Shown: one piece after another, positions 1 to 64,000 of the stretch
How positions within the stretch are numbered: position 1 is the first letter of the stretch
How the letters are laid out: every line of letters starts with the position of its first letter
NCBI GenBank assembly: GCA_001780895.1
Contig: MFJJ01000010.1
Location: 898-64,897, forward strand
Source of the DNA: Candidatus Gottesmanbacteria bacterium RIFCSPHIGHO2_01_FULL_46_14
GTDB lineage: Bacteria; Patescibacteriota; Microgenomatia; UBA10105; UBA927
Direction of reading: 5' to 3'
DNA: 64,000 nucleotides
Position numbers and translations under genes: made by a program
The notes under the pieces: model-generated
What the model was told of the DNA's origin: nothing
The model's input: the letters and a program-made list of their open reading frames with translations, nothing else
Databases searched by the model: none

Positions 1-461
1 TCGGCGTTTGGGGCCATAGTATGGGCGCGATGCTTGCTATTATCTGGGGAAGCAAACATCCGGAGCTTAAAGCGATTTGTTCCGTATCTCCTCCGGTTCA
101 GACGGGAACTACGGATTGGCTTAGGCCACTCCTTAACGAATGGAAAAAAACCGGATGGTTTACGAAAGTTAGCACGAGCGGACGTGGGGAGAGTCGGGTG
201 CCGTGGGCCTTTATGGAAGATGCGGGGAAGTATAATACGTTGGACTATGTGGAAGATGTGCGAAGTCCGCTCATGATTGTCCTTGGGCTCGCCGAAGATA
301 CCGTGCCGCCCGAACATACGAGAGAAATATTTCGGAAAGCTCACGAGCCGAAGGCACTCGTGGAAATAGAAGGCATGAGTCACGATTACAAAAAAGTTCC
401 GAAGCACCTTCGGTTAGTGAATAGCAAGGTAATTCCATTTTTTGAGAAGTATCTGAAGTAA
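1..461 (+). CDS. alpha/beta-fold hydrolase, C-terminal part (gene starts upstream of the window)
   Basis: The frame is open from nt 3 and a GHSMG nucleophile-elbow motif is encoded at nt ~12-26. ORF-track 21..461 is the in-window portion. Confidence 0.5.
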   Translation, partial: GVWGHSMGAMLAIIWGSKHPELKAICSVSPPVQTGTTDWLRPLLNEWKKTGWFTKVSTSGRGESRVPWAFMEDAGKYNTLDYVEDVRSPLMIVLGLAEDTVPPEHTREIFRKAHEPKALVEIEGMSHDYKKVPKHLRLVNSKVIPFFEKYLK

Positions 462-480
462 CTCACGAGAAATCCGATTT

Positions 481-918
481 ATGAAACCGATGATTCACCA
501 GGGGACTATCAACGACATATCTACATATATTGCACTTCAGCGTCGAGATGGATTTTCTCATCAATACTATCTAACACCAGAAAGATTAAAACGTTTAATT
601 GATCGCGGTGAGCTATTCTTTCTGGCAATTCCAGAAGGAGCGCCAGTAGGTTTTGCGTCTGTCGACTGTGAGATTCGTTCACAAGCACATTTTTTGTCTG
701 TTGATAAAAAATACGCGAGGAGAGGAATTGGAAGCATGCTTATGAAAGCGCTTATGAATGAAGCAAAAAAACAAGGGCATACTCGGTTATGTTCGCATGT
801 AGAAGCAAGCTCAACGAAAGAAGTTTTTCTACAGAAACAAGGTTTTATTCAGGTGGGATACTACAAAAATAGATACGGAAATGGTGTAGACGCATCGATC
901 TGGGAAATCGCGTTATGA
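481..918 (+). CDS. GNAT family N-acetyltransferase
   Basis: 145 aa with an acetyl-CoA binding motif (RRGIGSMLMKAL...QGF), the typical GNAT core. Confidence 0.6.
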   Translation: MKPMIHQGTINDISTYIALQRRDGFSHQYYLTPERLKRLIDRGELFFLAIPEGAPVGFASVDCEIRSQAHFLSVDKKYARRGIGSMLMKALMNEAKKQGHTRLCSHVEASSTKEVFLQKQGFIQVGYYKNRYGNGVDASIWEIAL

Positions 919-1066
919 TTGTTTTAATTTCGTCATCATCAACGTCCCGCGCATGATGCGGGATGACTTTTTAGAGTTGGTGGCGGAGTGGTTTCAAAAA
1001 ATTCCATGAGCCTATTTTTGCAACGGCTTATTTGATTATGGTAGACTTATAGTGGAGAAGCCAATT

Positions 1067-1300
1067 ATGAACTATCAAAAACGTATCACAATCAATCCTA
1101 AAGTCATGGTTGGTAAGCCGGTGGTCGCCGGAACGCGCATCACAGTTGAGCAGGTACTCACACTTCTTTCTCAAGGGGTGACCGCGGAAGAGCTTGCTTC
1201 GGAAAAATACTATCCGCAGCTTACCAAAGCAGACGTATATGCTGCCGTTGCGTACGCCAAAGATCGCGTAGAAGATGAACGCGTCTATCCTCTGGGATGA
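1067..1300 (+). CDS. DUF433 domain protein (putative antitoxin)
   Basis: Sequence KPVVAGTRITVEQVL...G(V)TAEEL matches the DUF433 signature. ATG at 1067 is preceded by GGAGA (ORF track begins at GTG 1052). A 4-bp ATGA overlap couples it to the downstream PIN-like gene. Confidence 0.6.
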   Translation: MNYQKRITINPKVMVGKPVVAGTRITVEQVLTLLSQGVTAEELASEKYYPQLTKADVYAAVAYAKDRVEDERVYPLG

Positions 1301-1650
1301 AATTCCTAACGGACGAAAATATAGGACTTGAGGTTGTTGCATTTCTTCGAAAGAAGGGTCATGACGTTGGTTCTATTACAGAAATTTCTACCGGTGTATC
1401 CGACGTGATGGTCTTGGCGAAAGCCGTCGACGAAAAGCGGATTCTCATAACAGCGGATACAGATTTCGGCGAACTTGTCTACCACGCCGGAAAGCGACAC
1501 GCGGGCATTGTTTTACTTCGGCTTGATGATGAACGCAACGCAAATAAAATTCGTGTACTCGGAGAACTTCTTGAGAAATATGCCGATGAACTCGTTGGTA
1601 CCTTTGTTATAGTCACAGAAACCAGCGTGCGCATTCGCCGAATGTCGTAG
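1297..1650 (+). CDS. DUF5615 family PIN-like nuclease (putative toxin partner of DUF433)
   Basis: 117 aa with conserved acidic residues (LTDEN...ITADTDFGEL) in a PIN-like fold. The DUF433/DUF5615 gene pairing is established. Confidence 0.55.
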   Translation: MKFLTDENIGLEVVAFLRKKGHDVGSITEISTGVSDVMVLAKAVDEKRILITADTDFGELVYHAGKRHAGIVLLRLDDERNANKIRVLGELLEKYADELVGTFVIVTETSVRIRRMS

Positions 1651-1653
1651 GCT

Positions 1654-2652
1654 ATGAAACGATTTCCGATCGTCCGAGCACACGGGTCGCATTATGAGGT
1701 GGGTGTTGCCATTGGGAAAATGATGCGCCAACCTATCATAAATTTACTTACTCGGGAAAAAGCGAGTCTTGGAGAAAAATTTGTTTACTATGTGGACATG
1801 CTCCCGTCGTTTATCGAAATTACGAAGCGTTACTTCCCGCAATATATGGATGAAGTGAGAGGTATCGCGGATGGCGCGGGAGTGGATTTTCAAACATTGT
1901 TTTCTACAAACTGTCGTGAGGTTGTAGACTATTCGGGTTCTACAAGTACAGCAGACCATTGCACAATAGTTACTATTCCTCAGAGCAATCAATATATCGT
2001 GGGTCACAATGAGGATTGGGATGCCGAGTCGATTGAGATTCTATACATTTTTGACGCGGTTATAGACGGCGTACATATTTTCGGACTTAATTATGGAGAT
2101 AGCGTCATGGGAGATTCTATCTCCGTGACGAGCCATGGCCTCATACAGGCAGTCAACGATCTACAGCATCAAGACGCTCAACTCGGTGTTCCTAAAAAGT
2201 TTATCGCCCGGGCAATACTTGATTGTAAAACGCTTGAGGAGGCGGAGGACATCATGAAAAAAGTTCCGCGCGCGGCAGGATTTAATCACGTGCTTGCTCA
2301 GGGACAACGATTATGGAATATAGAGTCTTCTGCCAAAGAATACGTCATTGAGAAAGTCGAATTGCAAAAGTACGTCCATACCAATCATTACGTGACAGAG
2401 TTGAAGCGGATAGACAAAGGAAATCAGGAGTCGGAGAAGCGGTATGCGAAGGTTAAAGAACGACTTAGTGACGTCAATTCCATAAAAGATATGAAAGAAC
2501 TTTTAAGTGATCAAACAGATCCCCGCATTTGTCGAGAGGGGACCATCGGATCAGTAATCTTTGACATGCCCAACAAAGTCGCCCACATCGCCTACGGCCA
2601 ACCGACGCCGCAGGCGTATGTGGAGTATTCACTTGAGCACGTGTTGGAATGA
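1654..2652 (+). CDS. peptidase C45 family Ntn-hydrolase (acyl-CoA:6-APA acyltransferase-like)
   Basis: The N-terminal RAHGSHYEVGVAIG motif is typical of C45. Length is 332 aa with an internal Cys (ADHCTIV). Confidence 0.5.
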   Translation: MKRFPIVRAHGSHYEVGVAIGKMMRQPIINLLTREKASLGEKFVYYVDMLPSFIEITKRYFPQYMDEVRGIADGAGVDFQTLFSTNCREVVDYSGSTSTADHCTIVTIPQSNQYIVGHNEDWDAESIEILYIFDAVIDGVHIFGLNYGDSVMGDSISVTSHGLIQAVNDLQHQDAQLGVPKKFIARAILDCKTLEEAEDIMKKVPRAAGFNHVLAQGQRLWNIESSAKEYVIEKVELQKYVHTNHYVTELKRIDKGNQESEKRYAKVKERLSDVNSIKDMKELLSDQTDPRICREGTIGSVIFDMPNKVAHIAYGQPTPQAYVEYSLEHVLE

Positions 2653-2661
2653 GAGGATGAT

Positions 2662-2706
2662 ATGAAGTCGGAAGGGAGAGTCGCCATCGTCACCGGTTCT
2701 TTGTGA
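2662..2706 (+). pseudogene. 14-codon remnant of a short-chain dehydrogenase 5' end (MKSEGRVAIVTGS)
   Basis: It encodes the Rossmann GXXXGXG start of an SDR and has a good SD sequence (GAGAGGA) placed as if in operon with the C45 gene. A stop follows after 14 codons. An intact SDR paralogue starts at 3505. Confidence 0.45.
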
Positions 2707-2773
2707 GGGATTGGGTATAGCCGGATGGTAGTTTTATTGACAAAGTGTATAGATTATAGTACTATTAACATAT

Positions 2774-3085
2774 ATGTTAATTGATACGAACCAGATTATC
2801 AGTCTTTCCGATCTCCGATTCCGGCTCGGCAGGATGCTTGCCGAAGTGGAAGAAGGGAACGTTCTTCTCGTAGCAAATAAGGGAGATATTAAAGCCGCTT
2901 TTGTTCCCATGACTTTTTTGGAACAGAACGCCGGCAATTCCGAGGAAATGCGTATGAAAGCAAAGGCACTCCAACATGGTTTCGCCGCGGATATGGCAGG
3001 AAAAAAAACTGTTTGGAATAGCACCGTCTTGATCCGAACCCAACGAAACAAACGCGTTGCAAAAATGAACGAACTGATAAAATAG
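2774..3085 (+). CDS. Phd/YefM-like antitoxin
   Basis: 103 aa with an N-terminal pattern (ISLSDLRFRLGRMLAEVEEGNVLLVANKG) typical of Phd/YefM. It sits immediately upstream of a PIN toxin. Confidence 0.5.
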   Translation: MLIDTNQIISLSDLRFRLGRMLAEVEEGNVLLVANKGDIKAAFVPMTFLEQNAGNSEEMRMKAKALQHGFAADMAGKKTVWNSTVLIRTQRNKRVAKMNELIK

Positions 3086-3087
3086 CT

Positions 3088-3495
3088 ATGGAGCACATCG
3101 TGCTTGATGCATCGGTCGTGGTGAAGTGGTTTAAGAAGAAAAATGAGCAACGTACCAGCCAGGCAGACGTATTACTTCAGAATCTTCTTGACGGGACCGT
3201 ACGCGTTTCGATTCCTACGCTTCTTTTTACGGAACTTGTCAGCATTGCGGCCATTGATCGAAGCGTTTCGGAAGAACACTGGCAGGAGGCACTTGTATTT
3301 CTTTTTTCCCTTTCCTGGCATGTGTATCCACCGGACCAATTTTTCGTCAAAGATACGTATCGGTTAGCCAAAGGATTAGGACTGAGCGCGTATGATGCTA
3401 CGTACCTTGCTGTTGCCAAGCGCTGTAGCGCGGTGGTGGTGACGGAGGATAAAGAGCTTCTTGCCAAAGGCGGAAATTTGGTCCGAGCATTGTAG
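3088..3495 (+). CDS. vapC: VapC-type PIN domain toxin
   Basis: Begins LDASVVVKWF, has a conserved Asp (YDATYL), is 135 aa and follows the antitoxin with a 2-bp gap. Confidence 0.6.
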   Translation: MEHIVLDASVVVKWFKKKNEQRTSQADVLLQNLLDGTVRVSIPTLLFTELVSIAAIDRSVSEEHWQEALVFLFSLSWHVYPPDQFFVKDTYRLAKGLGLSAYDATYLAVAKRCSAVVVTEDKELLAKGGNLVRAL

Positions 3496-3504
3496 AAAAA
3501 GTCT

Positions 3505-4245
3505 ATGGAACTTAAAGATAAAGTTGTTCTCATTACAGGTTCTTCAAGTGGCATAGGCAAAGCCGCCGCCCTCAAATTTGCGCAAGAAAAAGCAAAAGTA
3601 GTTGTTCATTACAAAACTAATAAGACTGGGGCCCAACTTACAGTAGACGAAATGAAAAATTGGGGCGCTGAGGTTATCGCAGTTCAGGCCGATGTAGTGA
3701 AGCCTCACGAGGTCAAAAGACTATTTTCCGAGGTACTTAAAGCGTTTGGAACCTTAGACGTTCTCATTAATAATGCAGGATTAGCCAAGCCAAAGCCCTT
3801 TTTGGAAATCACCAGAGATGACCTGGCGGAGGAGTTTGATAAGAATTTCTTTAGCATGGTTTACTCCTGTCAGGAAGCTGCAAGAATCATGCAAAAAAAA
3901 GATTCCGGAAAAATTATCAATGTCTCTTCGATTTGTGGATTAACAGGCTGTACAAGCATACTCACTTTTACATCTGCGCGGTCAGCAGTAACGGGTTTTA
4001 CAAAGGCACTCGCCAAAATTCTAGCACCAAACATAATGGTTAATGCAGTAGCGCCAGGATTTACCCTTACCCGCTTTTGGGATAAAATGACAGACAAAGA
4101 GGTTAAAGAATTGCTTGACTCAACACTGTCTAAAAAGTGGGTTACCGCAGAAGAAATCGCAGATACATTTATTTATTTGACTAAAAACGATTCTGTGACT
4201 GGTCAAGTAATCGTTGTAGATGGAGGCTACACTACAAATATATGA
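3505..4245 (+). CDS. SDR family oxidoreductase (FabG-like)
   Basis: ITGSSSGIGKAAA Rossmann motif, NNAG motif, and the catalytic S...Y...K spacing. Confidence 0.75.
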   Translation: MELKDKVVLITGSSSGIGKAAALKFAQEKAKVVVHYKTNKTGAQLTVDEMKNWGAEVIAVQADVVKPHEVKRLFSEVLKAFGTLDVLINNAGLAKPKPFLEITRDDLAEEFDKNFFSMVYSCQEAARIMQKKDSGKIINVSSICGLTGCTSILTFTSARSAVTGFTKALAKILAPNIMVNAVAPGFTLTRFWDKMTDKEVKELLDSTLSKKWVTAEEIADTFIYLTKNDSVTGQVIVVDGGYTTNI

Positions 4246-4712
4246 ATACAAAAAACAAAAACATCATTAAGGATATTCTTCAAGCAACCCCCTTGCTGTC
4301 TATGGCTTCTATTACAAAAGACGGGAAGAGTTGGATTTGCACTGCCTTTTATGCATATGATGATAAACTGAAATTGTATTTTCTAACTCCGCCGACGACA
4401 CAACACAGTAAAAATTTAGAGAAAAATGCTTCAGTAGCTATTTCAGTTTTTGATACTCATCAAAACCCTGATGACAAGAAGCGGGGGCTACAGATATTTG
4501 GTGCATGTCATAAAGCAGCAGGTAATGAAATAGAGAAGGGGCTACGCATATATGGCAAACGATTTGTGGATTTCGGAAAGAAAATCCTTTCGCCAGAAGA
4601 TATTGAGAAATCAAAAATGCATTCGCGCTTCTATGTTGTAGTCCCGCAAAAGATAAAAATATTTGATGAATTAGTTTTCGGTGAAGAGATATGGGTAACC
4701 GTGGTTATTTGA
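4242..4712 (+). CDS. pyridoxamine 5'-phosphate oxidase-like FMN-binding split-barrel protein
   Basis: 156 aa. ATGA overlap with the upstream SDR gene. Pattern resembles general stress protein 26 / PNPOx. Confidence 0.4.
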   Translation: MNTKNKNIIKDILQATPLLSMASITKDGKSWICTAFYAYDDKLKLYFLTPPTTQHSKNLEKNASVAISVFDTHQNPDDKKRGLQIFGACHKAAGNEIEKGLRIYGKRFVDFGKKILSPEDIEKSKMHSRFYVVVPQKIKIFDELVFGEEIWVTVVI

Positions 4713-5343
4713 TCTCCGGCAAGACTTCGAGGGGGTTGACGGGGGTGCCGTCCTGGTAGATTTCGAGGTGAAGGTGGTTGCCGGTGGACCAGCCGGTGGA
4801 GCCTACCTCGCCGAGCTTCGTTTTCTTATCTACAGTTTGACCAGGACTCACATCGATTTTGGACATATGGCCATAAAGCGACTTCATGCCGTCGTCGTGT
4901 TCGACAAGCACATGGTTGCCGTAGCCCCAGTTTGAGAAAATAGTCCATTCCACCCAGCCGTCAGCGATTGGGTACACAGGAGTGCCTTTGGGATTGGTGA
5001 GATCAACACCCGGGTGGCCGGTTGAAAATATTGTGGTTAGGCCAAATCGGGTGAATGGCCACTGAAACTTGGTGTCTGTCGGGATGATCTCAATAATCGT
5101 CTCTTCTGTGGCCTTGCTCACTTCGAGATTGGCGACGAAATCTGTTGCAGTGGGCACTAAAACCGCGGAAAAGACAGCCACTCCAGACAAATACACTCCT
5201 ATGATCTGGGGGAGCTTGGTTGCCTCAATCTTTTTGCGTAAAATGAGGCTAATTCGATTGCTGCCTCGATAGGGGACCAGCAGCCAGTAAATAATCTTTT
5301 TCGTAGAAGCCGATAGTATATAATTTTGCTTCTTTCTTGTCAA
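4705..5343 (-). CDS. M23 family metallopeptidase (LytM-like), membrane anchored
   Basis: HPGVDL...GNHLHLE motifs (HxxxD and HxH). N-terminal TM helix. The apparent start is TTG at 5343 and there is no upstream ATG. Confidence 0.65.
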   Translation of the reverse strand: MTRKKQNYILSASTKKIIYWLLVPYRGSNRISLILRKKIEATKLPQIIGVYLSGVAVFSAVLVPTATDFVANLEVSKATEETIIEIIPTDTKFQWPFTRFGLTTIFSTGHPGVDLTNPKGTPVYPIADGWVEWTIFSNWGYGNHVLVEHDDGMKSLYGHMSKIDVSPGQTVDKKTKLGEVGSTGWSTGNHLHLEIYQDGTPVNPLEVLPEIK

Positions 5344-5360
5344 ATTGAGGTGCAGGCGCT

Positions 5361-6266
5361 ATGATGAGGAGATCTATGCGCAGAAAGATAGTATTTCTGG
5401 TCGTTATTCTTCTTCTGATCGGTGGTGTTATAGGACTAATCCGATTTTTTTCAGGCCGAAGCGGAGCGACCGGTGAGCTTCGTGTGGATAGTCAGCCTAC
5501 AGTGAGTATATTTTTGGATAATAGACATATTGGTCGAAGCCCCTATAAAGACAAAGTTGCCTCCGGTGAATATACCATCAAGCTTACTCCGGAATCTGCG
5601 GTCGATTCTCCGGCAAGTTGGCAGGGACAAATCACTATTGGACCCAATTTATTAACGTATGTAAATGCAACACTTTCCGACTCCGAGCTTACCAGTGCAG
5701 TCGATGTTCTTTGGCTCACTAAAACGTCAGGCAGAGCCTCCGAAGTTTCCGTTACCACCAACCCCGATGGCGCAACACTTCTTATTGATAACGAAACGAA
5801 AGGAGTAACACCCCTTGCTATCTCCGATCTTTCCGCCGGAGACCATACGCTCACGGTTACGTCTCCGGGATTTGCTCCCCGAACGCTCAAAATAAAAGCA
5901 ACGGCCGGGTATCGCCTCATCGTGACGGTCAAACTTGCCCTTTCTGGCGAGCCGATGCCAACGCCGACTGAGGAAGCGACACCTTCGCCAACACTTAAAA
6001 CAACACCTAAAGCGACCCCAACCAAGATAGCAACAAGTTCAGCCACCATGCCTGATCCGACTAAACCCTTCGTGACGATCAAAGACACACCCACCGGATT
6101 TTTGCGCGTCCGGATGGAGCCATCGACGGCCGCTACTGAAGCTGCACAAGTCAAGCCTGGTGAAAAATATCACATCGAGGATGAGCAGAGCGGGTGGTAT
6201 CAGATAAAATACAGCGGAACCAATGAGGGTTGGATCTCCGGCCAGTACGCCACAAAGACTGAGTAA
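5361..6266 (+). CDS. PEGA domain protein with C-terminal SH3b-like domain, membrane anchored
   Basis: N-terminal TM helix. PEGA-like block (TNPDGATLLIDNETKGVTPL...GDHTLTV). Pro/Thr-rich linker. C-terminal GWYQIKY...GWISGQY. Confidence 0.5.
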   Translation: MMRRSMRRKIVFLVVILLLIGGVIGLIRFFSGRSGATGELRVDSQPTVSIFLDNRHIGRSPYKDKVASGEYTIKLTPESAVDSPASWQGQITIGPNLLTYVNATLSDSELTSAVDVLWLTKTSGRASEVSVTTNPDGATLLIDNETKGVTPLAISDLSAGDHTLTVTSPGFAPRTLKIKATAGYRLIVTVKLALSGEPMPTPTEEATPSPTLKTTPKATPTKIATSSATMPDPTKPFVTIKDTPTGFLRVRMEPSTAATEAAQVKPGEKYHIEDEQSGWYQIKYSGTNEGWISGQYATKTE

Positions 6267-6271
6267 TATAT

Positions 6272-6679
6272 ATGGGTTATGAAAATGTGTTGCGCGTGGA
6301 GGGTTTTCTGAAGGATCGTATTGGCTGGTGTAGCGGAAGTGGTTATTCGAGTTTCGGGAGGATGGTTATAGCGTATCGCGACGAAGTACCTCGTGATGAC
6401 GTTTTAACAGGGGAGGAGCTTGAAAAAGCTTGCGCATCTTGTCCAGTGGGGAAAGAGAGAATACCTGGTTTGATTTGCGGTGGGATGAAATATGTCAATC
6501 GGATGCAAAGTCAAATGGTGGCTGAGGTGGATGTTTCAGATAAAGCTCAGTTACCGGAAGGCGCTGAAATATTTTGTGGCTTGGATAACGCGAGGTTACA
6601 ATCGATGAAGGAAGCACCGACCATAGCAGAAGTAGCAGCTCAATATACCGGCGATATGCCTCTCGTGCCGTATAATTGA
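6272..6679 (+). CDS. hypothetical protein
   Basis: 135 aa ORF with no recognisable family. Confidence 0.3.
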   Translation: MGYENVLRVEGFLKDRIGWCSGSGYSSFGRMVIAYRDEVPRDDVLTGEELEKACASCPVGKERIPGLICGGMKYVNRMQSQMVAEVDVSDKAQLPEGAEIFCGLDNARLQSMKEAPTIAEVAAQYTGDMPLVPYN

Positions 6680-6693
6680 TGGAGCGCAAATTG

Positions 6694-6750
6694 CTACCCT
6701 CCTATCCCATACACGACCACCAGCACGCTTCCCACCCAAAGTTCCTTCAG
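6694..6750 (-). pseudogene. duplicated 3'-end fragment of the UbiA-family prenyltransferase gene (encodes ...LWVGSVLVVVYGIGG*)
   Basis: 19 codons ending in TAG. The last 15 aa are identical to the C-terminus of the intact gene at 7384..8322, with about 10 synonymous nt differences. Confidence 0.6.
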
Positions 6751-7112
6751 TTCATCCGACGAAATACGATTTCAAACTCTTTACGAAATCCTTCAAACGT
6801 TATGGTGGCTTTTTGGAAAAGATCCGCTTGTCCGAGGATACAATGGTAGGGCGATATTCCTTCCACGATATTCAATGCGAGGGAAAACGTACTCCCATTT
6901 ATTTCTGCCTCCGCGCGATCAAACCGGTGAGAACGAAATTGTCCGCTTAACGTAAAGCCGATAGATGCCGGAATACTCTCCCATGGTATGCTGAGCGATT
7001 CTGCGATAGTCGTTGAAATCACTGCTCCTGCTGCGCCAGAGTCAACCAATGCAAATGTCGGAAATTCTGTTTGTTGGTGGCGAAATGTCACGGGAACTAT
7101 CGGTGCCAGCAC
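6747..7112 (-). CDS. retropepsin-like aspartic protease (clan AA)
   Basis: LVDSGAAGAVIS active-site motif, hydrophobic-hydrophobic-D-S/T-G-A. Length 121 aa. Confidence 0.55.
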   Translation of the reverse strand: MLAPIVPVTFRHQQTEFPTFALVDSGAAGAVISTTIAESLSIPWESIPASIGFTLSGQFRSHRFDRAEAEINGSTFSLALNIVEGISPYHCILGQADLFQKATITFEGFRKEFEIVFRRMN

Positions 7113-7383
7113 GACTCTGTTCTTGATGCTCGGAAGCGGACTGTACCTGTATTGTATGAAGCCTATCCGATGAAGTTGCCGTACGTTTTTCCTGCCGGAA
7201 AAAAGTATACCTTTTCTTTTTGTTTCTGTACCTTCTCTTTGAGTGTTTTTAGGTTTCTTCCGGCAAACACGACGGAGCGAAAGTCAGACGAAATTGCTAC
7301 CCATCCGGACGTATGGCCCCGCAGTAGTTTGACAAAATTGATCGACTTCTTTTTCATACAACAGTAGTATACTACTTTATGCT

Positions 7384-8322
7384 TCATCCTCCAATGCCGT
7401 AGACCACCACCAGCACACTCCCCACCCAGAGGATGATTGTGGCTAGAAGGGGAAGATCGCTGGTTAAAATTTTCTCCGGTGATTCACCTTTCCCTTCGTA
7501 AATAAGCTGCATATACCGCATGATGCCATAGAGAACAAATGGGATTGTCAACATCATCCATTTTCGCCCGGGAATATCCGGTGCAAAATCTCCGTAGTTG
7601 CGAAAAATAATACCTTCTCCTTGAGGTTGGGCTAAAAACGTAAAAAATGCGTAGGTAATAAACGTCGAGTTTGCAAACATTGCCGTATAGGTATCAAGGA
7701 GTTTTTCTGAGTAATGGGAAAGCGCCATACGCGTATCGCGGGGAACAACGCCTTCGTAGCTATCGATAAGGGTAAGCTCTGCTCTGCGTTTTCCGATAGC
7801 AAGAAACAAGGCAAGCGACAAAGCCGCCAGAGCGAGCCAAATGGAAATGTGAAATCCCGTGGCGGCTTCACCGGCATAGACCCGGAGGATATATGCGGTC
7901 GTAATGGTAAGAATATCAATAATACTGTACTGTTTTAAGATAAGCGTATAGGCATACTCAAGAAACAAAAATGCGACTGCAAAAAGAAAAAACGTCGGAT
8001 TGGTGAGACTTGCAATATAGAGCCCTGTGAAGGCAAAAAGAATCGAAACGAGGACTGCCACAGGGATAGGGAGTTTGCCGCTTGCGACCGGACGAAATTT
8101 TTTGAAGGGATGTTTTCGGTCTCGGGGAGCATCGAGGACGTCGTTAAAGAGATAGTTTGATGAGGAGAGTAAACAAAATGCAATAAACGCCCAGAGATTT
8201 TGTATAAATGGGGCGGTTTGAAACAGTTGCCCAGTAAAGAGAATCGGCGTGAAGATCGCGATATTTTTTAACCACTGTCGGGGTCGTGCGGTTTTGAAAA
8301 TTGCCAAAAGTACTTGAGCCAT
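7384..8322 (-). CDS. UbiA family prenyltransferase, decaprenyl-phosphate phosphoribosyltransferase-like
   Basis: NDVLDAPRDRKHP...RPVASGKL motif (NDxxDxxxD) and multiple TM helices. The start was trimmed to MAQVLL (8322) because the ORF-track N-terminal extension overlaps the upstream gene. Confidence 0.55.
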   Translation of the reverse strand: MAQVLLAIFKTARPRQWLKNIAIFTPILFTGQLFQTAPFIQNLWAFIAFCLLSSSNYLFNDVLDAPRDRKHPFKKFRPVASGKLPIPVAVLVSILFAFTGLYIASLTNPTFFLFAVAFLFLEYAYTLILKQYSIIDILTITTAYILRVYAGEAATGFHISIWLALAALSLALFLAIGKRRAELTLIDSYEGVVPRDTRMALSHYSEKLLDTYTAMFANSTFITYAFFTFLAQPQGEGIIFRNYGDFAPDIPGRKWMMLTIPFVLYGIMRYMQLIYEGKGESPEKILTSDLPLLATIILWVGSVLVVVYGIGG

Positions 8323-9395
8323 AGCAGGAAGCCGCCAATGACCACACCGACAAGAAGTAAGGTAAACACCTTCTGTCGACTCGTGACAGCCAAGGCGATT
8401 GCACCAAGTATAGCCGACACACCCCAGTAAAACAAGGCAACACGGCGTCGGCCCCATCCCAGATCCAAGAGTCGGTGGTGGAGGTGACCACGGTCGGCCC
8501 AAACTGGAGACTTTCCGTGGCCTATTCGTCGTATGAGCGTATAGAGGGCGTCAATTGTTGGAATGCCGAGAACCAGGAGTGCGGTGCCCAGTTTCCCGTA
8601 GGAAAGAATACCCAACAGTCCGAGCATCAGCCCGGCGATCGTTTTGCCGCCGTGTCCCGGCATGATTTTTTGCGGATAGACGTTCCATGGTAAAAAACCC
8701 AGGAACGCTCCGGCGACGATAAAGGCTAAAATCGTGACCGGAAGTTGAGACGGGTCGACGGCACTATAGCGCAGGGACAAGAGTCCCAAAACAATGCCAG
8801 AGACCACGACAAATCCCGGCATCTGTCCGTCGACTCCGGCTGACCAGCCGACGATGTGCATCGTCCACATAAGCCAGACGAATGCAAATAGGTCTGCCCA
8901 GACCAAAATGGAATGTTTTCCAAAAAAATCAAACGAGAGGCGCCAGGTTTGAAGATCGATTACTCCTCCGGTTATTGGATTGGTAACAAACGGAATACCG
9001 GCGCCCACTCCTATCACAACAATAACGGCAAGTATCCCAATACCAAGGCGAATATAGGGGTTTATATCACGTTTGTCGTCTATTATTCCCGTGATCGTCA
9101 GGAGTGCAAGTGCTACGATTATTCCGACCGTGAGTTTTGTAACGGGTAGATAAAGAAGCATTGCGATGGCGATTGCCGCAAATAAGGCAAGCCCTCCCGC
9201 GCGGGGGACTGTTCCGTGATGGGTATGGGCGGGATGATAGCGATTTTTTGGGTTATCGAGGAGTTTCCAGTTGCGGGCAAGATCAATAACCCATGGCGTT
9301 ACCCCAAAACTAATGAGACCTGCAACAATTCCGGCAAGAGCGAAATTCATGAGAGCGTTACGTAACCAGAGAGAGAATTTGTACGATTGAAACAA
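8268..9395 (-). CDS. glycosyltransferase family 4 polyprenyl-phosphate phosphosugar transferase (MraY/WecA family)
   Basis: 375 aa with about 10 TM helices and Asp-rich cytoplasmic loops (GIIDDKRD). Architecture is typical of MraY/WecA. Confidence 0.6.
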   Translation of the reverse strand: MFQSYKFSLWLRNALMNFALAGIVAGLISFGVTPWVIDLARNWKLLDNPKNRYHPAHTHHGTVPRAGGLALFAAIAIAMLLYLPVTKLTVGIIVALALLTITGIIDDKRDINPYIRLGIGILAVIVVIGVGAGIPFVTNPITGGVIDLQTWRLSFDFFGKHSILVWADLFAFVWLMWTMHIVGWSAGVDGQMPGFVVVSGIVLGLLSLRYSAVDPSQLPVTILAFIVAGAFLGFLPWNVYPQKIMPGHGGKTIAGLMLGLLGILSYGKLGTALLVLGIPTIDALYTLIRRIGHGKSPVWADRGHLHHRLLDLGWGRRRVALFYWGVSAILGAIALAVTSRQKVFTLLLVGVVIGGFLLWLKYFWQFSKPHDPDSG

Positions 9396-9732
9396 ACGAT
9401 AGTATACTCACAAAAAATGATGCAATGATGACAAGTTTTGAAAACACCGTTTGCCCACCGATATTACTTGCCAAAGTAAGACTCAGTCCTTGCCAAAAGA
9501 GACTCGCCCCCGGGAGAAGAAAGAGCCAGAGGGGGTTTGCCAGTTGGTCTTGTCCCCACGCCCGAGAATACCACAGCGGTATGAATGGCGGGAGCATTCG
9601 CCACCACCAGGCGATGATGGCGATAGAGAGCAGGGTGAAACTGATCGATGCGATCGAGAGCCAACGAATCAAGGGTAATACCAACAGTTGACTCCATTGT
9701 GCCCGAATGCGCTCTATAGGTGCGAGATTCAT
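9358..9732 (-). CDS. hypothetical membrane protein
   Basis: 124 aa with 3-4 TM helices, lying inside the glycosyltransferase cluster. Confidence 0.3.
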   Translation of the reverse strand: MNLAPIERIRAQWSQLLVLPLIRWLSIASISFTLLSIAIIAWWWRMLPPFIPLWYSRAWGQDQLANPLWLFLLPGASLFWQGLSLTLASNIGGQTVFSKLVIIASFFVSILSFVSIVQILSLVT

Positions 9733-11036
9733 AGGGGAGGAGTCGTGCTGTAAGCAACGCTATAGGATCCATCAATGTTAACTAAGAATGCTTGCATTGG
9801 ATAGGGCGGAAGATCATAGGCCTGTTTTTTTGGATCAAATATCGCATCCCCAACATACCAGGGAAACGCTGATCCGTTGGGATTATAGAGATACACGCGT
9901 GAAGGATCGGCACTATAGTATATGCTTTCAAACAAGATGAGTGGAGATTGAGCAAGTATCACATCGCGGGTTCCCGCAAGAGCGTTTATTTCTGTGAATG
10001 TACGGGCAATATCAACTTTTGGGTGTTTATTGGGGTACCACAGGTTGAATGCCAGAGAAAAAAGAATGAATGATACCCCCAACACTTTTTGCAATCGGCG
10101 GTTCCTCATGGCGTCAAGCGCATACACTAAAAGAAATACCTCGGCGATAGTAACGGGAATGAGGTATCGATTCACAAACAGCGGCTTGATAAACGATACA
10201 GAGATAACGAGAATTATCGGAGCAAATACGGCAAGGAAGAAATAGAGGGCTATCTGTTTGTGTTCTTTATTTCTGAGAGCCGTCACGAATAAAAGAATAA
10301 GCCCGACGGACAGAGCTGCGGTATAGTCCCATAAATACCACGGCGTCCCTTCATATCCCAAAAATATATTCCCAACGACCGAGGCAATCAGGTGAAAGTC
10401 GACAGGGAAATACCACGAATTTTTGAGTTTGGCCGATACTTGCGCAATGCGGATAAGCCAGGGAAGAATAAACAGTCCATTAATAAGAGAGGCGCGAACG
10501 AAAGGATCGCGCAGTCGCCTCGGTGACAGTTTTTTTGTGAGGAGCCAATGGATAACTTGGACGAATGGAACAATGAGAAAGTAGCTGTGTGTGTAAAATC
10601 CCAGGATCGTTGCCAGAATATAAAGCCGCCATCGACGTTCAATATACGTGTACATGGATAGTGTCGCAAAAAAGATATACCATCCATATGTTCGGACCTC
10701 AAACGCATAATAGATAAGCATGGGATTTAAAAAGAACAGGAGAGGGAGTACGATGGAAAGCCAGGACTTTTTAAATAACGTTTCTGACCAGTGTATGACG
10801 ACTCCAGTTGCAAGGGCAAATCCTAATAGAGATAAACTGCGAACGGCAATTTCACTTGTGCCAAAAAGTTTTATCCAATAATGGAGCATGGTGTAATAAA
10901 CGGGCGGTTCAAAGGTGACCGATTGAGCAATCCATGAGACTGGACGTTGCGCAACCAGTACCGAGAACGCCTCATCGCGCCAAAGGCTTTGGGTGAGGTA
11001 GAGGAGCGGGGTATGCGTCAAGAGCCAATTGAACAT
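9729..11036 (-). CDS. GT-C fold glycosyltransferase (ArnT/PMT-like, family 39/83-like)
   Basis: 435 aa, polytopic, with an N-proximal RDEA motif in the first loop, typical of lipid-linked sugar donor transferases. Confidence 0.5.
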   Translation of the reverse strand: MFNWLLTHTPLLYLTQSLWRDEAFSVLVAQRPVSWIAQSVTFEPPVYYTMLHYWIKLFGTSEIAVRSLSLLGFALATGVVIHWSETLFKKSWLSIVLPLLFFLNPMLIYYAFEVRTYGWYIFFATLSMYTYIERRWRLYILATILGFYTHSYFLIVPFVQVIHWLLTKKLSPRRLRDPFVRASLINGLFILPWLIRIAQVSAKLKNSWYFPVDFHLIASVVGNIFLGYEGTPWYLWDYTAALSVGLILLFVTALRNKEHKQIALYFFLAVFAPIILVISVSFIKPLFVNRYLIPVTIAEVFLLVYALDAMRNRRLQKVLGVSFILFSLAFNLWYPNKHPKVDIARTFTEINALAGTRDVILAQSPLILFESIYYSADPSRVYLYNPNGSAFPWYVGDAIFDPKKQAYDLPPYPMQAFLVNIDGSYSVAYSTTPPL

Positions 11037-11050
11037 ATCGTTACCTGCTA

Positions 11051-12532
11051 TTATACCTTTTCAGTCACTCGATACTCCAGGCGTTTGCCGAGCATGAGTC
11101 TTGTGTGAGCATCAAGTCCGGGAAGAGCGGAAAGGAAAAACGAGACGACGGGTAACGTAATCCATTGAAGGTATAAAAACGGTATTTTCCATCGTGCATA
11201 TTCTTTCGGACGAGGGGGTTTTATACGTAAATCGATGACAATAACAACAATAAGAAATATTGCCGATAGCGTAAGGATACCTGATGATATTTGCGAGAGA
11301 TTATGCCCGAGTACGGTGCGGGCAAACGCAGGGTTAATAAGGGGAGGAAGGGTGCTTCCAATTGTAAGAATAAACCAATTTGCCGGCCAGAACACGTGAT
11401 GTTCAAGGAGCATAATAAGGCGGCGTAGTCTGTCAGATAGCGGAATGGTGTGACTGAGGAAGACGCCACGGATGACAAAGGGAAGATCCGATACGCCCCA
11501 TGCCCAGCGTTTGGACTGTTCATATTGATTGACCATCGTCCGGAAAAATGAATGACTCTCCGCAGCATCAGCAAGAACCGGAAGAAATATGCCGCGGGTG
11601 GTAACTTTTTCTCCGAGGGCAAAATACACTTTAAAGAAGAGGTGATAATCTTCTGGGATTACGTCTATGCCCCAAAACCCTGCTTTTTGGGCTGTTGAAA
11701 GGGCTAGGGAATACGTGGAAAAATTGATGAATCGACTGCTTTGCGAGAGAAGCGAAAGATTCCAAATGCTGTTCATGGTATTAAATACCCGGCTGGGGAG
11801 GGGGATTCGCCAAATGTTGGAATAAAATAAAATCGCTCCCTGATAGAAATGATACGCCCGGTCTGGATCGGTGAGGAATTGACAGGAAAGAGCCGAGAAA
11901 TATTTTGGGTGGAGGAGTGCATCTGCGTCACACGAGGTGACGGTCGTGGTATTGATATCAATATGCCAACCCGGGAGAGCAGCGACAACTTTTTTTGCCG
12001 CCCATGCCATGTTTGATGATTTCCCCGCGACTTCGCCGGTATGAAGAACGTGTCGCGTGACCATGAATTTGCCAAAAAGACTCCCAAATTTCTTCCGTAG
12101 AGTTTTTTCTGTTTCTCGCGCGTGGGGATCTTTATCTTCGGTTGCGAGAACTACAATGATGCGCTCTTTAGGAAAGTCCTGTTGGGCTAGGTTTGTAAGT
12201 GTGCGTTCAAGGACGTGGATGGGTTCCTGATACTCGGGAACAATCACAACATGGTAGAGCTTATTAAAATCTGGGAGATTCTTTGTGAGTGCGACCCAGT
12301 CTACTTTCGTATGCGCAGAGATCATCAGAAACGATCGGATCGCATGAATAGCCAGGCGAAATGATTTATAAAACCAATAGACATCAAAAGTAATGATGAG
12401 ATAGGCAACGATAGCCGGATGCCAAAATGACAGCCAAAACGGCATCGTTATAAGTATCCACGAAGTGAAGGGAATGAGAATTTCAAAAAATCGTCTTGTC
12501 CGGTTTGGATACCGGAGAAATAATGATCTCAT
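11051..12532 (-). CDS. membrane-bound family 2 glycosyltransferase (processive synthase-like)
   Basis: N- and C-terminal TM segments flank a GT-A domain with DxD (CDADALL) and upstream IVPEYQE motifs. Confidence 0.5.
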   Translation of the reverse strand: MRSLFLRYPNRTRRFFEILIPFTSWILITMPFWLSFWHPAIVAYLIITFDVYWFYKSFRLAIHAIRSFLMISAHTKVDWVALTKNLPDFNKLYHVVIVPEYQEPIHVLERTLTNLAQQDFPKERIIVVLATEDKDPHARETEKTLRKKFGSLFGKFMVTRHVLHTGEVAGKSSNMAWAAKKVVAALPGWHIDINTTTVTSCDADALLHPKYFSALSCQFLTDPDRAYHFYQGAILFYSNIWRIPLPSRVFNTMNSIWNLSLLSQSSRFINFSTYSLALSTAQKAGFWGIDVIPEDYHLFFKVYFALGEKVTTRGIFLPVLADAAESHSFFRTMVNQYEQSKRWAWGVSDLPFVIRGVFLSHTIPLSDRLRRLIMLLEHHVFWPANWFILTIGSTLPPLINPAFARTVLGHNLSQISSGILTLSAIFLIVVIVIDLRIKPPRPKEYARWKIPFLYLQWITLPVVSFFLSALPGLDAHTRLMLGKRLEYRVTEKV

Positions 12533-12544
12533 ACAAGGTTATCT

Positions 12545-13264
12545 CTATACTGTTTTGAATAGCGCGTATTTGGTTAGTCTCCCGAGCAGATAATACGTTC
12601 GACTGACGATGTCTTTGAAAAGCGAACGCTCGTCTGCGCGAAGTTGAGTAAGAACGGTAAGCGCAGGGTCAAACAGGACTTTAAGGTGTTTTTGATGAAG
12701 CCGAATGGCGAGCGTGAGGTCATCCATTTGCGTGACGTCGTGAATTTTTCCGTCAAATCCCCCAGCTTTGGCGAGAGCATCCCGACGTATAGCAAGATTC
12801 CCACCGATAATCAGCTGAACTCCAAAGACAGCATGAAGAAGGGCAAACATATATATATAATCTTTTCCTTGAGGAAAAATCCACGTATAGAATTTTCCGA
12901 CGTCTGTAAAACTATATGGACCACCGACAGCCGCAATAGAGGGATGTTCCCGAAAGGTGACTTGGATTTTTTTGAGGTAATCAGAAGGAACGACGCAATC
13001 TGCATCTACAAAAACGAGGAGCTCACTTTTTGCCCGCCGTACTCCGGTGTTTCGGGCGTTGCTTGCTCCCGGTTTCTGCTCGAGAAAGACAAGTTGTATA
13101 TATTTTTTTGCAACGTCGCTCGTTGCATCCTTGGAGTTATTGTCGACGACAATAATTTCATACGGCTCGCGGAGACTTTGTTTTTTAAGGGAAGCGAGGC
13201 AAGCTCCAATATGGTGTGCTTCGTTGTATGCGGGAATAATGATCGACAAAACCGGTTTTTGCAT
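12545..13264 (-). CDS. family 2 glycosyltransferase (polyprenyl-phosphate sugar synthase-like)
   Basis: SIIIPAYNE...VVDNNSKD...VDADC motifs. Start trimmed to MQKPVLS. Confidence 0.6.
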   Translation of the reverse strand: MQKPVLSIIIPAYNEAHHIGACLASLKKQSLREPYEIIVVDNNSKDATSDVAKKYIQLVFLEQKPGASNARNTGVRRAKSELLVFVDADCVVPSDYLKKIQVTFREHPSIAAVGGPYSFTDVGKFYTWIFPQGKDYIYMFALLHAVFGVQLIIGGNLAIRRDALAKAGGFDGKIHDVTQMDDLTLAIRLHQKHLKVLFDPALTVLTQLRADERSLFKDIVSRTYYLLGRLTKYALFKTV

Positions 13265-13294
13265 TGTAGGAATTATACAAAACCTGTGGTATAA

Positions 13295-14671
13295 ATGCAT
13301 GTTATAGTGGATTGCCCACGAATTGTTATCATCGGTGCCGGACCATGCGGTTTAGGTGCAGCATGGAGACTGCAAGAATTTGGCTACAGAGATTTTGTCC
13401 TCTTAGAAAAAGAAAATCACGTTGGCGGTCTGGCGTCCTCGTATGTTGATGCCAACGGATTTACCTGGGACGTTGGTGGTCACGTCATTCACTCGCACTA
13501 CCCCTATTTTGACCGTGTTTTTCAAGAGGTCACCGCTGGAGAATATTTAACCCACGAGCGTGAATCCTGGATATGGATATACGATCGTTTCGTTCCCTAT
13601 CCGTTTCAGAATAATATCCGTTATCTGCCTCCTTCGGTGATACAGGAGTGCCTTGACGGCTTAAAGGAGGCTTCTGCAAAGAAACACGACCCGGAAACGT
13701 TTGCCGAATGGATAGTTGATTCTTTTGGAAGTGGCATCGCCAAACATTTTCTTTTTCCATACAACCGCAAAGTATGGGCATATCCGCTTGAAAAAATGAG
13801 CTACCAATGGGTGGGCGATAGAGTTGCTTCTGTCGACATAACAAGAATTGAACTCAACATTGCAGAAAAGAAAGACGACGTTTCATGGGGTCCCAATGCC
13901 GTATTTGAGTTTCCAACATTTGGGGGAACCGGTTCTATTTGGGAGGGTGTTGCAAATCGGTTCCGGTCGCACATCCGACTCAACGCCGGTGTTACTTCTA
14001 TTGATGCCCTCAAGCGGCAGGTAATCTGTACTGATGGTTCGGTTCATCCTTACGACGTGCTTTTGACGACGATGCCGATAGACCGATTGACTGGATTGAC
14101 GACGGGACTCACTGGCACGTCAGGATCTGAGGACCTTCATTTCTCTTCAGTTTTTATCGTGGGGATCGGGGTTAAAGGAGATACTCCAGCTCACCTTCGC
14201 GGGAAGTGTTGGATGTATTTTCCCGAAGATCACGCCCCGTTTTTTCGCGCGACGGTTTTTTCCCATTACTCACCACATAACGCCCCCAAAGGAACATGGT
14301 CTCTCATGACGGAAACGTCAGTTTCGCGCTATCAACCGCTAGCTAACCAAGACATTGTCGCTTCCGTTATCGACGGGGCAAAAAAAACGGGTTTAATCGG
14401 AGAGCAATCAACCGTTGTCGACACGTGGAAATTTACGACAAACTATGGCTATCCAACACCGACGCTTGGGCGTGATCAAATTCTTGATCGGTTATTCCCG
14501 ATATTTGAAAAGCACAATATTTTTTCCCGGGGAAGATTTGGAGCATGGCGGTATGAAGTTTCCAATCAGGATCACACATTTATGCAAGGAGTTGAGTGGG
14601 TCAATAAGATTCTCAATGGAGAAGAAGAGGTAACGGTCTTCCATCCGGAGTTGGTTAATGCAAAGAAGTGA
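13295..14671 (+). CDS. FAD-dependent oxidoreductase, amine-oxidase fold (UDP-galactopyranose mutase-like)
   Basis: IVIIGAGPCGLGAA...EKENHVGG Rossmann motif, then GGHVIH and a FPYNRKVW block resembling the UGM substrate motif. The specific function is uncertain. Confidence 0.4.
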   Translation: MHVIVDCPRIVIIGAGPCGLGAAWRLQEFGYRDFVLLEKENHVGGLASSYVDANGFTWDVGGHVIHSHYPYFDRVFQEVTAGEYLTHERESWIWIYDRFVPYPFQNNIRYLPPSVIQECLDGLKEASAKKHDPETFAEWIVDSFGSGIAKHFLFPYNRKVWAYPLEKMSYQWVGDRVASVDITRIELNIAEKKDDVSWGPNAVFEFPTFGGTGSIWEGVANRFRSHIRLNAGVTSIDALKRQVICTDGSVHPYDVLLTTMPIDRLTGLTTGLTGTSGSEDLHFSSVFIVGIGVKGDTPAHLRGKCWMYFPEDHAPFFRATVFSHYSPHNAPKGTWSLMTETSVSRYQPLANQDIVASVIDGAKKTGLIGEQSTVVDTWKFTTNYGYPTPTLGRDQILDRLFPIFEKHNIFSRGRFGAWRYEVSNQDHTFMQGVEWVNKILNGEEEVTVFHPELVNAKK

Positions 14672-15425
14672 AGAGCGTTTGTGCATTAGTTGTCGTTGTG
14701 TCTGCCAGAACTTTTGTTGTAATTCCTTTTAGTTGGGCGATCTGTTTAGCGATAAGCGGAATATATTTGGGTTCATTGCGTTCTCCTCGATGAGGCACCG
14801 GTGTTAGATAGGGTGCATCAGTTTCTAGCAGAAGCATGGAAAGCGGAATTGATGGAACGGTTAGTGACAATTGTTTGGAATAGGTTACATTGCCATCAAT
14901 ACCGACAAAAATTTTTCGCGCCTGGGCTTGGCGAAGTTCTTGAAGACCTCCGGAAAAACAGTGGATGGTGCCTTTTGGTAAAGATGGGAGTGCGTCGAGG
15001 ACAGTAAAAAAATCTTCGTATGCGTCCCGACAGTGCATGATAACCGGAAGATTATGGCGAAGTGCGAGACGAAGCTGTTCATCAAAGAGCCGTTTTTGTT
15101 TGTCTTTTTTTCCGAGCGCCTGCTCACCCTTGTACTGAAAATAATCCAAACCGCATTCTCCGATAGCTATGACTTGATCATTCATAAGGGAGTCGAGTTT
15201 TTGCACATCCGGGTCATGCTGTGCTTCGTGGGGGTGGATGCCCAGAGCAGGGAAGATAACGCCCGGATAAAGCTTAGCCAGCTCCAACACTTCTTGTGAA
15301 GAGTGTAAATCAACGCCGGGATTGATACATTGTTTCACTCCCGCCTTTTTGGCATTCCCTACGACCATCGCCCGATCAGAATCGTATTGAGAGAAATTAA
15401 GATGGCAATGTGTATCGATGTACAT
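14655..15425 (-). CDS. tatD: TatD family metal-dependent hydrolase
   Basis: Starts MYIDTHCHL, has conserved His/Asp/Glu positions, 256 aa. Confidence 0.75.
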   Translation of the reverse strand: MYIDTHCHLNFSQYDSDRAMVVGNAKKAGVKQCINPGVDLHSSQEVLELAKLYPGVIFPALGIHPHEAQHDPDVQKLDSLMNDQVIAIGECGLDYFQYKGEQALGKKDKQKRLFDEQLRLALRHNLPVIMHCRDAYEDFFTVLDALPSLPKGTIHCFSGGLQELRQAQARKIFVGIDGNVTYSKQLSLTVPSIPLSMLLLETDAPYLTPVPHRGERNEPKYIPLIAKQIAQLKGITTKVLADTTTTNAQTLFTSLH

Positions 15426-15428
15426 GCG

Positions 15429-16865
15429 TTACAGGCGGGGAAATAACGATGGTTGAGATAGTATCGTCGGCCCCCTAAATTGCTCAAGAATTTTTTGGGC
15501 GGTTTGTGGCAGAAACGGTTGGAGGAGGGTGGCGATTTCGATAATTTGGCTGATTGCTCGGTCAAGTACTTTGATTAAATCATTGCCAGATAACTTCCAC
15601 GGTTGGTTCTCGTTGATAAACTTATCTACTGTTTTTACTCTCTCCCAGACATACGCAAGCGCATCATTGAATCTGTACTCTTCAAGCGCTTTTTTGTATT
15701 CTCCGGTATTGACGTCTTGAAAATTTACATTTTTCATTTTACACTTTTGACTTTCTGCCAGTTTCGCGATTCTAGCCACTAAATTTCCAAGTCCGTTGGC
15801 AAGATCTGCATTGTAAAGTTCTTTAAATCTTCTCTCTGAATAATCGCCGTCACTATAACTAGGTATTTCGCGGGTGAGATAGTACCGGACTGCGTCAGTT
15901 CCATATTGATTAAGAACTTTTATGGGATCCACAACATTGCCAACCGTTTTACTCATTTTTTGCCCATCAACAGTCAAGTAGCCATGAACGAAGAGTTGCT
16001 TGGGTAATGGCAGACCCGCGGATTTGAGAACTGCCGGCCAGTAGATTGCATGAAACCGCAAGATTCCTTTGCCGATAATCATAAGGTCAGCTGGTGCCCA
16101 TTTGGTAAATAGTTCGTCATTCCAGCCTAAGCCAATCCCACTGTAATAAATGTTGTTCGCATCAAACCATACATACATAATTTGATCGGGATCTCCAGGG
16201 ACAGGTACGCCCCATCCTTTGGCGCGTTCTTTAGTTCGGGAAATAGAAAAATCTTCTAAGCCTTTTTTTATAAAAGCTACCGTTTCATTTTTTTTGCTCT
16301 GAGGGATAATAGAGAGAGCATCAGAGATGATTAACTCCTCGAAAAATTTTTGGTATTTTGACAAACGGAAAAAATAATTTTTTTCTGCGATAAGATCAAG
16401 CTTCTTGCCGGGATGTTCAAAACATTCACCGTTTTCATTGAGTTCATCGGATGTATAAAAAGCTTCACAACCAACGCAGTAGAGCCCCTCGTATGATTTT
16501 TTATAAATATCCCCACTTTTTGTACAGAGTTCCCAGAGTTTTTGAGAGGATAAAAAGTGATTTTCGTTTGTCCCACGTTGCCATATATCAAAATGAACAT
16601 TGAGCTTTTTGGCCAGATCAAGAAATTCTTGTTGGTGAATGTCGCAGAATTTATGTGGTTCTACTCCAGCCTTTTGGGCGGCCTGAATAATTTTTAGTCC
16701 ATTTTCATCGGCTCCACACAGATACAGTACATCCTCATGGAGAAGCTTGTGATATCGTCGAATAACGTCTGAGTAGATAAATTCCTGTGCATGGCCGATG
16801 TGAGGCGCAGCGTTGACGTAAGGAATTGCGCTATGGAGGTAGAATTTATTTGTCATAATCGTCAT
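15429..16865 (-). CDS. metG: methionine--tRNA ligase (short form)
   Basis: HIGH (APHIGHAQEF) and KMSKT motifs. 478 aa. Confidence 0.85.
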   Translation of the reverse strand: MTIMTNKFYLHSAIPYVNAAPHIGHAQEFIYSDVIRRYHKLLHEDVLYLCGADENGLKIIQAAQKAGVEPHKFCDIHQQEFLDLAKKLNVHFDIWQRGTNENHFLSSQKLWELCTKSGDIYKKSYEGLYCVGCEAFYTSDELNENGECFEHPGKKLDLIAEKNYFFRLSKYQKFFEELIISDALSIIPQSKKNETVAFIKKGLEDFSISRTKERAKGWGVPVPGDPDQIMYVWFDANNIYYSGIGLGWNDELFTKWAPADLMIIGKGILRFHAIYWPAVLKSAGLPLPKQLFVHGYLTVDGQKMSKTVGNVVDPIKVLNQYGTDAVRYYLTREIPSYSDGDYSERRFKELYNADLANGLGNLVARIAKLAESQKCKMKNVNFQDVNTGEYKKALEEYRFNDALAYVWERVKTVDKFINENQPWKLSGNDLIKVLDRAISQIIEIATLLQPFLPQTAQKILEQFRGPTILSQPSLFPRL

Positions 16866-17068
16866 TGTACCATCAAAAAACCTCCTTGCGGAGGTTATTA
16901 AAATTCCAGATTATAACCTCCGCTACAAGACGGCTTGCATTGCCATCAACGTGGAGGTTTGGGTTTTCATATTATTTACTGTGTTTTCGCACAAACAGGG
17001 CGCCGAGCAAAGCGACAAAGGCCAGAGCGAAGAGATATAAAATGAGATTATTTTCTATCTGATTCATA
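16866..17068 (-). promoter_or_regulatory. metG leader: putative attenuator with four GGAGGTT/AACCTCC segments and a 31-codon upstream ORF
   Basis: Reading the minus-strand transcript: a uORF (MNQIENNLILYLFALAFVALLGALFVRKHSK, about 17068..16973) is followed by segment 1 AACCTCCAC (~16959-16951), segment 2 GCGGAGGTTAT (~16923-16913), segment 3 ATAACCTCCGC (~16898-16888) and segment 4 GGAGGTT+UUUU (~16885-16875). Pairings 1:2, 2:3 (11 bp perfect) and 3:4 (terminator, 7 bp plus U-run) are mutually exclusive. Confidence 0.45.
16875..16896 (-). terminator. intrinsic terminator-like hairpin (AACCTCC-GCAA-GGAGGTT + U-tract) about 10 nt upstream of the metG start codon
   Basis: 7-bp stem, 4-nt loop, U-run. 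Its 5' arm is shared with an alternative 11-bp antiterminator stem. Confidence 0.45.
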
Positions 17069-17258
17069 AGTCAATAATATAGCTTGCAAGGTAAAAAAGC
17101 AACACAATGACAACTCCCCCGATAAATATCTGCAACGAGAATGGTCTGTCGTCTAAGAATTGACCAAACACAAGCGCTATTGCGACCAAATTTCCCAACT
17201 CCATGAGTTTTTCTGATAATCGGGATCGAAAGGGTTTACGGAAAACAATTCTCTTCAT
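17064..17258 (-). CDS. hypothetical small membrane protein
   Basis: 64 aa with two hydrophobic helices. Confidence 0.3.
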   Translation of the reverse strand: MKRIVFRKPFRSRLSEKLMELGNLVAIALVFGQFLDDRPFSLQIFIGGVVIVLLFYLASYIIDL

Positions 17259-17275
17259 GTTTCAAGAATACCACG

Positions 17276-17623
17276 TCACCGTTTTGATAGCAGGAGCTCA
17301 AGGGAGGTGAGGCAAGCAAGAAGCAAAATGAGATAGAGCGGTTCGCGAAGGTTGAGGATTTGAAGGACGAGGTAAGTCGTAAGCCCTAGGGATAAAAGAA
17401 CAGAACGTCGTACATTATTTAAGAGGTAGAGGAGTATCCAGAAACAAGAGACAAATAGTAATACAAAAAAAATACCAAACAAATGCCATGCATTGGGTTC
17501 GTAGCTATTAATAAACCACGCAAAGCCACTAAAACTTGTCAGTCCCAAAACCAACCACCAGATAGACCGCGGATGTTTCTCGTGACGCATATCGTGAGTC
17601 AATTGTAGCGGGGTAGATCCCAT
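17276..17623 (-). CDS. hypothetical membrane protein
   Basis: 115 aa with 3 TM helices. Confidence 0.3.
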   Translation of the reverse strand: MGSTPLQLTHDMRHEKHPRSIWWLVLGLTSFSGFAWFINSYEPNAWHLFGIFFVLLFVSCFWILLYLLNNVRRSVLLSLGLTTYLVLQILNLREPLYLILLLACLTSLELLLSKR

Positions 17624-17643
17624 GCTACAATATCAAAACTTCT

Positions 17644-18681
17644 ATGACACAAGATCTTCTCCTTATAATTTTTTCTATTCTTTTGGGATTTGGGGCACTT
17701 ATTTGGATTATCAGGCGCGAACTAGGCAAGCTTAGCGAGTCGAAGGATGATTCGACCTTAACAGAATGGCTCAAGTCGATGCAGATTTCGATTGAGCATA
17801 CCAATAAAACATTAAACGAAGCGATGCGCGGATCGACCAGTGACGTCGCAAAATTATTACAAGCAAATACGAAACAGCTCAACGAACGTTTGGATACGGC
17901 AGCCAACGTGATCGGCGATCTCAAAAAAAATTTGGGAGAAATGAGCGAAGTTGGCCGCGGTATCAAAAGCTTGCAGGAATTTCTTCAATCACCAAAACTT
18001 CGCGGCAACATCGGCGAACAGGTCTTGCAGGATATGATCGGACAGACGTTTCCGAAAAACTCGTTTCACCTCCAGTATTCTTTTAAGTCCGGCGTCAAAG
18101 TCGATGCCGTCCTCAAAACTGACGCAGGACTTCTCTGTATCGACTCGAAGTTTCCCATGGAAAACTTCAACGTGATGCATAAAGGAGAAACCGAAGCAGA
18201 TCGGGCACGTGCAAAGCGGGAATTTATGGCAGATGTCAAAAAGCACGTGAGCGATATTGCCAAGAAATATATATTGCCCGAAGAAGGCACGATGGATTTT
18301 GCGCTCATGTATATTCCCTCGGAAGGCGTCTACTACGAAATTGCCAACATGAATGAGCTCATGGAATTTGCTCGAAAGCAGCGGGTCTACCCCGTCTCCC
18401 CCAATACGCTCTACGCGCACCTTCAAGTTCTTCTTCTCAGTTTTCAGGGAAAAGATTTAGAACAAAAATCAAAACAGGTGTTTCAGCTGCTTCGCGCGAT
18501 ACAAAAAGATTACGGGAAGGTAGAAGAAAATCTCGGTGTTCTCGGCCGCCACGTCAATAACGCATATAACAGCATGAGTACGGTGACTTCAACATTCGGA
18601 CTTCTCGGCCAAAAACTCTCGCAAACCAACACGCTCGGAGACGGCAATGAAGAAGAAAGTCAGCTAAAAATAGAGGGATAA
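17644..18681 (+). CDS. rmuC: DNA recombination protein RmuC
   Basis: N-terminal TM helix, coiled-coil region, and a C-terminal RmuC nuclease-like region (GEQVLQDMIGQTFPKN...DAVLKTDAGLLCIDSKFP). Confidence 0.65.
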   Translation: MTQDLLLIIFSILLGFGALIWIIRRELGKLSESKDDSTLTEWLKSMQISIEHTNKTLNEAMRGSTSDVAKLLQANTKQLNERLDTAANVIGDLKKNLGEMSEVGRGIKSLQEFLQSPKLRGNIGEQVLQDMIGQTFPKNSFHLQYSFKSGVKVDAVLKTDAGLLCIDSKFPMENFNVMHKGETEADRARAKREFMADVKKHVSDIAKKYILPEEGTMDFALMYIPSEGVYYEIANMNELMEFARKQRVYPVSPNTLYAHLQVLLLSFQGKDLEQKSKQVFQLLRAIQKDYGKVEENLGVLGRHVNNAYNSMSTVTSTFGLLGQKLSQTNTLGDGNEEESQLKIEG

Positions 18682-18695
18682 CGATTCCGTTGGAT

Positions 18696-18725
18696 ATGTT
18701 ACTATGTTTCGAAACAAGATAACAT
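18696..18725. repeat. degenerate copy of the 30-bp palindrome ATGTTACTATGTTTCGAAACATAGTAACAT
   Basis: ATGTTACTATGTTTCGAAACAAGATAACAT has about 3 mismatches in the right arm. It sits 3 nt beyond the stop of the P-loop kinase gene. Confidence 0.7.
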
Positions 18726-18728
18726 GAA

Positions 18729-19244
18729 TCATCGGAAGTATTCGTGTATCCACGATTCAATCGACAATGATCCATCATAGGAAATGACATGCTCATCAGG
18801 TGTTGGAGGTTGAAAGTTATCTGCAACCTCGGTAAAATCTTCGTCTCGAACATCATATCGTTCTTTGGTTTGTCTATTGCTTTGCCAACGTTGTCTTGCG
18901 ACTGACTCGGGAATGTTTACATAAATAACTATTGAATCAGTTCCGACTTTTTCAGCTATAGCACGGAGTTTGTCTCTTTGTTCTCGCGTAAAATTAGCCG
19001 TATCGTTGATAACTGTTCTACCCTCACGTAAACGTAGTTCTGTTCGTTCATAAGAAATTCGGTATGTTTCTTTCCAATCCTCATTGGAAATTTCATCATT
19101 GCTGAGTTCTCTTAAACCTCGTTCACTATTGATTTCATCCAAATCTACGCGAACCCACCCGAAGTGCTTAACGAGTTCGTTGGCAAGAGTTGTCTTTCCT
19201 GCAAATGGTAAGCCGCAAAATATAAGAAGCACAGTCTCGTTCAT
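18729..19244 (-). CDS. P-loop kinase / AAA-type ATP-binding protein (zeta-toxin / polynucleotide-kinase-like fold)
   Basis: Walker A motif GLPFAGKTTLANEL. 171 aa with no other domain. Bracketed by 30-bp palindromes. Confidence 0.5.
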   Translation of the reverse strand: MNETVLLIFCGLPFAGKTTLANELVKHFGWVRVDLDEINSERGLRELSNDEISNEDWKETYRISYERTELRLREGRTVINDTANFTREQRDKLRAIAEKVGTDSIVIYVNIPESVARQRWQSNRQTKERYDVRDEDFTEVADNFQPPTPDEHVISYDGSLSIESWIHEYFR

Positions 19245-19250
19245 GAGATT

Positions 19251-19280
19251 ATGTTACTATGTTTCGAAACATAGTAACAT
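19251..19280. repeat. 30-bp perfect palindrome ATGTTACTATGTTTC|GAAACATAGTAACAT (putative operator, shared by divergent genes)
   Basis: Perfect 15+15 inverted repeat, 7 nt upstream of the kinase start and 17 nt upstream of the TrpR-like gene start. Confidence 0.8.
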
Positions 19281-19296
19281 AAGGCTGTAGGATTGT

Positions 19297-19737
19297 ATGA
19301 CGCAAATATCAAAATATCCTCTACGAAAAGAAATTGAGAATCGGATGCTTGAGGTTTTTCTTGATAGCATAGGGATGGTAAAAACCCGAGAACACGTCCA
19401 GAAACTCATTGATGATCTCTTCTCTCCTACCGAGCGCGTAATGCTCGCAAAACGCCTGTCTATAGCACTGTTGCTTCTTAAGAAATATGATCAGAGGACG
19501 GTAGCAAGAATACTCAACGTAAGCTTAGGAACGGTAAATAAAGTGAGCTTAGCGCTTCAGAAAGGAAATGGAGGGTATGAATTGGTCGTTAATTCTATAG
19601 TTCGACAGGAGAAATTTCACGCGTTTTTAGAGAAAATCGATGAAACACTCGTAGATATCGTTACCACGGGTCATTCTCTTCCTAATTGGCGTCGCGTGCG
19701 GTGGGAAACGAAAATCCGCAATCGAAAGCCTTACTAA
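19297..19737 (+). CDS. TrpR/YerC/YecD-like DNA-binding protein
   Basis: SPTERVMLAKRLSIALLL...QRTVARILNVSLGTVNKVS, a TrpR-like HTH of the YerC/YecD family. 146 aa. Confidence 0.55.
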   Translation: MTQISKYPLRKEIENRMLEVFLDSIGMVKTREHVQKLIDDLFSPTERVMLAKRLSIALLLLKKYDQRTVARILNVSLGTVNKVSLALQKGNGGYELVVNSIVRQEKFHAFLEKIDETLVDIVTTGHSLPNWRRVRWETKIRNRKPY

Positions 19738-19740
19738 CAC

Positions 19741-19770
19741 ATGTTACTATGTTTCGAAACATAGTAACAT
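19741..19770. repeat. 30-bp perfect palindrome, third copy
   Basis: Identical to 19251..19280. Starts 4 nt after the stop of the TrpR-like gene. Confidence 0.8.
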
Positions 19771-19825
19771 AAAAATGTAAAGCATAGGAAGATAAGTTTT
19801 TTTTGATGAATGCTATACTTAAGAT

Positions 19826-20113
19826 ATGGCAGATATTACCCAGATGTGTACGAAATGCGGGAAGAAATTTTTGATAATTAGTCAGGAACAGGAATTTCTT
19901 AAAAAGAAAAATTTGCCTCTTCCGACGCTATGCCCTTCAGATCGACAGGCAAGGCGTCTTGATGACCGCGGAGAACGAACGCTATATAAAACAACTTGTC
20001 AGGAATGTGGCGCGAACATGATTGCCTCGTATGATCCCGCAAAAGAGAAGAGTAAAATTTTTTGTAAAAATTGTTACCGGAAGTATTTCGAAACACACGA
20101 GTTGGTATCATGA
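19826..20113 (+). CDS. zinc-ribbon protein
   Basis: 95 aa with CTKC...CQEC...CKNC pairs. Its stop overlaps the ATG of the next gene (ATGA). Confidence 0.45.
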   Translation: MADITQMCTKCGKKFLIISQEQEFLKKKNLPLPTLCPSDRQARRLDDRGERTLYKTTCQECGANMIASYDPAKEKSKIFCKNCYRKYFETHELVS

Positions 20114-21006
20114 CAGCTGAAGAATTTTACTCTCAGTATCTCGTTCTCAAACATTCTCTTCCCCAGTCTGCTACGCATAGTCATAGCAACGAAAACTCAG
20201 AGTATGTAAGTTACAGTTACCGATGCAAGAATTGTTACTATTGCTTTGATTGTGTCGATTGTAGAAACTGTTTGTATTGTTTCGATTGCGTACGCAGTAA
20301 CGATTGTCTAGATGGTGATTATTGCGTTGAGTGCGAGCAACTCTACGAGTCTGTTGATGCATATCGCTGCTACAACAGTGCGTTTCTCAACTACTGTGCA
20401 CGGGTTTATGACAGCTATTTTTGTCGCAATTGTTTTGACAGTCACAATCTTTTCGGATGTGCCGATCTCAAGCAAAAACAATATTGCATTTTTAACAAGC
20501 AATATACAAAAGAAGAATACGAAAAACAGGTTATAGAGTTATTGAAAATCGTACCCAAAGAGCATCTGAAAAAATTGAATGAACTCGCGAGTCAACATCC
20601 TATTGGTCCGACGTACGTCTCGAACTCCGAAAACAGTGACTATGGCAATCAAGTGCACTACTGCACGAGCTGTTATCTTTGTTTCGACACTGCTCGAAGT
20701 AATGACTTAGCATATTCATACGATACGGCATACTGTACAAATTCAATGGATTTGACATACTGCTACAAAGCAGAACTCTGTTACGAGTGTACCGATAGTT
20801 CAAAGATTTATAACTGTGATTTTATCGAGTGGTCGAGCGAGTGCTTTGATAGCGCGTATTTAACCAATTGCAAAGATTGCCATAATTGTTTTGGCTGTGT
20901 AGAAGTTGCGCATAAACGGTTTTGTATTCTCAATAAGCAATATTCGCAAGAAGACTATAAAAAGGTAGTTAGCGAAATTGTGGTTTCTAGACAAGCGGTT
21001 CACTAA
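20110..21006 (+). CDS. Cys-rich tandem-duplicated protein (Cys every third residue: CxxCxxCFDCxxC...), unknown family
   Basis: About 33 Cys in about 298 aa. Two homologous modules of roughly 110 aa, each ending C(I)FNKQY(T/S)xE(E/D)YxK. Start trimmed to ATG 20110 (ORF track begins at 20071). Confidence 0.5.
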   Translation: MTAEEFYSQYLVLKHSLPQSATHSHSNENSEYVSYSYRCKNCYYCFDCVDCRNCLYCFDCVRSNDCLDGDYCVECEQLYESVDAYRCYNSAFLNYCARVYDSYFCRNCFDSHNLFGCADLKQKQYCIFNKQYTKEEYEKQVIELLKIVPKEHLKKLNELASQHPIGPTYVSNSENSDYGNQVHYCTSCYLCFDTARSNDLAYSYDTAYCTNSMDLTYCYKAELCYECTDSSKIYNCDFIEWSSECFDSAYLTNCKDCHNCFGCVEVAHKRFCILNKQYSQEDYKKVVSEIVVSRQAVH

Positions 21007-23173
21007 ATGCTTGTGCTTTTGCCTCAGCGACCGATGGTATGCCAGATTCTTCAAGCAGCCCAATCTCTTTTTCCACTTCAGATCTCGGACGTGCGAATCG
21101 CTCGCGGGACGTTCGCACGATATCGTTTGCAAGATCCTCGTCGGGTTTGGGGAAATTAAGCGTGCGGCCGGAAAACGGTGGAGCGGTTTGCCCATCGATC
21201 GTCATTTTTACGTAGAAATTTCGCATATCTAAATTGAGAAAATCTTTTGGCGAAAAGGTTGGCGTATATTCTTTTTCAAGAACTGCTGCGTCTTCGCCGC
21301 CGACGCGAAATGAAACAATACTTCCGATATTACCAAATATGGTGGAGCGGACTTCTTCCGGCAGTTGCATCATATACTGGTGCGCAACTGTGAGATTCAA
21401 GCGATATTTTCTGGCTTCCGAAAGAATATTCGAGAAAGCGCTTGTGGCGAAATTTTGAAACTCGTCGATATACAAGTAAGTATCTTTTCTGTCCTCTTCT
21501 GCTAAACTTGCCCGAGCAACCGCTGCTTGCCAAAGCTTGGTAATAAACATTGCACCCAGTAGCGCGCTATTTTCCTCGCCCAACTTTCCGATTGCAAAAT
21601 TGGCAATAAGAATTTTTTCGCCGTTTATGATTTCGTCGAGTTTAACAGAACTTTTTGTTTGACCAACAATATTTCTGATAATCGGGTTGGCGACAAATTG
21701 ACCGACTTTATTGATAATCGGCGTAATTGCTTCGCCGGCAAATTGCTCGTTCCACGACGAAAACTCCGTCGTCCAGAATTTTTTTACCAAGGGATCCTGA
21801 ATTTTGGCGATAATTTCCTGTCGATAGCGGATATCAGAAAGCATATTGGTAATGCCCAATACCGTTGCACCGGGAACATCAAGAAGTGCGAGCGTTGTGT
21901 AGCGAAGCACGTGTTCTAATCGTTGATTCCAGGTGAATGAAAATAACTTCTTAAATATTGCGATAAATCCAGCAACGACAGTTTGCTTAAACTCATACGT
22001 CCCTACTCCTTCGAGCGGATTGAAACTCATGGGGTAGTCAATATCAGAAGGATTAAAATACACAACGTCGTAGAGTCTCTCTCTGGGAATATAGCGAAGC
22101 ATTTCTTCGGAAAGATCGCCGTGCGGGTCCATGATGACGCAGCCTTTTCCCTGTCGAATATCAGCAAGAGCGAGAAGTTGGATGAGTTTACTTTTTCCGA
22201 CCCCAGTTTTTCCGATGATGTAGAGATGTTTTCTTCGATCTTCTCGCTTAATACCAAACTCCGTCGAAACTCCCCGAAAATTGGTGGTGGCAAAAGGAAT
22301 AATTGCGGGTTTGGTGGGCAAATTTATCGGCGGCTCGGCGGTTTTCGATTTGGCTACTGATACTTGCGCGATACCGGAGGAGGCTAGGGGCAAGTGATAC
22401 ATCGTTGCCAGTTCATCTCCTCCCAAAAGAAATGGTTTTGGCGAGGCGGTACGCTGCCGGAACGCATCGACTGCGCGGGGATTACTGCCACGCTTCCAGA
22501 TTTTGAGTGAGTTGAGATTTGGGTTATCGAGGATTTTAAAGAGTGCAGAAACTGATGAGGCGAGCAGTTCCGATTTTGTATCCGCGCTTGCCGCAATGCG
22601 AATTGTTGTCGAAAACAGCGATTTGTGCAATTTTTCTGTCTCCTTTTCCTGAAGTAGTTCCCGCATGGAAGAATTTTTCCTCATGCTTTGTCTCCATGAA
22701 GTGCGAAGCATTTCGCGAAATTTGAATGAAAGTGACTCATTGTTTACCGGGCTTACGATGACTTGAATGCCAATGAGGTCATTGCCGGAAATACTTGATG
22801 CCATTCCGGATAAAGCGGACAGAAAATCAGTTTCGAGTTCCTTATACGTTTTGATGGGATAGGCATCCGGCCGTTCTAATTTTAGGATTATCACGTGTGA
22901 CGAAAGAGAGAGCGAGCCGGTGTAGTCGGTAACCTCAACGATTTCGAGCGTTGGATACTGGGAAAATAACTGTCCGCGGACGATATCGACGTTGCTTCGT
23001 TCGGTGACGACAAAAAAATACAAGAATCCGCCGCGCACCACAATCTCAAATGAGAGTGTGGCGGGGTGATGGCGAAAAAGTTCGGAAAGCCCTGTAAATA
23101 TGGCCTCCGCTGCCACCGGCCCCCGGTCATTTTCCCTGGGGACTTTAAGATGCAGGACAACAGGCGCGTTCAT
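20987..23173 (-). CDS. TraD/VirD4/HerA-FtsK superfamily P-loop ATPase with about 300-aa N-terminal domain
   Basis: Walker A IIGKTGVGKSKL, then the CVIMDPHGDL motif typical of coupling-protein/DUF87-like ATPases, then a Walker B-like LYIDEFQNF. 728 aa. Confidence 0.5.
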   Translation of the reverse strand: MNAPVVLHLKVPRENDRGPVAAEAIFTGLSELFRHHPATLSFEIVVRGGFLYFFVVTERSNVDIVRGQLFSQYPTLEIVEVTDYTGSLSLSSHVIILKLERPDAYPIKTYKELETDFLSALSGMASSISGNDLIGIQVIVSPVNNESLSFKFREMLRTSWRQSMRKNSSMRELLQEKETEKLHKSLFSTTIRIAASADTKSELLASSVSALFKILDNPNLNSLKIWKRGSNPRAVDAFRQRTASPKPFLLGGDELATMYHLPLASSGIAQVSVAKSKTAEPPINLPTKPAIIPFATTNFRGVSTEFGIKREDRRKHLYIIGKTGVGKSKLIQLLALADIRQGKGCVIMDPHGDLSEEMLRYIPRERLYDVVYFNPSDIDYPMSFNPLEGVGTYEFKQTVVAGFIAIFKKLFSFTWNQRLEHVLRYTTLALLDVPGATVLGITNMLSDIRYRQEIIAKIQDPLVKKFWTTEFSSWNEQFAGEAITPIINKVGQFVANPIIRNIVGQTKSSVKLDEIINGEKILIANFAIGKLGEENSALLGAMFITKLWQAAVARASLAEEDRKDTYLYIDEFQNFATSAFSNILSEARKYRLNLTVAHQYMMQLPEEVRSTIFGNIGSIVSFRVGGEDAAVLEKEYTPTFSPKDFLNLDMRNFYVKMTIDGQTAPPFSGRTLNFPKPDEDLANDIVRTSRERFARPRSEVEKEIGLLEESGIPSVAEAKAQAFSEPLV

Positions 23174-23219
23174 GAGCGTATTGTATCAGAACGCACTCAC
23201 ACGATGCTATAATTGCGCT

Positions 23220-23792
23220 ATGAAAAATATGCTTATTCTTCATGGTATTGGGGGAAGCTTTGGACTCAATTGGTATCAATATATCGCCAGAGAAGCTGAA
23301 GCTAATGGCTATAAGGTGTACGTCCCGCAATTACCATCCACAGATAGGCCGAATCTTAACGTCACGTACGAATTCTTACAAAAGACATCTTCTTTTGACA
23401 AGGAGACAATTCTTATTGGTCACTCATCTGGTGCTAGTTTGTCACTGGGGATTTTACAGTTGCTCCCCAAGGATATTGTAATTAAGCGTACGATTTTGGT
23501 AGCTGGATTTATTGACCCCAATCTTACACCCGAGCTTCACAAATATATTCCCCGGTCCGACTATGCTCATTTGTTTCCTAAAATGTGGGATTGGGACAAA
23601 ATTCGAAAATCTTCAAAAGATTTTATTATTTTTTATTCCCCTCAAGATCCGTTTATTCAGTCACGACATGCCGAGACTCTTGAAAAGAATCTTAATGGCA
23701 AACTAATCCTAGTTTCAGACGCGCTTCATTTTAGTGTTGCATCGGGTGGAGAACGATTTAGAGAGTTTCCAGAACTTCTGAAGTACATCTAA
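23220..23792 (+). CDS. RBBP9/YdeN-like serine hydrolase (alpha/beta fold)
   Basis: ILHGIGGS...W start, GHSSGA nucleophile elbow, about 190 aa. Start trimmed to MKNMLILHG. Confidence 0.55.
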   Translation: MKNMLILHGIGGSFGLNWYQYIAREAEANGYKVYVPQLPSTDRPNLNVTYEFLQKTSSFDKETILIGHSSGASLSLGILQLLPKDIVIKRTILVAGFIDPNLTPELHKYIPRSDYAHLFPKMWDWDKIRKSSKDFIIFYSPQDPFIQSRHAETLEKNLNGKLILVSDALHFSVASGGERFREFPELLKYI

Positions 23793-25027
23793 TTTTTCCG
23801 GTAAATTTTTCCCGAAGACACTTCGTTAACTTCTTTGTAATTATTGTTGATGTAGGTTTGTATTTGAATGAGGTTTCGGAAATTTGAGGGGATGGGTTGG
23901 GGAATCACAATAATTTCTATATGTTCAGATTCCAGGCGATTGATGATTTGTTGTTCATAATCCGGAAAAAATTGCTGGAAGATTTGAAAGTGAATAGGAA
24001 AATAGGTCGGCGGGAGTTGGTCGCGAATCATATAGAGTTCGTAAAATTCACCGAAGACATAGAATTTTTTGTCAAGATAATATGCGACATTTGCGAGTGT
24101 TGCAACTCTTTTCGATTGATCCCGTTCTTTAGCAAGAACGCTATAGCGATAATTTATTTGTCTCGTGAGTGCGATAGATAATAGCAGGAGTCCTAAACCT
24201 ACGAATAGTTTGTATCTGCGTGATGCTGATGTAAATACCAATCCGATGAAGAGAACAAAAAAAGTCGCCATTGGTACGAGGTGTTCTTTACCATAGGTAA
24301 GACGCAGGAATACCAAAGAGACCAGCATAAACGTAAACGGCAAGATGCTTTTTGTGGCACGAGATCGAATTGCCGTATAGAGACTCAACAAAAGTACTCC
24401 TGACGCAGTCACGAGTATACGCTTATCCCCTATCGGAAGGCCTTCGTAGTATTTAAAAAGAAACTGATTAAACATAAATAAATCTGATATAAGAGGCGAT
24501 AGTCCTCCGATTATCCAATACGTTATACATACAACAACCCACATGAAGCCGGTGACCAGAACCGGAACGAGACTTTTTTTGTATATACCAATGGGCAGCA
24601 GAATGAGTACGGCAGTTGGTTTGATGAACGACGCTAGCCCTACAAGGAATCCAATCAAAACTGGGGATGATTTTTGTGTGAGCGCTCTATAGGTTAGTAG
24701 GTAAAATACGGTGATAACGCCTTCGTACCAAAAGTAATTTTCTGATACAAAGACAGATACGAGTACGAAAAAGACTGTCATGAGGTGGTTACGCAAAATT
24801 TTGTATACGAGAATGGTACTCAGAAGCTGGGTAAGTATGTAGAACGTATTTCCAGCAATGATGGTAAGCGCATAGGAGAGAAGAAACCCATGATTATCAA
24901 AAAAATCCCGATACGGTACCAACCCTTTGGAGACAAGCCAGGGCAGAAACGAGAGTTCAGGCCAGATGTGAATAGGCAGAGATAATAAAAAAGTGAGATG
25001 AACTAAAATAATTATCAGAAGAACCAT
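23789..25027 (-). CDS. polytopic membrane protein, putative GT-C-like glycosyltransferase
   Basis: At least 10 TM helices. Start trimmed to MVLLIII (25027) so it does not overlap the divergent helicase gene. Confidence 0.35.
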   Translation of the reverse strand: MVLLIIILVHLTFLLSLPIHIWPELSFLPWLVSKGLVPYRDFFDNHGFLLSYALTIIAGNTFYILTQLLSTILVYKILRNHLMTVFFVLVSVFVSENYFWYEGVITVFYLLTYRALTQKSSPVLIGFLVGLASFIKPTAVLILLPIGIYKKSLVPVLVTGFMWVVVCITYWIIGGLSPLISDLFMFNQFLFKYYEGLPIGDKRILVTASGVLLLSLYTAIRSRATKSILPFTFMLVSLVFLRLTYGKEHLVPMATFFVLFIGLVFTSASRRYKLFVGLGLLLLSIALTRQINYRYSVLAKERDQSKRVATLANVAYYLDKKFYVFGEFYELYMIRDQLPPTYFPIHFQIFQQFFPDYEQQIINRLESEHIEIIVIPQPIPSNFRNLIQIQTYINNNYKEVNEVSSGKIYRKN

Positions 25028-25056
25028 TTTTCTGTTGGGAGTATAATGACCGAACC

Positions 25057-27942
25057 GTGAAAAAGACTTCCGAAGAGCGTATATTAAACCAGGAGCAAAG
25101 ACAAGCCGTTGAACATGGCGATGGACCGTTGTTGATTGTCGCAGGTGCCGGAACAGGAAAGACAACAGTTGTAACTGAACGCATCAAGCATCTTATTACA
25201 TCTGGAAAAGCTAATCCTCAAGAGATTTTAGGTCTCACGTTTACGGAAAAGGCTGCCCGCGAAATGGAAGAGCGGGTAGACATTGCTCTTCCGTATGGCA
25301 CAACGCAAATGTGGATCTCCACGTTTCACTCATTTTGCGATCGGATTCTTAAAAATGAATCGATTAATATTGGCCTTGATCCGGGATTTACGCTCATGAC
25401 CGAAGCCGAGACGATTATTTTTTTCCGTAAGAATCTCTTCAAATTTGACCTCAAATACTTCCGTCCGCTGGGAAATCCTACCAAGTTTATTGCAGGGATG
25501 ATACAGCATTTTTCAAGACTCAAGGATGAAGATATTAATCCCAAGCAGTATCTAGAATGGGCTAAGACCCAAGTTGGAGAAGAAGGAGAAAGATATCAGG
25601 AATTGGCCGATGCTTATCGATCCTATGAAGAAGTCAAAGTAAAAGAAGGGGTTGCTGATTACTCAGATCTTATTAGTAATACGTTAAAAATATTCAGACT
25701 TCGGAAAAATATTCTCAAACGGTATCAAGAGCAATTTAAATACATTCTGATCGACGAGTTTCAGGATACGAATTTTGCGCAAAATGAACTCGCTATTCTT
25801 CTTGCGGGTCAGCGGAAAAACATTACCGTCGTCGGAGATGATGATCAGGCAATTTATCGTTGGCGTGGGGCGGCGATAAGTAACATTATTCAGTTCAGGA
25901 GTCATTTTCATAAAACGGCAATCGTCGTGCTTACGAAAAATTACCGTTCCACAAAAGAAATACTTGACCGATCGTATGCCCTCATTCAATTGAACAATCC
26001 TGATCGATTGGAAGTGGTTGAAAAGATAGATAAAAAATTGGAAAGCATGAGGAGAACAAACGGGCAACCCATAGAGGTTTTATATGAACAACGGGTCGAG
26101 AACGAAGCCGATGAAGTGGCAAAATCTATTCAGAATTTGAAACTCGAAATGAAAAACGAGTGGAAAAATTATGCGATTTTAGTCAGAGCCAATGTCCATG
26201 CAGAGCCATTTGTCAGAGCGCTTTCGCGACTGGGAATTCCGTATCAATTTTTAGGTCCGGGTCAACTGTTTCGACAGCCGGAAGTAAAAGATCTCATTGC
26301 CTATCTTAACGTCCTTGCTAACTATGAAGACAATGTTGCTATGTATCGGGTGTTGACGATGGATGATATCGGAATTAGTGATCGTGACGTCGCGGTACTT
26401 ATTAATTACGCAAAGAAATTCGGAACATCACTTTTTGAAGCGTGTGAGCAGCTCTCAAGGTCCAGCCACTCTCAAGGCTCGGCCTTAAAGTACCCCAAGG
26501 CCGAGCCTTTTATGGGGCTTGCAAATCTGGTAGCAATGATTACTCGGCACCTGGGACGTATCAAAAAAGAGACGGCCGGACAAATTCTGTATTATTTCCT
26601 CCAAGATACCGGACTGTTACAAAAACTTGGAACGTATAAAACGCCAAGAGACGAGAGGATTGCGACCAATATTGCCAAGTTTTTCAATAAACTTAAAACC
26701 TATGAAGCGGAACACGACGACGCAAGTGTGTATGCGGTTGTTGACTGGATCGATATGGCCATGAAGTTAGGTGAGTCGCCGCTAGCGACCGATACGGATT
26801 GGTCCGGCAATAATGCAGTCAACATTCTCACGATTCACTCATCCAAGGGACTTGAATTTTCCGTTGTGTATCTGGTTAATCTCGTGTCTCAGAGATTTCC
26901 GACGACCCAGCGACGGGAGCAAATTCCGATCCCAGATGCACTTGTCAAAGAGATTTTGCCAAGTGGAGATTTTCATACAGAAGAAGAACGGCGACTTTTT
27001 TATGTAGGGATGACGCGCGCTCGTGATCATTTATTTTTCACTGCGGCTAAATACTATGGCGAAGGCAAGCGGGAGAAAAAGATTTCACCCTTCGTCATTG
27101 ACGCATTAGGAGAATTACCAAGCGTAAAGATACCAAGTGAACAAAAACAACTCACGCTCCTGGATTGGGAGAAGAAAGAAGAGTCAGCAGTTTCAATAGT
27201 CAGGCAACCAATTGATTATGTCTCCTATTCGCAGCTTGATACTTTTAAAACCTGTCCGCTCCAGTATAAGTATCGCTATATTCTTAAAATTCCGGTGCCA
27301 CCGTCAGCCGCTCTTACGTTTGGCGACAGCATGCATCGGACGATGCGCGCATTTTATGAGCTTGTGCAACAGGGAAATGTCCCTACAAAGGATACACTCC
27401 TTCGACTTCTCGACGATCATTGGATTTCATTGGGATATGGGCAGCGTTCGTACGAAGAAAAAATGAAAGTGCACGGGAGGGAATTACTTGCAGAATTTTT
27501 TGAGAAAGGATATGAACCGGGGAAAATTCCAAAGAGTCTAGAGGAGCCATTCAGGATAAAAATTACACCGTTTCTTAAGCTCGGCGGGAAAATCGATCGC
27601 GTTGATGAACTGCCCGACGGAACTATTGAGATTATTGATTACAAAACCGGCCAAGCACCGAAAAACCGCGATGTGAGGGCAGATTCGCAATTAACTGCAT
27701 ACGCACTCGCTGCGACAGACGAGGGAATATACAATAAATCTCCCGAACACGTTATTGTTTCGTTTTACTTTTTTGAAGGACAGGAAAAAATTTTTGCTTC
27801 GCGAACCCGTGCGCAATTGGCAGAGGCGATACAACATATTACCAAAACTGCTGACGAAATCTCGCGAAGTGACTTTAAGCCGACTCCCGGAAAGCATTGT
27901 GATTTTTGTGAGTTTCGCCTCATCTGTGAGGCGTGGCAGTAA
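25057..27942 (+). CDS. UvrD/PcrA-family helicase fused to a C-terminal PD-(D/E)xK nuclease domain with a Cys cluster (AddA/Cas4-like)
   Basis: GTG start. Helicase motifs AGAGTGKT, DEFQDTN, VGDDDQAIYRWRGA and the KNYRST motif. C-terminus has YSQL...C...IDRVDEL...IIDYKTG...CDFCEF..C. Confidence 0.75.
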   Translation: MKKTSEERILNQEQRQAVEHGDGPLLIVAGAGTGKTTVVTERIKHLITSGKANPQEILGLTFTEKAAREMEERVDIALPYGTTQMWISTFHSFCDRILKNESINIGLDPGFTLMTEAETIIFFRKNLFKFDLKYFRPLGNPTKFIAGMIQHFSRLKDEDINPKQYLEWAKTQVGEEGERYQELADAYRSYEEVKVKEGVADYSDLISNTLKIFRLRKNILKRYQEQFKYILIDEFQDTNFAQNELAILLAGQRKNITVVGDDDQAIYRWRGAAISNIIQFRSHFHKTAIVVLTKNYRSTKEILDRSYALIQLNNPDRLEVVEKIDKKLESMRRTNGQPIEVLYEQRVENEADEVAKSIQNLKLEMKNEWKNYAILVRANVHAEPFVRALSRLGIPYQFLGPGQLFRQPEVKDLIAYLNVLANYEDNVAMYRVLTMDDIGISDRDVAVLINYAKKFGTSLFEACEQLSRSSHSQGSALKYPKAEPFMGLANLVAMITRHLGRIKKETAGQILYYFLQDTGLLQKLGTYKTPRDERIATNIAKFFNKLKTYEAEHDDASVYAVVDWIDMAMKLGESPLATDTDWSGNNAVNILTIHSSKGLEFSVVYLVNLVSQRFPTTQRREQIPIPDALVKEILPSGDFHTEEERRLFYVGMTRARDHLFFTAAKYYGEGKREKKISPFVIDALGELPSVKIPSEQKQLTLLDWEKKEESAVSIVRQPIDYVSYSQLDTFKTCPLQYKYRYILKIPVPPSAALTFGDSMHRTMRAFYELVQQGNVPTKDTLLRLLDDHWISLGYGQRSYEEKMKVHGRELLAEFFEKGYEPGKIPKSLEEPFRIKITPFLKLGGKIDRVDELPDGTIEIIDYKTGQAPKNRDVRADSQLTAYALAATDEGIYNKSPEHVIVSFYFFEGQEKIFASRTRAQLAEAIQHITKTADEISRSDFKPTPGKHCDFCEFRLICEAWQ

Positions 27943-27946
27943 TTGG

Positions 27947-28210
27947 ATGTATAATATACCCATGAGTGATAATAATCGGCCATATTTTTTGTGGGATTAT
28001 GATTTGACCGAAGAGGATATTCGGAGGATTTTGCGTGGGGAAAACCGTACGGATAGAATTTGGATTCTATCGCGGATTCTGGAAAGCGCACGGTTTGAAG
28101 ATGTATGGCGATATACGACGCTTTCCGAAGTACGAGAAATGTTTCCCGTATTAAAACTCAAGCAACCCATCCGACAGGCTTGGGAACACGCGTTACACGT
28201 ATGGCAATAA
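27947..28210 (+). CDS. hypothetical small protein, possible partner of the AbiEii-family gene
   Basis: 88 aa. Its stop overlaps the start of the next gene by 10 nt. Confidence 0.3.
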   Translation: MYNIPMSDNNRPYFLWDYDLTEEDIRRILRGENRTDRIWILSRILESARFEDVWRYTTLSEVREMFPVLKLKQPIRQAWEHALHVWQ

Positions 28211-28863
28211 ATTATCATTTACAAGATCAATTTTTAGACAAGTTTTTCATGAGCCAGTTCGGGCCGGATTTTTATTTGACCGGCGGGACAGCGCTTGCGC
28301 GATTTTACTTTCACCATCGAGAAAGCATTGACCTGGATTTGTTTACCCAGAATAAAAACACAGACTTTGCTGTATTGAATTTGTTCGTGGAAAAAATCGG
28401 TTTAGCGATAGGACTCAAGACGGTCAAACAGGTGGTTACAAATGCGTTTTTGCAGTATATCTTTGAAGATATTTCCGGTGAAGGCCTGAAGGTAGATATT
28501 GTCAAAGACATTCCGGTGCATTTCGGAGAGTTTAAGCAGGAAGGTATGATAAGGGTAGACTCTCTAGAAAATATCGGAACTAATAAAGTATTAGCTATTT
28601 TTGGAAGGACAGATCACAAAGATTTCATTGATTTGTACTATATCCTTCACCAAACACAATTAACTTTTGATTACCTCGTTTCACTTGCTAAACAAAAAGA
28701 CGTGGGGCTTACGGAGTTTTATCTTGCCAACTCCATCGATCAGCTTCAAACCGCTACCCAGATGCCAGCACTCCTCAGGCCATTAGATGTTGACGTATAC
28801 AAAGCATTTTATAAGCAGATATCAGAAAAGATGCTCTCGAAGCTTAAACCGGAGGACACGTGA
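28201..28863 (+). CDS. AbiEii/DUF1814 family nucleotidyltransferase (abortive-infection / type IV TA toxin family)
   Basis: FYLTGGTALARFYFHHRESIDLDLF N-terminal signature. About 220 aa. Confidence 0.5.
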   Translation: MAINYHLQDQFLDKFFMSQFGPDFYLTGGTALARFYFHHRESIDLDLFTQNKNTDFAVLNLFVEKIGLAIGLKTVKQVVTNAFLQYIFEDISGEGLKVDIVKDIPVHFGEFKQEGMIRVDSLENIGTNKVLAIFGRTDHKDFIDLYYILHQTQLTFDYLVSLAKQKDVGLTEFYLANSIDQLQTATQMPALLRPLDVDVYKAFYKQISEKMLSKLKPEDT

Positions 28864-28884
28864 TTTTTCTGGTAGGATAGATTT

Positions 28885-30045
28885 ATGGATCAATCGTCAC
28901 CTCTTCAACCACAGAATGCAGCTCAAGTTCGACCGGTGAATCCAAAAAGGTCGTTGAGACAATTATGGTGGATGGTTGGAGGATTTGTGGTGTTGTGTGT
29001 TGGATTTGTTTCCGGATTCGTGGCCGGAAAAACATTGTACGCACCAAAGTCGACTCTATCTCCAGCGCCCATTGCGTATTCCTCTCCTTTTCCTACCCCC
29101 GATCCGACGACGGGGTGGAAGACATTTTTGAACGGAAATTACAAATATGAATTTAAGTATCCCCAAGATTGGCCAGATATCCCTCTCATTGCTTCCAACC
29201 AAAAGGATGGTTTTCAATTTGCTGGGCAGACCGTATATGCATCTCGAAATTTTCCTAAAGTGCAGCCTCCGCAATTACAGATTGAGGTTTTTAAGAGTGA
29301 AAGAGAATTATCTTCTGATGAGCTTGAGGAGAAAGAGAGTTGTGGATCTCCAGTCTTTACTATCTCCAAAAGGACAGTTGGGGGAGTACCTGCGATAATT
29401 GGAAAGAGATTGGCTTCTCGGGATCCAGGAGCGCCATACTATACTGGACTCCATTACTGCGTACGTGCATATCAAAGCGGGTTTATTTATAGCTTATTGT
29501 GGGAAGAAGGCTCTGATAAAGATAGTGGCGTATTTGATAAAATATTGGGGACGTTTCGGTTTCTCGATACAGTTGTCCCGAGTTCTGTTCCGAATGTAAA
29601 AAATATAAAAGTTTTGAAATATAATCTCCAGTCGGATTGGAAAACAGTACAAGATAAAACTGGGGCGCTTGAAGTAGGATATGATCCGTCGATATCAAAA
29701 GTCAGCGAGCCGGCCGTCGAGAATTCTATAAGTATTTATAAAACGAATAGAATTCTCGGAAGTTTTATGACCGTGAGACTCTTGCCATACGACGGAGGTT
29801 CTCGACATGAGTTTTTATATGTGCAGATTGGTGAAAAACCGGTGAAAGAGGATTTACTCCCCTCATATCATGAACAGGAGTATACATATACTGGTAGATC
29901 GTGTTTATTTCTTATCGGTATAACCATTTCACAATTTCCCACCACGTGGGGGATGTGCGATGCGGGAGGAGGCAAGGCCTTTTTGATTACTTCATACGAT
30001 GATGGCGATTTTGAAAAGACGGCTCAGACAATACGGTTGTTGTAG
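28885..30045 (+). CDS. hypothetical membrane-anchored extracellular protein
   Basis: N-terminal TM helix followed by WKTFLNGNYKYEFKYPQDWP. It is a paralogue of the module in 31099..31752. Confidence 0.35.
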   Translation: MDQSSPLQPQNAAQVRPVNPKRSLRQLWWMVGGFVVLCVGFVSGFVAGKTLYAPKSTLSPAPIAYSSPFPTPDPTTGWKTFLNGNYKYEFKYPQDWPDIPLIASNQKDGFQFAGQTVYASRNFPKVQPPQLQIEVFKSERELSSDELEEKESCGSPVFTISKRTVGGVPAIIGKRLASRDPGAPYYTGLHYCVRAYQSGFIYSLLWEEGSDKDSGVFDKILGTFRFLDTVVPSSVPNVKNIKVLKYNLQSDWKTVQDKTGALEVGYDPSISKVSEPAVENSISIYKTNRILGSFMTVRLLPYDGGSRHEFLYVQIGEKPVKEDLLPSYHEQEYTYTGRSCLFLIGITISQFPTTWGMCDAGGGKAFLITSYDDGDFEKTAQTIRLL

Positions 30046-30083
30046 CAAGAAAACGAAGACTGTTTGCCTTACTTGACCACTGT

Positions 30084-31076
30084 TTGTTTCAGAAGTTTTC
30101 TTTAAACTTCGTAACCCCCTCCGTTCATGAAATTGAGCATGCGACCATTCCGTCTCAGTATACATGGTGGCTTAGTGGGGAAGCTATTTGGGGATTGACA
30201 GAAGTATTTTTATGTGTGTTTAATAAAGTAAATACAGATAGTATGCCGCAATATCTCATCCACCCCAAACACCCTTTGCGTATCTTTGTCTACATTGTTC
30301 TTGTTCTCGGATTTGTTGTAGGCGGATTTTTTACATTTAAAGCCTCTCAAATGTCTACAGAGAGTCGTTCCAAGGCAGCATTGGAATATAAGACCTATGT
30401 AAATTGGGAATTTAATGGAACGGACCCAGAGGGTTGGGTTGGTGAGAATCTCACGAATATAAAAGTTGGCGGCGGGGTTCTAAAGGGTATTGTGGGAGGA
30501 GCAAAGACTTATCCCAAGTTGACACATAAAAAGGTAGCACTCGACCAGGGGAATAAAATGTTTGAGATTTCCATAGCGGTAGCTCCTGCAGTAAAGCCGG
30601 AAAGAGGCCCTACTCCCGCAGTAGAACCATATAAACTTAATGTGATATATGCGGTATCAACTGACGGATTAAAAAGGAAACAATTAGTGATGAAGGGTAG
30701 GCCCAATGGTAAACTTAATAATTTAAAAGCTAAATTTCCTGAAATTGGAAAGTTGAACATTGACAATCTTCAGTTGGAATTTGTGAATGTAAAAAGTGAT
30801 TCTATTATCACAATAGAATCAATAAAGGTAACAGACATAGTAGGAACGAAACCAAGTCCAACACCCACCCCACTGCCTGGTTTAGTAAATTGTGAATCGC
30901 TTTACAAAGAGAAATCATCTTATTTCAAAGGTTGTTCAGATAATGGGTATGCACAGGTCTGTTTTAATCAGTTCACGACAGAATATCAAGGATGTAATAA
31001 GGCAGGCGAAAATACTTGTACACAAAATAATGTTAATGCCGCCAGTAATATTCTTTGTGACTCGTCTCCAATGTAG
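30084..31076 (+). CDS. hypothetical membrane-anchored protein with Cys-rich C-terminus
   Basis: ORF-track frame. The probable start is an internal Met near 30243, just before the TM helix. Confidence 0.3.
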   Translation: MFQKFSLNFVTPSVHEIEHATIPSQYTWWLSGEAIWGLTEVFLCVFNKVNTDSMPQYLIHPKHPLRIFVYIVLVLGFVVGGFFTFKASQMSTESRSKAALEYKTYVNWEFNGTDPEGWVGENLTNIKVGGGVLKGIVGGAKTYPKLTHKKVALDQGNKMFEISIAVAPAVKPERGPTPAVEPYKLNVIYAVSTDGLKRKQLVMKGRPNGKLNNLKAKFPEIGKLNIDNLQLEFVNVKSDSIITIESIKVTDIVGTKPSPTPTPLPGLVNCESLYKEKSSYFKGCSDNGYAQVCFNQFTTEYQGCNKAGENTCTQNNVNAASNILCDSSPM

Positions 31077-31098
31077 CCTGGAGTGAATAATTGAATCA

Positions 31099-31752
31099 GT
31101 GGATACAGTAATGCCTGTTCAGCCGCCGCCGATGGTACCGCCTCAAAAATCTTCTTCCCACCCTGCTCTTTTTATCGCTGGTACTACCTTGCTCGCTATA
31201 GCCATCAGTTACTTGGGCTACCAAAATTGGCAACTCAAACAGCAAGTCAATCGGTTAGACAAACTTGTCCAAGTCGACAACACCCCTCTGTCTTCACCTA
31301 CCGATTCATCCGACCCCACCGCGAGCCAGGCTCCGAATGGTGACCTGGCCAACTGGAAAACATATACAAATAATGATCTGAGAGTAAACTTCAAACATCC
31401 CAGCGGTTGGGTGATAACTGAAACTAGCATCGGAGTTGTTTTATTGAAAGATCCTGACATACGCATGGTAATTGGAGCTTGTCCGGGATACTCATTTTCC
31501 GTTTCAAAATATGATCCGTATTTAAACTATTCACGATTCGATAAGGTGGTTAAATCAGAACTCGATGGCAAATCTACCGAAACTTGGACAAGTAACGACT
31601 CAAAGTGTAAAGAAAAGGTTATCTTTATTAACGCTTTACCCTCCAATGACCTAAAACCCAAATATATAATTTCATTTATATCTAAAAATTCTGACGGCGA
31701 TAAAATTCTTGACCACATCCTCTCCACCTTCAAGTTTACGGCAAATGAGTAG
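31099..31752 (+). CDS. hypothetical membrane-anchored extracellular protein
   Basis: TM helix followed by WKTYTNNDLRVNFKHPSGW, a paralogue of the 28885 gene product. Confidence 0.35.
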   Translation: MDTVMPVQPPPMVPPQKSSSHPALFIAGTTLLAIAISYLGYQNWQLKQQVNRLDKLVQVDNTPLSSPTDSSDPTASQAPNGDLANWKTYTNNDLRVNFKHPSGWVITETSIGVVLLKDPDIRMVIGACPGYSFSVSKYDPYLNYSRFDKVVKSELDGKSTETWTSNDSKCKEKVIFINALPSNDLKPKYIISFISKNSDGDKILDHILSTFKFTANE

Positions 31753-31771
31753 GGTAATCGAGTTCTTCTTC

Positions 31772-32149
31772 ATGGTATACTACCCCCGTATGGGTATAAC
31801 AACAATTTCAGCAACTATTACAAGCCTCGAGAATCCGAAAAATAAAGTCAGCGGAAAGTTTATGGTGGATACTGGTGCAGCATATACAGTGCTTCCACAG
31901 GCGCTTGTTGACAAACTACACCTGAAGCCGGTCAAAACGCAAGAATTTACCTTGGCAGACGGCACAACCGTTGCCCGAAGACTTGGTCATGCAATGGTTG
32001 AGATTGATGGCGACAGAGCTCCGTCTATAGTCGTACTTGGAGAAAGAGATGATTCACCTCTTATCGGAGTAGTGACGCTTGAAAATATGGGACTTATGGT
32101 TGATCCCTTTAAAAGGAAACTTCGCCCCATGAGACTCATGTTGGCCTAA
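31772..32149 (+). CDS. retropepsin-like aspartic protease (second copy)
   Basis: FMVDTGAAYTVL active-site motif. ATG at 31772 or 31790. The ORF-track upstream extension overlaps the previous gene. Confidence 0.5.
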   Translation: MVYYPRMGITTISATITSLENPKNKVSGKFMVDTGAAYTVLPQALVDKLHLKPVKTQEFTLADGTTVARRLGHAMVEIDGDRAPSIVVLGERDDSPLIGVVTLENMGLMVDPFKRKLRPMRLMLA

Positions 32150-32157
32150 ATGGTACG

Positions 32158-32958
32158 TTACCCAGCAACAGGGTAATACCGTGGTGTTCCTCCAAATCCT
32201 TCTTTAAATTTCGTAAACCCTTTCCATTCATGGAACTGTTTAGGGTTTCGTTCATCCCAGACGCCGACAAAGTCAAACTGTTTCATTCCCCGTTTTTTTG
32301 ATAGTTTCAATGCCTCCCAAACGAGAAGAGTCGGAGTGAATAATTTTTTTCCTTGGTGGGTGGCTCCTGCGATCCAATAATAGGAGGTATCCTCCCAAAA
32401 AATGAGAAGTACACCACCATGTTGTGCAAGAAGAATACTTGCATGTTTCTGGGAAAATATTGACCAGAGATCTATTATTCCATAGGTAGTAATACTGCCA
32501 AAAAGCCCGGCTGATTTAGATTTAATTGCAATAAGTTCGTTGATGTTTGCAGATTCTCTTACAATCACCCCATGTTTTTCTGCCCGACGAACAGCCCGTC
32601 GTTTTGCTTCGGAAAATCTGTTAAATATTTCATCTTCGGTAGCTGTTAGATCAACAAGAATAGTTTTTGTCGGCAAAAATGGATTTCCGCCAACGGACGG
32701 AATTTTTTTCCTCCACTCGTCAAACGCCGTCTGGGAAACAACCGCGTCCGGTTCAACGGTAATCCGGCGGATTCGTTTTTCGCGCAATAGTTTATTGAGA
32801 GTATCGGGAGATGGAAGTCTGGTTGGCCGCTGTAGTTTTGCCAATGCCCCATATATGGGAAAGTAGCGGAAGATAATTGTCGATCCGTCTATCTCACTCG
32901 TGTGCCAGCCGAGTTTTTCGATATATGAAATATACAGTGATGATTGTTGCAGCTCCAT
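32158..32958 (-). CDS. FemAB family peptidoglycan peptidyl/aminoacyl transferase
   Basis: 266 aa with the FemAB C-terminal block (HEWKGFTKFKEGFGG). Tandem with a paralogue. Confidence 0.55.
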   Translation of the reverse strand: MELQQSSLYISYIEKLGWHTSEIDGSTIIFRYFPIYGALAKLQRPTRLPSPDTLNKLLREKRIRRITVEPDAVVSQTAFDEWRKKIPSVGGNPFLPTKTILVDLTATEDEIFNRFSEAKRRAVRRAEKHGVIVRESANINELIAIKSKSAGLFGSITTYGIIDLWSIFSQKHASILLAQHGGVLLIFWEDTSYYWIAGATHQGKKLFTPTLLVWEALKLSKKRGMKQFDFVGVWDERNPKQFHEWKGFTKFKEGFGGTPRYYPVAG

Positions 32959-33846
32959 TTATCGCAGCATTTTCAAATATTTCCATCGAATCGTATCGGC
33001 GACCGTATAGATTTTGTAGAGAGCGGGTTTAAGGATGAGGTCATAGGATCCGACAAATTCAATCAAATTTGGATTGAAACCTTGTTTAAATCGATGAAAT
33101 CCATACCAAGGATCATTGGGATCGGGGTCGGGACCGAGTGCACCCCATAGATCAAATTTTTTATATCCTTCCGATTTTCCCCATCGGGCTATTTCCCAAA
33201 GCATAAGGTTTGGCGCCATGACTTCCCGATGATCTCTTGATGAGGCACCATAGGGGTAATACATCGTATCCTTCCAGCAAAAAATAATCCACGAGGCAAG
33301 AATTTGATTTCTATACGTGGCCGTAAACAGTCGGGCGATATCGGGATGAAAATGTTGCCACATTTGCCGGTAATACAAATCGTTGTGCGCATAAAAGTGC
33401 TGGCGTTTAAGCGTTTCATTATTTAAACGCAGAAATGGTCCAAGATTTTCTTCTTCGTTGATCGTTACTTTGTGTTTTTGGGCGACGCGAATGTTGTAGC
33501 GCGTTTTGGGGTGCATGGCTTTTAGTAGTTCTTCTTCAGACTTTGTGAGATCTAAGACAAATGTGTATCTGGAAAACAACGGATGGTGGGAGTGTGGTAG
33601 CAGCTGATCGCCAGAAGTGACATTGGGTTCGATTTGAATACAGAGTGCATTTTTTTCGTTCCCCAATGCTTTTAGTTTTTCTATCATCTCTTTTGTTACG
33701 CTTGGTCCTTTGGGAAAATAGCCGATGGTCCATGGAGTGAGAGGAATTTTGTGGAATGTCAGTTGCCAGTTGCCAATGCGGGCCACGTCGATGCCCATGG
33801 AGCGACGAAATGCTCCCCATGCCGGTGATTGAAGTGGGTGTTGCAT
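32959..33846 (-). CDS. FemAB family peptidoglycan peptidyl/aminoacyl transferase (paralogue)
   Basis: 295 aa with the matching C-terminal block (YGFHRFKQGFNPNL) and a GNAT-like fold pattern. Confidence 0.55.
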   Translation of the reverse strand: MQHPLQSPAWGAFRRSMGIDVARIGNWQLTFHKIPLTPWTIGYFPKGPSVTKEMIEKLKALGNEKNALCIQIEPNVTSGDQLLPHSHHPLFSRYTFVLDLTKSEEELLKAMHPKTRYNIRVAQKHKVTINEEENLGPFLRLNNETLKRQHFYAHNDLYYRQMWQHFHPDIARLFTATYRNQILASWIIFCWKDTMYYPYGASSRDHREVMAPNLMLWEIARWGKSEGYKKFDLWGALGPDPDPNDPWYGFHRFKQGFNPNLIEFVGSYDLILKPALYKIYTVADTIRWKYLKMLR

Positions 33847-34073
33847 ATCCCCTATTATCGTTGGAACTGCCTTGTGTTACAATGGCGCTGTGAGTAGGCG
33901 TCGTTCTGATACTCCCATCCCTTGGCTTCCTATTGATAGTCGGTTATTCACTCCTTTCTTGTCGTTTGGCCACGTAAAAGGATGGGCAAGGATTTTTCTC
34001 CAAATAGAAATTTTTCTTTCCGTTGTCACTGTCCTGGGGACAGTACTCTATGGAGTGCTCCTCGTCGTACGCT

Positions 34074-35933
34074 CTAAATGAGCATATCATCGGTATTAAA
34101 TCCGCGATCACTATCGAGGGAAACCTGAAAGTTAAGCGCGTGTTGGGGAATATCAGAGATAAACCGTGATATCATATTTTGTGTCCTTGTCCCAAAGAAA
34201 AGTCGTCTGTTTGCATAGGTGAAGTAGAGCTTTTCTTTTGCTCTGGTGATCCCGACGTAGCACAAACGTCGTTCCTCTTCCAATTCGTCACGTTCCAAAA
34301 GCACGCGGCTGTGTGGAAACAATCCTTCTTCCATTCCAACCATAAAGACGATCGGGAACTCTAATCCTTTTGCTGCATGTAAGGTCATGAGGGTTACGGC
34401 ATTTCTATCGTTGTTACGATGTTGTCGGGGTTGATACTCCCGCTCAACCAGTGCTACGGTTTCTAAGAATTCCTGGAGTTTTGAAAATTCCGTTGCCACA
34501 GATCGAAGTTCTTTAATGTTTTCAAGTCGTGATTGCTCTTCTTCAATGTTGGCGTCGTAAAGCTCAAGATAGCGGGTTGTTTGGAGAATCTGATCAAGAA
34601 GTTCTAGTGTGGTCAGCTCAATAAGTTTGTCATCTTTGGATACGGCATCAGCAAACCCCAAAAATTTTTCCAGTCTCCGTATCCCAAGTTTTTCCACCCG
34701 CCTGTAGGAAACGGTATCTTTGGGATTGGCAATCAAACGGAGATAGGCCAAGACATCCTTGATTTCTTTTCGTTCATAAAATCGGGTGCCGCCAACAAGT
34801 ACATACGGGATACCGGCGTGAAGAAACGTTTCCTCGAGTACTCGCGATTGGGCATTGGTACGGTACAAGATTGCACTATCAGTGAACGGGCGGTTGAATT
34901 GCAAGATCGTCTGAATGAGAAACGTCGCTTCATCGTGTTCGTTTCGTGCTTCGTAGAGAACGATTTGGTCACCGCCGTGTTTATCCGTCCATAATTTGAG
35001 AATTGGGTGAGACGTATTTTTAGAAATGACGCCAAATGCCGCATCAAGAATAGTTTGAGTGGACCGATAGTTTTGTTCTAAGTGAAAAACCTCTACATCA
35101 GGATGGTCTGTTTTGAAATTAACAATATTTCGGTAATCAGCCCCCCGCCAGCGATAAATGCTTTGCGATGCGTCACCCACGACACAAATATTTCGGTGTC
35201 TGGCAGATAAGAGCTTTGTCAACATGTATTGGGCGCGATTGGTGTCCTGGTATTCGTCAACGAGTACATAGCGATACTTTTCTTGATATTTGCCTAATAT
35301 TTGGGGTTCTTTTTCGAACAGTCGAACGGTGAGGCTCAAAAGATCATCAAAGTCAACAGCGGCATTGTCCCGGAGAAGTTGTTGATAAGCCATGTAGACG
35401 GTCGCCACCGTTTTCTGGAAATACCCGCGGGCGTACTGGGGGTATTGGGTGGCCCCAACAAGTTCATTTTTCGCCTGAGATATGGTATGGAGGATGGCGC
35501 CTGGATTGAAGTTTTTTGTCGAAATATCAAGTTTTTTCATGACGTCTTTAATGGCATCGGCTTGATCTTGTTCATCGTAAATGACGAAATTTGGTGCGAG
35601 CCCGATGGCGCCACCATCTGAGCGGAGGATCTTTACGCAAAGAGAATGGAATGTGCCGGCAAAGGGGAGTGAGGAGGTGTCCCCCAGTATTTTTTGTATT
35701 CTCTCCTTCATCGCACCCGCGGCTTTATTGGTAAACGTTACCATGAGAATATCGTCTGGCGATACGTGTTTGTGATTCATGAGATAGGCGACTTTGTAGG
35801 TAAGGACGCGGGTTTTACCGCTCCCGGCTCCGGCAAGAATGAGGATCGGGCCATCAGTTTGTTTGACCGCCTCTTGTTGGGCAGCATTGAGCTCATTGAG
35901 GAGAGAATCGACCATAACATATAATACTAGCAC
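34074..35933 (-). CDS. ATP-dependent DNA helicase, UvrD/PcrA family (short)
   Basis: AGAGSGKTRVL, DEYQDTN and GDASQSIYRWRGA motifs. 619 aa. The start may be MVDSLL at 35915. Confidence 0.75.
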   Translation of the reverse strand: MLVLYVMVDSLLNELNAAQQEAVKQTDGPILILAGAGSGKTRVLTYKVAYLMNHKHVSPDDILMVTFTNKAAGAMKERIQKILGDTSSLPFAGTFHSLCVKILRSDGGAIGLAPNFVIYDEQDQADAIKDVMKKLDISTKNFNPGAILHTISQAKNELVGATQYPQYARGYFQKTVATVYMAYQQLLRDNAAVDFDDLLSLTVRLFEKEPQILGKYQEKYRYVLVDEYQDTNRAQYMLTKLLSARHRNICVVGDASQSIYRWRGADYRNIVNFKTDHPDVEVFHLEQNYRSTQTILDAAFGVISKNTSHPILKLWTDKHGGDQIVLYEARNEHDEATFLIQTILQFNRPFTDSAILYRTNAQSRVLEETFLHAGIPYVLVGGTRFYERKEIKDVLAYLRLIANPKDTVSYRRVEKLGIRRLEKFLGFADAVSKDDKLIELTTLELLDQILQTTRYLELYDANIEEEQSRLENIKELRSVATEFSKLQEFLETVALVEREYQPRQHRNNDRNAVTLMTLHAAKGLEFPIVFMVGMEEGLFPHSRVLLERDELEEERRLCYVGITRAKEKLYFTYANRRLFFGTRTQNMISRFISDIPQHALNFQVSLDSDRGFNTDDMLI

Positions 35934-35934
35934 A

Positions 35935-36582
35935 ATGAAACCGGTCTATATCGTTGCCAACTGGAAGAGTAATAAAACAGTTGCGGAAACTCGTAGTTGG
36001 CTTGAGTCCTTTACATTGCCATCGAAAGACTGCACTGTTATTATTTGTGCACCTTTCACGCTACTCCATTTTTTGAACGAGCAAAAACTCCAGGTTCATT
36101 TGGGTGCTCAAGATGTCTCACCTTTTGGAGAAGGAGCGTACACAGGTGAAGTCAGCGCGAAGCAATTAAAAGAACTTGTTGAGTGGGTAATAATCGGACA
36201 CTCCGAACGAAGAAAATATTTAAAAGAGAGCGATGAGGAATTATCATTTGAAGTTTTGCAAGCAAAACAGGCGGGTCTCGGCGTTATTTTTTGTGTACCC
36301 GATGAGAATATTCATATTCCTCCCGGGGTAGAGGTTGTTGCATATGAACCCCAGGACGCTATCGGAACAGGAAAAAGTGAGGATCCAACGCGTATGAATG
36401 CTGTAATCGCGGGTTTAAAAAAGCGATCTAAATCTTTATACGGACTCTATGGAGGGAGCGTCACGCCCCAGAACGTCGCATCGTTTATAAAAGAGCCATC
36501 CATTGATGGAGTTCTTGTTGGAGGGGCGAGTCTGGATGCAGTAGCGTTTCAACAACTCATCGAAAATGCCTACCATTCATAA
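35935..36582 (+). CDS. tpiA: triosephosphate isomerase
   Basis: ANWKSNKT and IIGHSERR motifs. Start trimmed to MKPVYIV. Confidence 0.8.
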   Translation: MKPVYIVANWKSNKTVAETRSWLESFTLPSKDCTVIICAPFTLLHFLNEQKLQVHLGAQDVSPFGEGAYTGEVSAKQLKELVEWVIIGHSERRKYLKESDEELSFEVLQAKQAGLGVIFCVPDENIHIPPGVEVVAYEPQDAIGTGKSEDPTRMNAVIAGLKKRSKSLYGLYGGSVTPQNVASFIKEPSIDGVLVGGASLDAVAFQQLIENAYHS

Positions 36583-37576
36583 ATTTCGTCGTATGTATGG
36601 ATCAATAATAAAGCGCGTTATTTCAGTCGTTGTCGCCTTCCTCCTTCTGGTTGTTGTTACCAAAGTCGTTGTATGGAGTAAGCAGTTTATGGACGCTACC
36701 GGACTTACTCCAACAACACTTTTCCGTTTAGCGTTTGATACCGGTGTACCGCTCAATTCTTCAAACGGCCGGACCAATATTCTGATTCTTGGTATCGGTG
36801 GAGGAGTTCATGCGGGTGCGGATCTAACGGACACAATGATGGTTTTCTCTGTTGATGCCAACCAGAAGAGCATAGCGATGATTTCTCTGCCGCGCGATAT
36901 ATGGTCCGATACGTTGAAAGACAAAGTAAACAGCGCCTATCACTATGGGAAAGCCCCGCTTGCTAAAGTCATCACAAGCGAAGTGGTAGATCTTCCTATT
37001 CACTATGTTTTATTAATTGATTTTTCCGGGTTTGAAGATGTTATCGATCTCGTTGGGGGCGTAACCGTTGCGGTACCCAACGCGTTTACTGATCCGAATT
37101 TTCCCATTGCGGGTAGAGAGGAAGATTTTTGTAACGGCGACCCGGAGTATCGGTGTCGGTATGAGACTGTCTCTTTTGAACAAGGACTTCAGAATATGTC
37201 CGGAGAACGAGCGCTTACCTATGTGCGCAGTCGTCACGCAGAAGGGGAGGAGGGAAGTGATTTTGCCCGCAGCCGAAGGCAGCAGGATGTCATGGTAGCG
37301 CTCAAAGAGAAGATTATGCGGCCAGAAGTATATTTATCTCCAACGAAAGTCAGGGAACTCTTGAGGGCTTTTGATAACGCAACAGAAACTGATCTTCGTA
37401 TCGGTGAACTGGCTACGATTGCAAAAATCGTCTCGAGCATTCCCGGTGATCACATTCGTCGAATATCACTGGAAGACAAGCTCGACATTGCACCACTATG
37501 GCTCTATGGACGTTACGCATTGGTTCCCAAAGAATCGTGGGAAGCAATCCGCCAATACATTCGTTCACAACTATAG
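36566..37576 (+). CDS. LCP (LytR-CpsA-Psr) family cell-envelope phosphotransferase
   Basis: N-terminal TM helix, then ILILGIGGG...DTMMVFSVD...ISLPRD, which is typical of the LCP family. Confidence 0.65.
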   Translation: MPTIHKFRRMYGSIIKRVISVVVAFLLLVVVTKVVVWSKQFMDATGLTPTTLFRLAFDTGVPLNSSNGRTNILILGIGGGVHAGADLTDTMMVFSVDANQKSIAMISLPRDIWSDTLKDKVNSAYHYGKAPLAKVITSEVVDLPIHYVLLIDFSGFEDVIDLVGGVTVAVPNAFTDPNFPIAGREEDFCNGDPEYRCRYETVSFEQGLQNMSGERALTYVRSRHAEGEEGSDFARSRRQQDVMVALKEKIMRPEVYLSPTKVRELLRAFDNATETDLRIGELATIAKIVSSIPGDHIRRISLEDKLDIAPLWLYGRYALVPKESWEAIRQYIRSQL

Positions 37577-38140
37577 CGCTAACCCGAGAAGAACAAGAAG
37601 ACTGCCGATTGTGATGACAGAAATCCCTACGGCACCGGGACCAATTCCGGAAACCGGTACCTTGGGGGTTGATTGGGCTGGCGGAGTGCCTTGGGTAACG
37701 GGTGGAGTACACGAGCAATCTACTTCATCGGTACACGATGAGTTTCTGCATGCTCCATCACTACAGGTGAGATTGCTTGGGCACTCACTATCAGAAGCAC
37801 AAATTGCATTACATTGAGATATTGGTGTTGGAGAGGGTCCCGGAGATGAGGTTGGTGTGATTGTCGGCGTTGGTGTGTTGGTTGGTGTTAACGTTGGTGT
37901 TAGGCTAGGTGTGGCTGTTGCGGTCGGAGTAGGAGTACCTGTTTGTGTTGGTGTTGGTGAGGATAGCGCAAAGGTCAGTGTACATGCAGGAGCGACTGCT
38001 TGGGGAGCCACTTCAGGCACAGTAGGGGCAACAGGAGTTTTTTTGCTTAGCTGTTGACTTGTCAGAAAAACCATTACGGCTAAGCCAACGGTAATGATTC
38101 CCAATAATAATACGTACCAGTATCGTTTAAAGAAGTTCAT
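37571..38140 (-). CDS. Pro/Thr-rich cell-surface protein with Cys-rich module and C-terminal TM anchor
   Basis: Signal/TM segment, (PT)n linker, Cys-rich block, C-terminal hydrophobic helix. Confidence 0.4.
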   Translation of the reverse strand: MNFFKRYWYVLLLGIITVGLAVMVFLTSQQLSKKTPVAPTVPEVAPQAVAPACTLTFALSSPTPTQTGTPTPTATATPSLTPTLTPTNTPTPTITPTSSPGPSPTPISQCNAICASDSECPSNLTCSDGACRNSSCTDEVDCSCTPPVTQGTPPAQSTPKVPVSGIGPGAVGISVITIGSLLVLLGLAL

Positions 38141-38143
38141 AGG

Positions 38144-39274
38144 TTATTTCCAATTGCCATTGATGAATACCTCTGCTTCAAATGAAGCCTGCGCTTGGGT
38201 AATGGCTGATGGGATATTGATGGCTAGTCGGTATTCGTTGTTTGTCGTAAGTGCCGGATTATTCTCTGCAAACTGGGTGATTCCCTGAATACGGAATCTT
38301 GCTTTTGTTGTAGCAGTTCCTCTGGGTGTTGCCAGTGTCACCGTCTCTCCAGCAGACAGTCTTCGTGTTCCGTTTCGGAGAGCTTCGGTTATATTCGTAT
38401 CACTTGCGTCGTAGACCCGGATCGCTTGGCACTGTCCGCCGGGACGATGCGTGGGCGTTGGCGTGTTCTCTCCGCTGGGTGGAGGATTGGTCTCGCCTCC
38501 GGGTGGTGGCGGTTGACTTGTTCCGGGAGGAGTGCTTGCTGTCGGTGCAGCCGCGCAGTTCGTTGGGTAACAGGTCATGCCGGATCCGTTTGGCGTATCC
38601 AACTGGACAAATGCGCAGTATTGATTTGCGATAGAAACGCAGTCTACGTTACCACTCCTTGTTTCTACAGAATTGATACAAATGGGTCCTGGGCCGCGTC
38701 CAGTTGGGCCATCTTTACATACATTGATCGTAACTTGTCCGTGACACTCGAGACCGCTTGCGCCTGTATCAGATGTAGTTCCTAGATAATCATCACAGTC
38801 TTTTCCTTTGGACGTATGAATACCACTATTGTTTCCAAATGGACTTGTGCCTGAGGTGACCGGCCGGAGATTTTTATCCAGTTGAATACGATCGGCGTTA
38901 CGTTCGCCATTGATTAGGTCGCCTCCGCGATTTTTGGCATCGATGGCGGCAATATCACTCCGATTAACGTTGTTTCTCTCGCCAGCTAAGCGGATGATTT
39001 CTACTGGTCGGTCCGGCGGCTGGGAGCTGTCGTTGGATTCGTTGCGCTGGGTATATTCCGGTTGTTGGGGTGGCTTATCGATATTTTCCGGTTGACGTGC
39101 CTCATACCAGCCGGTGACCCATTGCTCCGGCGTGCTACAGCTGCCGGGATTGACATTACACATGTTATCCGCCGCAAAAGCGACGGATGCTCTCTGATGC
39201 CACAATGTGAAGGAAAAAAATATCAAGGTACTAACGCAGAAGATACGACGTTTCATAGCGATATTATTGGGCAA
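38144..39274 (-). CDS. secreted Cys-rich hypothetical protein
   Basis: Signal peptide. 376 aa. Lies in the pilus-associated operon. Confidence 0.3.
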   Translation of the reverse strand: MPNNIAMKRRIFCVSTLIFFSFTLWHQRASVAFAADNMCNVNPGSCSTPEQWVTGWYEARQPENIDKPPQQPEYTQRNESNDSSQPPDRPVEIIRLAGERNNVNRSDIAAIDAKNRGGDLINGERNADRIQLDKNLRPVTSGTSPFGNNSGIHTSKGKDCDDYLGTTSDTGASGLECHGQVTINVCKDGPTGRGPGPICINSVETRSGNVDCVSIANQYCAFVQLDTPNGSGMTCYPTNCAAAPTASTPPGTSQPPPPGGETNPPPSGENTPTPTHRPGGQCQAIRVYDASDTNITEALRNGTRRLSAGETVTLATPRGTATTKARFRIQGITQFAENNPALTTNNEYRLAINIPSAITQAQASFEAEVFINGNWK

Positions 39275-40166
39275 CGGTTACTGTTGGTATTTGGTCCGCT
39301 GATGCGCTTCCAACTTTTTGTTCTGTGAGTGTTTTGCCAAGCCGATCGACGACTTCTACGAGATAGCCGTCAGATGAGGCTGGGATTTGCGCGTCAATAA
39401 GCGAAACATCCACGCTATAGACACCCTGTTGATCCGTTTTGGATGCAATAGGGAAGTAAAACCTGTCGGTCAGTAATGGGGAAATCACGACAAACACATC
39501 TTTGAGTGGTTGGCCGCCTGATGTAACTATCGTGCCTTCTACAAATCTGGAGGGAGGTTTCCTCTCGTCAAAGAGACCACTTATAACTGTTGCTCCAAAG
39601 AACGGATGGAGGGATATTTTCTGTCCTCCTTGGGCAGATAGTTCATGGGGCGTATACGGATCGAGGTTGGTTAGGGTGATCAAATGCATGCGAGAGAGAG
39701 TGTCGTCACATGCTTTTGTTTCTTTTTTCGTTTGTGTATTTTTTGCCATGGCGCACCCTTTTGAGTCCGCCTGTTCTTTCCAGATAACAGAGAGCGAAGT
39801 TTTATCCAGATTTGCGATATATAACTTGCTTTCTGATGTAACATATGCGGCTTTACTTCGCGTGTCGGCAAGCTGGCGCTGCTGCGAAACGAAGTAAACT
39901 GCTAGGGGAATAGTAAGAAGTAAAAATAGAAGCGATGCAACGATGATATTCATTCGGGAAAACCGTGATTTTTTGGGAAGAGGTGACGACGGAGGGGGCG
40001 GCGGCGGCGTATCAAGGACGGCATTCATTATGTCATCGGCGGGTTGAGAAGGCGGAGGAAGTACCGCTTCTTCCTTAAGCAGCGGTGCGTCTTGTAATTT
40101 TTGGGCAGCGTCAGCAATATCAATCATTCTTCTTCTACTGTAGAGTACTTTGGAACTAGTCGTCAA
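39264..40166 (-). CDS. hypothetical membrane-anchored protein with Pro-rich N-terminal region
   Basis: TM helix near residue 80, followed by beta-rich sequence. Confidence 0.3.
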   Translation of the reverse strand: MTTSSKVLYSRRRMIDIADAAQKLQDAPLLKEEAVLPPPSQPADDIMNAVLDTPPPPPPSSPLPKKSRFSRMNIIVASLLFLLLTIPLAVYFVSQQRQLADTRSKAAYVTSESKLYIANLDKTSLSVIWKEQADSKGCAMAKNTQTKKETKACDDTLSRMHLITLTNLDPYTPHELSAQGGQKISLHPFFGATVISGLFDERKPPSRFVEGTIVTSGGQPLKDVFVVISPLLTDRFYFPIASKTDQQGVYSVDVSLIDAQIPASSDGYLVEVVDRLGKTLTEQKVGSASADQIPTVTVAQ

Positions 40167-40169
40167 GCA

Positions 40170-41387
40170 TTACAGAGCCAGAAGTGTACCACCTGCGACC
40201 AAGAGTCCAAAGCCAATAAACACGATAATGAGCGTTGGAAGTATCGATCCGCTCGTTGGTATTGGCTCTCCAGCAAGTGTTGATGTTGGTGTTGGTTCGA
40301 GCGTTGCTGACGGGGTCGCATCACCCAGAACCTGTGTTCCGCTTTTGAGTATTTCAAAAAGATGGGTAATTGCAATCGTTTTTCCAGAAGAATCTTGGGT
40401 TGTCATCGTGACGCTCTGTTTTCCGATTCCAAGGTTTTTTATTGGTGTATACCGCCAAATTCCGTCAGTGCCGACGATAGTCGTGTCGCTATATGGGTTG
40501 GTAATACCCAGTGTGAGTACGACTGTTTTTTCGGGAATTCCTGTTCCATGAATGAGAGGTGTTGTCCCGGGAATTGCTGATCCTTCTTGGGGAGCGACAA
40601 GAGATACCGTGGATGTACCAAGAACAGTGGGTTGCTTGGGCACTTGTGCCTGTTGTTTGCGGAAATCATAAGATTTGCCAATAGTCATGACAGGGACCGG
40701 TGAATCGTTGAGCGTATCCGTAATGGCTTGCGTTTCCTCTTTCCCCGCGACGCGGACACCAATATTTTCCGTCATGCGTTGGGTTGTTCTTAGGTAGTGC
40801 GTTTCGTCGCTGGTTCTTAGGCGATTGAGTGGGATAAGCCACGAACCCGATGGGCTGACGAACGTTGATAGCGTCTGTCCGCCTTCTACAGTTACATACA
40901 CGAGCGCTCCGATCGCCGGTTGATTGGTATCTGAAAGAACACTTCCGTAGGACGGGCCCAAGGCATTATTTTCCGAGGGTAGGAGCGAGGGGCCGGTAGA
41001 GACTGATTGGGAAGGGGATTGAGCTTTTTTTCCGTCGGAGCGAATAGTTAGCTGATATTGAGTGTCAGCAGTCAGATCGCGTACGGTCACGTGATGGGTT
41101 GTCGTCGGGATTTTTTTAGTAGGTGTGTCCCGATCATCCAACGCAGTACGGGAGCTCATGTTTCCTCCTGATACCAAAACGTCACCGACTACAGGAGACT
41201 GTGTGGTCCACGATAGAGAAAAAGAAACGTCGGTACTATTGGTGATTTTAATATTTTCCGCGTTTATTTCGGTTCGTGCAAAAAGAGTAGACATGGCTGG
41301 CACGCGTTCACCAAAAAAAATTATCCCGCTTACGAGGATTGCGGCAATGAGTAGTCCGGCGATGGTGGGTATTTTGGTTTGTGGCAT
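40170..41387 (-). CDS. secreted protein with fibronectin-III-like and Ig-like domains, TM segments at both ends
   Basis: FN3-like VSFSLSWTT...YQLTIRS pattern. 405 aa. Immediately downstream of pilO. Confidence 0.35.
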   Translation of the reverse strand: MPQTKIPTIAGLLIAAILVSGIIFFGERVPAMSTLFARTEINAENIKITNSTDVSFSLSWTTQSPVVGDVLVSGGNMSSRTALDDRDTPTKKIPTTTHHVTVRDLTADTQYQLTIRSDGKKAQSPSQSVSTGPSLLPSENNALGPSYGSVLSDTNQPAIGALVYVTVEGGQTLSTFVSPSGSWLIPLNRLRTSDETHYLRTTQRMTENIGVRVAGKEETQAITDTLNDSPVPVMTIGKSYDFRKQQAQVPKQPTVLGTSTVSLVAPQEGSAIPGTTPLIHGTGIPEKTVVLTLGITNPYSDTTIVGTDGIWRYTPIKNLGIGKQSVTMTTQDSSGKTIAITHLFEILKSGTQVLGDATPSATLEPTPTSTLAGEPIPTSGSILPTLIIVFIGFGLLVAGGTLLAL

Positions 41388-41389
41388 AC

Positions 41390-41584
41390 TTAGTATATTT
41401 TTCGCTTTACGATTTCTGTTAGTATGTCTGCATCAATGGTCGGTGAGAACGGCGTGATAACCTGCGCTACAGTTGAACTGACCGTTGTGGTTTTGACTGT
41501 TTTGACAAACTCAAAGAAAACCCACAAACTGACGGTGAGAAACGTAAATACCGAAATAAGCACGATATCGCGATCACTGTTCAT
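41390..41584 (-). CDS. hypothetical small membrane protein
   Basis: 64 aa with a single TM helix. Confidence 0.25.
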   Translation of the reverse strand: MNSDRDIVLISVFTFLTVSLWVFFEFVKTVKTTTVSSTVAQVITPFSPTIDADILTEIVKRKIY

Positions 41585-42230
41585 TGATTTTTTCAGGTAA
41601 ATAATACGCGCGAAGTTTCATAGTGAGTTGGAGCGGTCCGTTTGCCGATTCATTTCGCCCCGACGAGCTGGGTGAAAAATTAATTTTCTCCACAGTGATT
41701 ATTCTACGCATATCTATCATACCATTCAAGAATGCTTGGAGCTGTTCAAATGTACCGGTAAGAGTCATTCCAAACGACAATTCATACGGAGTGCCCGGTT
41801 TTTGTGCTACACTCGCCGATACAGTAGCACCGGTTACCGAAACATCAGAAACACGGACTGCGGAGATAGAAGCCTGAGTAACTCCTGCTAGAGCGTTCAA
41901 TTGACTCATGATCCGGATGATATCCGGTGTTGAAGGAAGGGCTTGGGAGAGCAATGGAAGATTTGGTTCGATTTGGGTGAGGTTATTTTGTGCTTCGATG
42001 AGTGCGGTGATTTTTTCCTCCATTTTTTGGTTTACCTCTGTTTTGTCTTTTATCTCCCGGCGCAGATAGAGAATAGTTTGCAGTGTCGGACGTATTGCGT
42101 ACCAGGCAAATAACGATATGGATAAAAAGGTAAAGGCGATGGTAGTATAGAGATGGGTATTGGGACGCTTGCGCATCTCCGTGACAATTTGATAATACCG
42201 ATGATATTGCTGGTAATCAATTTTTTTCAT
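41574..42230 (-). CDS. pilO: type IV pilus assembly protein PilO-like
   Basis: N-terminal TM helix, coiled coil, and a C-terminal PilO-like domain. Adjacent to a PilN-like gene. Confidence 0.45.
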   Translation of the reverse strand: MKKIDYQQYHRYYQIVTEMRKRPNTHLYTTIAFTFLSISLFAWYAIRPTLQTILYLRREIKDKTEVNQKMEEKITALIEAQNNLTQIEPNLPLLSQALPSTPDIIRIMSQLNALAGVTQASISAVRVSDVSVTGATVSASVAQKPGTPYELSFGMTLTGTFEQLQAFLNGMIDMRRIITVEKINFSPSSSGRNESANGPLQLTMKLRAYYLPEKINEQ

Positions 42231-42826
42231 GGATTTCGTTTCGGTTGGGGTGTAGACCCGATTTCAACGGTAAGATCAAATTGCGACCCTCCCATTTTTC
42301 CGGTCGTGATATCTCCAATGGTGACAGAAGAAACATGAGGGTTTGCTTTGAGATTGGTAAGAAGGGATGATACACCTTGTGTTGTACCTACAATAACAGA
42401 CATTTTCGCCTCCTTTTCTGATATATCCAGTGATTCTAAATATGCGTCAGGGGGAAGCGCATTTTGAATATCCCGTAGCGTTGTAATGGGCTCTGCCTGA
42501 TTGGTGATAAGCGTTCTGATGGTAGTGAGTTTTTGCTGAACCAAACGTATTTGTTGTTCGAGACTATTATTTGTTTCGATAATCGCTTGTTTTTGAGTGA
42601 TTTCTTCTTTGAGATCAGTGAGCTTGCGATCGAGACTAAAGCGTGAAATAAAAGCAAGAAGTACGATAATTTCTGTGAGGATCATGATATAGCGGCCATA
42701 CGTCGTGGCCCACGTAACAATCCGGCCGATTGGGGTGCGGGAGAAATCACCCTCTCCAATGAGGTTTATATCGATGCGCGAGAATTTCGTGGCAGGCATG
42801 GTATTAGTATAACGCCAATTAGACAA
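42227..42826 (-). CDS. pilN: type IV pilus assembly protein PilN-like
   Basis: INLIGE near the N-terminus resembles the INLLP motif. TM helix and coiled coil. ATGA overlap with pilO. Confidence 0.45.
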   Translation of the reverse strand: MSNWRYTNTMPATKFSRIDINLIGEGDFSRTPIGRIVTWATTYGRYIMILTEIIVLLAFISRFSLDRKLTDLKEEITQKQAIIETNNSLEQQIRLVQQKLTTIRTLITNQAEPITTLRDIQNALPPDAYLESLDISEKEAKMSVIVGTTQGVSSLLTNLKANPHVSSVTIGDITTGKMGGSQFDLTVEIGSTPQPKRNP

Positions 42827-43058
42827 ATTTGGCTAATTTGGAGAGTCGGGTTTTGAGGCGAGCAGAAGTATTTTTATGGATCACATGTCTATTGGTTGCT
42901 TTATCAAGCATCATGAATGCTTTCGCCAGATTCTTCGCGTTTGGAGATTTTCGTACGAGTTTGACCGCGCTCCGAACCGACTCCCGAGTATTTGCATTAC
43001 GATCAGTTCTCCTTCTGTCGCTGCGCATTTTCTTGATTGCTTGTTTCGTAATTGGCAT
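42819..43058 (-). CDS. rpsT: 30S ribosomal protein S20
   Basis: 79 aa, basic and helical, with AIKKMRSDRRR...ARLKTRLSKLAK. Confidence 0.7.
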   Translation of the reverse strand: MPITKQAIKKMRSDRRRTDRNANTRESVRSAVKLVRKSPNAKNLAKAFMMLDKATNRHVIHKNTSARLKTRLSKLAKFV

Positions 43059-43128
43059 GGCTGGTAAAGGAGTATAGCATAAAACGGCCAGTGTCGAAAG
43101 GGCGCGCTGCCTTGTATAATGGGTAATA

Positions 43129-44754
43129 ATGGAACGGATATTGGGAATTTTTTATCGAAGACAGGGAGGCATTGGATCGGCTGCGTTCGTTTTGGCGTCA
43201 ATGGTTCTTACATCGCGCGTATTTGGTCTCATCCGTGATCGCATGCTTGCTTCGCGTTTTGGACCTGATGAATTGGGGGTATATTTTGCGGCGTTTCGTA
43301 TCCCTAATCTCGTATTTGAGTTATTGGTGATGGGTGCACTTACTTCTTCGTTTATTCCGGTATTTACGAAATATCTTGCCACTAAGCGCGAGAATGACGC
43401 GTGGATCATGTCGTCAGTGCTCATTAATGTGAGTACGGTTATTTTGGCAGTTCTCGCGATCCCTCTCTTTATCTGGGCGGATGCGTTATGTAGAGTACTG
43501 GCACCAGGATTTAACAACGCACAACAAGCACAGATGGCGGTATTTACTCGGTTTCTCTTGTTGTTTCAGGTAGTACCGTTATGTATCGGCAATTATTTAA
43601 CCGGGATTTTGCAATCGTTTCGTTTGTTTTTGATTCCGGCTTTAGCGCCGGTTGTCTATAACGTTGGTATTATCGCAGGTATTTTCTTCCTCTCTCCTTC
43701 ATATGGTTTGATGGCACCGGTGATTGGAGTGGGGCTTGGAGCTCTCCTTTTTGTGATTATTCAATTGCCACTTTTATGGCATATCGGATATCGCTATACA
43801 CCGATATTTTCCTTATCTCACCGGGGGGTAGTAGAAGTAGCAAAGCTCGTAGGACCCAGAACGATCGGGCTCGCAGCCTCGCAAATAGATACAACGGTTG
43901 ATCTTATGTTAGCGAGTTTATTGGGAGCGAGGTATGTAACAATCTTTAATTTCGCCCAACATCTTCAGCAGCTTCCGGTAGGATTATTTGGCATCACGAT
44001 CGCACAAGCGGCATTACCGACATTGTCACTATCGTCAGCGTCGGAGGACCGAGCGCAATTTCATAAAATTATTTTATCGTCCCTTCATCAGATATTATTT
44101 TTTGTGCTTCCTATTTCTGCTCTCTTTATCGTGCTCCGAATCCCGGTGGTGCGTCTCGTTTTTGGTGCGTCTCATTTTGATTGGTCCGCAACGGTACTTA
44201 CCGGTATGACATTATCCACATTTAGTATTTCTCTGTTTGCGCAATCGATCGGGCAAGTTCTTGCGCGTGGATTTTATGCCCTCTACGATAGCAAAACTCC
44301 GGTAACGGTAAGCGTTGTAACGATAGTTTTAAACACCGTTTTATCTATCATATTTATTCGCTGGTTAGCCCTTCCCGTATGGTCGCTCGGTCTTTCTACA
44401 TCGATTGCAAGCATTATGTATGCAGGAGCACTTCTGATTCTTCTGGATAGGCGGTTGGGGACATTTCCCCGTCGGGAGTTACTTCTTCCTCCGCTCAAAA
44501 TGATTATGGCAGCTATCGTGATGGCGGGAATGCTCTATATACCACTCAAGCTTTTAGATCAGCTCGTTTTTGACACGACGCGAACAATGGGATTAATATT
44601 GTTGACCGGTATTGCGGGAGCGATTGGATTGTCTTCGTATCTTTTTCTTACGTGGGTATTTGGCGTTGGCGAGGTGCGATCGCTCATTACATTTGTAAAG
44701 AGATTGCGGAAGCAAGGAACTATTTTACTTGAACCGGCGAGTGAAGTTAGTTAA
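43129..44754 (+). CDS. murJ: lipid II flippase MurJ
   Basis: GLIRDRMLASRFG...AFRIPN(L) motif. 14 TM helices. 541 aa. Confidence 0.8.
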   Translation: MERILGIFYRRQGGIGSAAFVLASMVLTSRVFGLIRDRMLASRFGPDELGVYFAAFRIPNLVFELLVMGALTSSFIPVFTKYLATKRENDAWIMSSVLINVSTVILAVLAIPLFIWADALCRVLAPGFNNAQQAQMAVFTRFLLLFQVVPLCIGNYLTGILQSFRLFLIPALAPVVYNVGIIAGIFFLSPSYGLMAPVIGVGLGALLFVIIQLPLLWHIGYRYTPIFSLSHRGVVEVAKLVGPRTIGLAASQIDTTVDLMLASLLGARYVTIFNFAQHLQQLPVGLFGITIAQAALPTLSLSSASEDRAQFHKIILSSLHQILFFVLPISALFIVLRIPVVRLVFGASHFDWSATVLTGMTLSTFSISLFAQSIGQVLARGFYALYDSKTPVTVSVVTIVLNTVLSIIFIRWLALPVWSLGLSTSIASIMYAGALLILLDRRLGTFPRRELLLPPLKMIMAAIVMAGMLYIPLKLLDQLVFDTTRTMGLILLTGIAGAIGLSSYLFLTWVFGVGEVRSLITFVKRLRKQGTILLEPASEVS

Positions 44755-45914
44755 GGTGATGGTGGTTGTTCTGGTACAAATGGACTTGCTTCACTGGCCG
44801 TCTGTGTTTCGTTCGTTGGCCCCGATTCAATCGGGGTTGGCGGAATGTACGGAGGAGGCGGATTCATCCTTCGACGGATGATGATGAAGATACCAATCGC
44901 AGTTGTCAGTCCAAGTATGATCCAGATCCATGCTCCGAGACCACCTTTGGCAACCGTGAAGTCATCCGTATACGTCGTACTTACACCATTAATATCAGTT
45001 GCCGTGACGCGGAGTTGTTTTGCTCCGGGAGTAAGTTTTTGAGTAATGATATAGCGCCATTGACCATTTTCATCCGCCGTTGCGGTGCCAAAAATTCCAT
45101 CTGGAGAGATTTCGATCGTAATTTGTGCATTGGGTGAGGATGATCCGCTTATCGTAAAACTTGAGGGTGATTCTTTTTTGCTATTGGTAAATGAGGTGAC
45201 CGTCAGTGTCGGTGGTTCTGATGCAATAAATGGAGTCGGCGTGAGTGTGGGCAAGAGCACCAGAGTCGGACTTGCAGTTGCAATTGGTGTTGTTGTGGGA
45301 CGACGTGTTGGAGTAATCGTCGGCCGTCGGGTTGGCGTGACTGTTGGTCGAAATCCACCAACGCCTGATGTAGGGGTGGGTGTATTGGTTGGAGTGTTGG
45401 TAGGAGAAGATGTTGGCGTGTTGGTTGGAGTGTTGGCCGGTGTTAGGCTAGGAGTTGGGCTGCCCGTCGGCGTTAGGGTTGGTGTGCTGGTTGGTGTTGC
45501 GGTAGCCTGTGACAGAGGAGGAAATTTAAATTTTTTGGAAACTGCATCGTAACAATTGGGATCGGTGACGATCAAAGGATCGTTGGTCTTCCCAGCGCCT
45601 GCCTCAAGGCTCTTCCATTCGTAGACGTTGCCGGAGGGAAGTATGTAATACCATATACTCTTTTTATTCCAAAACCACTTTTCTTTAAGACCACCCCAAT
45701 TGCGGAAAATACCGTCGGGGTGAATCGTCAAAGGGCTACCAGAAGAGAGTGCATTGACGGTGATTTGGCAGGGGACGGGCAATGGGGTTGGTTCGGCAGC
45801 CCGGTTGCGAATATCTTGTTGTTGCTGTGTGACAAAAACTCCTGCAATTAAACCCAAACCGGCAATGAGCAGTGCGATAAACAGCAAATATTCTTTTTTG
45901 AGAAGTTTTTTCAT
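44751..45914 (-). CDS. Pro/Thr-rich surface protein with Ig-like domain and C-terminal TM anchor
   Basis: N-terminal TM helix, long (T/P) tract, Ig-like block, C-terminal hydrophobic helix followed by a basic tail. Confidence 0.4.
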   Translation of the reverse strand: MKKLLKKEYLLFIALLIAGLGLIAGVFVTQQQQDIRNRAAEPTPLPVPCQITVNALSSGSPLTIHPDGIFRNWGGLKEKWFWNKKSIWYYILPSGNVYEWKSLEAGAGKTNDPLIVTDPNCYDAVSKKFKFPPLSQATATPTSTPTLTPTGSPTPSLTPANTPTNTPTSSPTNTPTNTPTPTSGVGGFRPTVTPTRRPTITPTRRPTTTPIATASPTLVLLPTLTPTPFIASEPPTLTVTSFTNSKKESPSSFTISGSSSPNAQITIEISPDGIFGTATADENGQWRYIITQKLTPGAKQLRVTATDINGVSTTYTDDFTVAKGGLGAWIWIILGLTTAIGIFIIIRRRMNPPPPYIPPTPIESGPTNETQTASEASPFVPEQPPSP

Positions 45915-47329
45915 GGTGCTCGGGTAACTTCCAATATAACGATGCTTTGTGCTGGCATGAGTATTTGTTTTTTTAGTCTATCACTCGTGACTATCTCTTG
46001 CGTGGACGTATTTTGTCCAAGAAAATACCTTTGCCTTATAGTGTATGTTCCCGGACTAAGATTCGTCAATGTGATAGGTACTGTTTCCGTGTGGCTGCCG
46101 TAGGGATCGAAATTAACCAGAAGTACTTTTATGGTTCCCTCCAGTACACTTGCATAACCCATTACCCACGTGCCTTCGCCAGTAAGGTTGAGTCTCGTTC
46201 CTGCCATGCCATCGAGGAAGTTGTAGACTGAATATCTGGGTTTGGTTCGTTTACCGTTACCCTCATGGGTGATGAGGCCCCATCCGTTGCCATCTTCCTG
46301 ACCCGGTCCGTCTTTTAACTGAAAAGAGAAAAGATAATCGGGGCCTCCGGAAATAAGTTGCCTAACAACGGCAGCAGTGTGGGCTGCAGCAAACATCGTG
46401 CCGTAGCGTTTGTCTTTATTACCAGTAAAACCTGCTTCTGTTATGAGAGTAGGGATAAGCGTAAATTGTGGGAAGGGGAGAAGCCAGGAGATGAGGTTTC
46501 TCTGATCTTGTTCAAATCTCCGTGGATCTTCAAGATAGGAATGCCATGAGAGAAAATCGACGCGGTTGCCGCTGGTTACCAGTGCCGTGATCCAGCTTTT
46601 GTATAGTCCGGTTGTTGCCGGTCCGCCTAAATAAAATGTGTTTGTATTTGAGGCGCGCCGCGCGCCGACAGAAGCATACCGATACAATTGAAGATAGCTT
46701 TTTTCTCCGCCAACCTTCCAGCTTCCAAACTGTGCCAAATCCGGTTCATTCCAGACTTCATAATAGACACCGCTCACGTTTTTTTCTGATCTGCCGCTAT
46801 AATGCTCGATCGTTTTTTGAACCACGAGTGCCCATTCGTCCCAATTATTCGGTGGATTGATAAGGCTTCCGCCTTGAGCAATAGCGGGAGGCATGAAAGA
46901 AAGGACGAGCATGGGTTTGGCACCGGTAGCCAGAATCGTGTTGACAGAACGGTCGAGCGAGGAAAAATCAAATGTCAGTTGATCGCCCGATCGCCCAACG
47001 ACGTTGTGATGATCATAGATATGGTCAATACGAATAATTTTTGGCCGTAATGCGGAAACCTCGCCTGCAATGGGAGCAAGCATATCTGTAGATTCTTCAC
47101 CTCCCTGAGAAAATGTGTGATAGAAGGCTGTGGGGATTGGTTCAAGCGTTGCTTTTGTATCAACAATGATATTGGCGGATTTTCCCGTTGCACGCGAGAC
47201 AAGAATGACCGTTTGATATGCGCCAAAAAGAAGAAATGGTAAAAAGAGGAGAAGTGCTGCAAGAGACACGAGAGAAGAGGTGCGCGGGGAAACCTGTTTA
47301 ATAAGATAGTTTTCCATAGACAATACCAA
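45911..47329 (-). CDS. glycoside hydrolase, GH5/GH39-like TIM-barrel
   Basis: YYEVWNEPD, the NEP catalytic acid/base motif of clan GH-A. N-terminal TM anchor. Confidence 0.5.
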   Translation of the reverse strand: MVLSMENYLIKQVSPRTSSLVSLAALLLFLPFLLFGAYQTVILVSRATGKSANIIVDTKATLEPIPTAFYHTFSQGGEESTDMLAPIAGEVSALRPKIIRIDHIYDHHNVVGRSGDQLTFDFSSLDRSVNTILATGAKPMLVLSFMPPAIAQGGSLINPPNNWDEWALVVQKTIEHYSGRSEKNVSGVYYEVWNEPDLAQFGSWKVGGEKSYLQLYRYASVGARRASNTNTFYLGGPATTGLYKSWITALVTSGNRVDFLSWHSYLEDPRRFEQDQRNLISWLLPFPQFTLIPTLITEAGFTGNKDKRYGTMFAAAHTAAVVRQLISGGPDYLFSFQLKDGPGQEDGNGWGLITHEGNGKRTKPRYSVYNFLDGMAGTRLNLTGEGTWVMGYASVLEGTIKVLLVNFDPYGSHTETVPITLTNLSPGTYTIRQRYFLGQNTSTQEIVTSDRLKKQILMPAQSIVILEVTRAP

Positions 47330-48284
47330 AACTGATAAGGATTAACGCTAAAGTTATGACTAAAATTGTCGGCTCTGCGCTGCCGGAAACCGGTACCCCG
47401 GAGTCTGTGGCAACAACAAATGATTCGGTGGCCGTGTCGCTGCCGTCGCCAGCTGTGGCGACAATGGTATGGGGACCGGGTTCGAGTGGAGTTTGGGGTG
47501 TATATACCCAATTGCCGTTGGCGTCTGCAGTGACGATAACGGTGGATGGGGTCGAGTAAATCGTGAGAGTAACTTTTGAACCGGGAGCGGCCTTTCCTTT
47601 GATCGTTGGTCTGTCGCGTTGCGCTGCGGAGCTCGCTGTGGGTGTCGTAATATCCAAAACAGCGGAAGCGGAGGCTTCAGCTGAGAGAGAGGCATCTATT
47701 TCATCGTTGAGACTAAGACTTGCCGAGGGGGTTGCGGCCGGTCCTGTACGGTCAGTCGATGCCCCCGTAATCGTAATTTTTCCCGGCGTCGTACCGGTCA
47801 ATACATTTGTCGATCCTTCTCCAAGGCCACTTACGAGCGTAGTACTTGCAAAACTTACGGTAATCGGTGTACTCGTGGGAGCAAGCGCTTTAAATCGGAC
47901 AACCGCTACTGTTCCCTGGCCATGAACCGGTTGGGCATTGCTGGGCGCTCCGACCGTGATGGACGCTGTACCTGCCTCCACAAGTCCCGACGTTAAGACG
48001 TTGGGGAAAAGGGCGCCGTTGGTAAGCGTAATCGCCTCAAGTTTTTCCGGATCAAAGGCGATATGGAGCTCAGTTGCAATTACCTGGTTGTCGCCGGTAT
48101 TGATATGCACTTCCATAGAAAATTCACTCCCAACCGCTTTGGCGGTTGATGCCGGAGAAAAAGCAAGCGTCGTGGCTGGCGCTGCTTTTTTGCGCAACTC
48201 CTGTCTCTGAGAGACCAAATAAATCGTTACTGGTATTGCGACCATGACGACAAGAATACTCACCATAAGAAGGAGTTTTTTCAT
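47298..48284 (-). CDS. surface protein with cohesin/Ig-like domains, C-terminal TM anchor
   Basis: Signal/TM segment, two beta-sandwich-like blocks, C-terminal hydrophobic helix. Confidence 0.3.
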   Translation of the reverse strand: MKKLLLMVSILVVMVAIPVTIYLVSQRQELRKKAAPATTLAFSPASTAKAVGSEFSMEVHINTGDNQVIATELHIAFDPEKLEAITLTNGALFPNVLTSGLVEAGTASITVGAPSNAQPVHGQGTVAVVRFKALAPTSTPITVSFASTTLVSGLGEGSTNVLTGTTPGKITITGASTDRTGPAATPSASLSLNDEIDASLSAEASASAVLDITTPTASSAAQRDRPTIKGKAAPGSKVTLTIYSTPSTVIVTADANGNWVYTPQTPLEPGPHTIVATAGDGSDTATESFVVATDSGVPVSGSAEPTILVITLALILISFGIVYGKLSY

Positions 48285-48315
48285 CTATAAACTATTATGT
48301 GTGAAAAAATCTCTA

Positions 48316-48344
48316 TTGACAAGGGTTAGCACTCGATGTATAGT
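48316..48344 (+). promoter_or_regulatory. sigma70-like promoter (TTGACA-17 bp-TATAGT) of the hrcA operon
   Basis: TTGACA at about 48316-48321 and TATAGT at about 48339-48344. It overlaps CIRCE. Confidence 0.5.
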
Positions 48345-48352
48345 ACTGCTAA
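48326..48352 (+). promoter_or_regulatory. CIRCE operator (TTAGCACTC-N9-TACTGCTAA)
   Basis: Matches the CIRCE consensus TTAGCACTC-N9-GAGTGCTAA with 2 mismatches. It lies 10 nt upstream of hrcA. Confidence 0.65.
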
Positions 48353-48361
48353 TTCTAGATT

Positions 48362-49096
48362 ATGGATCAAATATCCAATCTTTCAGACCGTCAACTTCAT
48401 ATCCTCAAAGCAATTATCGAGGAATATATTGCAACTGCACAACCCGTTGGTTCAGAGACGCTCGATAAAAAGTACAACCTGGGAGTTTCTCCTGCAACTA
48501 TCCGCAATGAAATGGCCCGGCTTGCTGATATGAAGCTCCTCAACCAGCCCCACACGTCTGCGGGTCGAACACCCACCCCGGTAGCACTCAAGTATTACGT
48601 CGAAAACCTCATGAAAACCAAAGATATGTCCGTGGCAGATGAAGTTTCCGTCAAAGAAAAGATTTGGGATTACCGGCAGGAAGTGGATAAACTCCTTCGG
48701 GAGGCAACCAAGACGTTGGCGGAAAAAACAAAAGCACTTGCTGTTACTGCAACTGGTGATGGAGACCTCTATTACTCGGGAGCCGCCAATATCCTTGACA
48801 TGCCCGAATTTTACGACTTTGAGCTCACCCATCATTTATTGGCAGCGCTGGACCGATATGATTTTTGGTGGGACCTTCTGGAAGCCAATCAAGATCCGTT
48901 CTCTATTCTTCTTGGCGAAGAGTTTGGAGCGCGCAGTATGCTTGATCAATGCGGCTATGTCTACGCAAAGTTTACAACGCCGCATTTATCCGGATCAATC
49001 GGCGTCGTTGGCCCTTCCAGATTAAACTATCAATATGTTATTCCTGTTGTTCGCTATTTAGGTGGACTCATCGATGAAATGGGGAGAAACTGGTGA
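48362..49096 (+). CDS. hrcA: heat-inducible transcription repressor HrcA
   Basis: LSDRQLHILKAIIEEYIATAQPVGSETL start. 244 aa. Confidence 0.8.
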   Translation: MDQISNLSDRQLHILKAIIEEYIATAQPVGSETLDKKYNLGVSPATIRNEMARLADMKLLNQPHTSAGRTPTPVALKYYVENLMKTKDMSVADEVSVKEKIWDYRQEVDKLLREATKTLAEKTKALAVTATGDGDLYYSGAANILDMPEFYDFELTHHLLAALDRYDFWWDLLEANQDPFSILLGEEFGARSMLDQCGYVYAKFTTPHLSGSIGVVGPSRLNYQYVIPVVRYLGGLIDEMGRNW

Positions 49097-49506
49097 AAAA
49101 ACAAGTCGATCAACCCAGTGAAGAATGGAAAAATAAATATTTGCGGGCGCTTGCTGATTATCAGAACCTTGAGAAACGCACGCGCGATGAAATTGGTGAA
49201 GTAAGAAAATTTGCCTCCGAAGTGGTTTTAGCGAGATTGCTGCCCGTTGTAGATACATTGAAAAAGGCCAAGGATCATATTAAGGATCCCGGATTAGATT
49301 TAACATATAAGGAACTCCTTGCTGTTCTTGAAGAGCAGGGAGTTGAAAAAATTGAGATCGTCGGGCGTCAATTTAACCCGCATGAAATGGAATGTATAGA
49401 GGTTATTGAGGGTAAAAACGACGAAGTCGTCGAAGAGGTATTGCCAGGATATCGATTTAGAGGGAAAATAATAAGAGTGGCCCAGGTAAAAGTAGGAAAG
49501 GAGTAA
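49093..49506 (+). CDS. grpE: nucleotide exchange factor GrpE
   Basis: [14 protein letters not shown] motif. 137 aa. Confidence 0.8.
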
Positions 49507-49513
49507 AAAATAT

Positions 49514-51421
49514 ATGGCAAAAATAATTGGTATAGATCTTGGAACGACAAATTCCTGTGTTGCAGTTATGGAGGGGGGAGCTCCCAAAGTGATTCATTCC
49601 GCCGAGGGGAGAAACGTTATCCCCTCTGTCGTTGATCCCATCAAAAATATTGTTGGGGATGTAGCAAAGCGGCAGATGGTGATTAACCCGAAGTCGACGA
49701 TATTTTCCGTCAAGCGCTTGATGGGGCGAAAGTACTCTGATTCAAGCGTTCAGACTGACAGTAAGTGGCTTCCGTATACGATAAAAGCTGGAAAGAATGA
49801 TATGGCCGTTGTGGAAGTGGAAGGTCGCCAGTTTACGCCACAGGAAATTTCAGCAAAAATTCTTTCTAAAATCAAAGCTGATGCCGAGAAATATTTGGGG
49901 GATACCGTCAAGCAAGCGGTCATTACGGTTCCTGCCTATTTTGATGACAGTCAGCGGCAAGCAACCAAACAGGCGGGTGAGATTGCCGGGCTTGAAGTCC
50001 TTCGTATTCTCAATGAGCCTACGGCAGCAGCCCTTGCGTATGGGTTAGATAAGAAAAATGTTCATACGATTGCCGTCTATGATTTGGGTGGCGGCACGTT
50101 TGACATTTCTATTTTAGAGCTGGGTGAGGGGGTCTATGAAGTAAAAGCCACCAACGGCGATACGCATCTAGGCGGCGATGATTTTGACAAAAAGATTTTG
50201 GATTGGATTGCAGATGAGTTTAAGAAAGAACACGGTGTCGATTTGCGAAAAGATCCGCAGGCCCTCCAAAGACTTCGCGACGCGGCAGAGAAAGCAAAGA
50301 TCGAACTCTCTAGCTCAATGGAAACCGAGATTAATCTTCCGTTCATAACCCAGGGCAAAGAAGGGCCGCTCCATTTAGTGATGAAGCTCTCGCGGTCTAA
50401 GCTCGAGCAAATTGTTGACGACCTCATCGTTAAATCCATTGAACCGGTTAAAAAGTGTCTGTCAGACGCCAAAATGAAAACGAGCGATATTAGCGAAGTG
50501 GTTATGGTTGGAGGAATGACGCGGATGCCCAAGGTTTTTGAGACGGTCAAGAGTTTTTTTGGTAAGGATCCCAATCGGTCTGTTAACCCAGATGAAGTGG
50601 TTGCAGTCGGCGCGGCGGTACAGGCAGGAGTCTTGGCTGGCGACGTGAAGGACGTCGTTTTACTTGATGTAACGCCATTGACATTGGGCGTAGAGACGCT
50701 TGGCGGCGTATCGACACCGCTTATCGTCAGAAACACCACGGTTCCGACGAGCAAATCAGAGATTTTTTCAACAGCCGCTGATAGCCAGACATCGGTTGAA
50801 ATTAATGTCCTTCAGGGAGAGCGACCGATGGCAGCAGACAATAAATCGCTCGGACGATTTGTGCTTTCGGGTATTCCGCCGGCGCCTCGCGGGGTTCCGC
50901 AGGTCGAGGTTACCTTTGATATCGACGCAAGTGGAATTCTTAATGTGACGGCCAAAGACAAGGCAAGCGGCAAGGTCAGTACGATAAAGATTACCGGATC
51001 AACCGGTCTATCCAAAGACGAAGTTAGTAAGATGAGGAAAGAGGCAGAGGAGCATGCTGCGGAAGACACAGAGAAAAAAGAAAAGATCGAGGTCAGAAAC
51101 CGCGCTGACAATTTGATATATACGGCCGAGAAGACATTGAAAGATATGGGTGACAAGGTCAAAGAAGAAGATAAGAAGGCTGTTGAAGAGAAGAGCAAAG
51201 CGCTCAAAGATATCTTGGAGACGGGATCAAGGGAGGATATTGAAGCCAAAACCAATGAACTGTCTGAAGCGGTCCAAAAAGTCGGCGCCGCAGCGTACGC
51301 GCAGCAGCCAGCTGACAGCTCCCAGCAATCAGCAGGACAAACCGATGATTCTGGAAATGGAAAGAAAAAAGACGAGAAAAAAGATGAAAAGAAAGTGGAG
51401 GAAGGGGAAGTGGTGAGCTAA
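49514..51421 (+). CDS. dnaK: molecular chaperone DnaK
   Basis: [14 protein letters not shown] and DLGGGTFD motifs. 635 aa. Confidence 0.95.
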
Positions 51422-51721
51422 AATATGGAACGATCTCTAGTTGCTCTTACTCCAGAGAAGGCATCAAATCAGTTATTCCAATTAGGGTACGATAAAATTG
51501 AGAATGTACCAGTTGGTAGGGGTAATGATTATCTAACAGCTTTGGTAAAAATAGCGGGGGGGGGGCATATCAAGGTATTGATATAGGTACAGTAATGAAA
51601 ATTATTCATACTGAAAATAACGCGAGAGAAAATACACAGGACAGACCGTAAGAAAAACTATTGTAAGATGTTAGGGCGCGCGGGAGCGCGCCTATTTAGT
51701 ATAATTAAAGAAATTTTGGAT

Positions 51722-52243
51722 ATGAAAAAACAAAAACGCCGTGTTGTCTATTCATTTATAGACAGTCAAAACTTGAACCTCGGTACAAGCAAGGACATCA
51801 ATCGTCAAGGAAAACGGATTTATACTGGCTGGAAACTTGACTTTAAAAAATTCAGACAGTATCTCAAGGACAAGTTCCGCGTAAATAAAGCCTTTTTATT
51901 CATTGGTTACATTCCCCAACATAAACCATTGTATAGATATCTCCGTTCTTGTGGATATGAAATGGTATACAAACCGACAGTGAAAGATGATCAAGGAAAA
52001 CCAAAAGGAAATGTTGATGCAGAACTCGTACTTCATGCCGCAGCCATTGAATTTACACGGTATGAAAAGGCAGTCATTGTTGCAGGCGACGGTGATTATC
52101 GGTGTCTTTATGAGTTTCTGATAAAACGTGGCAAACTGCTTCGAATTGTTATCCCAAATTCAAAGACTGAGTCGTCACTTCTTAAGCCTTTCCAAGCGTA
52201 CAAAACGTTTCTTGAAAATGAGAAGCAAAAGTTAAAGATCTAA
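51722..52243 (+). CDS. NYN domain (LabA-like, PIN-related) protein
   Basis: VDAELVLHAA...VIVAGDGDY motifs. Start trimmed to MKKQKRR, which is preceded by TATAAT. Confidence 0.5.
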   Translation: MKKQKRRVVYSFIDSQNLNLGTSKDINRQGKRIYTGWKLDFKKFRQYLKDKFRVNKAFLFIGYIPQHKPLYRYLRSCGYEMVYKPTVKDDQGKPKGNVDAELVLHAAAIEFTRYEKAVIVAGDGDYRCLYEFLIKRGKLLRIVIPNSKTESSLLKPFQAYKTFLENEKQKLKI

Positions 52244-52362
52244 CCATTAAAATTGGGAGGCGTTACTTATAACACGTAGTCATAAGCTCGTTTCTCCCTG
52301 ATGATGAATCTATTATATAACACAAAAGCAAGTAAATCAAAATATCCATAAATTTACGTATT

Positions 52363-53244
52363 ATGGCAACAAAAAGAGATTACTATGAAGTTTTAGGGGT
52401 TTCGAAGAATGCTTCAAGCGCAGAAATTAAGGCTGCATACAGGAAACTTGCGCTGGAGTGGCATCCGGATAGGAACAAAGCGGCCAATGCCAACGAAAAA
52501 TTTAAAGAGATTAATGAAGCCTACGCGGTGCTTTCTGATGATAAAAAAAAGCAAACGTATGACCAGTTCGGACATGCTGCCTTTCAGCCGGGAATGGGGG
52601 GGCAGTCCCGCGAAGCGGGATCCGGCTTCGCCGGACAAGGTCCTTTTTCCTATTATTATTCCACCAATGGTGGCGCTTCGCCGTTTGGTGACATAGGCCT
52701 CGATCCGTTTGAAATTTTTGAACAATTCTTTGGCGGCGGTTTCGGACGAACGTCCGCCCGTCGGCAAAGACAGGTCTATGAGATTAATATCGATTTTATG
52801 GAAGCGGCAAAAGGCGTTACTAAAGAGGTTCATGTGCCGCGAGGTCAGGCAGGGGATGGGTCAGTCAGAAAAACGATTAAGATTCCGGCTGGTGTTGATT
52901 CCGGCTCGCGCGTTCGTTTTGACGACTTTGACATCGTTGTTGATGTAGTACCAGACAAGCAATTTAAGCGCGAAGGTGACGATATCATCGTTGAAAAAGA
53001 GATTTCCTACTCCCAAGCTGCTCTTGGAGATACGATTGAAGTGCCGACTATTGATGGAGGGCTCCATATTCGCATTCAACCCGGTACCCGACCCGGCACA
53101 CTTATTCGCCTTCGCGGTCGAGGCGTCCCGCATGTTGGTGGCTCGGGTCGCGGCGACGAATACGTCCGCATCCAAATCAAAATCCCCACGCACCTCTCGC
53201 GTCGTCAGCGTGAACTCCTCGAAGAACTTGAGGAGATTGACTGA
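52363..53244 (+). CDS. dnaJ: DnaJ-family co-chaperone lacking the zinc-finger domain
   Basis: J domain (DYYEVLGV...HPDRN), G/F region, two C-terminal beta-sandwich domains, and no CxxCxGxG repeats. Confidence 0.8.
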
Positions 53245-53287
53245 ACGCATGTAGGCGCTATATAATAAGGAAGTGTTTTGAGGAAAA

Positions 53288-53309
53288 GGTGGGATAGCCC
53301 ACCTTTTTT
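53288..53309 (+). terminator. intrinsic terminator GGTGGG-ATAG-CCCACC-TTTTTT between dnaJ and nusA
   Basis: 6-bp GC-rich stem, 4-nt loop, and a 6-T run. Confidence 0.65.
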
Positions 53310-53322
53310 ATTAAGAAAACCT

Positions 53323-54351
53323 ATGCCAGCAATCGTACGAAGTGAATTTGCATTAGCCTTAAATCAAGTCGCCACAGAGCGTGGGATTGATCCATCTGTG
53401 GTTCTCGAGACGATTAAGGCCGCTATTTTGGCTGCCTATCGAAAAGACTACGGGGCTGAAGAGCTCGAGCTTTTGACCGTGGATCTCAACCCCGATACGG
53501 GTGAATCGAAGGTACTCAAAGAAGGCCGCGACGTAACCCCACCAGGTTTTGGCCGTATTGCCGCCCAAACTGCTAAGCAAGTGATTCTCCAACGCATCCG
53601 TGAAGCAGAAAAACAAGCGGTATTAGCTGATTTTCAGACAAAGGTAGGTTCGATTGTGCCTGGTATGGTGCTTCGCTTTGACGGGCCGAACGTGATTGTT
53701 GATATAGGTCGTACGCAGGCAGTCATGCCGCCCCAAGAGCAAAATCAGGGAGAGCGGTATCACCTCAATGGTCGTCTCACTTTTTATATCGAGGGTATCC
53801 GCGAGACGATGCGCGGTAATGAGATCATCGTTTCCCGAGCACACAAAGGACTTGTTGAGGGACTGTTTAAGCGGGAAGTGCCGGAAGTAGCTTCAGGAGC
53901 AGTAGAACTTCGTGTTATAGCCAGAGAACCCGGCGGAAGAACAAAAGTCGCGGTATATTCTACCCAATCAGGTGTTGATCCCGTGGGATCTTGTGTTGGA
54001 CAAAAAGGTGTTCGCGTTCAGGCGGTCATTGGTGAGCTTGGCATTAATGAAAAGGTTGATATTATCCAGTGGAGCGATGATGCCCATCAGCTGATTACCG
54101 CAGCGTTGGCTCCGGCAAAAGATCTTGAGGTTATTTTAAACGAAAAAAAGAAATCAGCAGAAGTACTTGTGCCGGAAGATCAACTTTCATTAGCCATTGG
54201 TCGTGATGGGCAGAACGTTCGTTTAGCCGCAAAGCTCACGGGTTGGAAAATCGATATACGAGGAAAAGGCGGCAAAGCGGCATCAACGCAAAATACGAAC
54301 GATGATACTGCAGATCCCAAAAACAAGAAAAAAAAGCCAGCAAGCGAGTAG
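53323..54351 (+). CDS. nusA: transcription termination/antitermination factor NusA
   Basis: S1 and KH domain pattern. GRDGQNVRLA block. Start trimmed to MPAIVR. Confidence 0.85.
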   Translation: MPAIVRSEFALALNQVATERGIDPSVVLETIKAAILAAYRKDYGAEELELLTVDLNPDTGESKVLKEGRDVTPPGFGRIAAQTAKQVILQRIREAEKQAVLADFQTKVGSIVPGMVLRFDGPNVIVDIGRTQAVMPPQEQNQGERYHLNGRLTFYIEGIRETMRGNEIIVSRAHKGLVEGLFKREVPEVASGAVELRVIAREPGGRTKVAVYSTQSGVDPVGSCVGQKGVRVQAVIGELGINEKVDIIQWSDDAHQLITAALAPAKDLEVILNEKKKSAEVLVPEDQLSLAIGRDGQNVRLAAKLTGWKIDIRGKGGKAASTQNTNDDTADPKNKKKKPASE

Positions 54352-54361
54352 CGTATGAAAT

Positions 54362-55843
54362 ATGAAATCAAAAAAGCAAATCCAATCTGTCTCTTCCCGA
54401 CCCGCCTCGCCGGCAGGCAGGCCACCCATCGTCGCGGTACTCGGCCACGTTGACCACGGAAAAACTACCCTTCTTGATTACATCAGAAAAGCAAATGTTG
54501 CCTCCCATGAGCATGGAGGCATAACGCAACATATCGGGGCGTATCAGGTAGAAACGAATAGCAGACTCATTACCTTCATTGATACCCCAGGGCATGAGGC
54601 GTTTGCCAAGATGAGATCCCGGGGAGCGTCGGCAGCGGATATCGCGATCCTGGTCGTGGCAGCCGACGATAGTGTCAAACCCCAAACGAAAGAGTCGATT
54701 GAGCAAATTAAGGCCGCACATGTCCCTATGGTTGTGGCGGTCAATAAGATTGATCTTCCGGGTGCTACTGTCGATCGCGTTAAGAAAGATTTGGCGAAAG
54801 TTGGGGTTCAGGTAGAAGGCTTTGGAGGAGATGTTCCTATCGTCTCTGTATCAGCGAAACAAGGAACTGGTATTGTCGAGCTCCTCGACATGATTCTTTT
54901 GGTTTCGGACATGAAGGGACTCGAAGGATCGCCGGACGCGCCGTTTCTAGCCCACGTCATTGAGACACGTTTGGATAAGGGTCGGGGTATGGTAGCAACG
55001 CTCATTATCAAAAGCGGGACACTGCGATCGGGCATGGTGCTGTTTGAGGGAGACCGCCAAATAGCAAAAGTTCGGGCGTGTTTCGACGAATATGGAAAAG
55101 GAGTTTCCGAAGCGCTTCCCAGTAAGCCAGTCGAGGTTCTTGGATTTACGATACTTCCAACCATCGGTACGGTTGTTTCCAACGAGCCTGGAGTTTCTGT
55201 TGTGACTGTACCCAAAAAGAAATTAACCAATGATATGCCTGATTTTCTCAAACCCATGGAAGAGGAAGAACAGAAACTAAAAATAATCCTCAAAGCAGAT
55301 ACTGCAGGAAGCTTAGAAGCAATTGGCGCTTCATTACCAAAGGGAGTTACGGTGGTAAGTACGGGAATTGGGGACGTCGGTGAAGCAGATGTACTTCTGG
55401 GCAAATCCTCGGGGTCTATCGTCATAGGATTTAACGTAGGAACCAAGCCGGCTGTCGTTAAACTTGCCCAAACGGAAAAGGTGATTTTTCGATCATACAC
55501 CATTATTTATGAACTCCTTGATGAGGTTAATGATGTCGTATCGGGCCTTAAAGTCGCTCTTGTGGAAGAGCGGGAGCTCGGAGTGGGGAAAGTAATTGCG
55601 GAGTTTCCGTTTGAAAAAGATCGGATTGCCGGAATAAAAGTCGTTTCTGGGAGGCTCGCCAAAGGCGATAGCGTCAAGATTATGCGAGGTGAATCGGAGA
55701 TTGGGCGGGCAAAAATCAAATCATTGCGGCACGGAAAAGACAATATAACGAAGGCCGAGCAGAGTAACGAATGCGGTGTTCTATTCGACCAAAAACTTGA
55801 TTTTACTATAGGAGATGGTATAATCGCTGTCACTATAGGATAG
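54362..55843 (+). CDS. infB: translation initiation factor IF-2 (N-terminally short form)
   Basis: G domain (VLGHVDHGKTTLLD, DTPGHEAF, NKID). 493 aa. Confidence 0.9.
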   Translation: MKSKKQIQSVSSRPASPAGRPPIVAVLGHVDHGKTTLLDYIRKANVASHEHGGITQHIGAYQVETNSRLITFIDTPGHEAFAKMRSRGASAADIAILVVAADDSVKPQTKESIEQIKAAHVPMVVAVNKIDLPGATVDRVKKDLAKVGVQVEGFGGDVPIVSVSAKQGTGIVELLDMILLVSDMKGLEGSPDAPFLAHVIETRLDKGRGMVATLIIKSGTLRSGMVLFEGDRQIAKVRACFDEYGKGVSEALPSKPVEVLGFTILPTIGTVVSNEPGVSVVTVPKKKLTNDMPDFLKPMEEEEQKLKIILKADTAGSLEAIGASLPKGVTVVSTGIGDVGEADVLLGKSSGSIVIGFNVGTKPAVVKLAQTEKVIFRSYTIIYELLDEVNDVVSGLKVALVEERELGVGKVIAEFPFEKDRIAGIKVVSGRLAKGDSVKIMRGESEIGRAKIKSLRHGKDNITKAEQSNECGVLFDQKLDFTIGDGIIAVTIG

Positions 55844-55846
55844 ACT

Positions 55847-56737
55847 ATGGATGTACAGACCGATTTACCAAAAGTCAAAGAGCAGTTGGAAAAAGCCAAA
55901 GAAGTACTCATTGTCACGCACGAGAAACCGACGGCTGATAGCGTGGGGAGTACGCTCGCACTCTACCTGGGGCTCATCAGCTTGGGAAAGAAAGTAACGG
56001 TTGCTTGCCCTGAACCGATTACTGTCGAACTTTCTAACTTCATTGGTGTTCAAAAAATTGTCTCTGACCTTGGCAATAAAAATTTTGTGATCTCTCTCGA
56101 TTACGTCGACGGGTCAATCGAAAAAGTAAGTTACAATATAGAAGGTGATAAATTTAACCTCGTTATAGAACCGCGTGTGGGTTTTGAACCCTTTTCTCAA
56201 GAGAAAGTGCACTATGCGTATGCAGGCACCAATGCAGATTGCATTATTGCCGTTGATACGATCCATTTGGGTGGTCTCAAAAAACTCTATGACGGAGATA
56301 AAAATCTGTTTGCCAGTAAACCCGTTATCAATGTTGACCGACACGCCAATAACTCCATGTTCGGGACAATCAATCTTGTTGATCCGCAGGCATCTGCGAC
56401 AACAGAGATTATAGCTCAGCTCATGAGCGGTTTGGGAGTAAAACTTACGGTCGATATCGCAAGCAATATTTTAAACGCCCTCTATGGGGCAACCGACGGA
56501 TTTAGTCAGGCCAATGTGACACCGCTAGCCTTTGAGCTTGCCGCCACATGCCTTCGTGCTGGAGGCAAACGATTTGGTGCTGCAGAGCCTCAACCAATCG
56601 CGCCAGTGGTATCAGTACCGGTGACGTCTGTTCCGATCCAACCGCTTATCAAGCAACCGGCACCAAATGCCGGAGGTCAAACACCAGCCGACTGGCTCAA
56701 ACCCAAAATCTTCAAGAGCTCCACCAATATTTCCTAA
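55847..56737 (+). CDS. DHH family phosphoesterase (NrnA-like)
   Basis: DHH-type N-terminus (VLIVTHEKPTADSVGS) and a DHHA1-like C-terminal part. Confidence 0.5.
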   Translation: MDVQTDLPKVKEQLEKAKEVLIVTHEKPTADSVGSTLALYLGLISLGKKVTVACPEPITVELSNFIGVQKIVSDLGNKNFVISLDYVDGSIEKVSYNIEGDKFNLVIEPRVGFEPFSQEKVHYAYAGTNADCIIAVDTIHLGGLKKLYDGDKNLFASKPVINVDRHANNSMFGTINLVDPQASATTEIIAQLMSGLGVKLTVDIASNILNALYGATDGFSQANVTPLAFELAATCLRAGGKRFGAAEPQPIAPVVSVPVTSVPIQPLIKQPAPNAGGQTPADWLKPKIFKSSTNIS

Positions 56738-56774
56738 ACATTGAAGGAGCAGACGTTCTGTACTATACTTCTCT

Positions 56775-57053
56775 TTGATGCGACTGGTATTTTCCGATCA
56801 TGCGAAACGACGCATGAATGAGCGGAAAATCAGTAAAATTCTCGTTAAAGGAGTCGTAGAAGCGTTCGATTATAAGTTTCTTGATGTTTTAACTAAACAC
56901 ATTGTTTTTGTAAAAAGCATGATGTTTAGAAGAGAAAAACGGTATATTGCGGTTTCTGTCGATGAGCGTGAAGAGGAATATATAGTTGTCAGCGTTCATC
57001 CGATTCGTGATCGGGATTTTTCATCAAGAATAGAAAGTGGTAGATGGATATGA
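56775..57053 (+). CDS. DUF4258 domain protein (putative toxin)
   Basis: FSDHAKRRMNERKIS signature. 92 aa. Overlaps the downstream DUF2283 gene. Confidence 0.5.
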   Translation: MMRLVFSDHAKRRMNERKISKILVKGVVEAFDYKFLDVLTKHIVFVKSMMFRREKRYIAVSVDEREEEYIVVSVHPIRDRDFSSRIESGRWI

Positions 57054-57268
57054 AGCAAAAACCAAAAGTTTACTATGACCAAAAAGTCGATGCGTTGTGG
57101 ATCCGGGTTAAGAAAGGCCCGGAGGCAGATTCGGCTGAAATTGCTCCTGGTTTGACAGTTGAGTACAACGCAAAAGGTGACATTATCGGCCTCGAAATCC
57201 TCAATGCTTCCTCGGTATTTAATGCCGTTAAAACCCGTTCCGTTCCGCAGGAAGCATCCTACGCTTGA
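57044..57268 (+). CDS. DUF2283 domain protein (putative antitoxin)
   Basis: KVYYDQKVDALWIRV...EYNAKGDIIGLEI signature. 74 aa. Confidence 0.5.
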   Translation: MDMKQKPKVYYDQKVDALWIRVKKGPEADSAEIAPGLTVEYNAKGDIIGLEILNASSVFNAVKTRSVPQEASYA

Positions 57269-57334
57269 TATTTCAGTGAGAATTTAGTATAATTATATTT
57301 GTTGGAGCGAAACGTAGCTCCTTTTCAGTATTTT

Positions 57335-57712
57335 ATGCCTCGAACGAAGAAAACTGCGAAAGAAGTAAAGAAACAAACCAAAACTTCCAAAGGAACTCCT
57401 AAAAAAGTTGCCAAAAAAGAAAAAAAGGAAGCGGTGGTCGTTGCTCCTGCGCCAAGTGCAGAAAAGCAAGTGGTTATTACGCAATTTCAAGTCAAACAGG
57501 GCGATACCGGAAGCCCAGAAGTGCAGGTTGCGCTCCTGACTAAACGCATTGAAAAACTCGTTGGGCATCTGAAAGGTAATCCGTCGGATAATCATTCCCG
57601 GCGCGGGTTACTGGGAATTGTCAGCAAACGCCGGAGACTATTAAATTACTTGGAAAAGAAGGATGACAGGCGATATAAAATAATTGCACAGAAACTCGGG
57701 CTTTCTAAATGA
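57335..57712 (+). CDS. rpsO: 30S ribosomal protein S15 with Lys-rich N-terminal extension
   Basis: C-terminal 85 aa match S15 ([14 protein letters not shown]...HSRRGLL...RRLLNYL). It is preceded by a 37-aa KK-rich extension. The ORF-track start 57299 is TTG; ATG is at 57335. Confidence 0.75.
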
Positions 57713-59871
57713 AGATTACCAAAAAAACAGTAGATATAGGTGGGAGAACGCTTTCTCTGGAAGTAGGCAGGTTTGCCGAACAGGCAAGTGCTTCTGTTCT
57801 TGCGAGCTACGGCGATACCATGGTATTGGCCACAGTCACCGCTTCCTCCAAAGAAACGACGCTTGATTACTTCCCGCTTTCTGTTGAATATGTGGAGCGT
57901 CTCTACGCCGGAGGCCGCATCAAAGGAAGCCGTTGGGTCAAACGCGAAGGCAGGCCATCGGACGATGCAGTGCTTGCCGGGCGGGTCATTGATCGATCGA
58001 TCCGACCGCTATTCCCCAAAACCTATAAGCACGACGTACAGGTGATTATTACCGTTTTGTCCGTCGACGGAGTCAATGATCCGGATATTTTGGGTTTAGT
58101 GGCCACATCAGCGGCAATTGCACTATCCCCTATCCCATGGAATGGGCCGATAGCCGGTGTGCGCGTGGGCTACGTTAAAGACAACGGCAACAGTTCGTTT
58201 TTGATAAATCCGACCATAACGGAGCAGGGACTGTCCGATTTTGATTTTGTCGTTTCGGGTACCCGCGAAAAGACCGTTATGCTTGAAGGTGGATTTTGTG
58301 AGACTCCCGAGAATGTGGTATTTGAAGCAATTGGGAAAGCAAAAGAAGCCAACGCAAAAATTATTGATTGTATTACATCGCTTGTCAAAGCTGTCGGAAG
58401 CACAAAAGTCCCGGTTTCTCTCGTGAGCCAAGCAGATGAACTCAAGATTAAAATTAGTCAGGATTACAAAAAAGAAATGGCCGAGGCTTTTGCCAAAAAA
58501 GCCCAAAAAGAATTTGGCGGAGCGGAAGTGGCTGAGCTTGCTAAGATTATCGCAGAGGCATACGGAAAGGACTATACCGTCAAAGTTATTGAGGAAGCGC
58601 TTGACGGGCTGTTCAAAAAGCAGGTTCGCGATAATGTTTTGGAAAAAGGACAGCGCTTTGACGGAAGGAAGATTGACGAAGTACGCCCGGTTTCCGTCGA
58701 CGTGGGTATCTTGCCGCGAACACACGGGAGCGCAGTATTTCAGCGCGGCCAAACACAAGTACTGACCGTGGCTACTTTGGGGACACCAAGTCTCGAGCAG
58801 CTTATTGAAAGTCCGGCAGGAGAGGAATCAAAACGCTATATCCATCACTACAGTATGCCGCCGTACTCAGTTGGCGAAACAGGCCGCGTAGGAACGCCCT
58901 CCCGCCGCGAAATTGGTCACGGTGCGCTTGCCGAGCGGGCGCTTCTTTCGGTTATTCCCTCTGAAGAAGAATTTCCCTACACTATTCGGCTCGTGTCGGA
59001 AGTCATGTCGAGCAATGGTTCAACCTCAATGGCGTCGACCTGCGGATCAACTTTAGCGCTTATGGATGCAGGAGTTCCAATCAAAGAGCCGGTCTCCGGA
59101 ATTTCGATTGGTCTCATGACCGACAAGAAAAAATTCGTGTTACTCACCGACATTATGGGGATAGAAGATTTCGCCGGTGATATGGATTTTAAAGTAGCTG
59201 GAACCAAAAATGGCATTACCGCAATCCAATTAGATATCAAGATCGACGGACTCACTGACGAGATCGTTGAGGGGACATTGGAGCGGGCAAAAGTTGCGCG
59301 ATTGAAGATTTTGGCGGATATGCTTGCTGTTCTTGATGCGCCCAGAAAAGCACTTTCTCAGTACGCGCCCAAAGTCCAGATTGTCAAAGTTCCGACGGAA
59401 AAAATCGGCGAAGTTATTGGTCCCGGTGGCCGGATGATCAGGCAGATTATCGCAACCACTGGTGCAACCGTGGATGTCAACGATGATGGATCTATCGTTA
59501 TGTCCGGTAGCGCCGAGGCGGTAGATAAAGCCGTTACCTGGGTTCAGGGGTTGACGCGCGATGTGCAGGTTAATGAGGAATTTGAGGGAGAAGTGAAGCG
59601 AATTTTACCATTTGGTGCGTTTGTTGAAGTATTGCCGGGAAAAGAAGGCATGGTTCATGTTTCGCAGATGTCAACAGGTTTTGTGAACGATCCCAATGAC
59701 GTCGTGAAGCTCGGTCAAAAAGTGAAGGTTCGGGTCATGGAAATAGACGATCAACATCGGGTGAATTTATCAATGCTTTTCGGCGACGATGCCAAAAAGG
59801 TAGCCCCTCGGCAGCGTCAGGATGGTGGAGACCGACCTCGCAGATCGTTCGACCGGAAGCGCAGATATTAA
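57709..59871 (+). CDS. pnp: polyribonucleotide nucleotidyltransferase
   Basis: Two RNase PH domains, KH and S1 domains. 720 aa. Confidence 0.9.
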
Positions 59872-59900
59872 CCTTCGGTTCCTCGTGATACTATTACACT

Positions 59901-60986
59901 ATGTCCAAGCTCACCGATGAAGTGGAGGCACTTCGAAAAAAACTTAGTGAAGCGCACGTTCCAAAAGAATTAACAACGCGTGTTGAAGGCAATTTGGAAG
60001 AAATACTTCGTATTGAACATGACATTACTTCCCGCGCGCACATTGATCAAATCCTCCGTTACGTCGATTGGGTACTCCATCTCCCATGGGATACGCGAAC
60101 CAATGACGTTCTTGATTTACCCAAGGCACGAGAGATTCTCAATAAACACCACTACGGCTTGGAGCCAGTTAAAATCCGAATTTTGGAGTATTTAGCAATA
60201 TTGAAGCTTAACCTTGATCGCTGGAAGAATGAGTCGTCCACCAATGAGGCAAAGCTTTCTCATGCAATTTTGGCTCGTCGTGCACCGATTTTGTGTTTAG
60301 TAGGACTCGTCGGTACCGGAAAAACGACGCTTGCTAAATCGATTGCCGAGGCAATGGGGAGGCGCTACGTGCGTATTCCATTTGGAGGAATGAGTGATTC
60401 TCTGGATCTTCGTGGACAATCCCGTGTACGAGCTGATGCGGAGATAGGTTTAATCCTCAAGGGACTCCGGTTTGCCGGGACAAAAAATCCCGTGATATTG
60501 CTCGACGAAATAGACCGTGTCGCAGAACAAACCCGCGGTGACATTATGGGAGTGCTCGTTGAGCTTTTGGATCCGGAACAAAACGTCGCATTCACCGATC
60601 ATTATTTGGACTATCCGTTTGATTTATCTGAAGTCCTTTTTATCGCAACGGCCAATAATACGACCAACATCGCTACAGCAGTCCTCGATCGTTTGGAACC
60701 GATCCAGATGCCTTCCTATAGCGACGAAGAAAAGATCACTATTGCAAAAGATTATGTTCTCCCACAGCTCATGGCTGAATCAGGGCTCACGAAAGAAAAT
60801 TTAACCATTGATGAGTCCATTTGGCCTAAACTCGTCAGACCCTTGGGCTATGATGCCGGCATCAGAAGTCTCGAGCGCACCATGAATAGTCTGTGTCGCA
60901 AAGTTGCCCGCATGATTGTGGAAGGAAAGGGAAAGAGCTTCACCGTAACGCCGGAAAATATAAAGGAATTTATCGAAACGTATTAA
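59901..60986 (+). CDS. Lon-like AAA+ ATPase module lacking N-terminal LAN and C-terminal protease domains
   Basis: HYGLEPVKIRILEYLAI...LCLVGLVGTGKTTLAKSIA, then Walker B and sensor motifs. It ends exactly where the Lon protease domain would begin. Confidence 0.55.
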   Translation: MSKLTDEVEALRKKLSEAHVPKELTTRVEGNLEEILRIEHDITSRAHIDQILRYVDWVLHLPWDTRTNDVLDLPKAREILNKHHYGLEPVKIRILEYLAILKLNLDRWKNESSTNEAKLSHAILARRAPILCLVGLVGTGKTTLAKSIAEAMGRRYVRIPFGGMSDSLDLRGQSRVRADAEIGLILKGLRFAGTKNPVILLDEIDRVAEQTRGDIMGVLVELLDPEQNVAFTDHYLDYPFDLSEVLFIATANNTTNIATAVLDRLEPIQMPSYSDEEKITIAKDYVLPQLMAESGLTKENLTIDESIWPKLVRPLGYDAGIRSLERTMNSLCRKVARMIVEGKGKSFTVTPENIKEFIETY

Positions 60987-61000
60987 GCGGAATTATTATG

Positions 61001-61030
61001 ATACTGTATTACTGAACAGTAATACAGTAT
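61001..61030. repeat. palindrome ATACTGTATTACTG-aa-CAGTAATACAGTAT (14-bp arms)
   Basis: Perfect inverted repeat located between the lon-like stop and the TrpR-like gene start. Confidence 0.75.
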
Positions 61031-61050
61031 CCAGTTTATCGAAATTGAAT

Positions 61051-61440
61051 ATGACTAGGGTATCCCGAGTTCCGCTCAGTAACAAAGAGAAGTTGTCATT
61101 GACTGAAGAGTTTTGGAACACACTCGGAGAATTGAATAAAACGCAGGTCGAGCATTTTTTTAGAGAGTTCTTTTCGCCAACGGAGATTGTAATGTTTGCA
61201 AAGAGACTTCATATTTTAAAAAGTCTTCGACAGAACACTACATATGAGCACATACAACAAGGCATTAAGGTTACTGAGCCTACGATCGCCAAGATGAGTG
61301 CAATACTGCAACGCGGCGATGAAGATTTTTTCCGTATTCTTGATTACTTAATTCGTGATGAAAACAGTAGATGGCAAGCATATCTCGATTCTCGTAAACC
61401 TCACATTCGGGGAAAAATGATTTTTCATGTTAATAGATAG
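61051..61440 (+). CDS. TrpR/YerC/YecD-like DNA-binding protein (second copy)
   Basis: SPTEIVMFAKRLHILKSL...TYEHIQQGIKVTEPTIAKMS. ORF-track start 61045 is TTG; ATG is at 61051. Confidence 0.55.
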   Translation: MTRVSRVPLSNKEKLSLTEEFWNTLGELNKTQVEHFFREFFSPTEIVMFAKRLHILKSLRQNTTYEHIQQGIKVTEPTIAKMSAILQRGDEDFFRILDYLIRDENSRWQAYLDSRKPHIRGKMIFHVNR

Positions 61441-61444
61441 TTAC

Positions 61445-61466
61445 TTTATTACTGTCCAGTAATTAA
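61445..61466. repeat. palindrome TTTATTACTG-tc-CAGTAATTAA (shares the core TTACTG-N2-CAGTAA with the upstream palindrome)
   Basis: 10-bp arms with one mismatch. Starts 5 nt after the stop of the TrpR-like gene. Confidence 0.65.
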
Positions 61467-61484
61467 GTATTACATTACAGACAT

Positions 61485-63218
61485 ATGAGACGTTTTTTTC
61501 AAAGAAGAAAACAACAAACTGTTTTTCAGGGTTCTTCGGGAAGTGGGAAAGATTCAGTTCGTGTTATCCCTCTTGGCGGGACGGGGAATGTGACGAAAAA
61601 TATGTTCGTCTATGAGTATCGCTATGATGGAAAACTCCGGGATATACTTCTGGTTGATTGCGGTATCGGATTTCCAGACCCGGATATGTATGGCGTCGAT
61701 TTAGTCATACCCGATGTGCGATATTTGGAAAACAAACGAAACGCTATCAGGGGATTGGTGTTTACTCACGGACATGATGATCACATTGCGGGGATTCCCT
61801 ATGTTTATCACAAACTGGGGAGTATTCCCATGTGGGCAACGACGCTCACCGCAGCGTTTGCCAATATTAAGCTCAATGAAATTCACATTCGGGAGCGAGT
61901 CAAGGCAGTCTCGTTTGATACGACGCTTCGGATAGGGCCGTTTACCGTATCATTTGTCCGCGTGACCCACTCGGTACCAGATGCGGCGAATTTGATTATT
62001 CAAACGCCGATTGGAATGTTTTATCACGGCAGCGATTTTAAGTTTGATTTTGACCCCCTTGACGGGAAAAAATCAGAGCTCGAAAAAATTACCGCGGCGG
62101 GCAAGCGCGGAGTACTCTGTTTGCTCACTGACTCATTGGGAAGCGAACGGCCGGGGTTTACCCCGTCTGAACAGGCCGTAGGTGATACGCTGGAAAAAGA
62201 GCTCCGCTTAAGTACCGGTAAGTTTCTTTTTACCACGCAGTCGAGTAATATCTCCCGTATTCAATTAGCAATTGAACTCGGTCTCAAGTATCATCGGCAA
62301 ATTGCATTCTTAGGAAGAAGTATCGATCAGAATGTGGAAGAGGCAGTAAAACTTGGTTACATGAAGTTTCCCCGCGAGGCCTTGATCGGCGATCGGGATC
62401 TCAAACGAATTCCGGCCAATAAGCAATTCCTGGTCGTTGCCGGGAGCCAAGGGCAGTCTGATTCAGCGCTCACGCGGATTGCAAATGATACCCATCGATT
62501 TGTCCATTTAGAAGAGAGCGATACGGTGGTATTTTCAGCCGATCCGATCCCCGGGCACGAAAATGACGTGGGGAGTCTTATAGACCAAATATATCGAAAA
62601 GGCGCGCGCGTTTCCTACTCTTCCATAATGGAGGATCTTCATGTATCCGGCCACGGGAGCCAAGGCGACTTAATGCTTATGCTTTCAGCATTAGGTCCCA
62701 GATATGTGTTTCCTATCGGAGGGACGTATCGTCACACCATGCAATATCGAAGATTGGCCCAAGACATTGGATACGAGAAGCGCGATATTCTTATTCCGGA
62801 AGAAGGCGATGTCATAGAATTTCGGTCCGATGCTCCCCCCAGGGTTGCAGAACGCATAGCCCTAGAAAACGTCATGATAGACGGATTGGGAATTGGAGAT
62901 GTTGGCGATATCGTCCTGCGTGATCGCCAAACGATAGCCAAAGAAGGAATTGTTGTCGTGGTTGTACCGATTGAGCAGTCATCGAGTCGTGTGGTCGGAG
63001 GAGTTGATATTATTTCACGCGGATTTGTCTATATGAGGCAATCGGGGAAATTGGTTGATGATGCCAAGCGTATCGTGTCAGCTTCTCTGAAGCTTCGAAA
63101 AGGCCGAATGGTCGATTGGCAATTTGCGAGAAAACAAATAGAAGAAGAACTTGCACGATTTCTCAAGCGCGAAACCGGCCGAAATCCTTTGATTGTCCCC
63201 GTTTTAGTTGAAGTATAA
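61485..63218 (+). CDS. rnj: ribonuclease J (metallo-beta-lactamase / beta-CASP)
   Basis: VFTHGHDDHIAG motif and beta-CASP motifs. 577 aa. Confidence 0.85.
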   Translation: MRRFFQRRKQQTVFQGSSGSGKDSVRVIPLGGTGNVTKNMFVYEYRYDGKLRDILLVDCGIGFPDPDMYGVDLVIPDVRYLENKRNAIRGLVFTHGHDDHIAGIPYVYHKLGSIPMWATTLTAAFANIKLNEIHIRERVKAVSFDTTLRIGPFTVSFVRVTHSVPDAANLIIQTPIGMFYHGSDFKFDFDPLDGKKSELEKITAAGKRGVLCLLTDSLGSERPGFTPSEQAVGDTLEKELRLSTGKFLFTTQSSNISRIQLAIELGLKYHRQIAFLGRSIDQNVEEAVKLGYMKFPREALIGDRDLKRIPANKQFLVVAGSQGQSDSALTRIANDTHRFVHLEESDTVVFSADPIPGHENDVGSLIDQIYRKGARVSYSSIMEDLHVSGHGSQGDLMLMLSALGPRYVFPIGGTYRHTMQYRRLAQDIGYEKRDILIPEEGDVIEFRSDAPPRVAERIALENVMIDGLGIGDVGDIVLRDRQTIAKEGIVVVVVPIEQSSSRVVGGVDIISRGFVYMRQSGKLVDDAKRIVSASLKLRKGRMVDWQFARKQIEEELARFLKRETGRNPLIVPVLVEV

Positions 63219-63251
63219 GCTTCTAAAGACCTATACTAGACAGTACTCACT

Positions 63252-64000
63252 ATGGCGTTGTTTAAAAAGAGAAAACGATCTTACAAAAAACGACGGAATC
63301 AATTTGGGTCGGTGAAGCTCAAGAAGCAGACCGTCTATACGGTCGCAGCGATCTGGATGTGGTTATTTGCCGGTACTATCACATTGGCATTTTTTGGTGA
63401 AGGATCGCTCTTAACCTCGCTTCGGGACGAAATTACCTATCACATTGGTTGGGGAATGTACGGGCTTCCGCCGTTTTTGATTACCGCAAGTTTCCTTTTA
63501 TTTAAGGTTAAGTCCGATATTGGCAAACCCAATGTCCCTCTGGGAGTTGGGATTATGTTAGCCTCTTTGATCGGACTTACCCAGGCAGGAATCGCGGGAG
63601 AGGCTGTTTGGAATATTTTAGCAGAAGCAATCTCCACTGAGGGCGCGGTACTCGTGTTTTTAGGAGCGTTTATGGTAGGGTTCATTATTCTCCTCAATAC
63701 GTCGCTTGATCGATTTATCAACTTTATCTTTACCGGGCTACAAAAACTGGTTGAGATGGTCGGGAGTATCGGGACGTTATCGAAAAAGGATGATATCGTA
63801 TTTAGTAAAGACAAGGAGAAGCCGATCGTCAAAACTCCCATGCCGCTTCCTCCCGTTGCCGGAGCTAAAGTTGCACCCGAGAGAACCCAGGCCCAGTCCT
63901 CGTTGTCTATTCCTTCACCAACAGTATCAGGGGAACCCATGCTATGGGAGTATCCACCGCTGTCTTTGCTATCTGATGGACCAGGTCAAAAGGCTGACCG
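63252..64000 (+). CDS. ftsK: DNA translocase FtsK, N-terminal membrane domain (gene continues beyond the window)
   Basis: ATG at 63252 and an open frame to the window end. Basic N-terminus, 4 TM helices, and the WEYPPLSLL motif that precedes the motor domain. Confidence 0.6.
   Translation, partial: MALFKKRKRSYKKRRNQFGSVKLKKQTVYTVAAIWMWLFAGTITLAFFGEGSLLTSLRDEITYHIGWGMYGLPPFLITASFLLFKVKSDIGKPNVPLGVGIMLASLIGLTQAGIAGEAVWNILAEAISTEGAVLVFLGAFMVGFIILLNTSLDRFINFIFTGLQKLVEMVGSIGTLSKKDDIVFSKDKEKPIVKTPMPLPPVAGAKVAPERTQAQSSLSIPSPTVSGEPMLWEYPPLSLLSDGPGQKAD

What the first reader, a model, noticed from the sequence alone, without database searches (positions are those of the whole stretch)
60987..61484. 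A second TrpR/YerC-like gene is also flanked by palindromes with a related half-site (ATTACTG-N2-CAGTAAT)
The architecture palindrome-regulator gene-palindrome recurs 41 kb away, here inserted between a lon-like gene and rnj. The two flanking palindromes share the core TTACTG-NN-CAGTAA. That core resembles the GTTACTA...TAGTAAC half-sites of the first locus. This points to a family of small palindrome-bounded regulator cassettes, or auto-regulated repressors with their cognate operators on both sides.
Basis: seen in the sequence. Interest (0 to 1): 0.65.

Follow-up and report, generated by a model that had tools for sequence, protein, structure and literature searches.

The report
Repressor gene bracketed by its operators
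A small TrpR/HisR-type repressor gene in a Gottesmanbacteria (CPR) genome carries a copy of its own palindromic binding site at each end, and this gene-plus-two-sites module recurs across related bacteria and has been inserted here between two normally adjacent housekeeping genes.

Summary
A 129-aa TrpR-family gene (61051-61440) is flanked by palindromes at 61000-61031 and 61442-61469. Both share ATTACTG-N2-CAGTAAT, which occurs nowhere else in the 64 kb.

In 30 of 38 related loci (Gottesman-, Levy-, Shapirobacteria and others) the 120-nt flanks share an exact word of at least 13 nt. Only 4 of 200 other ORFs do.

- The palindrome sequence differs between lineages and tracks the recognition helix.
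- Each arm holds two 8-bp units, the spacing of TrpR tandem binding.
- In Levybacteria the 5' copy sits inside a consensus TTGACA-17-TATCAT promoter placed 6-14 nt before the ATG.

Six fetched loci from relatives (five distinct sequences) have lon-AAA directly abutting rnj, with no such gene and no palindrome. The finding's 498 bp is therefore an inserted module.

Best reading: an autorepressor with twin four-unit operators. The 5' copy occludes its own promoter. The 3' copy is a second operator that gates transcription across the 3' boundary, here into rnj.

A role for the palindromes in moving cassettes is not excluded. RNA hairpin or terminator roles are disfavoured.

I rate it a new variant of a known kind. 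All conclusions are computational; no binding has been shown.

The parts
60987..61484 (+). The whole inserted module (palindrome, regulator gene, palindrome) between the lon-AAA stop codon and the rnj start codon.
   Evidence: Relatives L043/L044, L045, L046, L051 and L052 have lon-AAA followed by rnj after 0-53 nt. They have no TrpR-like gene, and their best P2-PWM score is at most 1.8 bits. The module is 36.5% G+C against 46-49.5% for the flanking genes.
61000..61031 (.). 5' operator P2a. A perfect 15+2+15 palindrome made of four 8-bp units: gATACTGt ATTACTGa | aCAGTAAT aCAGTATc.
   Evidence: I2; two overlapping TACTG-N10-CAGTA sites, 8 bp apart. The inner units are conserved in L001 and L002.
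60973..61002 (+). Promoter-like site TCGAAA-18-TATGAT. Its -10 hexamer overlaps the left edge of P2a. Tentative.
   Evidence: 9 of 12 consensus matches. The number of such sites in the region is no more than shuffles give, so this is an inference only.
61051..61440 (+). TrpR/HisR-family regulator gene, paralogue 2 (129 aa).
   Evidence: Pfam PF01371 41.1 bits against cut-off 27. AF2 model pLDDT 84.5, best matched by 3KOR, 3G1C and 3FRW and then by E. coli TrpR. Homologues P0001-P0003 are 67-71% identical and start with the same MT(R/K)VS.
61442..61469 (.). 3' operator P2b. A 13+2+13 palindrome with one mismatch, 1 nt after the stop codon and 15 nt before the rnj ATG.
   Evidence: The 26-nt core ACTTTATTACTGTCCAGTAATTAAGT is identical in the window, L001 and L002, while the sequence on either side differs.
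59901..60986 (+). Upstream flank: Lon-like AAA+ ATPase (AAA and Lon_lid domains, no protease domain).
61485..63218 (+). Downstream flank: RNase J gene. Any transcript entering it must cross or start at P2b.
   Evidence: RNase_J_b_CASP, RNase_J_C. Geometry.
19297..19737 (+). Paralogue 1 (146 aa), a member of the widespread Microgenomates subfamily.
   Evidence: Pfam 50.6 bits. 98 homologues, one of them 100% identical and from a Candidatus Gottesmanbacteria genome.
19249..19282 (.). P1b, a perfect 34-bp palindrome between the divergent kinase gene and TrpR-like gene 1. TAACAT lies 6 nt before the kinase ATG on the minus strand and 16 nt before the TrpR-like ATG on the plus strand.
   Evidence: (I1).
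19741..19770 (.). P1c, a perfect 30-bp palindrome 3 nt after the stop codon of TrpR-like gene 1.
   Evidence: (I4).
18696..18725 (.). P1a, a third and slightly imperfect copy between the convergent rmuC and kinase genes.
   Evidence: I8; 45.5 bits.
18729..19244 (-). AAA_33/polynucleotide-kinase-like gene that fits exactly between P1a and P1b.
   Evidence: It is one of only four control ORFs with matching flanks.

Best explanation
The locus is a self-contained autoregulatory module. It consists of a long-form TrpR/HisR-family repressor gene bracketed by two copies of its own operator.

**Operator structure.** Each operator is a roughly 28-32-bp palindrome built from four 8-bp units, two direct and two inverted. 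That gives two overlapping dimer sites 8 bp apart, as in tandem binding of E. coli TrpR. This part is inferred by homology.

**The 5' copy.** It overlaps the gene's own core promoter, so the protein represses its own transcription. The promoter overlap is seen directly in the Levybacteria sequences and is inferred for this window.

**The 3' copy.** It sits 1 nt after the stop codon and acts as a second operator.
- It can cooperate with the 5' copy, raising local occupancy.
- It gates RNA polymerase crossing the 3' boundary. In this genome, where the module sits between lon-AAA and rnj, only 15 nt separate P2b from the rnj start codon. Every rnj transcript must therefore cross or start at P2b, which places rnj under this repressor's control. 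The geometry is shown; the effect is inferred.

**Evolution.** The module is gained, lost and moved as one unit. Its operator sequence changes together with the recognition helix, so the two paralogues in this genome should not cross-talk.
For: **Family and fold.**
- Pfam Trp_repressor scores are above the cut-off for both genes.
- A profile search of PDB finds the YerC/HisR-like structures 3KOR, 3FRW and 3G1C at E 1e-14 to 1e-12, and E. coli TrpR at about 2e-3.
- The AF2 model is matched best by the same structures.

**Generality.**
- 30 of 38 TrpR-like genes share an exact word of at least 13 nt between their 120-nt flanks. Only 4 of 200 other ORFs do (Fisher p about 2e-26). Two of those four are the gene next door, bracketed by a third copy.
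- More distant members L047-L050 show the same layout.

**The sites travel with the gene.**
- In L001 and L002 a dCMP deaminase gene lies between lon and the module.
- In L003 the downstream gene is not rnj.

**Selection on the sites.** The 26-nt core of P2b is identical in three genomes whose proteins are 69-71% identical and whose flanking sequence differs.

**Specificity.**
- The palindrome class follows the recognition helix. Examples: VSLGTVNKVS with ATGTTAYCATGTTTYRAAACATGRTAACAT; VTPPTIASVS with CACTTWAATGATATATATCATTWAAGTG; VTEPTIAKMS with ATTACTG-N2-CAGTAAT.
- The Levybacteria half-site CACTTTA equals the published HisR consensus cacTTTA-N6-TAAAgtg, with the outer half-sites 8 bp further apart (PMC9413887).

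**8-bp units.**
- Within-arm identity at an offset of 8 nt is 0.56 against 0.34 in shuffles (z = 14). No other offset peaks.
- Each palindrome is hit twice, 8 bp apart, by a single-dimer pattern.

**Promoter overlap.**
- 8 of 8 Levybacteria-type 5' copies lie within TTGACA-17-TAT(C/T)AT, with the ATG 6-14 nt further on. None of the 8 3' copies has the TTGACA.
- In the Gottesman type, TAACAT lies 6-9 nt before the ATG in six loci and 16 nt before it at window locus 1. It is mirrored for the kinase gene in this window.
- In L026 both copies follow a TGnTATAAT.

**Local targets only.** No other site of either type is found in the 64-kb window.
Against: - No binding has been shown. Everything rests on sequence comparison.
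- The link between helix and palindrome could partly reflect shared descent of a unit that evolves together, rather than co-adaptation.
- In about nine Gottesman-type loci the next gene is convergent. There the 3' copy cannot be a promoter operator, and its role is unexplained beyond cooperation or insulation.
- Centre-to-centre distances are 430-573 bp and show no preferred helical phase. This gives no positive sign of looping.
- For this window's locus the promoter assignment is weak. The consensus scan finds no more sites than shuffles do.
- Neighbouring genes are unrelated housekeeping genes. No coherent regulon or ligand can be named.
- A few loci lack one copy (L011, L015, L028, L032).
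Confidence: 0.6

Rival explanations
1. Mobile or recombining cassette. The palindromes are primarily recombination sites, acted on by a recombinase encoded elsewhere or by homologous exchange. They allow the regulator gene and other genes to be inserted, excised and reordered. Any operator function is secondary or absent.
For: - The lon-AAA|rnj junction is tight and empty in six fetched loci from relatives (five distinct sequences). In trees of lon and pnp the window's nearest relatives (L051, L052) are empty, while the more distant L001 is filled. The distribution is therefore patchy.
- The module has lower G+C than its flanks.
- At locus 1, variable genes sit between extra palindrome copies. 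The window has rmuC-P-kinase-P-TRP-P, L008 has rmuC-P-EamA-NUDIX-P-TRP-P-MFS, and L015 has rmuC-TRP-NUDIX-P-MFS. Module order differs between genomes.
- In several loci the two copies share the same asymmetry, so they are direct repeats of each other.
- Genomic contexts are very diverse.
Against: - No recombinase or transposase is part of the module, and none was seen beside it in the loci examined.
- There is no target-site duplication and no palindrome remnant at the empty junctions.
- No relatives were found in viral contigs, and there are no PHROG or PADLOC hits.
- Close relatives share context (L020/L021; L031/L033/L034), and rmuC-TRP synteny holds across Gottesmanbacteria. That is what vertical descent would give.
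- This reading does not explain the TrpR-like 8-bp unit structure, the HisR-like half-site or the promoter overlap.
- Spread of an insertion by ordinary homologous recombination in the conserved flanking genes would also give a patchy pattern.
Confidence: 0.15
2. The 3' copy exists only to regulate the next gene. The regulator's promoter-operator was duplicated in front of the downstream gene, so the regulon is the regulator plus that neighbour. The two copies do not interact.
For: - In about two thirds of loci the next gene is co-directional and starts 4-120 nt after the 3' copy.
- In L026 both copies are preceded by TGnTATAAT and followed by a Shine-Dalgarno sequence and an ATG.
- In L050 the 3' copy repeats the 5' copy up to an ATG.
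- In this window P2b ends 15 nt before the rnj start codon.
Against: - In about nine loci the next gene is convergent, yet the 3' copy is still there and well conserved.
- The Levybacteria 3' copies lack the TTGACA that every 5' copy has.
- P1a lies between two convergent genes.
- The 3' copy hugs the regulator's stop codon (-20 to +10 nt in most loci) rather than sitting at a fixed distance from the next start codon.
Confidence: 0.18
3. The palindromes act as RNA hairpins, either as terminators or stabilisers or as processing sites. For example they could punctuate the pnp-lon-rnj transcript. Their similarity to each other would be maintained by gene conversion.
For: - The perfect palindromes fold stably as RNA: -14 to -18 kcal/mol, z about -6.7.
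- They sit at gene boundaries, some between convergent genes.
Against: - No terminator-like sites are found. There is no G+C-rich stem and no U tract.
- P2b folds weakly, at -7.4 kcal/mol, z = -2.7.
- The arms of one palindrome are no more alike than arms of different copies (Wilcoxon p = 0.78), and shared asymmetries are conserved.
- Among non-Watson-Crick positions, G.T accounts for only 9 of 57, against 20 A.C. There is no wobble signature on the sense strand.
- Many palindromes are symmetric through their centre with no spacer, which a loop does not need.
- If the promoter assignment is right, the 5' copy is largely not transcribed.
- No Rfam family matches.
Confidence: 0.05

Closest known systems
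HisR (YerC) histidine repressor of Firmicutes, TrpR family (PMC9413887; structures 3KOR, 3FRW, 3G1C)
   Same: - These are the closest solved relatives by sequence profile and by fold.
- Both use palindromic operators.
- About half of hisR genes are preceded by their own site, implying autoregulation.
- The Levybacteria half-site CACTTTA is identical to the HisR consensus half-site.
   Different: - The proteins here are 129-150 aa, with an added C-terminal helix and basic tail. HisR is under 100 aa.
- They score below the NCBIfam YerC/YecD cut-off (28.9 and 34.6 against 42.2).
- The operators are about 28-34 bp with four units, not 20 bp.
- A second copy follows the stop codon.
- No histidine genes lie nearby. 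CPR bacteria generally lack such biosynthesis pathways (my own knowledge).
E. coli Trp repressor and its operators (tandem binding; PDB 1TRR, 1TRO)
   Same: - The fold is the same.
- TrpR represses its own gene from a promoter-overlapping operator.
- Half-sites of the form NNACT recur every 8 bp. TrpR uses GNACT; here the units are ATACT and TTACT.
- Several dimers can bind side by side.
   Different: - The sequence relationship is distant: E about 2e-3, and TIGR01321 scores 17-25 bits against a cut-off of 67.
- trpR has one operator, upstream of the gene, and a defined regulon of trp, aro and mtr genes.
- No operator at the 3' end of trpR is known (my own knowledge).
Repressors with auxiliary operators and DNA looping (lac O1/O2/O3, gal OE/OI, deo; lambda CI with OL and OR flanking the immunity region)
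   Same: Two or more copies of one operator lie a few hundred bp apart around the regulated gene. This arrangement typically serves cooperative binding.
   Different: - Here the two copies bracket the repressor's own short gene precisely at its start and stop codons.
- The layout is conserved across a whole protein subfamily.
- Tetramer formation is untested, and no helical phasing is seen.
Site-bounded gene cassettes (integron attC cassettes; Acinetobacter pdif modules)
   Same: - Short genes are bounded by imperfect palindromic sites.
- Presence varies at a fixed junction.
- Extra sites bracket variable neighbouring genes.
   Different: - No integrase or Xer-type partner has been identified here.
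- The sites are specific to each regulator lineage rather than shared by all cassettes.
- They have the unit structure of TrpR-family operators.
- No site is left at the empty junctions.

Membership tests
TrpR family (Pfam PF01371, Trp_repressor) | The profile HMM score exceeds the curated gathering cut-off. | tested here: met
   41.1 bits (locus 2) and 50.6 bits (locus 1) against a cut-off of 27.
TrpR family (Pfam PF01371, Trp_repressor) | All-helical TrpR fold with a helix-turn-helix. | tested here: met
   The AF2 model (pLDDT 84.5) has six helices. Top Foldseek matches are 3KOR, 3G1C and 3FRW (target TM 0.73-0.79 for the top-listed chains), followed by E. coli TrpR entries.
TrpR family (Pfam PF01371, Trp_repressor) | Binds a palindromic operator as an intertwined dimer. 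| not testable with these tools
   Binding is inferred from the conserved flanking palindromes and their 8-bp unit structure. No binding data exist.
YerC/YecD = HisR subfamily (NCBIfam TIGR02531) | The score exceeds the curated cut-off of 42.2 bits. | tested here: not met
   28.9 and 34.6 bits. The proteins are related to this branch but fall outside the equivalog.
YerC/YecD = HisR subfamily (NCBIfam TIGR02531) | A 20-bp operator cacTTTA-N6-TAAAgtg placed before his or histidine-transport genes. | tested here: not met
   The window's sites are ATTACTG-N2-CAGTAAT and ATGTTAC...GTAACAT. The Levybacteria sites share CACTTTA but with 14 nt between the half-sites. Neighbouring genes are unrelated to histidine metabolism.
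Trp operon repressor proper (NCBIfam TIGR01321) | The score exceeds the cut-off of 67.25 bits. | tested here: not met
   17.3 and 24.7 bits.
TrpR-type tandem operator | Half-sites repeated at 8-bp spacing, so that adjacent dimers overlap. | tested here: met
   Identity at offset 8 is 0.56 against 0.34 in shuffles, z = 14. Single-dimer patterns hit each palindrome twice, 8 bp apart.
Looping repressors with auxiliary operators | At least two cognate operators lie within looping distance of the regulated promoter. | tested here: met
   The two copies are 440 bp apart here and 430-573 bp apart across loci.
Looping repressors with auxiliary operators | The protein forms tetramers or higher oligomers that bridge the sites, and site spacing is phased with the DNA helix. 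| tested here: inconclusive
   Oligomeric state cannot be tested here. Distances modulo 10.5 bp are spread evenly, which says little for loops longer than 400 bp.
Site-specific gene cassettes (integron or pdif-like) | A dedicated recombinase and a site left at the empty target. | tested here: not met
   The empty lon|rnj junctions carry no palindrome; the best PWM score is at most 1.8 bits. No recombinase gene was seen beside the modules, but whole genomes were not searched.
Site-specific gene cassettes (integron or pdif-like) | Presence or absence varies at a fixed junction. | tested here: met
   Four filled loci (window, L001, L002, L003) against six empty fetched loci, five of them distinct sequences (L043/L044, L045, L046, L051, L052). 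The pattern is patchy on the lon and pnp trees.
Intrinsic transcription terminators | A G+C-rich stem followed by a U tract. | tested here: not met
   No terminator-like sites are found at either locus. The stems are A+T-rich and no T run follows. P2b folds at only -7.4 kcal/mol.

The most novel reading that the evidence does not exclude
The module is a new kind of minimal mobile unit in CPR bacteria: an operator-bounded cassette. Its palindromes would serve both as the repressor's operators and as the sites through which the cassette, and neighbouring genes that acquire a copy, are inserted, excised and reordered.

This would account for four observations:
- the patchy insertion at the lon|rnj junction;
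- the kinase gene and the EamA-NUDIX genes bracketed by extra copies;
- the different module order in L008 and L015;
- the absence of any conserved target gene.
Probability: 0.12. Interest if true: 0.85.

Novelty: new variant of a known kind. Interest (0 to 1): 0.6.

Why it matters
CPR/Patescibacteria have very few recognisable transcription factors, and almost nothing is known about how they regulate genes.

**What this adds.**
- This is a large subfamily of TrpR/HisR-like proteins, mostly about 147 aa. A profile search found 1,774 clusters (at 50% identity) with E <= 1e-10 and 100 with E <= 1e-30.
- For these proteins the cognate DNA site can be read straight from the genome, because each gene carries two copies of it.

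**What that makes possible.**
- It provides dozens of natural protein-operator pairs with different specificities. These can be used to study how recognition in the TrpR fold changes.
- It gives sequence-based evidence for sigma-70-type promoters and probable leaderless transcripts in Microgenomates.
- It offers a simple, testable case of a regulator whose only evident high-affinity sites bracket its own gene.

**In this genome.** The module splits the otherwise tightly coupled lon-AAA/rnj pair. RNase J expression may therefore have come under the control of a newly inserted repressor.

**If the palindromes also mediate insertion.** That would be a new form of gene mobility in organisms with minimal genomes.

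Tried and rejected
- **Other sites in the window.** I searched with exact and mismatch patterns, symmetrised PWMs and single-dimer patterns. Nothing rose above chance.
- **tRNA or known RNA genes** in the long gaps after the 3' copies of loci with convergent neighbours, and in the window. None was found. The one sub-threshold hit, a microRNA precursor model at 29.5 bits against a cut-off of 86, is a generic hairpin match.
- **Small conserved ORFs** in those gaps. None was evident.
- **Hairpin selection.** Arm symmetry within a palindrome is no better than similarity between copies, and there is no G.U excess. Rejected.
- **Terminators.** None predicted.
- **Phage or defence origin.** No viral relatives, and no PHROG or PADLOC hits for the regulators.
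- **Replication origin, terminus or dif.** GC skew is uniformly positive across the window, and there are five sites of two kinds within 64 kb, which does not fit a single dif site.
- **A conserved neighbouring target gene.** Upstream and downstream neighbours belong to more than 30 unrelated families.
- **Helical phasing of the two copies.** None seen.
- **Technical limits.**
  - A combined alignment of both paralogue families was too diverse for the locus search.
  - The metagenome scan for paralogue 2 returned only three distant loci.
Full report
**Observation**

- The lon-like gene ends at 60986.
- A perfect 15+2+15 palindrome, GATACTGTATTACTG-aa-CAGTAATACAGTATC, occupies 61000-61031.
- An ORF with a conserved MTRVS start runs from 61051 to 61440.
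- A 13+2+13 palindrome with one mismatch, TACTTTATTACTG-tc-CAGTAATTAAGTA, occupies 61442-61469.
- rnj starts at 61485.

The shared core TTACTGNNCAGTAA occurs exactly twice in the window. It did not occur in any of 100 shuffles, and no further site appears at up to two mismatches. A PWM built from the sites scores 39-42 bits on them and at most 4.3 bits anywhere else.

The ORF is a Trp_repressor family member (41.1 bits against a cut-off of 27). The flanking genes are a Lon-like AAA+ ATPase without a protease domain and RNase J.

The first locus lies 41.7 kb away. Its TrpR-like gene (19297-19737) is 29% identical to this one. It has three copies, not two, of ATGTTACTATGTTTC|GAAACATAGTAACAT. The third copy lies on the far side of a kinase-like gene (18729-19244, minus strand) that fits exactly between two copies.

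Four of the five palindromes rank I1, I2, I4 and I8 among the window's 25 longest inverted repeats. The window holds only these two TrpR-like genes.

**Where the window comes from**

Paralogue 1 is 100% identical to a protein of a Candidatus Gottesmanbacteria genome (CPR, Microgenomates). It has 98 homologues in that group. Paralogue 2 is rare: only three close homologues, at 67-71% identity.

**The architecture is general**

I fetched loci for the paralogue-2 relatives (L001-L003). I also fetched 34 GTDB genome loci of the paralogue-1 family, three distant metagenome loci and three more distant members.

In nearly all of them a long, near-perfect palindrome lies 0-25 nt before the start codon. 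A matching one usually lies within 40 nt after the stop codon, occasionally up to 80 nt, and sometimes overlaps it.

As a test I took the longest exact word shared by the 120-nt upstream and downstream flanks.
- It is at least 13 nt in 30 of 38 TrpR-like genes.
- It is at least 13 nt in only 4 of 200 other ORFs in the same loci (Fisher p about 2e-26).
- Two of those four control ORFs are the gene next to the regulator, bracketed by a third copy.

The palindromes stay with the regulator when its neighbours change.
- In L001 and L002 a dCMP deaminase gene lies between lon and the module.
- In L003 the downstream gene is not rnj.

The 26-nt core of the 3' copy is identical in the window, L001 and L002. 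Their proteins are only 69-71% identical, and the adjoining bases differ. This points to strong selection on the 3' copy itself.

**What the palindromes are**

The palindrome sequence differs between lineages and follows the recognition helix.

| Recognition helix | Palindrome |
|---|---|
| VSLGTVNKVS | ATGTTAYCATGTTTYRAAACATGRTAACAT |
| VTPPTIASVS | CACTTWAATGATATATATCATTWAAGTG |
| VSKPTIAIVN | GGTAAAGTGGTTTGAACCACTTTACC |
| VSVTTVNSVN | TGTTTTAATGTTTTAAAACATTAAAACA |
| VTEPTIAKMS | ATTACTG-N2-CAGTAAT |
| VGEPTIAKMS | ATACTTACTTAC-N6-GTAAGTAAGTAT |

Each arm consists of two 8-bp units. Self-identity within arms is 0.56 at an offset of 8 nt against 0.34 in shuffles (z = 14), and no other offset peaks. 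Single-dimer patterns hit every palindrome twice, 8 bp apart.

Eight bp is the spacing of GNACT half-sites in E. coli TrpR tandem binding, as summarised in PMC9413887 and seen in PDB entry 1TRR. The same paper shows that B. subtilis YerC is HisR, a TrpR-family histidine repressor whose consensus site is cacTTTA-N6-TAAAgtg. The Levybacteria palindromes have exactly CACTTTA...TAAAGTG, with the half-sites 8 bp further apart. That is what two overlapping HisR-type sites offset by 8 bp would look like.

The proteins are closest to the solved YerC/HisR-like structures 3KOR, 3FRW and 3G1C, both by profile (E 1e-14 to 1e-12) and by fold. They are nevertheless longer (129-150 aa) and fall below the NCBIfam YerC/YecD and TrpR cut-offs.

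**Promoter overlap**

All eight Levybacteria-type 5' copies are embedded in TTGACA-17-TAT(C/T)AT. The ATG follows 6-14 nt after the -10 hexamer. None of the eight 3' copies has the TTGACA. The operator thus covers the spacer and -10 region of a consensus promoter, and the transcript is probably leaderless or nearly so. That last point is an inference.

In the Gottesman type, the outer right arm TAACAT lies 6-9 nt before the ATG in six loci. At window locus 1 it lies 16 nt before the TrpR-like ATG. The same hexamer, mirrored, lies 6 nt before the kinase ATG on the other strand. One palindrome could therefore serve both divergent genes.

In L026 both copies follow a TGnTATAAT and precede a Shine-Dalgarno sequence and an ATG. 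There the 3' copy is a complete promoter-operator for the next gene.

For this window's locus 2 the only promoter-like match is TCGAAA-18-TATGAT, which overlaps the left edge of P2a. It is weak evidence.

**DNA-level, not RNA-level**

- The arms of one palindrome are no more alike than arms of different copies in the same locus (p = 0.78). Several loci keep the same asymmetry in both copies.
- G.T accounts for only 9 of 57 non-Watson-Crick positions, against 20 A.C.
- No terminator-like sites are found.
- P2b folds at only -7.4 kcal/mol and has no U tract.
- No Rfam family matches.

**The module is an insertion at this junction**

The Lon-like ATPase is highly conserved: 76-86% identity across the best 120 listed clusters. 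In six fetched loci from relatives (five distinct sequences: L043/L044, L045, L046, L051, L052) lon-AAA is followed by rnj after 0-53 nt. Examples are TAAATG, TGATTATG and TAAAAATG. These loci have no TrpR-like gene and no palindrome.

In neighbour-joining trees of lon and pnp, the window groups with the empty L051 and L052. The filled L001 branches far away. The distribution is patchy.

The module has 36.5% G+C against 46-49.5% for its flanks.

At locus 1 the rmuC-TRP synteny is conserved, but variable genes lie between extra palindrome copies.
- The window has a kinase gene.
- L008 has EamA and NUDIX genes.
- L015 has the NUDIX gene on the other side of the regulator.

These facts support the cassette description. 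They do not identify a mobility mechanism. No recombinase is associated, empty sites keep no palindrome, there is no target duplication, and there are no viral or defence links. Spread by ordinary homologous recombination in the conserved flanking genes would give the same pattern.

**What the 3' copy does**

Neighbouring genes are unrelated housekeeping genes. They include aaRS genes, RecR, an FeS-assembly protein, NusG, GAPDH, MFS and EamA transporters and others. In about nine loci the next gene is convergent. The 3' copy therefore cannot be explained in general as the operator of a conserved target.

It hugs the regulator's stop codon. I conclude that it is an intrinsic part of the module: a second operator for cooperative occupancy and for control of transcription across the 3' boundary. 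In some genomes it has been co-opted as the next gene's promoter-operator.

In this window the geometry is unambiguous. Only 15 nt separate P2b from the rnj ATG. Every rnj transcript must cross or begin at P2b, so rnj is predicted to be gated by this repressor. Centre-to-centre spacing (430-573 bp) shows no helical phasing, so looping remains an inference.

**Scale and novelty**

A profile of the family finds 4,589 cluster representatives at E <= 1e-3, 1,774 at E <= 1e-10 and 100 at E <= 1e-30. Most are about 147 aa.

Literature searches found two relevant papers.
- The HisR work (PMC9413887) reports upstream autoregulatory sites only.

I found no description of the twin-operator module. I therefore rate it a new variant of a known kind: an autoregulated TrpR/HisR-family repressor.

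**Limits**

No binding, oligomer or transcript data exist. Genome-wide site counts could not be made. The link between helix and site may partly reflect common descent.

Noticed in passing
window 59901-60986: The Lon-like gene encodes only the AAA+ and Lon_lid domains (361 aa, no protease domain). Copies 76-86% identical make up the best 120 listed protein clusters. In every locus examined it follows S15 and pnp, and in most it abuts rnj.
   Followed up: partly
window 18696-19282: An AAA_33/polynucleotide-kinase-like gene (18729-19244, minus strand) fits between two P1 palindromes with 3-4 nt to spare on each side. On its strand, TAACAT lies 6 nt before its ATG, which suggests a leaderless transcript from the mirrored half of the same palindrome.
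   Followed up: partly
L009 3028-4788; L038 3079-4491; L049 2175-3453: Aminoacyl-tRNA synthetase genes (AlaRS, MetRS, ThrRS) recur directly after the 3' palindrome. [quoted passage not shown] This hints at amino-acid-responsive control, but the numbers are small.
   Followed up: no
L037 108-2947; L041 4001-7914: TrpR-like genes lie near the lon-AAA gene in three separate lineages. In the window, L001, L002 and L003 the gene follows lon. In L037 it is divergent from lon-AAA/rnj. In L041 it lies 2.4 kb upstream of lon. Paralogue 2 is closest to the L041 protein, at 40% identity.
   Followed up: partly
L008 942-3051; L015 2501-3540: The order of the units between palindromes differs. L008 has rmuC-P-EamA-NUDIX-P-TRP-P-MFS3, and L015 has rmuC-TRP-NUDIX-P-MFS3. 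The NUDIX gene is on opposite sides of the regulator in the two genomes.
   Followed up: partly
L050 1950-2015: The 3' copy resembles the 5' copy together with the sequence that follows it up to an ATG (ATCATTG[A/C]AGCGCTATG). It is split by a 23-nt insert, as if the whole 5' control region had been duplicated and then disrupted.
   Followed up: no
L047 1429-1910; L048: The called start of P0101 is probably wrong. An in-frame ATG 48 nt upstream restores the conserved MPQVSRIPL N-terminus and lies 2 nt after the palindrome TTCGATGATTCGATTCATCGAA. The 3' copy overlaps the stop codon.
   Followed up: partly
L012 1271-1318: A 48-nt G+C-rich near-perfect palindrome (TTTCATAAGGCCTCCCCCTGCAGTACTGCAGGGGGAGGCCTTGAGAAA) lies before rmuC. 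It is unrelated to the TrpR-type sites.
   Followed up: no
window 19826-21006: After P1c comes a treble-clef zinc-finger gene (zf_Tbcl, 95 aa). It is followed by a 311-aa cysteine-rich ORF with no Pfam match.
   Followed up: no
window 56775-57268: Two small overlapping ORFs (92 and 74 aa) lie just upstream of the S15 gene. In L043 a PIN-domain gene occupies the corresponding position. This may be a toxin-antitoxin pair; I did not test it.
   Followed up: no
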